Source: Octopus bimaculoides
Taxonomy: Eukaryota
Reading direction: 5' to 3'
Length of the DNA: 64,000 nt
Assembly: GCF_001194135.2 (NCBI RefSeq)
Contig: NC_069000.1
Location: 44,126,810 to 44,190,809 of the forward strand
The notes beneath the pieces were generated by a model. The model did no database searches. It was not told the origin of the DNA and worked only from the letters and a program-made list of their open reading frames with translations. The position numbers and the translations under genes were made by a program. Shown here one piece after another: positions 1-64,000 of the stretch (within the stretch, counting starts at the first letter, position 1; each line of letters begins with the position of its first letter).

Positions 1-446
1 ATTTGATCCTTGCGAAATATATCTGTGTGGGTGTATAATATTTTTCTGAGTAGTCGCATTGAATAGTTTAAAAATGTCAAATCTAGAAGCATCTCTTCTT
101 CCTCACAGAAATGGAGATATCAATGAAATCCAAGATGGCTGGCTGCTTCCTAGTGAAAAACAATATCAGAGGAGGAGATCAATGGAGGAGAAGCGCATGA
201 AGAAGAAGAAGAAGACAGCCAGCCAAGTAAGTTAGTAGTTCATCAGAGGATGATAAGGGAAGACTTGGAGAAGCAGCTTAGTAAATATGAAGGAAAAACA
301 AAGAAACAAAGTTGGCTACAAGTAGAAGGTGGGAAAATGATAAATGTATAAAAACGAATCAAGTAGCTTCCATGTTTGTTGTCTCTGTGAAAAAATCATT
401 AATTATATTATACACACACACACGCGCAAAGATGCACACCTTTCTA

Positions 447-449
447 TAC

Positions 450-528
<79 letters not shown>

Positions 529-725
529 TATATATATATTTATATATATATATTTATATATATATATTTATATATATATATTTATATATATATATTTATA
601 TATATATATTTATATATATATATTTATATATATATATTTATATATATATATTTATATATATATATTTATATATATATATTTATATATATATATTTATATA
701 TATATATATTATATACATATATATT
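447..725. repeat. Compound (TA)n microsatellite with periodic TTT interruptions
   Basis: TATATATATT-type units reiterated over about 280 bp; source of the poly-IY ORFs at 312-794 and 344-760. Confidence 0.95.
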
Positions 726-884
726 ATATACACACACACACCTTTCTCTTTCATAAATAGAAACATACAGTGTATGTGCTACACCACTTCATAATAATCA
801 ATATTATTATTAACAATATGAGTGTATATATGTATATATATATATATATATACAGATATATATAATACAAAGAATATATATGCA

Positions 885-1060
885 TGTATACACACATATA
901 TGTACATACTTACATCTACATGTGTATATAGATGCATATCAGGGTACAGGACGTTAGAACAATGAACTACAGACAACGGAACGAACACATAGGAAAACAG
1001 ATAGCCACTTGGAATTAATCCTTCGTCAGCTGCCTCTATTCTAACTAGATGTTTCGAAGA
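885..1060 (-). mobile_element. Penelope-like element relic with hammerhead-like fragments
   Basis: Minus strand reads TCTTCGAAACATCTAGTTAGAATAGAGGCAGCTGACGAAGGATTAATTCC...GTTCTAACGTCCTGTACCC; GAAAC and CTGACGAAG motifs are typical of Penelope pseudo-LTRs. Confidence 0.4.
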
Positions 1061-1160
1061 TAAATATGTGTGTGTGTGTGTATTCGTGTATGTATATATA
1101 TGTATATTTGTGTAAGTGTGCATATATATACATATACACACACATGTATATATATTTATA

Positions 1161-1312
1161 TTATCTTTTACTTGTTTCACTCACTGGACTGTGGCCATGC
1201 TGGGGCCCCACTTTGAAGAGTTGGAACAAATCGACCCCAATACTTTTATTTTTTTAAAGCTTGGTACTTATTCTATCAGTCTCTTTTGCCAAACCACTAC
1301 ATTATGGGATAC
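1161..1312 (-). mobile_element. SINE family A, 3' portion
   Basis: TATCTTTTACTTGTTTCA...GGCCATGCTGGGG...TGGTACTTATTCTATCAGTCTCTTTTGCC, shared with copies at 12791, 13945, 25505, 38048. Confidence 0.85.
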
Positions 1313-1317
1313 ATGTG

Positions 1318-1484
1318 GCATGATTAGAATTTTTTTTAGGGTGTGTAAAGAGGGAAAGAACTCTCATGTGCAATTTTGATGAAATTCGAATCATAGGTAT
1401 TCCAGTTCCTTAAAGAAAATATAACAGAAAAGTCTCATTCTTCAATTGCATGTAACACGGGCAACGCCAGGTATCTCTGCTAGT
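1318..1484 (+). mobile_element. Non-autonomous Helitron, 3' end
   Basis: Ends CACGGGCAACGCCAGGTATCTCTGCTAG followed by T: CTAG terminus at 1480-1483 with a degenerate subterminal GC-rich hairpin. Confidence 0.55.
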
Positions 1485-1634
1485 ATATGATAAAAAAGAA
1501 AAAAGATTATGAACTTACTGTATACAGGGCTCACTACAACATCTCACAAAAAATAACTGAAACTGCATGAACAGTACGTAGAATATGTACAGGAAATAAA
1601 CGGATATGTATATATATAAATGTATGTGTGTGTG

Positions 1635-1677
<43 letters not shown>

Positions 1678-1721
1678 ATATAAATATGTATATATATATG
1701 TATGTATGTATTTATGTATGT

Positions 1722-1907
1722 CATCCATGCGGGTGGCACGTAAAAGCACCCATTACACTCTCAGAGTGACTGGTGTTAGGAAGGGCATCCAGCTGTAGAA
1801 AACCATGCCAAATCAGACTGGAGTCTGGTGCAGCCCCTCAGCTTACTAGCCCTGATGAAACCATCCAACCCATGCCAGCATGGACAACAGACATGAAATG
1901 ATGATGA
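1722..1907 (+). mobile_element. SINE family C (RTE-related)
   Basis: GGCACGTAAAAGCACCC...GTTAGGAAGGGCATCCAGCTGTAGAA...CCAACCCATGCCAGCATGGA with (ATG)n tail; many copies in the window. Confidence 0.85.
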
Positions 1908-1949
1908 TATATATATATATATATATATATATTTATGTATAAACCATAG

Positions 1950-2100
1950 TCATGGCCGATGCCAGTGTCAGGTTAGTGACACCCACAGTTGTGGCACGTA
2001 AAAAACACGCACTACACTTGTGGCATCAGGGAGGGCATCCAGCCGTTGACTCATTGCCAAATCAGATTGGAACCTGGTGCAACCTTCCAATTTTCAGCTC
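1950..2100 (+). mobile_element. SINE family C, partial
   Basis: GTGGCACGTAAAA...GGAGGGCATCCAGCCG...GCCAAATCAGATTGGAACCTGGTGCA. Confidence 0.75.
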
Positions 2101-2106
2101 AATCAA

Positions 2107-2171
<65 letters not shown>

Positions 2172-2509
2172 GCACACACACAGATTTCGGGATGGTGGGT
2201 TTTTTTTTTTTTTTGCCAAATAAACACACGCACTATATATTCGTTCTTCACTCATTTATTACTGTTATTATTCCAAGTCATGTCCATTGTACTGAAATCT
2301 TTTGTCACACATCTGTGACCTCTTCAGCAAAACTTTTCATCTTCGTGTGTGCTCTTGCTCTACTTATTATATTCTAGTGCTTTTGTTGGCTATTGAGTTA
2401 TTTTGACTTATTTCTAGCAATACTTGTGCTGATTAGTGCTCTTGTTCACTTTAGTGGCATATCATATATTTGCCTTTAGGTTGTAAAATTCTGAATTAGC
2501 TACCCACAT

Positions 2510-2569
<60 letters not shown>

Positions 2570-3156
2570 ATATATCTTGTTATCTAATAAAATTAGGGGA
2601 AAAAAATGGGGGAGGGAGGATGACCCCTACACTAAGCATGGGCAACTTTGAGAAACAGGCCACAAAACATCACTCATCATCAAGTGGGCCACACCACTAA
2701 AAAAAAAATCTCAAGGTAATTTTTCATTATGCATGTTACTCAGAAAGTCCCATAGGCCATAGTTTACCCGTAGCGTTTCACTATTAATAGCATCGAATTT
2801 ATCATTGATGTCAGAGTTGACTGGGACTTCAAATTTAGCTTAAGTGACTAATACGGTCACCTTTTTCTTTTCTTTCCTGACTGGTGTGGGTGATATAACA
2901 TAGTCAATTGGATCAAACATTGCAGTCACATACCAAGTCATTCTTTTAGGCACCATGTCCAAGAATGTAGGACACGAGTGGATCATATCCTGCCACAATT
3001 TTCCATTCTTTTGATTTAAGTGACCCTAGTACACAACTGGTACTCTTTATCATTTGATTCCAGGAAGATCAACTGGGGCAGGAAATGAAATTTGTATTAC
3101 AAAATGATGTAACTAAATATAAGATATTCTAGATCAGCATTCCAGGAATTTTACCA

Positions 3157-3159
<3 letters not shown>

Positions 3160-3193
<34 letters not shown>

Positions 3194-3450
3194 AAAAGAG
3201 AGAGAGAAAGTGAAGAATACAAGGGAAATAAGAGAAAGAGAGAGAGAGTGAAGAATATAAGGGAAATAAAAGAGAAAGAGAGGACAGTGAGAGAGAGAGA
3301 AGGTATGGGGGAAATGAAGAAAGTGCAAGGATGAAAGGGAAGAACAGAGGGAAAATGTGACAGACAGGAGCATATGTGTGTGCGTGAGAGAGAGAGAAAG
3401 AGAGAGAGAGAGAGCGAGGGAGGGAGGGAGGGAGAGAGGGAAAGTGGGTT
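3160..3450. repeat. (GT)n followed by a GA-rich polypurine tract
   Basis: Direct reading. Confidence 0.9.
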
Positions 3451-4254
3451 GAGAAAATGTAAATAATTTCACAGCTCGTTAAATGGGCGAAGACCTAGAT
3501 TGTCATATTCAGTTGGATGACTGTCTTGACACCAACCACTCAAAACTATTTAGGAGTAACTTCTTTGAGCCAATGCGTCATGAGAGGGGGGTCACCACAC
3601 AAGTACCTACTCCAGCTTCCTGCAAGTGTTATCTGGGATGATAATCAGTCTGCAGCTACTGCCAAGCAACAGACCAGCTTTTCTTTAGGAAAATTACCCT
3701 CACACAAACAAGATTCAGATCCAGCACTGCAGCATATTACGACAAGCAACCACCCAGTTTCACAATAGAGATAATGATTTGATACTAACAAGCCTGTTCA
3801 TAACATGTGGTACCTATTTTCAACAAGGTGGACAAGGCCAATTCTGGCAAGAAGAATACAAACTGCTGATCTCATGGAGGAATGTCAAGCACCCTATTTC
3901 CTCTGCCACTGAGTTGAAGAGGGGTTTCACTTAAAGAGCTTCAAAAATAGACAGAATCTTACCAGCATCACCAACAGCAGCAGCACCAGTATCACATCCG
4001 TCTCCCTTTTTCTTTTTTTTTCCATTTTATCTTTTAGGCAAGAGAGAAGGCAGTGCCTTTGACCCTTTAACAGGACTCCAAAGAGTCATGGGAAAAAGGG
4101 AGAAAGGCACCCCTAAGCCAAAGACTTGGCATAAATGCTTACAACAGAATGGATTCCACTGAAGGCATCCAAGGACCAGGAATGGTCGGGGGGTGGTTAA
4201 ACCATGCAAGAGTTCCAATCTATCACTCGCCTTCCGACCCATACTGGCAGGAGT

Positions 4255-4360
4255 TTGATTGGTCATCCCAATCCAAGATAATTCTTCTTTGGAGCGACTT
4301 CCCTCTCTGATAGTTCAGAAGACCATCTCACACTCATTACTTCTTCGGTCTCTTAAAACA
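4255..4360 (+). mobile_element. Possible I/Nimb-type LINE ORF1 remnant
   Basis: Translates LVIPIQDNSSLERLPSLIVQKTIS, weakly like the N-terminal LVI..S..L.KLSPF.IQK motif of I-clade ORF1 proteins; short and degenerate. Confidence 0.2.
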
Positions 4361-4662
4361 GACCCCCAACAATGAAGGCATAATGCTTCAAGCACTAAAC
4401 TGGCCCTTGATCTATTTTTATCATTTTTTATCATTCCCTCTACATTCTTTGATATTAATCCACATGGGGACAACACAAAGTATTCACATTTGAAATCAAA
4501 ATTTGGACCAAAATGTATTGGGAGGTAGGTGGTGTGGTGTTGGTGGTGATGGCTGTTGATCTTCCCACTGAACCAAAGATGCTACAAAATTCTGTTGCTG
4601 ATTCTATCAGCTGCAATTCTTGACTAAAATGGCACATTTTGCTGTTTTTTAAACCTCAGGCC

Positions 4663-4945
4663 CTGACATGGCTGTGTGGTTAGGAAGTTTGTGGTCTTGG
4701 GTTCAATCTCACTGTGTGACACCTCGGACAAATGTGTTTTACTATATAGCACCAGGCCAACCAAAGCCTTGTGGATGAATTTGGACAACAGAAACTGAAA
4801 GAAGCCCATTGTGTGCGTCTTTCTGTTCTTGTCCTGACATCATGTAATTGTTGTAAATGAGCATCATCATCAGCATACAAGCGGTGTTATTCGTTTCCAG
4901 TCTTCTGTGAAAAACATGTCTGGCCATAGAAAATCTGCCTCAACA
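4663..4945 (+). mobile_element. SINE family A head with C-type tail
   Basis: tRNA-like A box TGGCTGTGTGG, B box GGTTCAATCTC, then CCAAAGCCTTGTGG...GAAACTGAAAGAAGCCC. Confidence 0.8.
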
Positions 4946-5311
4946 ATGATGATGGTGGCTTCAGGGGCATTTGAACTCAGGATATAGAGCATCGGACAGG
5001 GTGCCTTGTGGTATTTGTCCAGGCTCTAACAATTCTGCCAAGCCAACACCCTGCACTGGCATCTTTTTTTAATTGATCCTGAAAGTGTAAAAGTCAAAGT
5101 TGATTTTGGTAGGATTTGAACTCAGAGTACAGAGACTCAGAACAAATACTGCAATGCATTATGACTGACATTCACACACAATACGGTTTTACTTTAAAAT
5201 TTCCCAAAGCATTCCAAACGCCCAACATTATCGATAAACTAAATATCAGGTTTGACAATACAAATCAGGAAAATGGGATTGACACACACACACACACACG
5301 AGCATCTTGAG

Positions 5312-5560
5312 AGGAAAGCTGGGCATAAGAAATATCAGATGTATTGTGCAAGAGAGACGACAGCGCTGGTATGGTCATGTGATGCATATGATCAAGGACA
5401 GCTGTGTAATGTGCCAATCTCTGTGGAGGGAACTTGTGGAAGAGGTAGACCCAGGAGGACATGGGATGAGGTAGCAAAGCATGATCTTCAAACGTTGGGC
5501 CTCACAGAAGCAATGACAAGTGACCAAGACCAATGCTGTGAAGTATCTTTGCCAAAACCT
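5312..5560 (+). mobile_element. RTE-clade LINE ORF2 C-terminal fragment (frameshifted)
   Basis: Two frames give IVQERRQRWYGHVMHM and VEGTCGRGRPRRTWDEVAKHDLQTLGLTEAMTSDQD, matching the RTE R.RW.GHV...RGRP..TW signature. Confidence 0.85.
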
Positions 5561-6399
5561 TTTTAATAATGTAAGCTAAATATAGCTGTAGGCAAATTAT
5601 TTACACAGACACACAGTCTGGCCAAGTTGGTTTGGCTCAAGAATGGATGTAACTCTCCTAATTTTTAATAGATATTTGATAAGTTATCAACTGGTCATTA
5701 TATTTATCTCTGTATACGAGGTGGAGGCTGGTGGTGGGGGTAGGCACAGATGCAGATACGTACACAGGCACAAACTGTTGTCCAAATCTTGCCACAGATA
5801 TTGTTAGAAGGGCAACCTACTTACTTATTCAGACAATAGGCTGAATCAAAAATGAATGATTAATAAATTATTATAATCAGGAGAGAGAGAGAGAGAGAGA
5901 GGGGCGGAGGGAAGAAAAAGGAGACACACACACATACAGAAAGACAGAGGGACAGAGGGAGGGAGAAAGAAGTAGAGAATAAAAAACAAGAAATGAAGAG
6001 AGAATAAGTGCGTTTATATGCGTGTGACTATACACACAGATATATACATACACACACACACGTATTTGTGTAGAGGGTTGTTGTATAGAGTATATAGGTG
6101 TGTATTTTGTGTGCATGTATATACATATGTTTATATATATATATATATATATATAACTGATTCTCATATTCCCATTTGCATTTAAACCGGCAATAGTTTA
6201 TGTCTAGCATAGCTAGAAGTATTCTTGATGAGCTGAGATGAGCATTGCTTTAAATTAAATTTAATTTAAATTAAATTAAGTTTCATTAATTACTTAATTA
6301 ACGAATTATATGTATTCGTCTTGAAACAGCTGTTGAAAGTAATTAAATTATGTTCCTGCAAAATGCCTCTCTACATTTTATTTTATAACACATTCCGTT

Positions 6400-6466
<67 letters not shown>

Positions 6467-6561
6467 GCACAATGAGATAGAGGAAAAGAGAAGAAAAAGT
6501 AGAGAGAAGGCAGTAAGAAAAAATTAAGGTGTGTATATATGTGTAAATATATGCGTGTGCA

Positions 6562-6596
<35 letters not shown>

Positions 6597-7062
6597 GAAT
6601 GAAAGTACATGTGTCTTATATACACCCTGTGGTCCCTCGCATAAATACAATAAAACTTCTCCATTTGTGCTGTATACTGAGTACTACCTTGGAAGCAGTC
6701 TACTCCATTATACTTCTCTAATTAACAAATAAAATAGAGAGACAGAGAGAGGAGGAGGAGGGTAATTAAAATTAATGGGTATTACCTTTAACGAGAAAAG
6801 TCATATATAAAAAATCTTCAAATATAATTAATTAACCTTTGGAGTGAGTGCGTGCGTGTGTGTGTATGTAATTGTGCCTCCGTCAATGTGTGTACATGTG
6901 TACAAATGCATACATATGAAGAATTAATCTTTTTTATTGGATTAGCAGAGATTAAAAAGACTTAAAAGAAAAAGAAAAAAAAATTCGGTAAAGAAGATTA
7001 AAAATGGAAGTGGAGAGATATAGATTTTTAGTACTGTGCATGTATGTGTAAGTGTATGTGTG

Positions 7063-7102
<40 letters not shown>

Positions 7103-7394
7103 TGTATGTGTATGCAGGAGTTTATATACATGTGTGTGAATGAGTGATATGAGGAGTGGGGAACAAAAAGGAGAAAGATCTACTTAGGAACAATACGAGA
7201 AATAGGAAACGCTTTGTTAATGAAGAGAATTATTATTATTATTATTATAGGGAGGGGAGGGGCAGCTGCAACAGGATGTTTAGCAGGCAGCTGCACATTA
7301 CCTGAGACAGATTGGTGATTCACACAGACTAATCAATTAGGAAAGGAGCAAATAAACGCTACACACACACACAATATATATACACAATATATAT

Positions 7395-7445
<51 letters not shown>

Positions 7446-7497
7446 TAAAGAAATAAGTGTGTGCACACTTGTATATATACAAAGCTTTATAGCACAC

Positions 7498-7531
<34 letters not shown>

Positions 7532-7652
7532 CAGATATATATATAATGTAATATATGAGTGTGTGTGTGTGCATGCACAATCATGCATAGACCCAGACAC
7601 ATATATAAGTAGATAGCAAGTAGTATGCATGTGTGTACACAGCAGTACATGC

Positions 7653-7683
<31 letters not shown>

Positions 7684-7852
7684 CATAGTGAATAGCTACA
7701 GCATACACACACACACACATCAGAGGAGAAAGAGATGTGAGCACCTGTAGAGACAAAAAGGTTTACAACATATACTCTTCACTGTTTATATATCATTTTA
7801 TTTCATGTTGATGTTGCATACACATACAGAAATACTCAAACAGAAAATGAAT

Positions 7853-7888
<36 letters not shown>

Positions 7889-8910
7889 GTATGTATGTAT
7901 ACACACATACATACATACATACGTGAATTGTAATATGTTTTTTTAATTTCATTTCATTTGGCTAGAGATCGTAACATTTGGAAATTAATTAAATTAAACA
8001 GCTAACGAATGTTTTATACCAATCTATGGAACTATGGCAAGCTCTCTAAGTCAATACAGATTGTTAAGAAGTAAAAGGTAAACAGAAAGAGAGAGAGTAA
8101 GAGAGCAGAGAGAGAGAGAGAGAAAGAATAGAGAGTGACAGGTAAATAACATGAATATCTAAACTAAAGCTGAAAATGGTTGTCTAAAAAAATAAAATAA
8201 AATAAAAGCCAGACTCAGTGTAATTGCTTTTGCATCATAATATAACAAGAGACGACAATTTTGTGATTAAAGGGGGAAGGAGATGGGGTGTGTGTGTGTG
8301 TGTGTGTGTGAGGGGGGTGAGTATTGATTTTATTGATCTGTATTTCTTTTCCTTTTTTTTTTTTGATGAAGAAAGAAATAGTTTGAGAAATTTTACTTTG
8401 ATAAAAAATTAAAGATTTTTTTTTGTTATTTTTATTTGTTTCCAGTCATTGGACCATGGCCATGCTGAAGCATTCATCACCTTGGAGTTGATCACAGAAA
8501 TTATATATTTTTTCTTTTAAAGTTTGGTATTTATTTTGTCAATTCTGTTTGTTTACTTAATAAGTTATGAGGCATCAATGAAAAAACATACACACACATC
8601 TATGTGAATGTATACGTGTGTATATACATACATACATATACACACAATTTTCTTAATTTGACAGCTGTTTCAGGAAGCTCAGATTTACATAAAAATTATA
8701 ATGTTCATAATTTGAAAATGGAATATGCAAAAAGTCTTGGGTATGCAACCAGTAAATAGTCATACAGAGATATTACCATAAATCTGGCCCCCTTCATCAA
8801 AAGAAAGTTGGCAATGTCTACACACGCATACAAAAATGGGTTTCTATACAGTTTCCATCTACGAATTTCACTCACAGGGAATTGGTCAACCCAAAGCTAC
8901 TGTAGAAGAT

Positions 8911-9072
8911 CCAGTGCACTAGCGAAGCTGGTGGTGGTGGGGGGGATAGGAGCAGTCTGCTTGGGTGGCACCACTTTTGTGTCTGCTGTAGGCAATATAT
9001 GGTTTTTGTGAGGTCCAGGGGTAGCAAACGGAAGAGTTGTCCTGGGTGGCACACAGTCTAGCTACACTAGTG
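8911..9072. mobile_element. Degenerate MITE (CAGTGGCGTAGC-type ends)
   Basis: Left end CCAGTGCACTAGC, right end CTAGCTACACTAGTG; strongly decayed. Confidence 0.3.
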
Positions 9073-10479
9073 ATCCAATGTTGGCTTTGGCATGGTTTCT
9101 ACAGCTGGGTGCTCTTCCTAAAGCTAATCACTTTATGCAGTGTACTGGGTGCTTTTTCATAATAACCCTTCAAAAGAAGAGTTACTCAAATGAGGGTCAA
9201 TGTATGATGGAGGGACAGCGACAAGTGCCTTGCCAGAAATGAGATATATGGCTTCCCCACCTGTAAAGCAAGAGAGATGGAGAGTGCATGTCCTCAAGGT
9301 GCAAAGTGAATACAAGAAAGAAAATAGAAACAGAGAAATGGAAAAAGTGAGTGGGTAGGTAAGTTTGTCAGAGTGTGAAAAGAGTATGACAAATGGTTAG
9401 AGATGGGGACAGAAGTGGATGCAATATATGCAAAAAGCTCCTTTGAGGTATTCCCCACCTTCCTGTCCACAGAGTTGATTATTGTTGCCTTTATAAAAAG
9501 ATCAATACAGCTGTGCCACTGAAGACTGGGTGTTTGGATTACCTTGTTCCACATTCTTAACATATGTTAATGCTTCTTTCTCTAGAGCCTTGATTGCTCA
9601 AGTTAATATTCTACCTAATAACAATAGTTCCCAGCCTTCTTTTTTGGCCATTTTTTTTTTCACAACAAAAAACTCCCTTTAAATGAATTCCACCACCCCT
9701 GCCCCCAGACCCTCAAGCCTGTGAAAAGGTCTGTCTATTCAAAGCAAGCTGATTTGATTAACTAACAACAAACTTGCTTTCCCAGTTTCTAAACTGAAAT
9801 ATGTCTGAATAATTATATGTAACTCTGTCACTTATGAATTGTATATAACCATGTAATAATACATTTTTACACTGCACCCTTTTAATATTTCAAACACAGC
9901 TCATGGATCAACAATACCACCTTTGTGGAACCCTCAGGTGTCTACACTCCAGCTCAGGAAGCACAGCTAAAGAGCATAAAAATTGTTTCCGTTTCTTTTG
10001 TCTTCTTCAGAAGATAAAGGCGACATTGCAAGAGAGAGAGGTCAATCATATTGATCAAACGGGGTGGGGGAGCAAAAATATAAACAGGGGGAAGCATATT
10101 GTTATCCAGGTTGTGACAGTCTCTGTAACTCTAATGGGTTGTTGGGGGTACAACTGAATCTCTTCTGCTCCTCATTTAGTATTTCAAAATACTTGAGTGA
10201 CTGGCCTCCTTCAGTTTGGTCTCACCATTGTAAAAATGTGAAGAGCACCTTGCACCACTTACAACAACAAACCCTACACTAACATGGTAGCAGGCTTCCT
10301 TAAAGCTAAGTGAAATGAACTCTTATGACCCCCACCTTGACCATGCCGACAGAATCTGAACAGCTGGCCCCTTGCTTGGCAGTAGTCTGATAACCTGTTG
10401 TCTTGGCTATCGCTATCTAAACATTTGGTTGTCGTATGAGAGCAAAAACTATAATATCTCACACAAGATCCTTCATTTA

Positions 10480-10790
10480 AGGGGAATTCTTTTATATATC
10501 CTCAAACCTTAACCTCAAAAATATGGTGGGGTCTGGAGGAATGAATGTCCCAGTCTCAGAAAAGTTTTTAGGGATCGATACTTAATCTTAGGTCTAGTGA
10601 CATTAAGAAGAGATAAAATTGCCCTGGCCCCTGGAATGGATTTTTGCCTGGAGATGTTACCTAAAATAAACCAAATCATCTTGCAGCCATCTCACTACCG
10701 GAAGGGTTTCTAAGGGATCTATCTATGCTTAGCTCTAGACCTCATGACATTAAGCAGATGAGATAAAACTACCCTGGACCATTTCAAGAC
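10480..10790. repeat. Diverged direct duplication, about 143-bp period
   Basis: GGGATCGATACTTAATCTTAGGTCTAGTGACATTAAGAAGAGATAAAATTGCCCTGG (from about 10571) recurs as GGGATCTATCTATGCTTAGCTCTAGACCTCATGACATTAAGCAGATGAGATAAAACTACCCTGG (from about 10714). Confidence 0.7.
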
Positions 10791-11232
10791 AAAATGTATT
10801 ATTCGACCCTTCATTTCATTCATACTAAGTTCTATGTCAGATTATGTTGGATTACTGTATAACATTATCTGTTTGTGTGTGTGTGTGTGTATGTATACAT
10901 ATATATGTATATACACACACACACACGTATTTATTTATAAAGAGATACACCTCACATGTGTATGTGTGTATGTATATACTTACACAGGCATGTGTGTGTT
11001 TATTCTGCTTTAAAAACTGGTATTCTTTAGGTTTTCTGCCTTTATGCCTCATAACTTAGTAGTTTGACAAATAGAGTTCGATAAAACAAATACCTATCTT
11101 CAACAGGTAATGGGATTGGTATAAGTGATTTACACCCTTGAAGATAGTATCCCAGTAAAAAATAATATGAACTGACGTGTGTATGCGTCTGTCTATCAAT
11201 CTATCTATGTGTATATATACACACACACACAC

Positions 11233-11303
<71 letters not shown>

Positions 11304-11967
11304 TACTCAAACACATTATGTGTGCTGCAGTGGATAAGTTAAAGCCGTATGACTAAGACCAAAAGCAGATGGATACCAGGAGGACAAGGATGTAGTTCTA
11401 GCCACTCTCATGATACAATAACAGGCACGGCAAGGGAGGGAGACAGGGAGGGAGTGTCATGAATAGTTATTGAGATGTGTGATATCATAGCAGCAGTGAC
11501 TAAGCTCTGTAATTTATCAAATGGTATCAGATTACATACAGCGCAGCATTAATAATTTCTATGCTGCAAATGCTAGATAACACCACCCTTGCGAATGACA
11601 AGATATTTAAGCCGAAACAAGAGCACAGCTTACAGATTGTAGTAGTGATATCACACAATATCAGATTGCTACCAATAACCAACCTTCTGCAGTACTAGTT
11701 GTAGTAGTAGTAGTGTGTGTTGTAGTATCAGAATGTAAATTAGCAAGATATCCGTGTGTGTGTGTGTGTGTTGTATAACAAAAGCTGGATTGTTGTATGC
11801 TATACAAATACAAATGTAACAAGATTTGTCTGTCGTATCAAATTGATAAAATGATATCTTGGAAGTATTGCTTATAGGCACAGTTATCAAGCCGCAGCAA
11901 CAGTTAATATAATTGATAATCTGGAAATGACGATGCTACACAATATAATGTAAGCACACAAGCACGA

Positions 11968-12275
11968 ATCTTTAACTCGTTTCGGTCACTCGACAGAGGT
12001 CATACTGGGGCACTGTCTTGGAAAGTATTTAGTTGAATGAATCAACTGCCAAGTTATGGGGACATACACAAACCAACACTGACCAGTTGCCAAGCGGTGG
12101 TGAGCAACAAACACACACAACGGGCTTCTTTCATTTTCTGTCGACCATATTCACTCACAAGGCTTTGGTCAGCCCAAGGCTATTGTAGAAGACACTTGCC
12201 CAAGGTGCTATGCAGTGGGATTGAACCCAGAACTATGTGGTTGGGAAACAAGCTTCTTACCACACAGCCACACCC
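11968..12275 (-). mobile_element. SINE family A, near full length
   Basis: Contains GAAGACACTTGCCCAAGGTG (reverse of the CORE-like CCTTGGGCAAGT) and a tRNA-like head ending CTTCTTACCACACAGCCA. Confidence 0.9.
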
Positions 12276-12479
12276 GAGTCTATATACATATATATATTAT
12301 ACATACGCACACAGTTATGTATTTACACACACACACACACATATCATGCAGTCATATGAGAGTGTGGTAAGTGTTAGCAAAAGGATATGATATCATATCG
12401 TCATCATTAATTAATATCCAGGTTCCATGCCTGCATGGGTTAGATTATCTAATATAAAAATGAAGTTCTTGTTTCCTAT

Positions 12480-12740
12480 TTAAGTACAAGACCAACAATT
12501 TCAAAAACAAGAGGAGCGGAGAGGAAGCAGTGAGCTAATTACACCAATTCCAGTACTTTGTCTGCCCAGAAGGAATAAAAGGAAAAAGATTTGAACTCAG
12601 AATGTAAAATGCTCTAACCCAATACCACAAGGCATTTTGTTCAATACCTGTTGGGATTTGAACCCTAAATGTAAAAAGTGCTAACTAAATACCACAAGGT
12701 ATTTTGTCTGATGCTCCATCAATTCTGCTAATATACCATC
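12480..12740 (-). mobile_element. SINE family B, decayed, with an internal duplication of about 68 bp
   Basis: GATTTGAACTCAGAATGTAAAA...AATACCACAAGGCATTTTGT occurs twice (about 12588 and 12655). Confidence 0.65.
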
Positions 12741-12790
12741 AGTAATATATCGCTTTTACATGTATAAAAAAAATACGGAAGCAACAGTTA

Positions 12791-13147
12791 TTTACCTTTT
12801 GCTAGTTTCAGTCATTAGACTGCGGCCATACTGGGGCACCACCTTGAAGAATTTTAACCCAGGACTTTATTTTTTTAAAGCCTGGTACTTATTCTATCAG
12901 TCACTTTTGCCACACTGCTAAGTTACAGGGACATAAACACACCAACACCAGCTGCCAAACAGATGTAGTGGGGGACAAACACAGACAGGCTTCTTTCAGT
13001 TTCCATCTACCAATTCCACTTACAAGGCTTTGATCAGCCAAGGGTTATAGTAGAAGACACTTGTTCAAGGTGTCATGCAGTGGGACTGAACCTGGAACCA
13101 TGTGGTTGGGAAGCAAGTTTCTTAACCACACAGCCACTTCTGTGCCT
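12791..13147 (-). mobile_element. SINE family A, full length (tRNA-derived, CORE-like central motif)
   Basis: Head, central GACACTTGTTCAAGGTG motif and 3' tail are all present. Resembles the octopus OR-type tRNA-derived SINEs; the exact family name is not verified. Confidence 0.9.
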
Positions 13148-13944
13148 TGGATATCATTGGATAAAAACCGAATGAGTTAGTGTGTAGGTAAAGAAGTAGG
13201 TGTGTGTGTGTGGGGGGGGTACAAGATAATATTCTGTGTAGATAATGTTTATATATGTAGGTTATTTTTTTAATAAATAAGATATACGAAAAGATATGAA
13301 CAACAAAAAAAAATTTTCTTAAATATTTTTTATGAAAAGTAAAGGATTTGAACTCGCGACTTCTCAATCGGTTCCTTTTCTAAATACACATTTATGCTAC
13401 TAATTCTTTGACTACTGTACTACTACCACTTACAAAAGAACACTATGCGCACACAAACATATATATACATGCATGCATACACACACACAAACACACAAAC
13501 ACATTTATAAAAGGAAATCAATTGAGAAAGAATGAGGGAAAACAGCAATTAGCAAACCACTTGTGAAAGTGGTTTGGTAAGAATAAATTAAAGGAGAGAG
13601 AGAGAGAGAGAGAGAGAATAAATTAGAGAGTGAGGCTGTAATACATAGATGTAAAGATATGAAAAGCAAGTAAACAAAGACAGAGAAAATACTGACGGGT
13701 CGAGGAGATTGCAAAGAAAACTGAAGAGTAAAATACATGGAAGTAGAGTCATTTAAGAAAACAACCGTAAAATATCATCTAGATTATAGTATATAATATG
13801 TGTGTGTGTGAATGACATATAGGGAAATGTTTTTCCTAGTGGAACATTTGAAGACTTTCTGTAGTTGCATGTCGATAAACTATGGAACACTTCTTTCATT
13901 TCCTCAGACTAACATCATCATTATTATTATTATTACCATTATAT

Positions 13945-14147
13945 ATATCTTTTACTTGTTTCAGTAATTTGGCTCTGGCCATGCTGGGGCACCACCTTTA
14001 GTTGAACAAATCAACCCCAGGACGTATGCTTTGTAAACCTAGTACTTATTCCATCGGTCTCTTTTGCTGAACCGTTAAGTTATGGGGACATAAACACACT
14101 GACATCGGTTGTTAAGTGATGTTGGGGGGACAAACACGGACACACAA

Positions 14148-14193
<46 letters not shown>

Positions 14194-14347
14194 GGTTTCT
14201 TTCAGTTTCCACCTACCAAATCCACTCACAAGGCTTTGGTTGACCCAAGACTATAGAAGACACTTGCTCAAGGTACTATGCAGTGGGACTGAACCCGGAA
14301 TCATGTGGGTGGTAAGCAAGCTTCTTACCACACAGCCACACCTGCAC
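13945..14347 (-). mobile_element. SINE family A, full length
   Basis: Same architecture as 12791-13147, with an internal (TA)n(CA)n tract. Confidence 0.9.
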
Positions 14348-15438
14348 ATTTTTTTTTAATTTCTCGCCTATGTTTTTTTTTCTTTCCAATTTCTCTTTGG
14401 TACAGACACAGGACAGACCTTGCAAACACCATGACTGATACCCTATCTGATAGGTGTTTGTATATATTACCATATATGGAGTGGAACTGTATAAAATGCC
14501 TTTCTCCATTCGTTCTGACTTCTCATGCTCTGAGATCAAATATCACCAAAGCCAACTGTTACTTTTAACCTATCAGGGTCAGCAAAAAGGCAATGAATTA
14601 GTGGAACGGTTAGATGAGACATCATGTGGAATCGGTTTTAGCTTTTCTGTGTTCCGACAACAACACCTGTGGTGGCAAAGATTTCCCTTGGAAAGAGACG
14701 AGAGACTAGCGTGTATGGGCAACTGCTAATGTCCTTCAAAATATCTTGCACCAACCAGTGCATACATGGTCAACATTGACCAATGGAGGCCCTATAAAAT
14801 GTGTGTGTGTGTGTGTATATATACTAGTAAAGGTGTCCTTAGTGACACACCACCCTCTTTAGTCCTACAACTCTCATATATATATACGCACACACACAAT
14901 GCATAATATAGACAGGTGCTTTAAGAAGTTTGCATTACAATCACAATGTTCCGAGTCCAGGCAATCTGGGTAAATGTCGTTTTTCTATAGCTTTGAGTCA
15001 GTTCACACCTTATGACTAACTGGGTGACACGAAAACTATAAAAGCTTGTACCAGTAATTTGAAAGGTACAACCTTGTCACACTTGGCCAGAGAATAACAC
15101 TGGAGGTAAACCTGTTTGTGGTATAATCAGCCACTTATGCAAGAGCAGGTAATTCAGTTGATCAAACAACTGAATTTTCATTCTTGAACAATGGAGATCC
15201 ACCACAGCTACCATACATACATTATATATATATATATATATATATATNNNNNNNNNNNNNNNNNNNNNNNNNNNNNNNNNNNNNNNNNNNNNNNNNNNNN
15301 NNNNNNNNNNNNNNNNNNNNNNNNNNNNNNNNNNNNNNNNNNNNNNNNNNNNNNNNNNNNNNNNNNNNNNNNNNNNNNNNNNNNNNNNNNNNNNNNNNNN
15401 NNNNNNNNNNNNNNNNNNNNNNNNNNNNNNNNNNNNNN

Positions 15439-15491
<53 letters not shown>

Positions 15492-15999
15492 TTTAACGTC
15501 CGCTTTCCATATATATATATATAAGCATATGTGGGCATCTGTCTATACACACACAAACAGTAGAAAAGGCGGAATCAAGAGCAAGAAGGAGAGAAGAAAA
15601 GTACTCATTTCTCGTCATGATCATAAACATCTCCCCACCACCAACATCTTTACTTCCAAAGGAAAGTTACAAAAACTAAATAATGTGCAAGAAAGTTGCT
15701 CATCCTTTTATAAAGGAATGGAATAACAATTAGAGTAGGGTGGGGGTTGTCTCATACATAAAATCTATGTAATATACCAACTGATTATTCAAGCAATTAG
15801 CAGACAAAAATCTCTAAAAGTATCAAAATCTAAAAACTGAAACCAAGGGAAATAACTCCAATAAAATCAGATAAATGAAACATTCGTTCAATGTAGACAA
15901 AGCATGTTAGAGAGGATACATATATCCTCTCTACCAACTGACCCTTAAAGGTAACATCCATTCTAATCTGTATCACCCATTATATTCATCATTGTTTTA

Positions 16000-16110
16000 A
16001 CATCTATATTCCTTATGCTTGCATGGATCAGCCAGAATTCATTGAAGCATTGTTTCTTTTTACAGTTGGATGCTCCTGTTGCTGGCAACTCTCATTCGTT
16101 TCCAAGCAAG
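16000..16110 (-). mobile_element. SINE family C fragment
   Basis: CCTTATGCTTGCATGGATCAG...ACAGTTGGATGCTCCTGTTGC. Confidence 0.55.
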
Positions 16111-16204
16111 ATAAAATTTCCTCTTAGTCTAGACAGAAGATTGCAAATAAACATTTAAATGACTAATATTTGTCCATAATTAATATCTGATACATAGATG
16201 TATA

Positions 16205-16551
16205 CATAAAATCATCAGCATTCTTCTAATGTTCACTTTTCCATGCTTCCATGGGCCAGAAGGAGTTTATTGGGGCAGATTTTCTATGGTTGGATGCCCT
16301 TCCTGTCCCCTAACCTCACCTGTTCCCAAGCAAGGTAATATTTCCTCATGGATGGACATGTTTTTCACAGAAGATCGGAAATGAATAACACTGCTTGTAT
16401 GACAGTAACACAAACATACATACTTCAAGCAGACACATACATACACACATTATAAAACAAACACACACACACACACAGTGAGCTTCTTTCACTTTCCAAG
16501 TGGAACTGAACCTAGAACCATGTGGTTGGAAGGTAAACTTCTTAACCACAC

Positions 16552-16555
<4 letters not shown>
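16205..16555 (-). mobile_element. SINE family A head with C-type tail
   Basis: TTTCCATGCTTCCATGGG...GGATGCCCTTCCTG...TTTTTCACAGAAGA...GAACCATGTGGTTGG. Confidence 0.8.
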
Positions 16556-16611
<56 letters not shown>

Positions 16612-16751
16612 NNNNNNNNNNNNNNNNNNNNNNNNNNNNNNNNNNNNNNNNNNNNNNNNNNNNNNNNNNNNNNNNNNNNNNNNNNNNNNNNNNNNNNNNN
16701 NNNNNNNNNNNNNNNNNNNNNNNNNNNNNNNNNNNNNNNNNNNNNNNNNNN

Positions 16752-16801
<50 letters not shown>

Positions 16802-17106
16802 ACGTGTGTGTGTATATGTAAAATTATCTAGCAAGGCAGAGGTAGATATAATCGACACATTTGATGGTCTCAACTGTGAAGAACTAGCACTGATGTTATG
16901 TTCAAATAAGTAGAATATAAATTCATTCCATTTCACATATTTTCCTGTGTTACCCAATCAATCAACACATACACACACACACACAGATAACATACAATAC
17001 ATATGCACACAGACAGACAGTGTGTAAGAGTCAAGTGGTGGAGACAGTGAGTGCAGAAATCTGCTTACTCACCAAGAGAGAATAGCAAAAACAGCAAACA
17101 CTTTAA

Positions 17107-17331
17107 CCCCTTTCCATACCAACCCAGCTGAAACCACCTCTGGGCTCTGTAGTACAAATGTCTTGCTTTCATAAGTTCTGAATTAAAATCTTCCACCAAA
17201 CCTTAGTCACAATTTATGTTCCTAACACTAGCTTAATGATAACAGAGTTATTTTACTAAATTCTTTGTTATATTTAAAATTAATTGAAAAAAAAAACAGA
17301 GCATCTCAACAGAAATATGGCAATGAAAGGG
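17107..17331. mobile_element. piggyBac-type (TTAA) MITE, complete
   Basis: TTAA at 17103-17106 and 17332-17335 flank imperfect TIRs CCCCTTTCCATACC and TGGCAATGAAAGGG. Confidence 0.85.
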
Positions 17332-17368
17332 TTAAGAGACCTGTGAAGATTTATACAACTGTTGCTTG

Positions 17369-17421
<53 letters not shown>

Positions 17422-18079
17422 GCTATGGCAATGGCTAAGAGCAAATAAATGTAATATAGACACAGAGTGAGAAAAGGGACAAAGTGAGAGAGAAGAGAAG
17501 AAAGCAAAGAGATGCAAAGGAGGAAAAGAGAGAGAGAGAGAGAGAGAGAGAGCAATTTACATAGATGCAATTTATGTTAATTATTCTACATCGATTTTAG
17601 AGGCAAGGAAGAAGAAAAATTTTCACACCATATTGGTTGGTGGTTTGTGCCGATAGACTTGTCAAACAACTCCTCGACAATCTACTGTCCATTTTCCATC
17701 TTGATAGTCTTGTTCACTTGTCTATCTAGCTAAAAATCGACTCATGTGTGTGTATATGCATAGCTATATATATCAAACATAAGTACATGCATATAGCATA
17801 CATATATGTATGTGTATATATGTATATATTATAGACATACTCAAACACATATAGATACATGTATATATTATACATATACACAAACATACAGTGGTGTGTG
17901 TGTATATATATATATATATATATTACATACAACACATATCATAGGCACCAGCATATCCATGTGGTTAAATTTACTTAATTAATCACCTGGTTCTGTGTTC
18001 AATCCATCATGGCAGCACCACAAACAAATGTCTTATTTTCTTGTAGCCTCCAGCTACAGAAAGGAATTTGGTTGTTTTT

Positions 18080-18200
18080 TTTAACCCCAGGTCAGCCCTG
18101 ACTGAACAGGCCTAGGATCAAAAACGACATTCCAGCTGTGAACATGGCATATCGTTTTACTATACACATGGTTTCCAACATGTCCTAGTAGGAGATGGTT
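18080..18200 (-). mobile_element. SINE family D fragment
   Basis: TTAACCCCAGGTCAGCCCTGA...GATCAAAAACGACATTCCAGC, the reverse of the 63200-63640 repeat. Confidence 0.6.
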
Positions 18201-19566
18201 ATAGTATGATGTGAGGGAAACTTGACTGCCATTTCCAGGATGCCAGTCGATCACATAAGTTCCCTTGCAGACAGAAACCATGCAGCAACCAGTAGTGTGC
18301 GCACACACACGCACACGTGTGTGTATCTATCTATCTATAAGCAGATGAACTGAAACGAGTATCATGGCAGGCTTGAAAATTGTGAAGAGATTCCTACTTA
18401 AATGATAGCTTTGTTAACCCAATAAATAGAAAGAATAAAAAATATCCACTAAAGCAGTGTTGGGTACTTATTTTCACTGTTCGATATTACCATGTATGTA
18501 CGTGTGCATTTATCTATATCTATATATATATATATAGTCAGTAAATAGTGGGGTTGTGTTAACCACACGTGGAGAAATAATAGGAAAATGAAAAATAATA
18601 ATAGGCAGAATGCTAAACTGGAAGCATATTTGAATAAAGATTTCTAACCGGCTTTCATGGCGAACCAAATTTTCAAGAAGAGGGAGAATGAAAATGTTTT
18701 TTACAAAGAAGTACAAAATGAAGAAAATAATATATAAAAAAAAATAAGATATAAAAAAATAAATATACCAATACATTATATTGTCTTTGAGCTTTTGAAG
18801 TTCAATGGTAATTCATGTATATAATGGTTGGAAAAATAAGGATGCATGAGANNNNNNNNNNNNNNNNNNNNNNNNNNNNNNNNNNNNNNNNNNNNNNNNN
18901 NNNNNNNNNNNNNNNNNNNNNNNNNNNNNNNNNNNNNNNNNNNNNNNNNNNNNNNNNNNNNNNNNNNNNNNNNNNNNNNNNNNNNNNNNNNNNNNNNNNN
19001 NNNNNNNNNNNNNNNNNNNNNNNNNNNNNNNNNNNNNNNNNNNNNNNNNNNNNNNNNNNNNNNNNNNNNNNNNNNNNNNNNNNNNNNNNNNNNNNNNNNN
19101 NNNNNNNNNNNNNNNNNNNNNNNNNNNNNNNNNNNNNNNNNNNNNNNNNNNNNNNNNNNNNNNNNNNNNNNNNNNNNNNNNNNNNNNNNNNNNNNNNNNN
19201 NNNNNNNNNNNNNNNNNNNNNNNNNNNNNNNNNNNNNNNNNNNNNNNNNNNNNNNNNNNNNNNNNNNNNNNNNNNNNNNNNNNNNNNNNNNNNNNNNNNN
19301 NNNNNNNNNNNNNNNNNNNNNNNNNNNNNNNNNNNNNNNNNNNNNNNNNNNNNNNNNNNNNNNNNNNNNNNNNNNNNNNNNNNNNNNNNNNNNNNNNNNN
19401 NNNNNNNNNNNNNNNNNNNNNNNNNNNNNNNNNNNNNNNNNNNNNNNNNNNNNNNNNNNNNNNNNNNNNNNNNNNNNNNNNNNNNNNNNNNNNNNNNNNN
19501 NNNNNNNNNNNNNNNNNNNNNNNNNNNNNNNNNNNNNNNNNNNNNNNNNNNNNNNNNNNNNNNNNN

Positions 19567-19623
<57 letters not shown>

Positions 19624-20164
19624 TAGAGAAAGAGAGAAAGAGAGAAAGAGAGAGAGAGAAAGAGTATCTTGTGTGTACAGTTAGACATTGTCACTGGTGG
19701 GTTCAGAGCTTCAAGTAGATTATCATTATCCGGCTCACTTCCTGGGGTCACTACTGTACTCATTAGAATTATGGGTTATGATGCACAAAGCAAATGTAGG
19801 AAAAAAGTATGATAATATCACGAGATGCAGTTTATTTCATTTGTTCCCTACATCTGTTTCACTCTCATTAACTGCATCTGCAGCAGTGGGTGCCCCAAAT
19901 GCAAGTGAATACTGACCCCAACAACAGTTCTTTAAGGAAACACTTTCTTGCAATATGCTTAGACAGATGAAATGCAGGGATCTTTTTCTCCTTGTATTTT
20001 TACCACAGATCGAAACCAATTTGCTTTTCAGGACGCTTTTACCCTTGTGGAAAAGTTTCAGCATTGGAACCCACATACAGCTGTCAAGACTATATTCATA
20101 GAACATTTTTGCTCCTTCTTCTCTTCCATGTAAGGAGTTAGGTTTTTTTTTTTTTTTAACCTTA

Positions 20165-20530
20165 GTCTTAGCTTTGGGTTTAGTCCCACTACACAACACC
20201 TTGGGCAAGTGTTTTTCAACAGTAGTCCTGGGCCAACCAAACCATGAGAGGGCATTTCGTAGTTGAGAACCAAAATAAGCTTGTCTTTTGTGTTTGTTTA
20301 CATTCATGCTTCTCGGAAAAATCATTCAGTTATGTGCAGTGATGTTGCTGTTATTTTAAAAAATTTTTCTATAGATAAACTGTCCGTTGGTTTAATGTAT
20401 TTGAAATGAGTAGAGATCGATAAAGAAGGTATCCGATTGAAATGAGTAAAGGGGCCCACTTTGATCGACCTTCAATTCAAGGCAGTGCTCCAGCTTGACC
20501 ACAGCACAATTACTACAAAGCGATAAAAGA
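20165..20530 (+). mobile_element. SINE family A, interrupted
   Basis: CACCTTGGGCAAGTGTTTTTC at about 20197; tail piece CAAGGCAGTGCTCCAGC...AAGCGATAAAAGA near 20480-20530. Confidence 0.65.
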
Positions 20531-20619
20531 ACTAAAAAAAAACCAAACAGATAGGTGTGTTTTTGTTTCCTTTAATATGTAAAAATAAGGGGAGAGGTGT
20601 ATTGCAAATAGGCCCTTAA

Positions 20620-20813
20620 CCCTTGATGCCATACTTCTACTGATGAATTCTGCCTTTGTTTTAGCAAAATAACCGTTACTATTAAGCTGGTGTTTGGAAC
20701 AGAAATTAACACGAAATTTTGATATAAACTTTAAATTTGCATCACTTTCAAACAGGAAAGTCTGAGTCCAGAATGAGAAATGGTCACAAGCAGGTCAATA
20801 TCAAAAGAGTTTA
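20620..20813. mobile_element. TTAA MITE, second family, decayed
   Basis: Starts TTAA-CCCTT; internal ATTAAGCTGGTGTTTGGAACAGAAATTAAC shared with 46110-46490; ends ATATCAAAAGAGTTTA. Confidence 0.7.
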
Positions 20814-21059
20814 GAGCCAACGTTTAGTTAGCTCAGGTTTTATAGCTTGAACCTAGATGAGACTAAACTCTGGTTTTAATGTAGAATATTGTGCTCTGTT
20901 CCTGGGGGCAGGAAATGCCACCAGCAGACTTGAAGCAAATGCCTATGTCTTTGAGCAGGTAGGTGACAATATTCTACCCAGTAACCTTATCTCACCTCTA
21001 TTTTGTGTTATGAAAAGGAAAAAAAAAAATTTAAAGAAACACTTAGAAGGAAAAATATG

Positions 21060-21106
<47 letters not shown>

Positions 21107-21412
21107 GAGAGTGATGTTTGTGAGCATGTTGAAGGGGGGAGATCAGACAGGTGTGAGGTAGAGAGGTATGTTAAAGAGAGAGAGAAAATGAGAGATGAGT
21201 GGTGGGGAGAGAGTGAGAGATAAGTAGATAGCTAAATAGATAAAAACACAGTGGAGGAGGGAGGCTTGTGATGAGAGGCATCGAGTTGCTTGAAAGAAGT
21301 GGTAGGACTTGATTAAGAGATTAAGCCAGGTTTATTTGCATAATTAAAACAGCTGCTTCAAGAACATCAATAGGGAGGGGGGGGGAACGATTATTTACAT
21401 ACGCAACATACA

Positions 21413-21446
<34 letters not shown>

Positions 21447-21701
21447 AAATTATTACTGAAGACGAAATTGTCCCCCCCCTCCACTTACTTTTATGGGTGG
21501 TCGAACAGGTGGGTACAGAACCGTGTTTAGTTGTTGGGCAACATGAGGGAGGATGGAACAGGGTATATGTGGGTGTATACACACATGTGAGTATACATAT
21601 ATGTGTATACATGTGCGCATATATATCGTCTATCTTTTACTTATTTCGGTCATCAGAATGCGGCCGTTGTGGAGGACTGCCTGGAGGAATTATATACATA
21701 T

Positions 21702-21742
<41 letters not shown>

Positions 21743-21759
21743 TATATACTGGTTTCAAA

Positions 21760-21890
21760 TTTTGGTACAAGGCCAGCAATTTTGGGGGGAGGGGGGAATT
21801 AATTTCACCAACCATAATGTTCAGCTGGTAGTTCTTTTATTGACCCCCAAAAGGATGAAAAGCGAAGTCAGCCTCAGCAGGATTTGAACC
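21760..21890 (-). mobile_element. SINE family B
   Basis: GGTACAAGGCCAGCAATTTTGGGGG...TTGACCCCAAAAGGATGAAAAGCGAAGTCAGCCTCAGCAGGATTTGAAC. Confidence 0.8.
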
Positions 21891-22030
21891 CGATATCTAC
21901 ACACATATTAAACTGAGGTTAGTATTATAGATCTACTTGAGGCATAACAATGGAACCTTAACTGGTAGCGGGGACTCAATACTGAGAATAGGGTCAAATT
22001 CATTGTAAAGTTCATGTTGACTGGGACTTC

Positions 22031-22077
<47 letters not shown>

Positions 22078-23055
22078 GTGAATGTGAGTGATCCTGTGGT
22101 TAATTTCACTTTGCGACAATAAAGTCCCCAGTTCAATTGCACACTGTGGCCTTTGAACAGGTGTCCTTTACCACTGCCTGAGATCAAACCCAAAACTTGT
22201 GCATGAATTTAGGTAGATGGAAACTGGGGGGAAGCCCACAAAAGGGTGGATTGTGTTTGTTTGTAATTGAAAAGGCTGACTGTCATATACTGTGGAAGAG
22301 ACTTAGTAATTCTTCCTGAAGATTNNNNNNNNNNNNNNNNNNNNNNNNNNNNNNNNNNNNNNNNNNNNNNNNNNNNNNNNNNNNNNNNNNNNNNNNNNNN
22401 NNNNNNNNNNNNNNNNNNNNNNNNNNNNNNNNNNNNNNNNNNNNNNNNNNNNNNNNNNNNNNNNNNNNNNNNNNNNNNNNNNNNNNNNNNNNNNNNNNNN
22501 NNNNNNNNNNNNNNNNNNNNNNNNNNNNNNNNNNNNNNNNNNNNNNNNNNNNNNNNNNNNNNNNNNNNNNNNNNNNNNNNNNNNNNNNNNNNNNNNNNNN
22601 NNNNNNNNNNNNNNNNNNNNNNNNNNNNNNNNNNNNNNNNNNNNNNNNNNNNNNNNNNNNNNNNNNNNNNNNNNNNNNNNNNNNNNNNNNNNNNNNNNNN
22701 NNNNNNNNNNNNNNNNNNNNNNNNNNNNNNNNNNNNNNNNNNNNNNNNNNNNNNNNNNNNNNNNNNNNNNNNNNNNNNNNNNNNNNNNNNNNNNNNNNNN
22801 NNNNNNNNNNNNNNNNNNNNNNNNNNNNNNNNNNNNNNNNNNNNNNNNNNNNNNNNNNNAAAAAAAAAAAAAAAAAAAAAAAATTGAATAGTGTTCAGTC
22901 AACGGTCAAGTGTGGAGAGAGGGGGATAGTTAGAGAAATGAAAAGATGAAGTGGATTTAAAGATAGACAAGGCATAGATGAAGAGATATGACACAAATAT
23001 CACATATACGTGGGAGAGAGGGGTGTGTAGAGAGAGGGGGTAGAGAGGGAAGGAG

Positions 23056-23086
<31 letters not shown>

Positions 23087-23198
23087 GGAGTTAGATGATT
23101 CAGATGATGATCTAAGTGGGTTTATTTCAGAAATGTTTGTGTGAGGGAAGGTTACAATACATCAGATGTTTGCCTCTTATCATACACACAAATACATG

Positions 23199-23236
<38 letters not shown>

Positions 23237-25149
23237 CATATATGCGTGTTATTGTGTGTGCATGTGTGTGTTTATACATGCACTAAAGTATTTATGCGTA
23301 TGTGCTTGTGAGTGAAAAAAAATCTGTCATATGTACTAATCAACTTAAAAGCTAATTAAACATTTCCTCAAACGCGCACACACTTCACCACCACCACCAC
23401 CACCACCGCCACCACCACACTCCTCCATCCCCATACACACATAACCACTTGTGATGAAGTCCTGTCAAACGATGCATGATGGCTTTGTGAATAACTAACC
23501 CAGTGCTTCCCAACCATTTTCACGACCAAGGAACCCCATCAGAATTAATTTTCCCATGAACCCCCAACCGTCTACTCAATAAACTCATTTTATTAAACCA
23601 ACAACAAACTCATTTTCCCACTTTCATATATTATATATACATATATATATATACACACACATACAATATATATATTTATACATACACACACATACGATAT
23701 ATATATATATACATACACACATATAGACACACACAATTATATATATATACACACATACATACAGATATAATGTATATATAAATATATGCATACGTTAACA
23801 TGTGTGTTTGTGTACGTGTGTGTGTGTGTGTGTGTATAATATATATATATATATATATATATACGCACACACATCTATAATTATATGTAATTAAGTAATT
23901 ATTCATTTTACACCAACACACTATATCCTTTCATAATTTCAAACATAGCACACAAACCTTCTCCACCCCCACTCCAGTTCTCTTCCCGCACACCCCCACC
24001 CACCCAGCACCAATTTGAAAACCACTGAACCAAGTTTTTATAGCAAACCATAAATTATGGTTGGATGAAGAACAGTGCAAGAATGTTGCTGCTTCAGGGA
24101 TGGAACTAAGGAAGAATGCCAACAACTTACAGGAATTGAATTGCATATTTATGCTGTTACAAATCAGTGGTGATTCAGAGAAAGACTAGAAAACTAAGCA
24201 AAGCATGCACACCACCACATCACACAAAATATGCCACGTGGAGCTAATAAGGAAGTGTCTATGCAGTTTATTAAAAAAACAGCCCAAAATTTTAATTCAT
24301 CTTAAATTGTAAGTTTCTATTTTACACAAGGGAAGAAGATACATTTTATAACGTAGTGAAGGGGCACTATGGCTGAAACAGATGGAAGGGTCGAGGGTGG
24401 AATGCTTCTGATTGTAGGTGTGTTTGAGGTTCAACAATATCAAAATGCTTCAGACCAAGTACTCCATACGTACACAACTCATCTACTGCTGACAACATTG
24501 CCCTCAATAACCCCTATGTTCCCAATGGATCATAATTCACCCACAACAAAACCCACCTATTTTAACTGATTTTATGGCAAACGTGACTTTGTGAAATTTG
24601 AACTTAAAACATGCAAGGTTACAAACTAAATAACTCTTTCTGCTACTTCACCATCACCACCAACAACAGCTATTAATTTAGGTGCATGGCCTACAACTTT
24701 TTAGGGAGAAGACCCTAACCGATTAAATCGATCTCATTACCAGCCATTAGTTTGTGCCAGTTGCTGTCAAGACCTCAGGTGGTCTCAGTCCCCACATTGC
24801 AGATTCCCTCCAGAAAATAAAGATAACTGAAGCCTGTCCAAGAACCAAGCCCCATGAGGTGGGGTGGCTGCTACAGTGAGTGGCACTGGCCATTCTCTGC
24901 AGCAATAACTTTGCAATTATTTCTGCGAGGCACGGCTAAACGTGCCATTTATTCTGGAGTGTACAACCCATTACTTCCGCCCACCCATCATCTGCTACTT
25001 AATCCCTACTTTCTGTTTTTACTTCGTTTCCTTGATGAGATAGTTATGGATTCCCCACTCTCAATAATTTAATTCATTATACTTTGAATGCATTTTATTT
25101 TTATTTTATTTTCTTCTTGTAAAAATTTGTCATTAATAAAATGTAATTT

Positions 25150-25290
25150 CATTACTTGACAGGTACTTCATTTTATTGGCCCCAGCGAGATGAAAGGTGA
25201 AACTGACCTTGGTAGGACTTCAGCTCAGAACGGAAAGTGCTGAATGGAAAAGTCACTAGGCACATACTGACGATTCTGCCAGCTTGTTAT
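25150..25290 (-). mobile_element. SINE family B
   Basis: GATGAAAGGTGAAACTGACCTTGGTAGGACTTCAGCTCAGAAC...GATTCTGCCAGCT. Confidence 0.75.
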
Positions 25291-25504
25291 CTTCTTAATG
25301 AGAATATTTTCCATTGGACACAGTCACAAATTTAAAAGCAGCAATTAATGATGACGGCAGCAATTATCGCAAAGATGAAAGCAGCTATTAGTAGTGTGAC
25401 GAGAACTATTGAGCTGACAATGACAAGGAACAAGAGTAATGGTGCGGATGGCAAAGGAGGGTTGATGAAACGATGACAGTTAACATGGGTTACAATGGTA
25501 AATC

Positions 25505-25870
25505 CTTTATCTTTTACTTGTTTCAGTCATCAAATGGCAGCCATCCTGGGGCATCAGGTTGAAGAATTTTGAGTCAAACAAGTCAACCACAGAACTTATG
25601 TTTTTTTAAGCCTGGAACTTATTCTATTGGTCTTCTTTTGCCAAACCACTAAGTTATGGGGATGTAAACACACCAACACCGGTTGTCAAGCAGTGGTGGA
25701 GGACAAACACAGAAATACATATGTGCAAGAGGGACTTCTTTCAGTTTCCATTTACCAAATTCATTTGAAAGGCTTTAAATGGCCCGAGGCTATATTAGAA
25801 GACACTTGCCCAAGGTACCATGCAGTGGGACTGAACCTAGAACCATGTGGTTGGTGGGAAGCAAAATTCT
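25505..25870 (-). mobile_element. SINE family A, full length
   Basis: All family A modules are present, including GAAGACACTTGCCCAAGGT. Confidence 0.9.
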
Positions 25871-26413
25871 AACAAACAAAAAAAAAAGGGGGGGTGACAT
25901 TGACAAAGAAATGTCTGATGATGAAAAGAATGAAGATAACGACTATGGAAAATATAATTAATGATGAAACAGCACTTAACTACAGTAATGAGAAAATATG
26001 ATGGAATAAATTATAACGAGGTGAATATGATAGAAGAATTATTAGGAATTTTAATTTTTAGTATTTTATATTATCATCATCATCGTTTAACGTCTGCTTT
26101 CCATGCTGGCATGGGATGGACAGTTTGACTGAGGACTGCCGGGAACGACGTTGTCGCTCATGCTTTCTGCACTCGTCGGTTTCATCTTTTTCTTTTCTTT
26201 CTGATAAAAGGCAAAGACAGTACCCAAGACCCTTCTCCAAGGGATCTGACACAAATGGGAGAAAGAAGGAGGGATGGAGAGAAGGCACCCTGAAACGTTA
26301 TAGGGACCAGGTCTGAAAGTTTACAACAGAGTAGCCCCCCACTAAAAGCACCTGACGAGGGACCGAATGGAGCTGTTAAAACAGGGTGGCAGGTTAAGGC
26401 CATCACTTAAAAC

Positions 26414-26596
26414 AGGGGTCAGGCAACTTTTTAAATCAATTACCCCCCAAAATACATTTATTTATGCAGACATTACCCCCTTGATTCGAAAGGGAGAAAA
26501 TCAGAGATAACAAAGAACACGTTTTTTATATATAATTTTACTTATGTCTAATCAGTCCCCAAGAATTTTAATTTACCCCGGTTCGCCAACACCTGG
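26414..26596. mobile_element. hAT-type MITE
   Basis: Ends CAGGGGTCAGGCAAC and GTTCGCCAACACCTG resemble hAT/Charlie TIRs; flanks CTTAAAA and CATAAAA resemble a decayed TSD. Confidence 0.6.
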
Positions 26597-26681
26597 CATA
26601 AAAGGACCACAATGATGACAGAACATTTAGAATAGTCAAGGTGGTTATGGTGACACAGCTTTAACAAGGACAATGAAATGA

Positions 26682-26712
<31 letters not shown>

Positions 26713-27498
26713 GTTATAGATGATTTTAAAAAGCTTAATTAGAATGAGAGAATAGCAACAGTGACAATGAAATATAACGAACATGGTGGTGACGATGCAA
26801 AGGAAGACCATGCTGATTATGAAGAAGACAGAATGGTCAGTTGAAGGACAATGAAATGACAAAACACTTGTGACAGTTACGACATCCGATAACAATATAA
26901 AGAGGCGATAACCAAAAGTGGAGATGATGGTGATGACAAACAGCAGTCAGTTGTTTACTAACCTCATTACCTAACACATTATGGACAAATTATTATTTGG
27001 AAAAAGGAAGAAAGAAAATGTAGTGTTTGTATGTATGAGTGTATGTGTGTGTGTGTATACACACACACACACACACATTCACATGCATACACATCTGTCA
27101 TGTTCACTGATGTGGGTTCATGTCCCACGGACTGCCATTGACTTTTTCCAAACCAAGGGATTTTTAACTTCATGTTTTAGAAGCTTAGTTTTGTAGCTTT
27201 AGCCACTTCAAGTTCCACCATGATTTATATACACACACAAAGTGAAAGGGGTACAGTGAACTTGCTGTGACTAATGGAATATCCAATGTTTCGGATGTAA
27301 TTCTTCATCACTGTACTCCTTTCACTTGTTTCCATATTTTTTTCAAGTCTTGCCAACACAGAGCTACAAGATTCCTTGTAGTTTGCCTATATATACACAT
27401 ATATATACATACACACATACATATAATCCTTTTGGAGTTGATTGAGTACCAGTCAAGTAGAATGGTCAATGGTGTCCACTAACCCTTGTCCCTTTGTA

Positions 27499-27550
<52 letters not shown>

Positions 27551-28484
27551 GTTGCATGTTGTGTGATACAGCAAATTAGCATTTATCTGATGTAAAACTC
27601 ANNNNNNNNNNNNNNNNNNNNNNNNNNNNNNNNNNNNNNNNNNNNNNNNNNNNNNNNNNNNNNNNNNNNNNNNNNNNNNNNNNNNNNNNNNNNNNNNNNN
27701 NNNNNNNNNNNNNNNNNNNNNNNNNNNNNNNNNNNNNNNNNNNNNNNNNNNNNNNNNNNNNNNNNNNNNNNNNNNNNNNNNNNNNNNNNNNNNNNNNNNN
27801 NNNNNNNNNNNNNNNNNNNNNNNNNNNNNNNNNNNNNNNNNNNNNNNNNNNNNNNNNNNNNNNNNNNNNNNNNNNNNNNNNNNNNNNNNNNNNNNNNNNN
27901 NNNNNNNNNNNNNNNNNNNNNNNNNNNNNNNNNNNNNNNNNNNNNNNNNNNNNNNNNNNNNNNNNNNNNNNNNNNNNNNNNNNNNNNNNNNNNNNNNNNN
28001 NNNNNNNNNNNNNNNNNNNNNNNNNNNNNNNNNNNNNNNNNNNNNNNNNNNNNNNNNNNNNNNNNNNNNNNNNNNNNNNNNNNNNNNNNNNNNNNNNNNN
28101 NNNNNNNNNNNNNNNNNNNNNNNNNNNNNNNNNNNNNNNNNNNNNNNNNNNNNNNNNNNNNNNNNNNNNNNNNNNNNNNNNNNNNNNNNNNNNNNNNNNN
28201 NNNNNNNNNNNNNNNNNNNNNNNNNNNNNNNNNNNNNNNNNNNNNNNNNNNNNNNNNNNNNNNNNNNNNNNNNNNNNNNNNNNNNNNNNNNNNNNNNNNN
28301 NNNNNNNNNNNNNNNNNNNNNNNNNNNNNNNNNNNNNNNNNNNNNNNNNNNNNNNNNNNNNNNNNNNNNNNNNNNNNATATCAAAGGGCTGCGTGTGAGT
28401 GGAAAGAATAGGATTTATATTTATCAGATTATGTGATAAAAGAGAACTGTGTATATATATATATAATGAAAGAGAGGTGTGCGT

Positions 28485-28532
<48 letters not shown>

Positions 28533-29246
28533 GGAATTATATTTTAGTTAGAGACTTGTGTACAACAAAGGGGAATGCATTTTTTTTTTTTCACCAGAGA
28601 AATGACGGATCTGTGTGAAGGGGTATATATTTGTCAAAGACTGTATGTGTATAAACACACCTAAGGAATATGTGTGCCTGTAACATTTCTGCTGTATGTA
28701 ATTATATATCATATTACAGACTAGGAAATAAATGGTGTATGTCAGAGAGAGAGAGAGAGAAATGCCAAGATTGTATGCGTACACCTGTATGAATATGTGT
28801 TTGTGTGAGCAGTTGTAACACTGTGTGTAAGAGTTAGTAAGTGCATATGTGCAACACTGTGCAACAACAGCAGCAATGATCAATGAATGCGTGAGGAGTG
28901 TATTCAACAATATAAAGTACATACACACATATACACACACATATATATATATATATGCTGTAATGTATGAATGTGTGATCCTATACATGAACAAATGATC
29001 GATTAGTGCTTGAGTGTGTGTGTGTGTATGTGTGTGTGTAGTCAGAGCAGAGTTGGGAGGAGGTGGTGGTGGTGGTGGTGGAAGAAGAAGAGGAGGAGGA
29101 GGTGGAACAAGTGGTGAAGGAGTCGATGATGCCAGAAGGCATCATCGATTGGATGCAAATAAAAGCTAGCAGTTGACTCACATTCACTGCAGCAACATCG
29201 ATCTGGGATTGTGGTGGTATGAAGAGGCTGGTGAGCAGTTGTACAG

Positions 29247-29296
<50 letters not shown>

Positions 29297-29549
29297 GTGT
29301 GTGTGTGTGTGTGTAGGTGTTGTATGACTAAGAAGTTGCATGACTAGAAAGATGTGTGTATGTGTGTGTGTAAGCAGAGAGATGTACAAAGAGCGTGTGA
29401 CTAGGATGAAGTGTGTGTATATATGTGTATATACACAAACACATATATATTATGTATGACTAGCAAGATGGATGAGTGTGTGTATAATGTATGACAAACA
29501 AAGATAAGGAGGTGTGTGTATATAATTTGTTGACTGCAGGATTATGTGA

Positions 29550-29584
<35 letters not shown>

Positions 29585-30303
29585 ATATAGTGTATGATTA
29601 GAGCTATATCTTGTGTGGTACAAGAGATGTATTTAGAGCCAATGTACACATATAGTCTGGGTGTATATATATATATATATACACACACACTCATATATGT
29701 ATGGTAAGAGCATGAGGGGGGGAGGTGCCGGTGTATTCTCGTTGTTGTTGCTATCATCAATGGTAATATAGGACCAAAAATAACCCCACTACATCAGTGA
29801 GGGAGAAAAAAAAAAATAAAGGGACAAACAAAAATCCTTCATCTGACTCCCTACTCTCCCCTTTTCTTCTTCTTACCACACACATTCAACAACTTCTGTA
29901 TTTTTGTGCCCCCACCCCNNNNNNNNNNCATGCAGCTCCCTATTTTCAGCTTGTTCTTTTCCTCGCTCACTCCACCTCATTCAACATTTATATAAACCTA
30001 CCTATTTACCTATCCGTCTATGAATATATTGACCTAGCTATCAATCTACCTTACCTAGCTACCAAGCAATCAATCTACCTCGTAGTCTACCTATCCAGCT
30101 ATCTACTTTACCTACCTACCTATCTATTCCTCTCTCTCTCTCAATTTCAATCTCTCAGTATCACTTGCTCTTTTATTTCTCTATCATGCAACACGCCCCT
30201 CTTATATCAATCAATCTATCTACCTCTCATACCCTCAGTATATATATATATATATACACACACATATACATACATACCTGGTACTTCTTCAATGTCTTTC
30301 CCT

Positions 30304-30336
<33 letters not shown>

Positions 30337-30689
30337 CGTAATATATACCTCATTAAACCTCCATTTATCTACTGAACAACCCAACCTCTAATTCGTTCAA
30401 CAGCAATAAATTACAAACACCATCTCTTGGATACACATTCACTGTACACTCTTCATCCAGCCAGCCATCCCCCCTCCCGTGTCTTTTTCTTCCTAAACCA
30501 AACTCTCTCTTTCTCTCTATCGCCCTCTCTCTTTGCACATACCAATGAATCTTACCAATATTACCTCTCTATTGGTTCATGTCCTTAGCACTCTTTTCAT
30601 TACTCTCTCTTCATCCGAAAACAACCATTCGTCCTTCCATTCGCAGTAAAAACAACAAAAAACCAACACCTTCTTCACCGTATGTGTAT

Positions 30690-30775
30690 GTGTGTATATA
30701 TACATACATATATAGATATACACACACACATATATATATATACATATATAGATATATATATACATATATAGATAT

Positions 30776-30806
<31 letters not shown>

Positions 30807-30975
30807 CATATATAGATATACACACACACACATATATATATATATATACATATATAGATATACACACACACATATATATATATATACATATATAGATATA
30901 CACACATATATAGATATACACACATATATATACATATGTGTACACACATACATACATACATACACGCACACATAT
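30690..30975. repeat. Compound TA/CA minisatellite, about 36-bp higher-order unit
   Basis: TATATAGATATACACACACACATATATATATATACA repeated about 5 times with length variation. Confidence 0.85.
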
Positions 30976-31408
30976 CTTTCTTTATCTCATCTTTACTTCC
31001 CCTGCTAATTAAGTCTTCTGTTACTAATAATTTATGATTATATTAACATATACGGTAACACACACACACATTTATATATATGTACATATATATTCCTGTG
31101 CACACACATACATGTGTTTTGCGCACATACAAGACATTATGTAGGCATATACATACTCACACACAAACATACATGTATGTATATGTATGTAAATGCACAC
31201 ACACACACACACACACATTTGTACAGAGGGCCTTCAACGATTTATGGAAATTGCTCCTTTTCATACTAAATACCCCCCCACACACACACACACACACAAA
31301 CGCAGATGTACATATGTATAGCTGAGAAGCACATCCATCCACATAACCTAAAGAAAAGTTTCATGTTATTCTTCACAGCATACACACACACACACACACA
31401 CATACATA

Positions 31409-31451
<43 letters not shown>

Positions 31452-31619
31452 TATACACACTCATAAACCAAATGGTTTAGTTTAGATAATTATAATTCAA
31501 AATTAGAAAAAAATAAATATTTGTAATAAATCTCTGACTGATAAGAGTACATTCCCTGGAAATGTCAGACAGAAGAATGAACCATGACAATCTAGAATTC
31601 TTTATCCAAAGACCTCACC

Positions 31620-31770
31620 ACCACATAATACCCTTTTCTCATGATCTCACGGGTTGGACAGTTTGGCAGGAACTCTGTAAGCTGGAGAAGCTGCACCAGG
31701 CTCCAATGTTCTATTTTGGCAAGGTTTCTACAGCAGGATGCCCTTCCTAATCGCAACCATTCTACCAAAG
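31620..31770 (-). mobile_element. SINE family C
   Basis: GGGTTGGACAGTTTGG...CACCAGGCTCCA...TTTCTACAGCAGGATGCCCTTCCTAA. Confidence 0.75.
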
Positions 31771-32199
31771 CAGCAAATTTCTAGATTTTAGTAAAAACTC
31801 TTGATGTGACATACACTGAATGCCCCACCCTGTGCATCGACTTATGAGGGTTTCAGCTGGATTGTTCTTTTAAGACTTCATTCATTCATCAAGCATTGCT
31901 AATGTGTGTGTATACATTGCAGTTACTTGAAAAATTGTATATAAGCGAGAAACTGAGTAACAATGGTGAAGTTACATGTTTTGACTACTTTTCCCCACCC
32001 CTTTATAAAGCATTCACACACACACACACACACAGTTCAAAATTATACAAAAAGATTGAAAGACAGACAGATGAGGGAACAACAAACAAGATGTATTAGT
32101 TTGACGTTGAGGGGGTATGGGAGAGTTTTTGATGTTTCGAACCTATGCTCTTCTACACAAACGAATGAGGCGAGAAAACAGATGGAGAGATATATCATC

Positions 32200-32320
32200 A
32201 TCGTTGTCATTCTTTAACATCCCCTTTTCCATGTATGGCTCAGAGTTTATTGAGGCAGATTTTCTCTGGCCACATGCCCTTTCTGTCACCAACCCTCCCT
32301 TGTGTAAACACCTCGTGTTT
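32200..32320 (-). mobile_element. SINE family C-type tail
   Basis: TTTAACATCCCCTTTTCCATG...GAGGCAGATTTTCT...ATGCCCTTTCTG. Confidence 0.65.
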
Positions 32321-32704
32321 ACACAAACAAAAGTAGAGAACTCAATACTGGGGAAGAATAAAATATGTTTATGTTTAGATGAAGATTACTCATCTGATGA
32401 TAATAATAATCTTTTTTCTTGGGGTCAGGTGGAGGGGTGGGGCAAAAAACACCGACATATTTGATGTGTGTGCCAGCATTACGTATATATACTTACACAT
32501 ATGGATGAACGATGTTTACACAGTGCATGTATTTGTGTAAATTATGTATAAATGTGCGCACACATGTGTGAATGTATGTGTGTGTGCGTGTGTGTGTGTA
32601 TCACACACACCTGTCTCCCATTAAAATCATCTAACACGCTCAAACACACATAATTACATCACACACTATTTAGCATCTTCCCAAAATGAATGGCGAGAGG
32701 AAGT

Positions 32705-32719
32705 GCTACTGCTGCTGCT

Positions 32720-32759
<40 letters not shown>

Positions 32760-32855
32760 TAGTGGTAATAGTAGTAGTGGTAATAGTAGTAGTGGTAATA
32801 GTAGTAGTGGTAATAGTAGTAGTGGTAATAGTAGTAGTAGTAGCAGCAGCAACAG
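32705..32855. repeat. Compound trinucleotide array with a 15-bp higher-order unit (GGTAATAGTAGTAGT)x5
   Basis: (GCT)n(GCA)n(GTA)n, then five 15-mers, then (GCA)n. Confidence 0.9.
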
Positions 32856-33490
32856 CATGGCCGACAACTGGGATATATGAACGGCTGAAGAAAGGAGATA
32901 TTAAAATTAGAATGTAGATCTGGAAAGACAGGTTGTCGGGGGTGGGGGAAGAGGAGAGAGAGGGGGGATAGGAGAAAGAGAAAGACAAACAAAATAGGAA
33001 AGAGGACATGGGGGAAATGGAGAAATAGAATTGCATATCTAATAAGGAGAAAAGAGAGGATTAAAAGAAGAAAAAAATGAGNNNNNNNNNNGGAATAAAC
33101 GAAGAAGGGGGGAGGGGAGAAAAAGAAAGGAAGAGGAAATGAAAGCAGACACCAAAGGACAGCTTTTCAGGTCTTCAAATAATTAATTCCGAGCACGTGC
33201 CATTCTGTTAAGGCTGCTGGCTGTAATGACGATGGTAATTAAATGTATGTTATACATACACACATACATACATACGTATATTACATACATGTGTGCGTGC
33301 ATGCGTGTGATGTATGTACATAAAATACACAGGAAAACACACACACACACATCCATTGATATACATACATACGCAAATTATGTATGCATATAGAAACAAT
33401 ACATACATATAAACCCCCACTTGTCTGTTTGTGTGTATGTATATATATATATATATATATATACAGAGAGAGAGAGAGGAAAGAGAGAGC

Positions 33491-33522
<32 letters not shown>

Positions 33523-33693
33523 AAGAAAGAGAGGGGAGGGAGAGAGAGAGGGAGAGAGGGAGATATACACATACATAACGTAAAGTAACATACGCATTCA
33601 CATAACTACCATGTATCCCCCCACACGTTACATTATACACACACACATATATATATTCACATACATACATGAGTGATAGAGATGCATTAACTA

Positions 33694-33694
<1 letters not shown>

Positions 33695-33789
<95 letters not shown>

Positions 33790-33792
33790 GAG
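33695..33792. repeat. (GA)n microsatellite
   Basis: About 100 bp of nearly pure GA. Confidence 0.95.
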
Positions 33793-34297
33793 AACATCCG
33801 GCTGGTAGTCAATGAGTCCAGCCCACCTACCAGCCCAGCTTTTCTTGCCAAATCAGCCAGCCAGCCTTGCCTTGCCGAGGCAACAAGTTGGCTTGGCTTC
33901 AGCCGCAAGGTGAGATAAAAAGGTAGGTTTTAAGGCTGGCTTAAAGCGTCATTTCAAACAAACAAACCTATGATAATCTTACTTATACAATGTAGCAGCC
34001 AAAGAGAAACTATAGTGTTTAGAACATTCTAGAAAGACTACAACAGTTGAGGTGTAAGAGTGTGGTGTAGGAGACGGGGGTGGATATACATGTAGATAGA
34101 TAGACGGATGGATGGAGGTGAAGGAATATACTCGAAAGCTAAGTAGAAACAAAACACAGGAAAAATGTGTATTTAGATATGGGCGTAGATACACACAAAG
34201 TAAGCATATAAATGCAAGGCAAGGTAGAAAGAAAATAGTACTCGAATACCAAAGGTAGAGTAACATGCTTTTATTAAATTAACTGCAAAAATTTTCC

Positions 34298-34377
34298 CAA
34301 AACTGTTACCCAGAGTTTCACGTTCCCATTCATCGGACAGTTGTAAATGGGAACATGGAAACTGAGCAACAGGTTTG
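34298..34377 (-). ncRNA. Candidate pri-miRNA-like hairpin
   Basis: Hand fold of the minus strand gives 32 pairs (4 G-U), one mismatch, bulges of 2 nt and 1 nt, and an 11-nt loop. Expression unknown. Confidence 0.4.
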
Positions 34378-34519
34378 TGAAAATTTCGCAGCTTTAATTA
34401 AAACATAATAATAATAACAACAACAACAGTAACAATCATTAATGATTTTTACCAGCGCGGAAATAAAACCTCGTAGGTAAATTTTATAAATATTTTATAA
34501 TTATGTACATAATTATAAC

Positions 34520-34800
34520 AAGGGCTTGGTCGAGCTTACGATCACGAGGTTGCGAGTTCGATTCGCGGACCGGGCTGCGTGTTGTGTTCTTGAGCAAGAC
34601 ACTTTAGATAATTCAGCTGTCGAAATGAGTTGCGACATCACTGGTGCCAAGATGTATTGGCCCCTTTGCCTTTCCCTTGGATAACATCAGTGGAGGCATG
34701 GGCGACTGTTGGCCTTCCACAAACAGCCTTATCCGGACTTGTGCCACGGAGGGTAACTTTCTAGGTGCAATCCCATGGTCATTCATGGCCATTCACATAA
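34520..34800 (+). mobile_element. tRNA-derived SINE with a V/Meta-type central motif
   Basis: B box GAGTTCGATTC followed by GTGTTGTGTTCTTGAGCAAGACACTT, a central motif typical of ancient metazoan SINE superfamilies. Confidence 0.75.
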
Positions 34801-34844
34801 ATCTACATATGACAGTACTCCATCCATTTTAAGGCAGTAGAATT

Positions 34845-34971
34845 CCAGAACGGTTAGGGAGGGGTCGGGCGAAAATGCTTTACAGTTCCATTATTTTTAA
34901 ATACTTTCCGAACTCCAGTTCAAATCCCGTCGGAGCCAACAGTTTTGCTTTTCATTTTTCTGCAGGCAAGG
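34845..34971 (+). mobile_element. SINE family B head (runs into a gap)
   Basis: GGGCGAAAATGCTT...CCAGTTCAAATCCCGTCGGAGCCAACAGTTTTGCTTTTCAT. Confidence 0.65.
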
Positions 34972-35364
34972 NNNNNNNNNNNNNNNNNNNNNNNNNNNNN
35001 NNNNNNNNNNNNNNNNNNNNNNNNNNNNNNNNNNNNNNNNNNNNNNNNNNNNNNNNNNNNNNNNNNNNNNNNNNNNNNNNNNNNNNNNNNNNNNNNNNNN
35101 NNNNNNNNNNNNNNNNNNNNNNNNNNNNNNNNNNNNNNNNNNNNNNNNNNNNNNNNNNNNNNNNNNNNNNNNNNNNNNNNNNNNNNNNNNNNNNNNNNNN
35201 NNNNNNNNNNNNNNNNNNNNNNNNNNNNNNNNNNNNNNNNNNNNNNNNNNNNNNNNNNNNNNNNNNNNNNNNNNNNNNNNNNNNNNACAACCATGTTACT
35301 GTTGTCATGCTGATTCCGATCGCGTTAAGGATACAGGTGACATTTCAGTGTATAATACGACAGT

Positions 35365-35630
35365 ATGTACTTGTTTCAGTCTTTTCCTGAACCGCTCAGT
35401 TAAAGAGACAGAAACACACCAACATCGGTTGTCAAGCGGTGGTGAGAGGACAAAGACAGACAGACAGACAGACATATATATATGTCTTTCAGTTTCCATC
35501 AATTAAATTGACGCACAAGGCTTTTGCCAACCCGAGACTAAAGAAGACGCTTGCCCAAAATGCCATGCAGTGGGACTGAACCTAGAACCATGTGGTTGGG
35601 AAGCAAACTTCTTACAACACAGCCACGCCT
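35365..35630 (-). mobile_element. SINE family A
   Basis: ACACCAACATCGGTTGTCAAGCGGTGG...ACGCTTGCCCAA...GAACCATGTGGTTGGGAAGC. Confidence 0.85.
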
Positions 35631-35984
35631 AATGACAAAATTTTTATTTAATTCTTCGCTATTTTCGAAAGGCAGTTATATGTACCTGAAAGCACATCAT
35701 CCAACGTATTTTATAAAAGTCATATATATATATATTTCATACATAGAAGTATACTACGTGTCGTCTGCTATTTCTAGCAGGAAAAGCGATCGCTTAGTAA
35801 TTGCCTTTCACGCTGGCAAAGATTGAACGATGACGGCGATGATGATGGATCATTTTGACAGTGATGTCCAACAACTGTTGAAACTGAAATTAGCATAATT
35901 ACTGTGCGGACATGCAAAGTGCATACACGCAAGTATAGAGTCTTAATAATGTCACAAAACTTTACGAGTATATTATTAAACCTT

Positions 35985-36162
35985 TCTACTATAGGCACAA
36001 TGCCTGACAATTTGGGGGGAAGGGGACCTGTCGATTACATCAACCCCGAAAGGATGAAAGGCAAAGTCGACCCCGGCGGCATTTGAACTCAGAATATGAT
36101 GACAGACGAAATATCGCTAAGCATTTCAGCCGGTGTGCTAATGGTTCTGCCAGCTCACCGCC
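35985..36162 (-). mobile_element. SINE family B, well preserved
   Basis: CCCCGAAAGGATGAAAGGCAAAGTCGACCCCGGCGGCATTTGAACTCAGAA...TTCTGCCAGCTCACCGCCTT. Confidence 0.9.
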
Positions 36163-36174
36163 TTATCACTGTAC

Positions 36175-36480
36175 TGGTTCGAGACGCGTGCAATGCCTGT
36201 CCGAGACACGAGCAGGACGATGAAATCTTGCTTGCATTTTTTCGGTACCCCTTGCAGGGTTTTGTTAAACAACAATTGTCGCGCGAAGGGCGGAATCCGA
36301 CGATCGGCCTAGTCCACCGTGGAGATCGTTCCGCCGTATTCTTTTAGTCAGGAAAAGGGCAGGCAGTTTTCTTTTAGTTTGGTGGAGAAACAGGGAGAAA
36401 CAGATGTGATGGGCGTGACCGAAAACTCTAAAGATAAACTTAACCGGGTGATGGATATCATTGCATCGCCCGCTTTAACA
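36175..36480 (+). mobile_element. L1/Tx1-like LINE ORF2 C-terminal relic with a decayed zinc knuckle
   Basis: Shifted frames give ACPRHEQDDEILLAFFRYP...VKQQLSREGR, then TVEIVPPYSFSQE, QAVFF and WA*PKTLKIN; collinear with the fragment at 61000-61330. Confidence 0.5.
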
Positions 36481-37699
36481 TCCACTACCTGACACCACTG
36501 TGGGGTACCTTAAAGAAATTTCAACTTTGCTGTAAACATTTGAGCAAGATCTCCAAACTGAAGATATCTTCAGCTCTCCCTCTAACCCCTTGCAAAGGTC
36601 CCGAGAAAATTTATAGACACTGCCTTCCCGTCTTCGGTCAAATCCTCATCAATTTTTTAAAGTTCCAGTTAGAGAAGGTGGTGAGAATGAAATAAAGTTA
36701 AATATATCGAGAGGCTGTTGATACTGTCATGAACGTGCCTCAAATGAAAGGGCCCTNNNNNNNNNNNNNNNNNNNNNNNNNNNNNNNNNNNNNNNNNNNN
36801 NNNNNNNNNNNNNNNNNNNNNNNNNNNNNNNNNNNNNNNNNNNNNNNNNNNNNNNNNNNNNNNNNNNNNNNNNNNNNNNNNNNNNNNNNNNNNNNNNNNN
36901 NNNNNNNNNNNNNNNNNNNNNNNNNNNNNNNNNNNNNNNNNNNNNNNNNNNNNNNNNNNNNNNNNNNNNNNNNNNNNNNNNNNNNNNNNNNNNNNNNNNN
37001 NNNNNNNNNNNNNNNNNNNNNNNNNNNNNNNNNNNNNNNNNNNNNNNNNNNNNNNNNNNNNNNNNNNNNNNNNNNNNNNNNNNNNNNNNNNNNNNNNNNN
37101 NNNNNNNNNNNNNNNNNNNNNNNNNNNNNNNNNNNNNNNNNNNNNNNNNNNNNNNNNNNNNNNNNNNNNNNNNNNNNNNNNNNNNNNNNNNNNNNNNNNN
37201 NNNNNNNNNNNNNNNNNNNNNNNNNNNNNNNNNNNNNNNNNNNNNNNNNNNNNNNNNNNNNNNNNNNNNNNNNNNNNNNNNNNNNNNNNNNNNNNNNNNN
37301 NNNNNNNNNNNNNNNNNNNNNNNNNNNNNNNNNNNNNNNNNNNNNNNNNNNNNNNNNNNNNNNNNNGGGGGGGGGGTAGCATTTAGGTTAGGGATAGAAC
37401 GTAATAGTTGTACTACTACTACTACTACTACTAGTAGTAGTAGTAGTAGTAGTAGAAGAGGGGGAATTTTTGACGTAGAATTGAGAGACAGGTAATAGAT
37501 GTTGTGCGGCCGCAGTAGTAGTTGTAATGGTTGTGGTGTGACAGGAATAATAGCAGCGGTTGAAGTGTGACATTAGTGGTGGTGGTGGTGGTCGTGTGGA
37601 CTGGTGTGACAGCAGCCGAGGTGCGACCGTAGTAGTAGCAGCAGCAACCACCGCAGCAGTACCATTCTAATCCAGTCCCATCGCATTCTTAGATGCATC

Positions 37700-37795
37700 A
37701 AGATAAGGATTTTTTTATAATATTCCCGTTTAGATTTCCTTTCCCGAGCGTCTAATAACACTATCCGTATCACGTCCTCACGTCGTTGTTTTCTG
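37700..37795. mobile_element. Short dispersed-repeat relic, possibly Penelope-derived
   Basis: CCCGTTTAGATTTCCTTTTCCCGAGCGTCTAATAACACTATCCGTATCACGTCCTCACGTCG recalled as an octopus repeat; class unverified. Confidence 0.3.
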
Positions 37796-38047
37796 TCTTT
37801 TTTTTTAACTATATATATACATATATATATATATACATATATATNNNNNNNNNNNNNNNNNNNNNNNNNNNNNNNNNNNNNNNNNNNNNNNNNNNNNNNN
37901 NNNNNNNNNNNNNNNNNNNNNNNNNNNNNNNNNNNNNNNNNNNNNNNNNNNNNNNNNNNNNNNNNNNNNNNNNNNNNNNNNNNNNNNNNNNNATATATAT
38001 ATATATATATATATATAGTGTGTGTGTGTGTGTGTTTCCTATTTATT

Positions 38048-38370
38048 TTTATCTTTTACTTGTTTCAGACTGCAGCCATACTGGGGCACTGATTTGAAGA
38101 ATTTAGTCGAACGAATCGACTCCAGTCCATTTTTTTTTAAAGCTTGTACTTATATCAGTCATTTTTGCTGAACCGCTACATTACGAGGACATAAACAACA
38201 ACAACACCGGTAGGAGACAAACACACACACACGCGACAGGCTTCTTTCAGTTTCCATCTACCAAACTGGCCTGAGACTATAGTTGAAGACACTTGCGCAA
38301 GGTGTCACACAGTAGCATTGAATTCGGAACCATGTGGTTGGAAAGCAACTTCTTACCACACAGACACGCC
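38048..38370 (-). mobile_element. SINE family A
   Basis: TATCTTTTACTTGTTTCAG...GAAGACACTTGCGCAAGGTG...CTTCTTACCACACAG. Confidence 0.9.
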
Positions 38371-38628
38371 TCTCTGTGTGTGCGTGTGTGTGTGTAACAT
38401 TGTTACATTGTGCCTGTGCATCTACTCGTCTGTGGCTTAGTTTAGCAATCTCCAAGAATATTCGTTGTTAATTAATGTTAATTAAGCTCTGTGGATTCCA
38501 TTACCGTTTTGTTTCATACAAGATATTTTAACCAGTGACATTTTGTAGCCAGGGGGACATTGCACCATCTCCAAAGTACATAGACAAGCAACTACACAAC
38601 CCATACATCAAATATATACCGTATGAAT

Positions 38629-38820
38629 CAGGGGTTCCCAACCAATTTTTGTCTATGGGCCCCTTAGATTTCTATTTTACTCAAATAGACCCACCATAGC
38701 CCTTTAATTTTTCCTAATCCCATTATAGTTTTACGTTTTGTGTATCGTAGAAGTACAACCAAAACAGCTAAATCTTATACGAACCTCCAAGAGGTATGTG
38801 GAGCCTGGTTGAGAACCTCT
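38629..38820. mobile_element. hAT-type MITE
   Basis: TIRs CAGGGGTTCCCAACC and GGTTGAGAACCTCT. Confidence 0.7.
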
Positions 38821-38823
38821 AGT

Positions 38824-39068
38824 ACAATGGTTCCCAACCTTTCCGCAGTGGTTCTCAACCCTTTTATTTAAATGAGTTTTCCCCACAGGCCCCTTTTTAA
38901 TATGCTTACCATTACGTGTGTGTGTGTGTGTGTATATGTGTATATCCTATGTGTATGTATGTATATATATATATATACACACACACACACAAGAAATTTT
39001 TAATTTAGTTCATGGACCCCCTTTGCAGACCACCAAGGGTCTGCAGACCACAGGCTGGGAACCACTAC
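38824..39068. mobile_element. hAT-type MITE(s), tandem or nested
   Basis: CAATGGTTCCCAACC and CAGTGGTTCTCAACC left ends; right end GGCTGGGAACCACT. Confidence 0.65.
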
Positions 39069-39334
39069 TCTAATATGAATCAAACACATACTCCTTATGG
39101 AACAGACAAGCAGGTCATAAGGATTTCTTTAAAAAAATAAAAAATAAACACAAAAATGAGTCATACCACACTGCAAACTACTACTACTACTACTACTACT
39201 AATAATAATAATAATAATAATGGTTCTTCCTATAGGCACAAGGCCTTACATTTTACAGGCAGATGTGCTTGTCTTACAGGAACCCCAGTGCTCAACAGGT
39301 ACTTATTAACTCCCAACTATGCGCTAAGAACAGG

Positions 39335-39500
39335 TGCAGTCATGGCTGTGTGGTTAAGAAGTTTCTCTCCCAACCATGTGGTTTCAGGTTCAGTCCCACT
39401 GTGTGGCACCTTGTGTGAGTGGGTCTTTTACTATATATAGCCCTGGGTCAACCAAAGCTTTTATGTGTGGATTTTGTAGATGGAAACTGAAAGAAACCTA
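39335..39500 (+). mobile_element. SINE family A head
   Basis: A box TGGCTGTGTGG, B box GGTTCAGTCCC, then GGCACCTTG. Confidence 0.85.
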
Positions 39501-39863
39501 TCATACATGTATGTAAATGTGTGTTTGTTTACATTTTTGCCTCACCAAAATTAACCGAGCTGCTGGCTGTGATGTCAACTGGATGTTAGCTTAGCATCTT
39601 CAAAGTCAAGTGGAATAAGATATGCCTTACTTGAGAGATAGGTGTTCATTGACAGGCAGGGCATTCAGGAGTAAAAACAATGCCTTAAATCATGTGTTTG
39701 TCTAACCCATGCTACAAAATGTAAACCTGAGAACAAGCTACAAATGGCCCATGTGATTTATAAATTTTTATTGTGAAAGTGAAAGTTGTAAACTTCATGA
39801 CTGCTACTGTTACATTGATTGTACAACACATTTTCAGAATTGCACCATAGAGCAATTGCAATA

Positions 39864-40090
39864 CAATAATCCCTCAACTATCGCAGGTGTTATGTTCCAA
39901 AACCCACTGCGATAGATGAAAATCCGAAGTAGTGACAGTGATGTACTGTATATTTTTTTCTACTATTCTTATAATTTGTTTATATATATATATATATTAT
40001 TATGAATGCAAAACAACACCACAGAGGAATTAACGAAAGCTTAAATAATAAAGTGTGATTGGTGAACCACGACATAGCAAGGGATTACTG
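39864..40090. mobile_element. Tigger/pogo-type (Tc1/mariner) MITE
   Basis: TA at 39862-39863 and 40091-40092 flank TIRs CAATAATCCCTCAACTAT and ATAGCAAGGGATTACTG. Confidence 0.8.
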
Positions 40091-41789
40091 TACACTATAC
40101 TATACAATAAACTAATGTAAATTAGATACAAAAAATCTATATAAAACATCACAGAAAAATTAGATGATTGATAAGGAAAATATTTTTAAACACAGCACAA
40201 TGCTAAAATAAACACACATACAAAGTAAATATGACTTATGGACTTATGATGAATGATGATGATGAATTGCAGGATCAAATCTCAAAATTGGAAACAACTG
40301 AGTGCATAAACATTTGCCTGGTGATGAGGCAAGTATGCATTGCCAAGTATCAGTTTATGTCCTGAAGATGAGCCTGTGAAAGTCTAGAAAGGCTGATGAT
40401 TGCAATAGATTTAGGGATTTTATTACTTTGGATAAAGAAAAAAACCGTGTTGAGAATGTTAAAGCTACCACAGTTGAGAACTCAATACATTTAAAATTAT
40501 ATGTGTATGTATATCTATACACATGCACACACATATATATATATATATTACACACACACACACACACATGTGTACACATTGATATATTTCTATACACATA
40601 CATATATCCACATGGATATGTTATAATGTAGTGTCAACGTGGGATGTTTAATACAATTTTTTTTTTGCGTGTGTGTGTAATGAAGAAAGCAACTTTTAAC
40701 TAAACATAAGGTTGGCCTTGTAAGTGCCTTGTAAGATAATTTAGGGATAAAGAAACTGTTGAACCACAGCTGGAACGATTCCAGTGCTGATGGTTTACCC
40801 TCGTCACAGCATAAAACTGATTCTGCCTAAAGATTACAATATGGATACCAGGATCTGCTGCATATAAACACAATAATCCATCATGTATATAGTTTCACAG
40901 ATCAAACGACTTTAACACTCGTATGTCGAAATCTACAAGGAAATCTGTATATAAATGTGTTTTCTAAGGCTACATACTGTGTCTCAAGTGCTTTAGATTG
41001 AAGCTGCATTGATTAAATAAATAACAAAGTAGGCAATGGAAACAAATAGTAGAAGATAAGGCATTCAAAGATAAGAAAGACTAACAAGATCTGTGTAAGA
41101 TCTACATAAGGAAAATAAATTATAAGACTACAAGATATCCAAAACACAAATACATACGTGAAAGAGAGTTGTGGTCATTTTTAGAGCTTGTTTGTTTTAA
41201 GTACTATCTCGTATCAGGCTGATTATTATTGCACTGCTGTGTATTGTAATGTTTGTCTACATCTGTCCCTGTGGTAAAAATTAGCAATACAACAATATCG
41301 GGAATGATAGAACGATAGCCTTTCTCAAAATTTGATTTGTGCCCACAAAAGAAATCATAATTATATTTACATTTCGGAGTTGTACTTGTGTAGGAAATGA
41401 CTTCATCTGTGACAATGTGAAGACATGAAGCAATTTGGAGTGGTGGACTCAGTCATTTAAGTCACCAAAACACACACAAAAAGAAAAAAACAACACCTTC
41501 TCCTGCTAAATTCAGTTTTTACCATGTTTTATGAGGTATTAAAGTATCCAGAGACCACATCATTGATAGAGTACCTCTGCAATTTCATTGCTAGCAGAAA
41601 TGTTAAATTGTCCAACAAAATGCTTTCTGGATCTTTACCTTTTGAGATCAAATCCCACCAAGGTCAATGTTGCCTTTCATCCTTTTAAAGTTGATGCTAT
41701 GATCTAAACCCTGGGCTTCAAACTGTCAGCATTATTCCTAAATCACAAACAATTATTATTATTATTATTATTATTGTTATTACCATTAT

Positions 41790-41968
41790 TATTGAATTGT
41801 TAGAGCATTGGACAAACTGCTTAGCAGAATCTCTGCTGGCTCTTTATGTTCCGAGTTCAAATTCTGCCAACATCAACTTCGCCTTTCATGGTCAATAAAA
41901 TAAAGTACCAGTCAAGTACTAACATCAGTGTAATCAACTTGCCTCCTCCCCTCACAATTGCTGGCCTT
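41790..41968 (+). mobile_element. SINE family B
   Basis: GTTCCGAGTTCAAATTCTGCC...CTTCGCCTTTCAT...AAAGTACCAGTCAAGTACT. Confidence 0.8.
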
Positions 41969-41975
41969 ATTATTA

Positions 41976-42311
41976 TTATTAACTCTGCCTTAGCGAAAGG
42001 AGAGGTATTGTTTCAGTTGCATTTGTTTGTTTGTTTGTCCGTCTGTGGACAAGATATTTCAAGAACCACTGCATGGATTCATATGAAACTTTCAGGGATG
42101 TTTGGCCTCATGACTGGAATGAACTGATCACATTTTGGGATCGATCTGGTACCAGACAAGGATTCTGCATTATTTTTCTGTTTCTTTTATTTTTGAGAGC
42201 GGTCGGGTTCATTTTTAGTATTCTCATTTGTGAGAGCAGTCGAGTTTATTTCAGATATTCTCATTTTAAAAATCATCTCCGGCTAATCATTGGTGTTGCC
42301 TTGGCAGAGGT
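41976..42311 (+). mobile_element. Helentron-associated (DINE-1-like) non-autonomous element
   Basis: Subterminal inverted repeat CTCTGCC (41983-41989) and GGCAGAG (42303-42309), internal (GTTT)n-GTCC-GTCT microsatellite and ATGAAACTTTCAGG core. Confidence 0.65.
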
Positions 42312-42412
42312 CAGGGTCGATAAATTAAGTACCAGTTGCATAGTGAGGTCGAACTAATCGACTGCCCCCCCCCCTCACTCCAAATTTCAGGCCTTGTGCC
42401 TAGAGTAGAAGA
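42312..42412 (+). mobile_element. SINE family B 3' half
   Basis: GGGTCGATAAATTAAGTACCAGTTGCAT...TTTCAGGCCTTGTGCCTAGAGTAGAA. Confidence 0.85.
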
Positions 42413-42617
42413 GAAATATGTTAATATTTTCTATGGTAGTGGACTGGTTAAAAAAAAACAAAAAGAACTTTGGCCTAAAATGATTTGTACCCTTGGTTCC
42501 GGTGCCTTCTGAGTTCATGTCATATCCATTCTTTCCACTTTCCAGCAGCCATAATTCTTAAGCACCCAGAGATCAGACCAAAGACCTACCAGAGAATGTC
42601 AAACAGCTACAGAGTCC

Positions 42618-42790
42618 ATTATTTACATTTGACAGATATTTGTCCTCATCTTGTTTGTTGTTAACACAACGTTTCAGCAGATGTACCCTCCAGCCTTCAT
42701 CAGGTGTCTTGGGAAAATTTCAAACCTGGGTCCTCATTCCATCAAATGTAAATAATCTACATAGTTCCTCATCTCTTAAATATGGAACTG
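42618..42790 (-). mobile_element. Penelope-like pseudo-LTR relic with an inverted segment
   Basis: Carries the hammerhead core; perfect 15-bp inverted repeat at 42618-42632 and 42742-42756. Confidence 0.6.
42663..42708 (-). ncRNA. Minimal type I hammerhead ribozyme motif
   Basis: Minus strand: GACAC CUGAUGA A GGCUG GAGGGUACAU CUGCU GAA ACGU U GUGUU. Stem I is GACAC/GUGUU, stem II has one U-U mismatch, and palindromic ACGU replaces stem III. Confidence 0.65.
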
Positions 42791-43224
42791 AACTACAGAG
42801 TCTCCAAAGAACTAATTGTTCTTTGGTCTTCCTTTGAAAAGGAGAAGTGGAAATTCATCTTGCTTAGTAGACAAGGATTTCCTTCCCTGCCTCCAAGAAA
42901 AGCTTATCAATTTCTTAAAGTACCACTTGAAGAGGATGGAACTAATGGTGGTGGTGATAAGTATTACTGCTCTCTAGTGAATTTCTAGGAAAACGGGTGA
43001 GAGAGTAAAGAGTCTGGAATAACAGATGGATGAATGGACCAGCCATTCAGGCTTGTCTGTCTGTGTGGATTGGAGCAAATGACCATCAGGTGTGCTCTAA
43101 TCACCCTGACAGGACACATCTGTGGTTGTAAACCAGTTTAGGGATTCTGGCCTTATTTATACATCAGGTTGCATACATATATCTCTTATTTTTGACATGT
43201 TTCACTTATTGGCCTTTGACCTTG

Positions 43225-43318
43225 ATGGCATTTTGAACTCAGAACAGTAAAAGCTGGAAGAGATGCCGTTAAGCATTTTGTCTGGCAATAATAATTCTGC
43301 CAGCTTCACTGCCTTTAT
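43225..43318 (-). mobile_element. SINE family B head
   Basis: TTTGAACTCAGAAC...GTTAAGCATTTTGTCTGG...AATTCTGCCAGCT. Confidence 0.75.
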
Positions 43319-43364
43319 AATAATAATGTTGCAATATTCAATTACATGTCTAAACTGGAAATAG

Positions 43365-43645
43365 CATAATTAATGTGTACAGATATTGGCATAATATATG
43401 TGCAGATATCGGCATAATTTATGAGCAGATATCGGCATAATTTATGAGCAGATATCGGCATAATTTATGAGCAGATATCGGCATAATTTATGAACAGATA
43501 TTGGCATAATTTATGTGCAGATATTGACATAATTTATGTGCAGATATTAACATAATTTATGAACAGATATTGGCATAATTTATGTGCAGATAATTAGCAT
43601 AATTTATGTGCAGATATTAACATTATATGTTTACAGATGATATTA
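43365..43645. repeat. 23-bp minisatellite, about 12 copies
   Basis: Unit CAGATAT(C/T)GGCATAATTTATG(A/T)G; copies start at 43380, 43403, 43426, 43449, 43472, 43495, 43518, 43541, 43564, 43587, 43611, 43634. Confidence 0.95.
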
Positions 43646-44177
43646 ACCTCATTTGTGAGCACAGTTGATAAAAATAAGCACCAGTTGAACACCAGGCCTC
43701 AAAACTTGCTGGCCTTCTGCTAAAATTACAATTCTCATCATCATTAGAAGCTGAAGTCTCGACTCATAAACTGTGCTTCACACTTCTGATTATTCAAACA
43801 ATTCAGGCAACATCACAATATACTTGCAAAATGACTTCCACTGATACATCACTATGCTGTTTCCCATCAACATCATTCACATTACACACAAACATCCCCT
43901 TTCTATATACTTATCTATCCTCCTAACTGTGTAGCCAACTTACTGCCCTAACCACACACATATATTGAAAATTTCCATCAATTACTTCATATTTTTGAAA
44001 TACTTCAACTGAGGAAGGTTTACGCAATGGATGCATTTCCAATTATATACAATACAAAACCTGAAACGCACATAATAAATGATTTCAAAATATCACTATT
44101 TTGTTTGACTTCATTATTACAAAAAACACAGCTATGCCACTACATACTAGGTGGTCTTGACTCCACTTATGCAGATG

Positions 44178-44224
<47 letters not shown>

Positions 44225-44539
44225 CTATGCCGGCATGGAACATGGATGTTAAATGATGGTGATGATGACATACAAATGTATCAAAATAACCCAGGGCATT
44301 TCGTCCCCGTTTATATCATAAAACAGCATATATAACATATGGTGCATCATGCCTGAATGCAAGGTGTGCAATGCAGACTGAAAACACAGAAACAAATCTA
44401 ATTTTAATATGAATCCTTCAGTATTATGAGACAGCTGGAAAGTGGGTAAATACGTGCTGTGTGGGTTGTATGTAAGTACCCTGCTTCGTTAAAATAGGTT
44501 TGAGTTTTAAAAGTGCTCACCCAGTGCCTCTGGTACATT

Positions 44540-44735
44540 TGTGTGTGTATGTGTGTGTGAACACGTGCGTGAGTGTGTGAACACGTGCATGTGTGTGAGT
44601 GCAAACGCGCATGTGTGTGAGTATGAACGCGTGTATATGTGTGAGAGTGTGAATGCGCGTGTGTGAACGCGCGTGCGTGTGCGTGTGAACGCACATGTGT
44701 GTATGAACGTGTTTGTGAATGTGTGTGTTTGTATG
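44540..44735. repeat. Degenerate alternating purine-pyrimidine minisatellite (GTGTGTGAACACGTGC-like)
   Basis: TGAAC(A/G)CG recurs about 7 times in a GT/GC background. Confidence 0.75.
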
Positions 44736-45589
44736 CTATTTGATATTTCACAAACAGTCCTATAAGTACATATACTTCTGTCAGTGTATTAAGACTGTAG
44801 CCTTAGTATTATGTCATTTACACACACACACATCATAAATATCATCATTTAACACCCATCTTCCATGCTACCACACACAAACACACACACATTCATATAT
44901 ATATATATATACACAGCTACATCAATTTCACCGTGATTGTCCACACAATAAACAGGCCCTGAATGTCCAGTGATTGCACTTAAAGAAATCTTTCTTATTT
45001 GCCTTTCATTCTCTGGAATGGCTGCTGAGGATCGATAAAATAATTTCTACAAGAACCAAAAACTGACCTAAATGCTTGTTCTCCCCGTTTCTCCCCAGAA
45101 TTTTTCGTATGGTACCAAAGTGAGAAGAAATTTCCATTAACATTTTGGTGAGGAATGATGCCAAAAACTGTGACCAAGCTGGAGCAATGATTAAATACTT
45201 TTGTTTTTAAATAATACAGCTCCACTGCCAAGATCAAACTATACTTCAGCCCCCCCAGGGTTGACAAAATAAAGCCCAGTGAAATACTGAGGTTGATGGT
45301 ATTAACCAATCCCCCCCCCCCAACACACACACACTCCCACACCCAACTCAAAACAGATGGCTCTGTACCTAAATTAGAAACCTAAGATAATTATAATAAT
45401 AATCCTTTTTACTATAGGCATAAAGCCCAAANNNNNNNNNNNNNNNNNNNNNNNNNNNNNNNNNNNNNNGAGTACGTTGATTACATCAATCCCAGTGGTC
45501 AACTGGTACTCATTTTATCGACCCCCTGAAAGGACCAATAGTTGGACTCAGCATGTAGCTGCTAAACAATACTGCTCTAACAATAATGG

Positions 45590-45775
45590 TTTCTAATTTA
45601 GGCACAAGGCCAGCAATTTCGAGAGTAATTCGATAGCGTTGATAGGAGTGCTTGATGGATACTTTCTTTTATTGACCCTGGAGTGGGAGAAAGGCAAAGC
45701 TGTCCATGGTGGGATTTGAATTCAGAAGAAATACCATAAAGAAGTTTGTACAACCATCAAACAATTTTGCCAATA
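45590..45775 (-). mobile_element. SINE family B
   Basis: TTTAGGCACAAGGCCAGCAATTT...AAAGGCAAAGCTGTCCATGGTGGGATTTGAATTCAGAA. Confidence 0.7.
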
Positions 45776-45781
45776 ATATTA

Positions 45782-46105
45782 AACCAAGGCAGTTGATTAA
45801 GTACCAGTTGCGTACTGAGGTCGATCTAATCGACTGGCCCGCTCTCCAAAAATTTCGGACCTTGTGCCTAGAGTAGAAAAGAATATAATAAAGGCGACGA
45901 GCTGGCAGAATCATTAGCATGCCTGGCAAAATGCTTAGCGGTATTTCGTTTATCTTTACGTTCTGAGTTCAAATTCCGCCAAGGTCAACTTCACCTTTCA
46001 TCCTTTCGGGATCAATAAATTAATTACCAGTTGCATACTGGGGTCTATCTAACCAACTGGCCCCCTCCCCCAAAACTTCAGGCCTTGTGCCTAAAGTACA
46101 AAAGA
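45782..46105 (+). mobile_element. SINE family B: 3' half plus an adjacent full-length young copy (45891-46105)
   Basis: AAGGCGACGAGCTGGCAGAATCATTAGC (A box)...GTTCTGAGTTCAAATTCCGCC (B box)...GGCCTTGTGCCTAAAGTACAAAAG. Confidence 0.9.
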
Positions 46106-46109
46106 ACAT

Positions 46110-46490
46110 TAAACCTGTTAAAACAATAATGCTGTCTTTATTTCAATTAAATCTGAAAATAATGAAGAATTTGATAACACAACTCCCAGGAGTAATTTGG
46201 TGTTTGGAACATAAATTAACATAACATTTGGATGGAAGCTATTCTATTTAGATCACTTTAACCCTTGTGTTACCATATCTCTGTTGAAACGCACCACCTT
46301 TGTTTCAATAAATTTTGAAAAAATAAAGAAGGAATTTATTCGAATATCTTTATTATTAAGCTGGTGTTTGATGCATAAATTAACATGAAATTTAGGTGGA
46401 TGGTTTTCAAATTACTTTAAAAAGATGAAGTTTGTATCGTAGAAACAAGGGCAGTCTCCAGTAGGTTGGATTGGTATCAGAAGAGTTGAA
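46110..46490. mobile_element. Two TTAA MITE copies in tandem or nested
   Basis: A partial copy ends at GATCACTTTAA; a second copy starts right at that TTAA (46258-46261) with CCCTTGTGTTACCATAT and ends TGGTATCAGAAGAGTTGAA. Confidence 0.75.
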
Positions 46491-46821
46491 TAGATTTCTA
46501 ATGGAAAACCAGAAAAACAAGAAGACTGAAGGCAGCGAAGAGAAACGGCCATGTTTGATATTAGATGCAGGCAGGCTTTGCAGATGATGAATAAATTGTT
46601 TTTTTTTTTTTTTCTTTTTTTGTAGATGATGGTGGTGGGACAAGGCTAAGCCAATGTTAGGACAATAAACTGCTGCTGCTGATGAAGAATCAACAGGTAA
46701 AAAGGAGAAAGGAAGAGTAAGACAAGTAACAACTGTGTGATTGTGTGTGGAGCAGAATCGATTACACACTGAACAAGGATAACGGTGTAGAACAAAGAAA
46801 CAACCAACATACTGTACATCA

Positions 46822-46905
<84 letters not shown>

Positions 46906-47266
46906 AGGTTCGATTCTTATAGGCAATTTCCTAGTCTTCTCTTTCATATACACGTACATAAATGAGTCAATGTGTGTATGTGTGTGTGTGTATATATATA
47001 CACACACATGTGGACATGTACACATATAGCATTACTATATATATATATATATATATATATATCATCATATATATATACACACACAAAATATATGCAGACA
47101 TATGTATATATAATATTACTATATATATATATATATATCATACATATAAACATATACACGTACATATTTTATACATGTATATATATTATACACACCTCAC
47201 ATTTCTGTATTTATATATATATATATATATATATATACATGCATATATTAACATACAATACACATA

Positions 47267-47308
<42 letters not shown>

Positions 47309-47530
47309 ATACACACACATATCATACCCACATATGTGTGCATGAGTGTGTATATGAATATTCTCTCTTTACTGTTGGCTTAGTCACGAAGACTCCAAAA
47401 TCGATTTTGCTATCACTGTCCACACACACACACACACACACATTGTCCTGTGTATGGCTGGCTGAGCGTAATAGCATCTACAAGTGTGTTTAATATTCTG
47501 TGTGCCTCTCTCAGCCTCATAATGAAACAC

Positions 47531-47565
<35 letters not shown>

Positions 47566-47644
47566 ACTACTACTACTACTACTACTACCACCAGGAAGTG
47601 AGTGATTGTCCAATAGACTCAAGTTGTCCAAGACCAACACCTCA

Positions 47645-47912
47645 TTTAAACCGATCGTTTCTCAACCATTTTCAGCCAATGAAACCCTTTGATTCCTATT
47701 TCACGCGACTGGCGTCCCATGTTAGGAAAGGTCCTATTATAATCAAATATTATTAGGAATTGTATTAAAAAATTGTGTATCGTAGACGTATAAGCAATTT
47801 ATTGCTCATAAGATTTAAGAAAAGAAAAAAATCTCATATGGACGCCCCCTCCCCACCAAGAAAAGGTTCAGAATGAAACCCCGGGATGGGAAGCATTAGT
47901 TTAAACAATACA
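47645..47912. mobile_element. Decayed hAT-type MITE
   Basis: Left end CGTTTCTCAACCATTTT; internal TTGTGTATCGTAGA shared with 38629-38820. Confidence 0.5.
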
Positions 47913-48767
47913 GGGGTAAAGAGGAGACCTAATGCAGTCATATATATCTCCCCTTCACTCAGCTTCTTTATTCCGGTCATTTCATTATGTTCAACCGTTA
48001 ATCCCAACACATTTCCCCACCCCGTTTTTTCCCTCTCATCCCTTTTCTGTCAAAGAGTATAAGCTCAAAACTGTCCAAGACTTTTCTATTCTTCCCAAGC
48101 ATCAAACTAATACACCTTCTTGCTGGTCCCTCCCCTGTCTTTTGCTTTCTGTACATTACAACTGTGTGTGTGTGTGTAATTATATGGATGCATACAATAG
48201 GGTATATCCATGACAATGGACTGATGTCAAATAAAAGAAGAAAAGCAGGTGTCAGCAGCAAAAAGAAAAATTCATCAAATGGCCACACCTTAAACAACAC
48301 AACCAGCATTACTGCCTCATTTCTCCCCACCCTGGATCCTTTCTCACTAAACTAACAGCTATGCTACAGCTGCACATCATCACACAAAGTGATAATAGAC
48401 AACTGGGATTAAGTTGGCCATGGAGAACACCTGACTTTCTGGAAAGAAGGTGTATACACACACACACACACACAGAGCTTTTGTTTTGAGAGTGGGATCT
48501 GACTATGGGTGCTACTGTTGTCCATTCACACAGAACCATCGTCGAATTATCAAATAATAATAGCTCCTGTTAATATACTAAGAGTGTATATACACACGCA
48601 TACATATATGTTCACATATTCATATGTATATAAATATATATTCACACATACACACACATGTACCAGTAATATTCTTGACAAGAATGAACTGGCCACACCC
48701 AATGTTCACCTTTCAAGAGAAATTCATCTGGTGTCTCATCAAGTGTGTATGTGCATGTGCGTGTATG

Positions 48768-48823
<56 letters not shown>

Positions 48824-49331
48824 TATTTATGTATCCATATTTTCATTTACTAGAGGTACATGTATGAAAAAGTATATATATATATACACACACACATATA
48901 TATATATATATACATACACACACACGTACAGGTGTAAGGTGAGAACATACAAATATTCAAGTAAAAACCAATTTATATTTTTTTAATTTGTGAATAATTA
49001 CAATAAATTAATGTAGAAGCAAGTTCTTGAGAAAAGTAAAATGATGAAAGCTGATGAGTAATAATGACCATGGGGAGATGATGGTGGTGGTGGGGATTAA
49101 GACGACACTGGACAGATAATGGCTATGACAGTGACATTGGTCATGCAATTATTGAGGATATTAACGATGATGAGGGAGATATTAATGACAATGATGATGA
49201 CGCTAATGATATGTTGATGCAATTGGTTAGCAACAAGATAGTTGGCAAGAAATATCTGCAACACACACACACACACAATGGCCGACTGACTGTCCACATA
49301 GCTTTGTAGTTGTCCACTCATTATGAACGAA

Positions 49332-49393
<62 letters not shown>

Positions 49394-49495
49394 ATGGGCC
49401 TCTGCTTCGTTTTTTTGACTCACTTGTTGCACACAATTCGTAATATATGTATCTACAAATATATGCCTATGTATGTATATTATACACACGTCTTT

Positions 49496-49560
<65 letters not shown>

Positions 49561-49814
49561 CACTCACACAAATACAACTTTTAAAAAATTTATATAATTT
49601 ATGTATAATATTAAAAATATAAATAAACATATACACACACACACACAAACATATACATATATATTTTAAGCACACCTATTTTAAATATAGTGTATATATA
49701 TTCAATCTATAATTTATATACATACACAAAATGTTACTTCTTATGAGAGGAACTGAAAATTAAGGGAGGGCACTGGTTAATTACATCAGCCCCTGTTCTG
49801 GAGGTACTTATGTT

Positions 49815-50085
49815 ATCATCATCATCATCATCATCGTTTAACGTCCGCTTTCCATGCTAGCATGGGTTGGACGATTTGACTGAGGACTGGTGAAACCGGA
49901 TGGCAACACCAGGCTCCAGTCTGATTTGGCAGAGTTTCTACAGCTGGATGCCCTTCCTAACGCCAACCACTCAGAGAGTGTAGTGGGTGCTTTTACGNNN
50001 NNNNNNNNNNNNNNNNNNNNNNNNNNNNNNNNNNNNNNNNNNNNNNTGCCACCCGCACAAGCCAGTCCAGGGGCACTGGCAAACT
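49815..50085 (-). mobile_element. SINE family C, young copy (contains a gap)
   Basis: (CAT)n CGTTTAACGTCCGCTTTCCATGCTAGCATGGGTTGGACG...GGATGCCCTTCCTAACGCCAACCACTC, with CpGs retained. Confidence 0.9.
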
Positions 50086-50221
50086 CCGAAAGTCGACCAC
50101 AATGGAATTCGAACTCAGAATCTGAAGATAGATGAAACGCCATTAAGTATTTTGTCCAGCGCACTATTTCACCAGCTCACCATCTTATGTATGTGCACAC
50201 ACATAAAATATGCATATTAAA

Positions 50222-50257
<36 letters not shown>

Positions 50258-50964
50258 ATATATTATAAATTAACTACTAACAAAAATAATTGGTAAGCTA
50301 ACTTAAAAAATCATCACCTAAATAGCAGAAAAAAACGACAGTGAAGATATGCAGACTCTTCAAGAATCGATCCTTTTGGTTATATTAATATAACTCCTTC
50401 ATTATCATTATTATTAATATACATATATATATATATAAAATATATATATAATATTAAAAAATTCTGAATATATATATATATACATATATATAAAATATAA
50501 AACATTTTATTAAATATATATATAGGAAATATTAAAAAATAATGTGCATGTTGGTAGATATGCAGTAGCGTCTAAGTAATGCACTATGAAGATAAAAGTA
50601 ATGGATTTGCACACATTCACCACTTAATATGCACATACATGCACACAATGCATGAAAGAGGACAATTTCAAAGGGAAACGAAGCAGACTGCACACCGGTG
50701 CATCTGTCAATTTTTGCACCATCACCACGATTATCAAGCAAAATGTAACAGGCTCTAGCAGGCTTCTCTACCACCTGCCATCCTTTTACCAAAAGTCTTT
50801 GATCATATGATTTAATGGAAGGGATGACCAGAGGCTATACACCCTCCACAGTCTTAGAGTTCTCTAACCCAATATATTACAAATTAAACCACTCACTATT
50901 TTGCATTTTTCTTTCTGCCTCCCCACCACCATCACCACTAACAATTTCAATTGTAGTTGAGTTT

Positions 50965-51110
50965 TTTCATCATCATCATCATCCCGGTGCCATACTTGCA
51001 TGTATTGGATGGTTTGACAGATTCAGATGGGCCCAAGGACTACATCAGGCTCCAGTGTATACTTTCTCATGGTTTCTATGACTGGATGCCCTTCCTAATG
51101 CCAAGTACAA
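50965..51110 (-). mobile_element. SINE family C
   Basis: (CAT)n...CAGGCTCCAGTGT...GGTTTCTATGACTGGATGCCCTTCCTAATGCC. Confidence 0.75.
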
Positions 51111-51633
51111 CAGTGTGCGCACATGTGTGTGTGCATATACACACACACACACACGCGAATTTTCTGTAAGAAAGCATTAATGATGAAACCCTGAAAGGGA
51201 TGAAAGTACAAAATAGTTTTTATCCAGATTTTGCCCCCCCCCCTTTTTTTTTTTAATATACGTATATATATATATTAATTGCATTCTCTGCTGATCGATT
51301 CCTTAGATTCTCTTGTAGCTCAGCAGTAATACTCATTCTTTAACTACATTTAGAGAGAACCAAGAGCTAAAATAAATGGTCTTATGTGGGTAGATTTGAC
51401 AATCTCAAATTAATATTATAGAACAGGTACAAAAAGAAAAAAAAAAAGGTATCTGTCATGATAGAAAATAGAGATTCTAATCCATAAAATATTAGGGGAC
51501 TGGTCAGAAATAAAGACGGTGGAAAAATATTGTGTATGTACATATAAATTTTGTGTCTAAATTAATTACCACACGCATATAGATATATATATTGATATAT
51601 ATGAGTGGAAATTGAACTGGTGTGTTATACACA

Positions 51634-51679
<46 letters not shown>

Positions 51680-52926
51680 ATATATAAAAATATAAATAAT
51701 TATGTACATAACTGGAGATGTGTGTGTGTGTATAATGTTTGTTGTAATNNNNNNNNNNTAACCTAAATACCTTCTGGGAAGAGCCATATATTTTTGAAGT
51801 ATTTTTTTCAGTTTTGTTAACTCCATTTGGTGTAAGCTAAATCTTAAAGCACTTGAGACACTGCATGTAGCCTTAAGCAACTTATTTTTACTATTAGCAT
51901 ATTATTTTAATATAAAATGTACATGAATGCAACACATGTGCGCATATATATATATATATATATACACACATTTATATATATATATTATATTATATATATA
52001 TATATATATATACATACACACACATACATACATATATATATATATATAAAAACGTTGGTCAAGTTAGATTGAGTTTTGACTGTGGGTACACAGGGTCTTC
52101 AAGTAAATTGAAACTGAAGAATATGAAGGAATATACACATGCACACACACATTGTGTGTATGTGGGAGGTTCTGTTGTAGGGTACGATGGTGGAGAGGGA
52201 AAAAATATGAAGAGAAACAAAATGGAAAGGGAAAAACAGGGAAGAAGAGGGAGGGGTGAGTGTGTGTGTATATATATATAATTTAATACATATATAAAGC
52301 ATCATTTAATGTCATATATTATGTATGTGTGTGTAATAATGTACTCTAACTGATATATACCTATATACATAATTTATGTATATATATTTTGCCCTATACA
52401 TACACGCTTGCTTGCAAATTTCTTCCCAACATGGCTCTATCTGAGCTCAAAAAAAAAGCTAGACATTTGAATAAAATATATTTATTTATTCCAAGACAAT
52501 GATTCATTCTACGATTGATACTCAAGGTTTTCCTTCAATATACGTGATTCCATGGAATATTCAGCTAAAAATTCTTGAGGACATTAACAAAGGATGAGGG
52601 TTTCAAATGAGCACAGATTGCTTTCAGAATAAAAATTGGAGGAAAAAAAAATGTTTTTTTTTTAAAAACCTCGATAGCTGCATGATGGTATGGATTTAAA
52701 ATGAAGACAAAACCAATAATAAAAATGAATTTTGTTTTTTTTCAAGTATATTTTTAATATAAGGCTTACAATAGTGAAATGGAAAGAGAAAGAATGAAAA
52801 GAAAATTTATGAAAAATTTGCAAAGGTTAGCAACAACCTGGTTTAGCAAATTGGGACAAATGAGAAGGAAAACCCAATGGAAAATCTTAAATCGGTCTTT
52901 CTTCCAAGAACAAATCTACAAGATTG

Positions 52927-52972
<46 letters not shown>

Positions 52973-53195
52973 CACACACATATCTACACATTCACACACA
53001 CACACACATGCATGCATGTGTGTGTGCATAAATATATATATGTATGGATATATAAATATATGTAAAATATATATTATGTATGGATGGAATTATGTATGTA
53101 TATATTCAAATGTTGTAAATGAACAAGGAAGATAGTATTCAATATAGAAATGTAGACTATTAAGTTTATTGGTTATTCGAACTTGGTTCTTTGTC

Positions 53196-53277
53196 TTGTG
53201 ACTCGAGTTTCACGCCATTGTGATCTTTGGGTGGATTCTTACCTGAAGATTATAATGGCACAAAACTCAAATCACAA
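53196..53277. repeat. Palindromic (fold-back) mini-element
   Basis: 37-bp arms, 8-nt spacer, 28/37 identical, all 9 differences are transitions. Confidence 0.85.
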
Positions 53278-53443
53278 AAGAATATATATATATATATATA
53301 TATACTATAAAAAAAAGAAGAAATATATACATATAAGATTTTCATATTTTTACATATGCTTTCCATGCTGGCATGGGTTGGACGAGTCATCACAGTCAAC
53401 TCACCTCCCATTAGGGGCTATTTTTCCCAAAGATTATACATAC

Positions 53444-53493
<50 letters not shown>

Positions 53494-55169
53494 NNNNNNN
53501 NNNNNNNNNNNNNNNNNNNNNNNNNNNNNNNNNNNNNNNNNNNNNNNNNNNNNNNNNNNNNNNNNNNNNNNNNNNNNNNNNNNNNNNNNNNNNNNNNNNN
53601 NNNNNNNNNNNNNNNNNNNNNNNNNNNNNNNNNNNNNNNNNNNNNNNNNNNNNNNNNNNNNNNNNNNNNNNNNNNNNNNNNNNNNNNNNNNNNNNNNNNN
53701 NNNNNNNNNNNNNNNNAAAACTGTACCGATTGCGATCACTATTTCCTGCCCCCACCCACCACTCCCCATCCCAGACATGGCGTATCTAGGATTACTTGAT
53801 AATCCGATGTGTACATCCTTCTAGAAGACGTCAGCGCGTGATTTGAAGGCAACTCAGCTATTATTTCTAGCAAACCTAGTGGCCCGTGTATCGACTTCCT
53901 TTGGCATTGCTCTCAGTTACAACTGTTACGTATGTCTATAGGTGAAAGAAACATTATACATACATTAGTAAACAAACACACCTACATACACACACACACT
54001 TGTTGCTTTAACTATGTTATATGTAGGCGATGTACATTGCAGGCATACACGCACGAATTTGGCAGTGGAATGTTCTTTAGCCCAAGGTCGGTGCTAACAA
54101 GACCTGCCCATGATCAAAAGCATTCCATCAGGTTTCAGACAGTCAACACCCCGACACCTCACCAAAACTATCACGTATTATTTATTTACATAATTTTAAA
54201 AAAATCTTTTATCATAGAAAAAGGCGGCAAGGTGCTTTTTGAGGTAGAATTGGTAACTATTTCCAACAAATCTACATCCACAAAACCAAAATCGTACACA
54301 CACACACACACATATATATACACACACACACACGCGCGTGTGCATATATTACCAAGTACTGGACTACGTATGTATACATAAATGTACACAAATACACACA
54401 CACACATACATGCATACATACATACATATACCCATTCGAAAGCACATTATCTGAGTGTATATATACACGCGTTTGTGTATACACACATCTCCAAATAAAT
54501 AAATAAACAGTTTTCTATAAATACCACAGAATGTTTCAATTGTATAAACACAAAAATAATTTTAAAAAAAAGCAATTATATTAAATTTTTTAAACATGTC
54601 TCTAATTTCGGAGAAATAATAATAATAATAAAAGAATTGAAATTACCAATTTCGTTAATTCCTTTGGATATAATTAAATAAACTGTTTAGTTTTATTAAT
54701 CAATTTAATTTGTGTCTCGTGTGTTTTAAAGAGTGTCGAATTTAAGGTGTTTATATATATATATATGTACACCGATATATACATACATACATATTAATTT
54801 CCGTTGATTCATTGAGAAGCGATAAATTACAGGACGCAGCGCGTAAAGGTGCGTATATACAGACGTAATATATACACCCATCTGTCTACCTATGGATGTA
54901 TGTATATATAATATACACGATTACATATGTGTGTGTGTTAGTAGGTAGGAAGTTACAAAAGTGACTAGAGGGCCGAGAGTTTCGTGCATAGTACTTTACA
55001 CATACACACAGATATATATATATAAATCCATGCTTATATATATATAGAGAGTGAGAGAGAAAGAGACAGAGACAGAGACAGACAGACAGAAAGATAGAGG
55101 ATGACATGGACGTGGAGAGAAACAACGAGGTGGACATCGGAGCAGAAGAACCAACGACGGAGCGAACCC

Positions 55170-55370
55170 TCTCTCTGCAAGGTCGGTGGGTCGATCGGCC
55201 TGCTAGAAACCGCAGCTAAATCACCCTTGAATCAAGCAACACCGTCCGAAACAACGACGGACACACTGAGTTATGTAGTCCTAGGGATCTCACGCCTTTC
55301 CCCCCACCCCCTCAAATAAATACAAGACGGGATGGTCATGGTTGCAACGCATTTGATCAGGATTATTCCT
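55170..55370 (+). mobile_element. SINE family D copy
   Basis: GCTAGAAACCGCAGCTAAATCACCCTTGAATCA...TTATGTAGTCCTAG...GACGGGATGGTCATGG, shared with 63290-63360 and the reverse copy near 53830-53890. Confidence 0.6.
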
Positions 55371-55949
55371 TCATATAACACACCTATCTGTACGTGCATA
55401 GCATATACACACATACGTACATATATTTATATATATATATGTATACATACATGTAAAGTACGTACATATGTATACACACACATGTACAGACGTGTGTGGG
55501 GGGTAAAACCCTGTAGTTATGCCTATATATTCACACGCATCTGTGCATATACACATACCTATGTATATAAACACATGCAGACATGTACCTAGGTGTATAG
55601 AAACATACGTACGTATGTATGTATACATGTACATATACACGCGCATATTTATACGGAATCGATATTAGATATTACTAACCTGAATGCTGACAACGGCTAG
55701 GAGCCACAATCCAACAAAACCGACAGGCTTCATTATGAAACAATCCTCCTTTCTTATGGTACAACACAGAGAAAGAGATACACGGTGTGTATTCAATGGT
55801 CGCCGTTTAAAGATGAGAGAAACTAAGATGTCGCTCCTCTGACGTCATCGGTTGGTTGCAATGGTGGTGGGAGTAGGGTGGATGGTAGCGGTGAGAGGAG
55901 GTGCGAGTGAGGTGGTGGACTGATGTGTTGGTTGGTTCGTTGGTGGGTT

Positions 55950-57330
55950 GAGTAGGAGTAGAATAGTAAGGTTAATAGTGAGAGTGTGAGAGTGAGAGTG
56001 AGAGTGAGAGAAAGGGAATGATAGTGAGTGGGAGAAGGTATGATTGGGGAGTATAGAAGAGAGAAAGACAAATGCAGAAAGAGAAAGAGAGGAATGCAGA
56101 CGAGAAAAAGAGAAATAGAGGGAGAAGGTTTGATTGAGAGTGAAAGAGAAAGGAAGAGAAAATTAGAGAAGTAAAGAAAGAGAAGTGGGAGTAAGGAGAG
56201 AGAAAGGAGAGTGTGAAAGTGAGTACAAAGGAGAGACGATGACCAAAACACAGAGGGAAAGAGAGAGAGAGAGAGAGAAATACTGAAATGTACGACTGAA
56301 AAAGAGAGGAGTAGGAAGAGAAGAAAAAGATAATGTGAAAATATTGAGAGAGTAGGAGGAAGAAATGCTGAAAGAAACAACTAAGGTTGATAGAGAGAGG
56401 AAAATAGATAGGTTTATAGACACATGGATAAATAGATAGATAATAGGGGACAAGAAAGAAGAGGAGACAGCGGTCAAGCGAGAAAGTGAGAGATAAGAAG
56501 AGAGTAAGGGGTGGGGGACATGGAATACTTTTATTCTTTTTCAGCGGACAGAAATGAATGAAAATGCAGTGGGAAAGTGCGATAGAAGAAGAAGAAGAAG
56601 AAGAAGAAGAAGAGTGGGAAATAGCAAAAGAAAGAGGGACAGTGAAAAAAAATTGAATGAATGAGAGAGAGGGTGGAAGAGAAGGAGAAAGAGTAAGAAA
56701 ACTGCAGCAGACGGCGAAAAGAGGAAGACGAAGACAAAATGGCAGCAGAAGCAGACGACAGAGGAAGGGGAAGGGATAAAGTGAAGGATAGAAAAATATG
56801 AGGTGGGAGGAGTGTGAAAGAGAGAAGAAAAAGAAAGAGAAATGAGCATTTATTGAGAAGAATTTTAGCGGAGAAAGAGAAAGAAGTAGTGTAAGAGGTG
56901 GAGGAAAAGGAGCGAGGATAAAAGAAAGACACTTGATAATGAGAGAGTGGAGGAAGACATGTAGAGGATGCTAAAGAATTGATGCAGACGATAAAAAAGA
57001 GAGATGGTCAAAAAGATGCGGGAGGCGGGGTAGAAGGAAAAGAGAGGAAAGGGTGATGTAGTAAGACAGAGGGGAGTAAAGAAGGGAGAGGCAAAAAAGG
57101 TGAGAAACAGAGACGGATAAACGGAAAGAGAGAGGGAAAGAGAGTAAGCATGTAAATAAAAAAGAAGGGGAGGAAGCAACTATCGGTCTGAAACGCTAAA
57201 TAAATGACGGAGAAGGAGGCGTAGTAGGAGGAGAAGGACTTATCAGAGATGAATGGTGAGTAGGAGGAGGAGGAGGAGGTTGAGTTGAAGAGAAACATAA
57301 GAACAGCTCATTAACATAGAGGAGCAGCAA
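55950..57330. repeat. Polypurine (GA-rich) low-complexity tract, about 1.4 kb
   Basis: The plus strand is strongly A/G-biased and includes (GAA)n and (GAGAGT)n. Confidence 0.9.
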
Positions 57331-58116
57331 TGAAGAAGCGAAAGATAATTATTATAACATATATATATATATATATATANNNNNNNNNNNNNNNNNNNNN
57401 NNNNNNNNNNNNNNNNNNNNNNNNNNNNNNNNNNNNNNNNNNNNNNNNNNNNNNNNNNNNNNNNNNNNNNNNNNNNNNNNNNNNNNNNNNNNNNNNNNNN
57501 NNNNNNNNNNNNNNNNNNNNNNNNNNNNNNNNNNNNNNNNNNNNNNNNNNNNNNNNNNNNNNNNNNNNNNNNNNNNNNNNNNNNNNNNNNNNNNNNNNNN
57601 NNNNNNNNNNNNNNNNNNNNNNNNNNNNNNNNNNNNNNNNNNNNNNNNNNNNNNNNNNNNNNNNNNNNNNNNNNNNNNNNNNNNNNNNNNNNNNNNNNNN
57701 NNNNNNNNNNNNNNNNNNNNNNNNNNNNNNNNNNNNNNNNNNNNNNNNNNNNNNNNNNNNNNNNNNNNNNNNNNNNNNNNNNNNNNNNNNNNNNNNNNNN
57801 NNNNNNNNNNNNNNNNNNNNNNNNNNNNNNNNNNNNNNNNNNNNNNNNNNNNNNNNNNNNNNNNNNNNNNNNNNNNNNNNNNNNNNNNNNNNNNNNNNNN
57901 NNNNNNNNNNNNNNNNNNNNNNNNNNNNNNNNNNNNNNNNNNNNNNNNNNNNNNNNNNNNNNNNNNNNNNNNNNNNNNNNNNNNNNNNNNNNNNNNNNNN
58001 NNNNNNNNNNNNNNNNNNNNNNNNNNNNNNNNNNNNNNNNNNNNNNNNNNNNNNNNNNNNNNNNNNNNNNNNNNNNNNNNNNNNNNNNNNNNNNNNNNGG
58101 GGGGAAAGAAGCTACA

Positions 58117-58460
58117 GCTGCTGCTGTTGCTTCTACTACTACTACTTCTACTACTACTACTACTAACGATACTACTACTACTATTACTACTACTACTGCT
58201 GCTGCTGCTACTACTACTATTACTTCTACTACTAGTAGTAACGCTACTACTACTACCACGACTACTACCACGACTACTACCACTACTACTACTGCTGCTG
58301 CTGCTGCTATATCCATCACAACTACTGTTATATACTATCACCACCACCACCACCACCATCACTACTACAACTGCTGCTGCTGTTGTTGTTGCTGTTTCAA
58401 CTACTACCAATACTATGTACTACTACTGCTGCTGCTACTGCTTCTGCTGCTGCTGCTAAT
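58117..58460. repeat. Compound (CTA)/(CTG)/(CCA) trinucleotide array
   Basis: Direct reading. Confidence 0.9.
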
Positions 58461-58519
58461 AGTGGTATTAGTAGACCTAGTATAGCAGTTTGATGATCCT
58501 GTTAAGAGTGTAATCTAGT

Positions 58520-58572
58520 TTTCCTTTCTTCCTTTCTTCCTTTCTTCCTTTCTTCCTTTCTTCCTTTCTCCC
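58520..58572. repeat. (CCTTTCTT)n octamer repeat
   Basis: About 5-6 tandem copies. Confidence 0.9.
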
Positions 58573-59114
58573 TTCCTAACATTTGACCCCCACCCCCAAC
58601 CCCAACCTTATCTCATATTTCTTTAAACAATAATTTTTAGAAGGGGGAAGAGCCAAGGAGTGAGAACTAGTTGCACCACGACCCTGACTTTACAGGGGAG
58701 AGTGATACAAGACGGGGGGGGGGTTTACAGAGCAAAATAATCTGGTGTCTCCTAGCTCCCTTAAAACACACCCTCTCTCTTTGTTAGCTCTGCCCTTTCT
58801 CGCTCATTTTCCCCCCTCTCTCCCCCCTCTCTCCCCNNNNNNNNNNNNNNNNNNNNNNNNNNNNNNNNNNNNNNNNNNNNNNNNNNNNNNNNNNNNNNNN
58901 NNNNNNNNNNNNNNNNNNNNNNNNNNNNNNNNNNNNNNNNNNNNNNNNNNNNNNNNNNNNNNNNNNNNNNNNNNNNNNNNNNNNNNNNNNNNNNNNNNNN
59001 NNNNNNNNNNNNNNNNNNNNNNNNNNNNNNNNNNNNNNNNNNNNNNNNNNNNNNNNNNNNNNNNNNNNNNNNNNNNNNNNNNNNNNNNNNNNNATATATA
59101 TATATATATATGCA

Positions 59115-59210
59115 TCTGGTGCGGCCATCTGGTTCGCCAGTCCTCAGTCAAATCGTCCAACCCATGCTAGCATGGAAAGCAGACATTAAACAATGATGAT
59201 GATGATGATA
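59115..59210 (+). mobile_element. SINE family C 3' end
   Basis: GCCAGTCCTCAGTCAAATCGTCCAACCCATGCTAGCATGGAAAGCAGACATTAAAC then (ATG)n. Confidence 0.85.
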
Positions 59211-59559
59211 TGTATATATATATATATATATACCTTTTTCTCTCTCTCTCTCTCTCTCTCATCCATTTAGTTTCTCTTGGTGGTGATGGTCCTTGATATA
59301 CGTATTTTATCCAACACTTGATTAAATCTTTTGTCCACCCTACTGTACTGTATGGTTGGCCATCGTTTGCGAGGGAATATGGAGTGGAAAAATGAACCAT
59401 ACTTCCGCTAATCGTTTTTAAGTTTTTATGTGGTGTCCGAGGTAGATATAGACAACCCTCTTGACTCTGTAACACACTGAACCCAGAGGAACAACAAAGA
59501 TGTAATGGCTGAAGAGAGAGAGAGATGCAGCTGCACTCAACTGGTATTTGTTTTCAGTT

Positions 59560-60365
59560 GAGTAGAAGATATGGTGCTGCATAGCTCATCAGGTGATTTG
59601 CAGCCACACAGAATGATCCCACTGTCAAATGCAACAAGGCATGGATGAGCAATAATGTTGCGAAAACCGAGACATTGGTCTTCACAAGGATGTCTTCCTG
59701 GTGTGCTCCACATCTTAGTGGAACATCATTGAGACATGTAGACAAGTTTAAGCATCTCAGAGCCATTTTCATGAGTGATGGCAAGCAGCAAACTGAACTG
59801 GCTGCTAGAATTGCAGGTGAGGGCACCGTAATGTACCAACTTTAGCATTTGATCCTCAGAAGAGGAGAGGGTGGTGAAAAAAACCCAAACTTGTTATTTC
59901 TAATTTGGTTTTGGTGCCTATCCTCACCTCTGCTCTTGAATGTTGGGTAATGAATGAAAGAACAGGGTTGTGAATACGAGCAACCAAAATGGGGTTCTTC
60001 CAAAGGATCTCTGGGGTAACAATACTCGACAGAGTGTGTTGCTTGGAGATCCGGGAGCCTCTCCAAGTCGAGATGTTACCCTTCTGCATTGAGAGGTCAT
60101 AGCTCTGGTGCTATGGACATGTGATTAGAATGTTGCAGGAAAGAATTGCAAGACAGATTCTTCAAGCTATAAGCAATCCAGCAGGAATAAAATAAGAATG
60201 ACTCGGAATAGAATAAGAATGAGTTGGATAATATCCATAGCTTCTGTTGATCACACTTGGGAATCCAGCCAGAAAGTGTGAAGACGGTTGCTATGGAGAA
60301 GGTGCCTAATGACTCTACTCCAACAACCTGTACAGGAATAGTTGACAGAGAAAATGAGTGGATGG
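59560..60365 (+). mobile_element. RTE-clade (Rex3/Expander-like) LINE, 5'-truncated and decayed
   Basis: Broken frames give EDMVL (decayed ADDLVL), KTETLVFTR, LRHVDKFKHL..F.SDGK, PILTSALECWVM, KMGFFQRISGVTILDRV, IERS*LWCYGHVIRM and SHLGIQP; ends GAAAATGAGTGGATGG. Confidence 0.85.
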
Positions 60366-60519
60366 TTGGAAGTGGGGGGGGGGAGATGAACTGCTGCTCT
60401 GCATTGTGTTCAATGATAAAATCGTTTTACCAACTCGGAGTCTTTATAATGGTAATAACCAACAGGAAATCACCCAGAGAGCACTTTTTTTCTGCTAGTA
60501 ATACTATTGATCTTTTCTA

Positions 60520-60690
60520 CAATAGGCACAAGACCAGAAATTTTAGGGGAAGGGGTTAGTCGGTTACCTCGACCCCAGCACTCAGCTGGGACTTATTTTA
60601 TCCAACCTGAAAAAATGAAGGGCAGGATTTGAACACAGAACATAAGGATGGATGAAAAGTTGCTAAGCATTTTACCTGACATGCTAACAA
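60520..60690 (-). mobile_element. SINE family B
   Basis: AATAGGCACAAGACCAGAAATTTTAGGGG...CTCGACCCCAGCACTCAGCTGG...GATTTGAACACAGAAC. Confidence 0.8.
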
Positions 60691-60999
60691 TTATGTCAGT
60701 TTACAAACTTAAAAGTAAAGCCCCCATGTCATTTTTATCTTACAATTCTTTATGTCTTTACCGTCCCAAACTAACACCTGGTCCCTCTCCTATAATCAAG
60801 TACCAAACACCCAAACAATTTAATCACGCACCCTCACTATGTCATGCACTGCTCATAATAATAATACTACTAATAATAATAATGATAAGAATAATGATAA
60901 TAATAATAACCGTTTCTGTTATAGACACGAGGCCTGAAATTTTGGAGGAGAGATTAAGTCAGTTACAATTAACAAAGAGACTAAACCAACAATGTACTT

Positions 61000-61330
61000 C
61001 CCCAATTGGGGGAGGGAGTTCCACTGAGAGGTGACCAAAGAAACCTCACACATTTTGGACCCCTAACACCAAAGGCACCTCAGGTAGGCACCCTTCTCTC
61101 CCCCATTCCATCTGGCCTACAGGTGCCCACTTAGAGTAGGCCCATTCACATGGGCCATTCTTGCCACATTCACCCATCTTTCCACAAACTTACTGGGTGA
61201 CAGCCCCTCCCTCTCCAGCCTCACTTTCTTTCTCAGGTGGAACCTGAATAAGTCAATGGGGCTTTGGCCAAAGAGGAAGGTACCCGTCTTCAACCCTTTC
61301 AGTCACATCCACCACGCAACCTCTTTTGCC
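61000..61330 (-). mobile_element. L1/Tx1-like LINE ORF2 C-terminus and 3' UTR
   Basis: Minus frame: AKEVAWWM*LKGLKTGTFLFGQSPIDLFRFHLRKKVRLEREGLSPSKFVERWVNVARMAHVNGPTLSGHL*, stop at 61117-61119. Confidence 0.7.
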
Positions 61331-61344
61331 ATAATAACAATAAT

Positions 61345-61643
61345 GAGAATAAAAACCGGAGAATTAAGATCGCCAAGAAGTGGCAGCTGCGAGAGTCAAC
61401 CATAAAAGTTGTCTCTGTTGTCATCAGAGCAATGGGTTCGATTCCACCCAGCCTGAAGAAACATCTGGAAACATTAGAAATACCCGACAATCTAGGTGTA
61501 TTGCAAAAATCACCATTACTTGGAACTGCACGCATATTGCGTAAAATACTGTCTGAGGTCCTTGGTGTGACTTGACAGACAGTACAAACCCCAGGTAGAC
61601 ACAATATCTTCAATCAACGATATCACGATATTGTGCAATGTCT
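61345..61643 (+). mobile_element. R4/Dong-like non-LTR retrotransposon 3' fragment (end of the RLE domain)
   Basis: IKIAKKWQLRESTIKVVSVVIRAMGSIPPSLKKHLETLEIPDNLGVLQKSPLLGTARILRKIL matches the V.PVV.GALG...LQK..LLGTARILRK.L C-terminus; flanked by (TAA)n-like tracts. Confidence 0.8.
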
Positions 61644-61696
61644 TAAATAATAATAATAAATAATAACAATGTGTTTATTGTTTTATCATTTTTTTT

Positions 61697-61728
<32 letters not shown>

Positions 61729-62384
61729 CATTTTCCAATTTTCCATTTTCTCACCTTCTCTTCTCTGGTTCTTAAGTACTTTTTATCTCTCTTAACTTCT
61801 CTTAATTTACCATAACTTCCTCCGATTTATTCAGTTGTGATATTTCATCCCCCCCCCTCCTTTACTTTCCTGACCTCTCCTGCTAACAGCGTCACCTTCT
61901 CTTTCTATACTATAAATAATAACAATAACGAAGCTATGTGTTAACTTCACAGGTGAATAGTTAGCACCAAGAAGGTTTATAATTTGGTTATAAACATGAA
62001 ATAACTTCCTTCACCAAATAAACTATGTTTGGTATGCGATCAAGCATAAGAAAACCGATTAAAATAAGTGTAAAAAAGAAAAGAAAAGTAAAAGAAGAGA
62101 AAAAGAAAGGAAGGAGCAATCAAATGTGAATAAGTTCTCTGGGTTTGTCATATTGGTTGGATGAGAGATAAACCTCACCCTGGATAGGTAGCTAGTCTGT
62201 CACAAATAACATTCCTCAAATATTTTGCATTCATTCTTGGTAAACTCGGAAGTAATACTTAGCCAACTGAACGCATACACATGCATATGCACATGCACAT
62301 ACATGTGCATACACACACATTCATGTACACACACACATGCACACACTCACAAAAACACAGACACACATATATATATCCTTTCTC

Positions 62385-62585
62385 TTATAGGCACAAAGTC
62401 TGAAATTTTGGGGAAAGGGGCCAGTCAATTAGATCGACCTCAGTACGCAACTGGTACTTAATTTATCAACCACGAAAGAATGAAAGTCAAAGTCAACCTC
62501 AGTGGAATTTGAAATTAGAACGTACAGACAGACAAAATACCACTAAGAATTTCACCCAGCATGCTAATGATTCTGCCAGGTCACC
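62385..62585 (-). mobile_element. SINE family B
   Basis: TATAGGCACAAAGTCTGAAATTTTGGGG...AGAATGAAAGTCAAAGTCAACCTCAGTGGAATTTGAA...GATTCTGCCAG. Confidence 0.85.
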
Positions 62586-62655
62586 TTATTTATATGTGTG
62601 TGTGTGTGTTTGTGTGTGTATGTATGTATATATATATATATATATNNNNNNNNNN

Positions 62656-62697
<42 letters not shown>

Positions 62698-62699
62698 TA

Positions 62700-62925
62700 C
62701 ATATGTGTGTGTCTTTCTGTCTATGTTTGTCTGTACCTCTAACACTTCACAACCAGTGCTGGTGTATTTATGTCCCTGTAACTTAGTTGTTTGGCAAAAG
62801 AGACTGATAGAATAAGTACCTGACTTTACAAAATAAAATAATAAATTCTGAATTTGATTAACATCACCTAAGGCTGTGCCCCAGTATGGCCACAGGCTAA
62901 TGAGTGAAACAAGTAAAAGATAAAG
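62700..62925 (+). mobile_element. SINE family A 3' half
   Basis: GGCAAAAGAGACTGATAGAATAAGTACC...GCCCCAGTATGGCCACAGGCTAATGAGTGAAACAAGTAAAAGATAAAAGATA. Confidence 0.85.
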
Positions 62926-63199
62926 ATAGACTATGGCTGAGAGATGATAGCTTACTTGAAGCAGCTGCCCTGAGTTTCTGCCTCAAGACAGGTCTGGAAC
63001 CTGGCACAACTGCACAAAAATGGTTTTTACAATTCAAAGAGAGGAAATTCAACCTCACTGACTCTCTATGTTCCAGACGATTTCTTGAGTTCAATAAGGA
63101 CGATTGAACAAGATCATCAATGAGGATCTGTGCCAAGCAGTGGGACTGAACCTGGTATTATGAGGTTGGGAAACAAGCTTTTTACCACACGGCCACATC

Positions 63200-63640
63200 A
63201 GGTGTTTACTCATTAGTCTGCTGGATCAAGGTTGATCTGGGGTTAAAGAATAAATAACTGTCAACAACAGAAAGAGGAAAGAAGGAGACATTATGTTATG
63301 TAGCCCAAGATACACTATGCCTGAAAAATATGGGTTGGTCATGGCTGAAGCGTCTTTGATCAATAGCACTGCTTGATCAGGGCTGACTCAGATCTAAACA
63401 ACAACAATAATAAGAAGGAAGGGCACATTAGACAATGTAGGCTAAGATAGACTTGGCCTACATAAAGCTGACCTGGTGCTAAAGAGCTGAAGATCAACAG
63501 GAAGGAAGGGCGCATGGGATAATGTTGACCTAGATACACTTGGATACACTTTGATTGTGAAGTCTGTTTGAAGAAAACTAACAAGAAGAAGAAAAAGGAG
63601 AAGAACAAGCACAACAACAACAACTAGTTTAGAGCAAATC
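63200..63640 (+). mobile_element. Cluster of 2-3 partial SINE family D copies with (CAA)n tails
   Basis: GATCAGGGCTGAC..GG..CTAAA recurs at about 63226, 63376 and 63464; CTAGATACACT-type motif at about 63307 and 63530. Confidence 0.6.
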
Positions 63641-63714
63641 TAAATGGGACAGACAGGTGGGTTATCAAGCAAACTAAGAGAATATCATGTTTTATCCAAT
63701 TTCTACACCACTTC

Positions 63715-64000
63715 TACTACTGCCACCACCACCACCACTATCGTCATCACTACAACTGCCATCACTATCATTAACACCACCACCATCATCACCACCACCA
63801 TCAACAACAACAACAACAACAACGACAAACTACCCTCACTGCAACACCTTCAGTATAACCACTGCCACCACCACCACCATCACCACCACTACCACCACCA
63901 TCATCACCACTGTCACTACTATTGCTGCCACTACTACCTCAGGACCACCACGACCACGACCACGACCACCATGACTACCCTCATCGCCACTGCCACAACC
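63715..64000. repeat. Compound (CCA)/(CAA)/(CGACCA) repeat
   Basis: Direct reading. Confidence 0.9.

What the first reader, a model, noticed from the sequence alone, without database searches (positions are those of the whole stretch)
34265..34406. Strand-asymmetric long hairpin with pri-miRNA geometry: candidate novel cephalopod microRNA
Seen: the minus strand of 34298-34377 folds by hand as CAAACCUGUUGCUC-AGUUUC-C-AUGUUCCCAUUUA-[CAACUGUCCGA]-UGAAUGGGAACGU-GAAACU-CU-GGGUAACAGUUUUG. That is 32 pairs over 33 stem positions, an 11-nt loop containing UGU, and two small bulges. Weaker pairing extends to 34265-34406. All four arm transitions in the core, plus about two in the extension, give G-U pairs on the minus strand and A-C mismatches on the plus strand (roughly 1 in 32 by chance if independent, noticed post hoc). 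Established: Drosha substrates have stems of about 33-35 bp, and coleoids have a large lineage-specific miRNA expansion (Zolotarov et al. 2022). Inference: a miRNA with arms near CAGUUUCCAUGUUCCCAUUUAC and UGAAUGGGAACGUGAAACUCUG, or an hpRNA/ADAR substrate. I do not recognise it as a known family. The alternative is a decayed fold-back element.
Basis: partly seen in the sequence, partly recalled or inferred. Interest (0 to 1): 0.75.

Follow-up and report, generated by a model that had tools for sequence, protein, structure and literature searches.

The report
Solitary 60-bp fold-back hairpin, unproven microRNA
A single 142-base inverted repeat in repeat-rich non-coding DNA would fold into an unusually long and stable RNA hairpin on one strand; it could be a young microRNA-like locus, but the stem is about twice the length a microRNA precursor normally has, and nothing available here shows that it is expressed or conserved.

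Summary
The hairpin is real. The minus strand of 34265-34406 folds at -59.8 kcal/mol (z = -10), against -39.7 for the plus strand. All 7 arm-to-arm transitions give G:U on the minus strand and none gives A.C (two-sided p = 0.016; p = 0.07 under another register; 3 of 600 neutral simulations reach the 20 kcal/mol asymmetry).

The helix runs on almost unbroken for 57-60 bp, with only a single A.G mismatch at the proposed base, and there is no CNNC in the 3' arm.

It matches no Rfam family. As far as the truncated supplementary files show, none of the 15 seed matches derived from the candidate arms appears in the conserved-target list of annotated Octopus vulgaris miRNAs, and the two found in the 8-mer table are labelled non-seed. 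It is single-copy in the window and has no clear target-site duplication.

I found no route to cephalopod genomes or small-RNA reads, so expression, genome copy number and conservation were not tested. The cephalopod origin was also not verified.

Best reading (about 0.5): a decaying fold-back inverted repeat that forms long dsRNA when transcribed. A young miRNA-like locus remains possible (about 0.25), and the G:U bias is the only evidence for it.

The parts
34265..34406 (-). Whole imperfect palindrome. As minus-strand RNA it forms one hairpin of 57-60 bp, -59.8 kcal/mol.
   Evidence: z = -10.0 against 200 shuffles
34343..34406 (-). 5' arm of the hairpin (minus-strand positions 1-64)
34335..34342 (-). 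Apical loop AACUGUCC (8 nt; 11 nt, 34333-34343, if the closing C-G pair is opened). UGU lies in the centre of the loop.
34265..34334 (-). 3' arm of the hairpin (minus-strand positions 73-142). It contains no CNNC.
34298..34377 (-). It is separated from the rest of the stem only by a 1x1 A.G mismatch.
34343..34364 (-). No read evidence.
   Evidence: Position derived; not tested
34311..34332 (-). No read evidence.
   Evidence: Position derived; its seed-match 8-mers are absent from the held Zolotarov supplementary files
34407..34428 (+). (AAT)3(AAC)4 microsatellite directly abutting the right end of the palindrome. It would hide any short target-site duplication.
34255..34258 (-). First CNNC (CUAC) downstream on the minus strand, 7-10 nt beyond the end of the full stem.
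   Evidence: Sequence

Best explanation
This is an isolated fold-back inverted repeat of about 142 nt in repeat-rich, apparently non-coding DNA. It is most likely the relic of a small palindromic (MITE or foldback-like) insertion or of a local inverted duplication. Its arms have since diverged by 7 transitions, 3 transversions and 4-5 small indels.

Shown: either strand can form a hairpin. The minus-strand RNA forms a much better one, about 60 bp, because every transition between the arms is G:U-compatible on that strand.

Inferred: if the region is transcribed on the minus strand, the RNA is a long, nearly perfect duplex. In a mollusc, which lacks Dicer-2 and siRNA-class Argonautes, such a duplex is expected to be edited and loosened by ADAR. 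At most it would be nibbled at low level and imprecisely by Drosha and Dicer-1, giving background small RNAs. I do not expect it to be a dedicated, conserved miRNA gene. The G:U bias suggests the minus-strand hairpin has been tolerated or mildly maintained, so it may be a proto-miRNA at an early stage.
For: - The stem is 57-60 bp and uniformly good along its whole length. Imperfections and G:U pairs are spread evenly, with no better-kept 22-bp duplex and no basal junction.
- The whole element is palindromic, AT-rich (34.5% GC) and about 140 nt, which is the size and form of MITE/foldback relics.
- The surroundings are microsatellites, at least 12 SINE copies and degraded LINE-like remnants (by eye; Pfam found no significant domain in them). 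No exon-like ORF was found either.
- There is no Rfam family match. Only generic hairpin hits appear, at 15-20 bits against gathering scores of 49-144.
- None of the 15 candidate seed matches appears in the conserved-target list of Zolotarov et al. The two found in the 8-mer table are explicitly labelled 'Non-seed kmer'.
- Base rate: only 162-164 miRNA genes per octopus genome, and the authors warn of many low-level background hairpin products.
- Molluscs lack Dicer-2 and siAGO, and no Dicer processing of long dsRNA was detected in a survey that included O. bimaculoides; editing was proposed as the fate of such RNA.
Against: - The 7:0 G:U versus A.C split (p = 0.016) and the 20 kcal/mol strand asymmetry (3 of 600 neutral simulations, 0 of 600 in the observed direction) are not expected for a neutrally decaying palindrome. 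They point to constraint on a minus-strand RNA.
- No second copy exists in 64 kb, although the window holds a dozen copies of another repeat.
- No target-site duplication is recognisable at the ends.
- A transposable-element origin is therefore inferred from form only.
Confidence: 0.5

Rival explanations
1. A young, lineage-restricted miRNA gene on the minus strand. Drosha measures about 22 bp from the apical junction, or uses the A.G and C.U mismatches as a pseudo-basal junction. Dicer-1 then releases a duplex near CAGUUUCCAUGUUCCCAUUUAC / UGAAUGGGAACGUGAAACUCUG. Alternatively, Drosha cuts about 13 bp above the true base (a UG sits at minus-strand positions 2-3) and Dicer-1 makes two successive duplexes.
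For: - The hairpin is very stable and strand-specific: z = -10 against -5.6, and all 7 transitions are G:U on the minus strand.
- The loop is 8-11 nt, and the apical 33 bp on its own looks like a precursor.
- It is single-copy in the window.
- Palindromic elements are a known source of miRNAs, for example hsa-mir-548 from Made1 (PMC1784062).
- Coleoids have 90 novel families, and the authors say species-specific ones were missed by design.
- A>T skew on the plus strand and the 10:3 plus-strand SINE orientation are weakly compatible with transcription of the minus strand.
Against: - The stem is about 60 bp with no single-stranded junction near the proposed cut, whereas about 35 bp is the recognised determinant.
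- No CNNC is in register, and the UGU is not at the loop edge.
- G:U pairs and defects are spread over the whole 60 bp rather than sparing one duplex.
- No Rfam match, and no seed match in the held Zolotarov tables.
- The prior is very low: about 164 genes in a genome of about 2.7 Gb (genome size from my own knowledge).
- There are no expression or conservation data.
Confidence: 0.25
2. A functional long-dsRNA element: either an hpRNA-type endo-siRNA precursor or a dedicated ADAR-binding or editing substrate within a longer minus-strand transcript.
For: A near-perfect duplex of about 60 bp maintained evenly along its whole length fits selection on long dsRNA better than selection on a 35-bp precursor. 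It is established knowledge that ADARs edit duplexes longer than about 30-50 bp promiscuously, and that coleoids edit heavily.
Against: Molluscs lack Dicer-2 and siAGO and show no endo-siRNA signature, so an hpRNA pathway has no known machinery (PMC11114477 and PMC12479628). Nothing suggests a function for an ADAR-bound hairpin in a gene-poor, repeat-rich region. Transcription is unproven.
Confidence: 0.12
3. A purely DNA-level palindrome whose G.T-type asymmetry arose without any RNA. One route is strand-biased mutation: transcription-coupled or replication-strand C>T and A>G excess on the minus strand. Another is hairpin extrusion on one DNA strand during replication, with template-switch correction that tolerates G.T.
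For: Two of the seven G:U pairs are CpG-to-TpG changes on the minus strand (CACG to CATG at 34355; CG to TG at 34287). The masked window shows a consistent A>T skew on the plus strand in 14 of 16 bins, so some strand-biased process acts here.
Against: The skew is small (G+T is 0.517 on the minus strand). Even a 58:42 mutational bias gives 7 of 7 only about 2% of the time. The template-switch idea has no specific support in this sequence.
Confidence: 0.1

Closest known systems
Canonical animal pri-/pre-miRNA hairpins (Microprocessor substrates; MirGeneDB-type genes, including the 90 cephalopod/coleoid/octopus 'Novel' families of Zolotarov et al. 2022)
   Same: A single stable stem-loop with an 8-11-nt apical loop. 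G:U wobbles are tolerated on one strand only. The apical 33 bp has precursor-like proportions.
   Different: The stem continues to 57-60 bp with no basal single-stranded junction. No CNNC, basal UG or loop-edge UGU is in register with the proposed products. There is no family match. Reads and conservation are unknown.
Transposon-derived palindromic miRNA precursors, e.g. hsa-mir-548 from Made1 MITEs (PMC1784062)
   Same: The whole element is a near-perfect palindrome, so a read-through transcript folds into a long hairpin. This is a plausible route from a selfish or duplicated repeat to a young miRNA.
   Different: Made1 is a multicopy family with a TA target-site duplication. Here no second copy and no duplication were found, and the genome was not available for searching. 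Made1 is about 80 bp (37-bp arms), while this element is 142 nt.
Drosophila hpRNA / endo-siRNA hairpins
   Same: A long, nearly perfect intramolecular duplex, longer than a miRNA precursor.
   Different: Those are processed by Dicer-2 and AGO2, which molluscs lack according to PMC11114477 and PMC12479628. They are usually longer still and often have identifiable target genes.
Inverted-repeat dsRNA substrates of ADAR (e.g. paired Alu repeats in mammals)
   Same: A duplex of more than 50 bp formed by an inverted repeat inside non-coding sequence. This is the expected fate if the locus is transcribed in an animal with very active ADARs.
   Different: This is a single compact foldback rather than two separate repeat copies. 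Editing was not examined.

Membership tests
Canonical animal miRNA precursor | Imperfect hairpin with at least 16 paired positions between the two candidate arms | tested here: met
   33 pairs in the 80-nt core, -36.7 kcal/mol, z = -7.0
Canonical animal miRNA precursor | Stem of about 35 bp bounded by single-stranded basal segments (basal junction about 11-13 bp below the Drosha cut) | tested here: not met
   Continuous stem of 57-60 bp. Below the proposed cut there are about 38 more stem positions, broken only by 1x1 mismatches and small bulges. Criterion from PMC6298569.
Canonical animal miRNA precursor | Apical loop of at least 8-10 nt | tested here: met
   8-nt loop, or 11 nt with the closing C-G pair opened
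Canonical animal miRNA precursor | Helper motifs in register: basal UG, loop-edge UGU/GUG, CNNC 16-18 nt after the 3p cut | tested here: not met
   No CNNC occurs in the entire 3' arm; the first is at 34255-34258, beyond the full stem. UGU lies at loop positions 5-7 of 11. The only UG at a junction is at the base of the full 142-nt stem. These motifs are facultative, and their use in cephalopods is not established. The mismatched GHG motif was not examined.
Canonical animal miRNA precursor | 20-26-nt reads from both arms, uniform 5' ends, 2-nt 3' offsets | not testable with these tools
   No small-RNA read data are accessible
Canonical animal miRNA precursor | Presence and arm conservation in a second species (the criterion used by Zolotarov et al.) | not testable with these tools
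   No cephalopod sequence could be reached. Protein-word searches, exact-ORF look-ups and DNA pattern scans all came back empty.
Known miRNA or other RNA family (Rfam 15) | Score at or above a family's gathering threshold | tested here: not met
   No hits at gathering thresholds in the whole window. The best sub-threshold hits are plant MIR161 (20.5 against 90 bits) and MIR2630 (20.1 against 144), which are generic long-hairpin matches.
Annotated Octopus vulgaris miRNA (Zolotarov et al. 2022) | Seed-match 8-mer of a candidate arm listed as a miRNA seed or conserved target site | tested here: inconclusive
   The 15 candidate 8-mers or 7-mers are absent from the target table. CATTCATA and GAAACTGA are labelled 'Non-seed kmer'. 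However, the held files are truncated and contain no full miRNA sequences; a let-7 control search was also negative.
Mirtron | Hairpin ends coincide with 5' GU and 3' AG splice sites with splice-site context | tested here: not met
   The 5' end reads AU|GUUUUA, which is not GURAGU. The 3' end reads AAUAAAAG|CAU with no polypyrimidine tract. The 136-nt hairpin is also far longer than mirtrons.
MITE / foldback transposable element | Terminal inverted repeats | tested here: met
   The whole element is an inverted repeat. In the aligned block, which includes 5 flanking bases per side, 54 of 69 ungapped columns are complementary at the DNA level.
MITE / foldback transposable element | Target-site duplication flanking the ends | tested here: inconclusive
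   The flanks are ...GAGTAAC| and |AATAATAATAAC... (plus strand). No abutting direct repeat is visible, and the right flank is a microsatellite that could have erased one.
MITE / foldback transposable element | Multiple dispersed copies | tested here: inconclusive
   No other copy exists in the 64-kb window at word size 7. One window excludes only extremely abundant families. The genome was not available.
hpRNA / endo-siRNA precursor | Host has a Dicer-2 / siRNA-Argonaute pathway that processes long hairpins | tested here: not met
   From the literature only: molluscs lack DICER2 and siAGO and show no endo-siRNA signature (PMC11114477 and PMC12479628). This assumes the window is molluscan, which I could not verify.
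ADAR long-dsRNA substrate | Near-perfect duplex longer than about 30-50 bp in a transcribed RNA, with clustered A-to-G mismatches in RNA-seq | tested here: inconclusive
   The duplex length is met (57-60 bp). Transcription and editing cannot be tested here.

The most novel reading that the evidence does not exclude
The locus is a very young small-RNA gene caught in transition. It would be a 60-bp foldback whose minus-strand hairpin is already under purifying selection, with only G:U-compatible changes fixed along the whole stem. In an animal without a siRNA pathway it would be processed by Drosha and Dicer-1 into one or two phased duplexes, making it an 'hpRNA-like' precursor feeding the miRNA machinery in a coleoid.
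Probability: 0.15. Interest if true: 0.5.

Novelty: new member of a known kind. Interest (0 to 1): 0.3.

Why it matters
If small-RNA reads and an orthologue confirmed it, this would add a lineage-specific miRNA to the coleoid expansion. It would also show how such genes start: from a long foldback that is trimmed towards Drosha geometry, in a phylum that has lost the siRNA pathway. If not confirmed, it is one of many inverted repeats in a repeat-rich genome and of interest only as a likely ADAR substrate. The practical lesson is that a hairpin's full extent has to be checked before it is described as pri-miRNA-shaped.

Tried and rejected
- Rfam at gathering thresholds on the whole window, and at permissive E-values on 34000-34700, gave only generic sub-threshold hairpin hits.
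- ARAGORN on the window found no tRNA.
- Searches for other copies found none beyond chance: arm pattern with 3 mismatches, blastn at word size 7 for 34200-34480 and blastn for 33800-35000.
- Routes to cephalopod or other related sequence all came back empty:
  - exact-product look-ups for five ORFs next to or over the hairpin;
  - a protein-word search with the 74-aa open frame spanning the hairpin and with a LINE-like tail ORF;
  - hairpin-core pattern scans of metagenome, viral and prokaryote genome collections.
- Full-text search for arm sequences returned only unrelated primer-type matches.
- Searches of the Zolotarov supplementary files for arm sequences and seed matches found nothing, but the files are truncated and hold no full miRNA sequences.
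- The hunt for exons or a host gene by ORF complexity and Pfam found nothing significant.
- Mirtron rejected: no splice-site context at the hairpin ends.
- Part of the abundant SINE rejected: 12 or more SINE copies in the window and none carries the hairpin.
- Chance hairpin rejected: z = -10, and it is the only non-microsatellite segment of its stability in the window.
- Evaluating the mirrored minus-strand structure on the plus strand gave a meaningless energy because non-canonical pairs are not penalised. I discarded it and used the plus-strand MFE instead.

Full report
**Observation.**
- The minus strand of window 34265-34406 reads AUGUUUUAAUUAAAGCUGCGAAAUUUUCACAAACCUGUUGCUCAGUUUCCAUGUUCCCAUUUACAACUGUCCGAUGAAUGGGAACGUGAAACUCUGGGUAACAGUUUUGGGAAAAUUUUUGCAGUUAAUUUAAUAAAAGCAU.
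- It folds into one hairpin of -59.8 kcal/mol. The mean of 200 dinucleotide shuffles is -25.9, giving z = -10.0, and none of the 200 reaches it.
- The plus strand folds the mirror hairpin at only -39.7 kcal/mol, z = -5.6.
It has 33 pairs, one C.U mismatch, small bulges and an 8-11-nt loop.
- The drawing, the coordinates and the strand asymmetry are all correct.

**How far the stem goes.**
It is not.
- The MFE and centroid structures have 57 and 60 pairs.
- The outer part contributes 27 pairs and about -23 kcal/mol. It is interrupted only by an A.A mismatch, a 3-nt bulge and a 1-nt bulge.
- Folding with 20-80 nt of extra flank adds at most two or three pairs, so the structure ends at about 34262/34409.

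**Strand asymmetry.**
- Aligning the 5' arm with the reverse complement of the 3' arm gives 7 transition differences within the element. All of them are G:U on the minus strand and therefore A.C on the plus strand.
- The rest of the divergence is three transversion mismatches (A.A, A.G, C.U) and four or five small indels.
- The G:U pairs lie at 34403/34268, 34392/34282, 34387/34287, 34367/34308, 34365/34310, 34355/34321 and 34345/34331. Three are in the extension and four in the core.
- Under strand-symmetric mutation each transition is equally likely to favour either strand, so 7:0 has a two-sided p of 0.016.
- In the internal loop around minus-strand positions 45-49 and 88-95 another register is possible. 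It replaces two indels with one indel, one transversion and one A.C, which gives 7:1 and p = 0.07.
- I ran a simulation that restores the seven wobbles to Watson-Crick pairs and re-deals seven transitions at random over the 60 pairs and both arms. It reached the observed 20.1 kcal/mol strand difference in 3 of 600 runs, and never in the observed direction.
- The signal is real but rests on seven events noticed after the fact.
- Two of the seven are CpG-to-TpG changes on the minus strand.
- After masking tandem repeats, the window has a small, consistent A>T excess on the plus strand: AT skew +0.066, positive in 14 of 16 4-kb bins.
- The abundant SINE lies 10:3 in plus orientation.
- Both features are weakly compatible with transcription of the minus strand, and with a modest mutational bias that would soften the p-value.

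**How unusual it is locally.**
- In an RNAfold scan of all 140-nt segments of both strands, every other segment with comparable energy is TG/CA/TA microsatellite. This is the only complex sequence in that class.
- It has no second copy in the window, although the window carries at least 12 copies of one SINE at 72-85% identity.
- No direct repeat abuts the two ends. The right end runs straight into an (AAT)3(AAC)4 microsatellite.

**Context.**
- The window is a gapped draft with 17 N runs totalling 4756 N. It is about 23% tandem repeat by TRF (9,856 of 64,000 bases masked, N runs not counted).
- It contains what look by eye like degraded LINE remnants, and no ORF that looks like an exon. Ten of the best candidate ORFs gave no significant Pfam hit, LINE-like ones included.
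- I could not identify a host gene.
- I also could not verify the organism.

**Comparison with known families.**
- Rfam 15 has nothing at gathering thresholds in the whole window. At permissive thresholds the hairpin picks up plant MIR161, MIR2630 and MIR7696 at 19-21 bits against thresholds of 83-144, which are matches to any long hairpin.
- The text-held supplementary files of Zolotarov et al. 2022 (PMC9699675) contain neither arm. In the files as held, none of 15 possible seed-match 8-mers or 7-mers appears in their conserved-target table.
- Two of these, CATTCATA and GAAACTGA, appear in their 8-mer table labelled 'Non-seed kmer'.
- Those files are truncated and hold no full miRNA sequences; a let-7 control search also found nothing. 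This is therefore only partial evidence that the hairpin is not one of the 164 annotated O. vulgaris genes.

**Fit to miRNA biogenesis.**
- The determinants that let Microprocessor tell pri-miRNAs from other hairpins are a stem of about 35 bp with a mismatched GHG, a basal UG, an apical UGUG and a downstream CNNC (PMC6298569).
- This stem is 57-60 bp.
- There is no CNNC anywhere in the 3' arm. The first one, CUAC at 34255-34258, lies beyond the whole stem.
- The UGU sits in the middle of the loop.
- If Drosha instead measured from the true base, where a UG sits at minus-strand positions 2-3, it would release a pre-hairpin with a stem of about 47 bp. Dicer-1 could then cut twice. This is inference only.
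- Defects and wobbles are spread evenly along all 60 bp. No single 22-bp duplex is better preserved than the rest, which is what a young inverted repeat looks like rather than a refined precursor.

**Fit to the rivals.**
- An hpRNA/endo-siRNA reading has no known machinery in molluscs. DICER2 and siRNA-class Argonautes are absent, and no 21-nt/19-overlap signature was seen (PMC11114477).
- A clade-wide survey that included O. bimaculoides found no dedicated endo-siRNA pathway and no clear Dicer processing of long dsRNA. It suggested that editing 'melts' such duplexes (PMC12479628).
- If the RNA is made, the default expectation from established knowledge of ADAR substrate preference is promiscuous A-to-I editing.
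- Palindromic transposons are a documented source of miRNAs, as with Made1 and mir-548 (PMC1784062). The transposable-element and miRNA readings are therefore stages of one path rather than exclusive alternatives.

**Weighing.**
- Base rates argue strongly against a miRNA. There are 162-164 genes per octopus genome, and the authors explicitly warn of many low-level background hairpin products.
- The G:U bias argues for RNA-level constraint on the minus strand. I put the Bayes factor somewhere between about 7 and 60, depending on register and mutational bias. This estimate is my own inference.
- My probabilities are:
  - about 0.5 for a decaying fold-back repeat with no dedicated function, which would be an ADAR substrate or a source of background small RNAs if transcribed;
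  - about 0.25 for a genuine young miRNA-like gene;
  - about 0.12 for a functional long-dsRNA element;
  - about 0.1 for a purely DNA-level or mutational origin of the asymmetry.

**Novelty and interest.**
- On any of these readings this is a new instance of a known kind of object.
- A further species-restricted miRNA candidate in a coleoid would not surprise a specialist. The strand-specific wobble pattern over a 60-bp stem is mildly interesting as a possible snapshot of miRNA birth.
- Interest: 0.3.
- The decisive tests need cephalopod data that these tools do not reach: read mapping, genome-wide copy number and cross-species alignment.

Noticed in passing
window 12037-12390, 12914-13137, 14178-14342, 25651-25873, 35390-35629, 38223-38370, 63130-63197, 8835-8909, 16499-16552 (+); 4698-4818, 20169-20298, 39343-39498 (-): At least 12 copies (72-85% identical) of one SINE-like repeat of about 230-350 bp. 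Its translation repeatedly gives ...LPKVLCSGTEPRTMWLG.KLLTTQP.... Ten copies lie on the plus strand and three on the minus strand.
   Followed up: partly
window 1116-1376, 12788-12915, 13939-14086, 25507-25660, 38040-38183 (+); 62784-62923 (-): A second repeat of about 150 bp. At five of its seven other hits it lies at or within about 100 nt of the upstream edge of a copy of the SINE above (on the minus strand at 62784-62923). The two are probably parts of one longer composite element.
   Followed up: partly
window 34521-34800 (+): Single-copy segment beginning with a tRNA T-arm-like motif (GGTTGCGAGTTCGATTCGCGGACC) followed by ...GTTCTTGAGCAAGACACTT.... It looks like the 5'-truncated head of a different tRNA-derived SINE, about 115 nt to the right of the hairpin. 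Neither ARAGORN (whole window) nor Rfam recognises it; the permissive Rfam scan reached only 34700.
   Followed up: partly
window 34495-34518: Perfect 24-nt AT-rich palindrome TTATAATTATGTACATAATTATAA, lying between the hairpin and the tRNA-like segment.
   Followed up: no
window 33801-33940: GC-rich segment rich in GCCAGCC and TTGCC repeats that folds at -56.7 kcal/mol. It is only modestly better than shuffles (z = -3.2 on plus, -2.4 on minus), so its stability comes mostly from composition.
   Followed up: partly
window 5243-5563 (+) and about 59100-61600 (+): Degraded LINE-like remnants, judged by eye: C-terminal motifs such as GRGRPRRTWDEV...LGL and ...IPPSLKKHLE...LLGTARILRKIL. They are too decayed for a significant Pfam hit or for the protein-word search.
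   Followed up: partly
whole window (4-kb bins): After masking tandem repeats, the plus strand has A>T (AT skew +0.066) in 14 of 16 bins, while GC skew is about 0. This could reflect transcription of the minus strand or the orientation bias of A-rich retroelements.
   Followed up: partly
window, 17 N runs (e.g. 18852-19566, 27602-28377, 57380-58098; nearest to the hairpin 34972-35286): 4756 N in 17 gaps, at least several of them flanked by microsatellites, which marks a short-read draft assembly. Sequence 566 nt to the right of the hairpin is missing.
   Followed up: no
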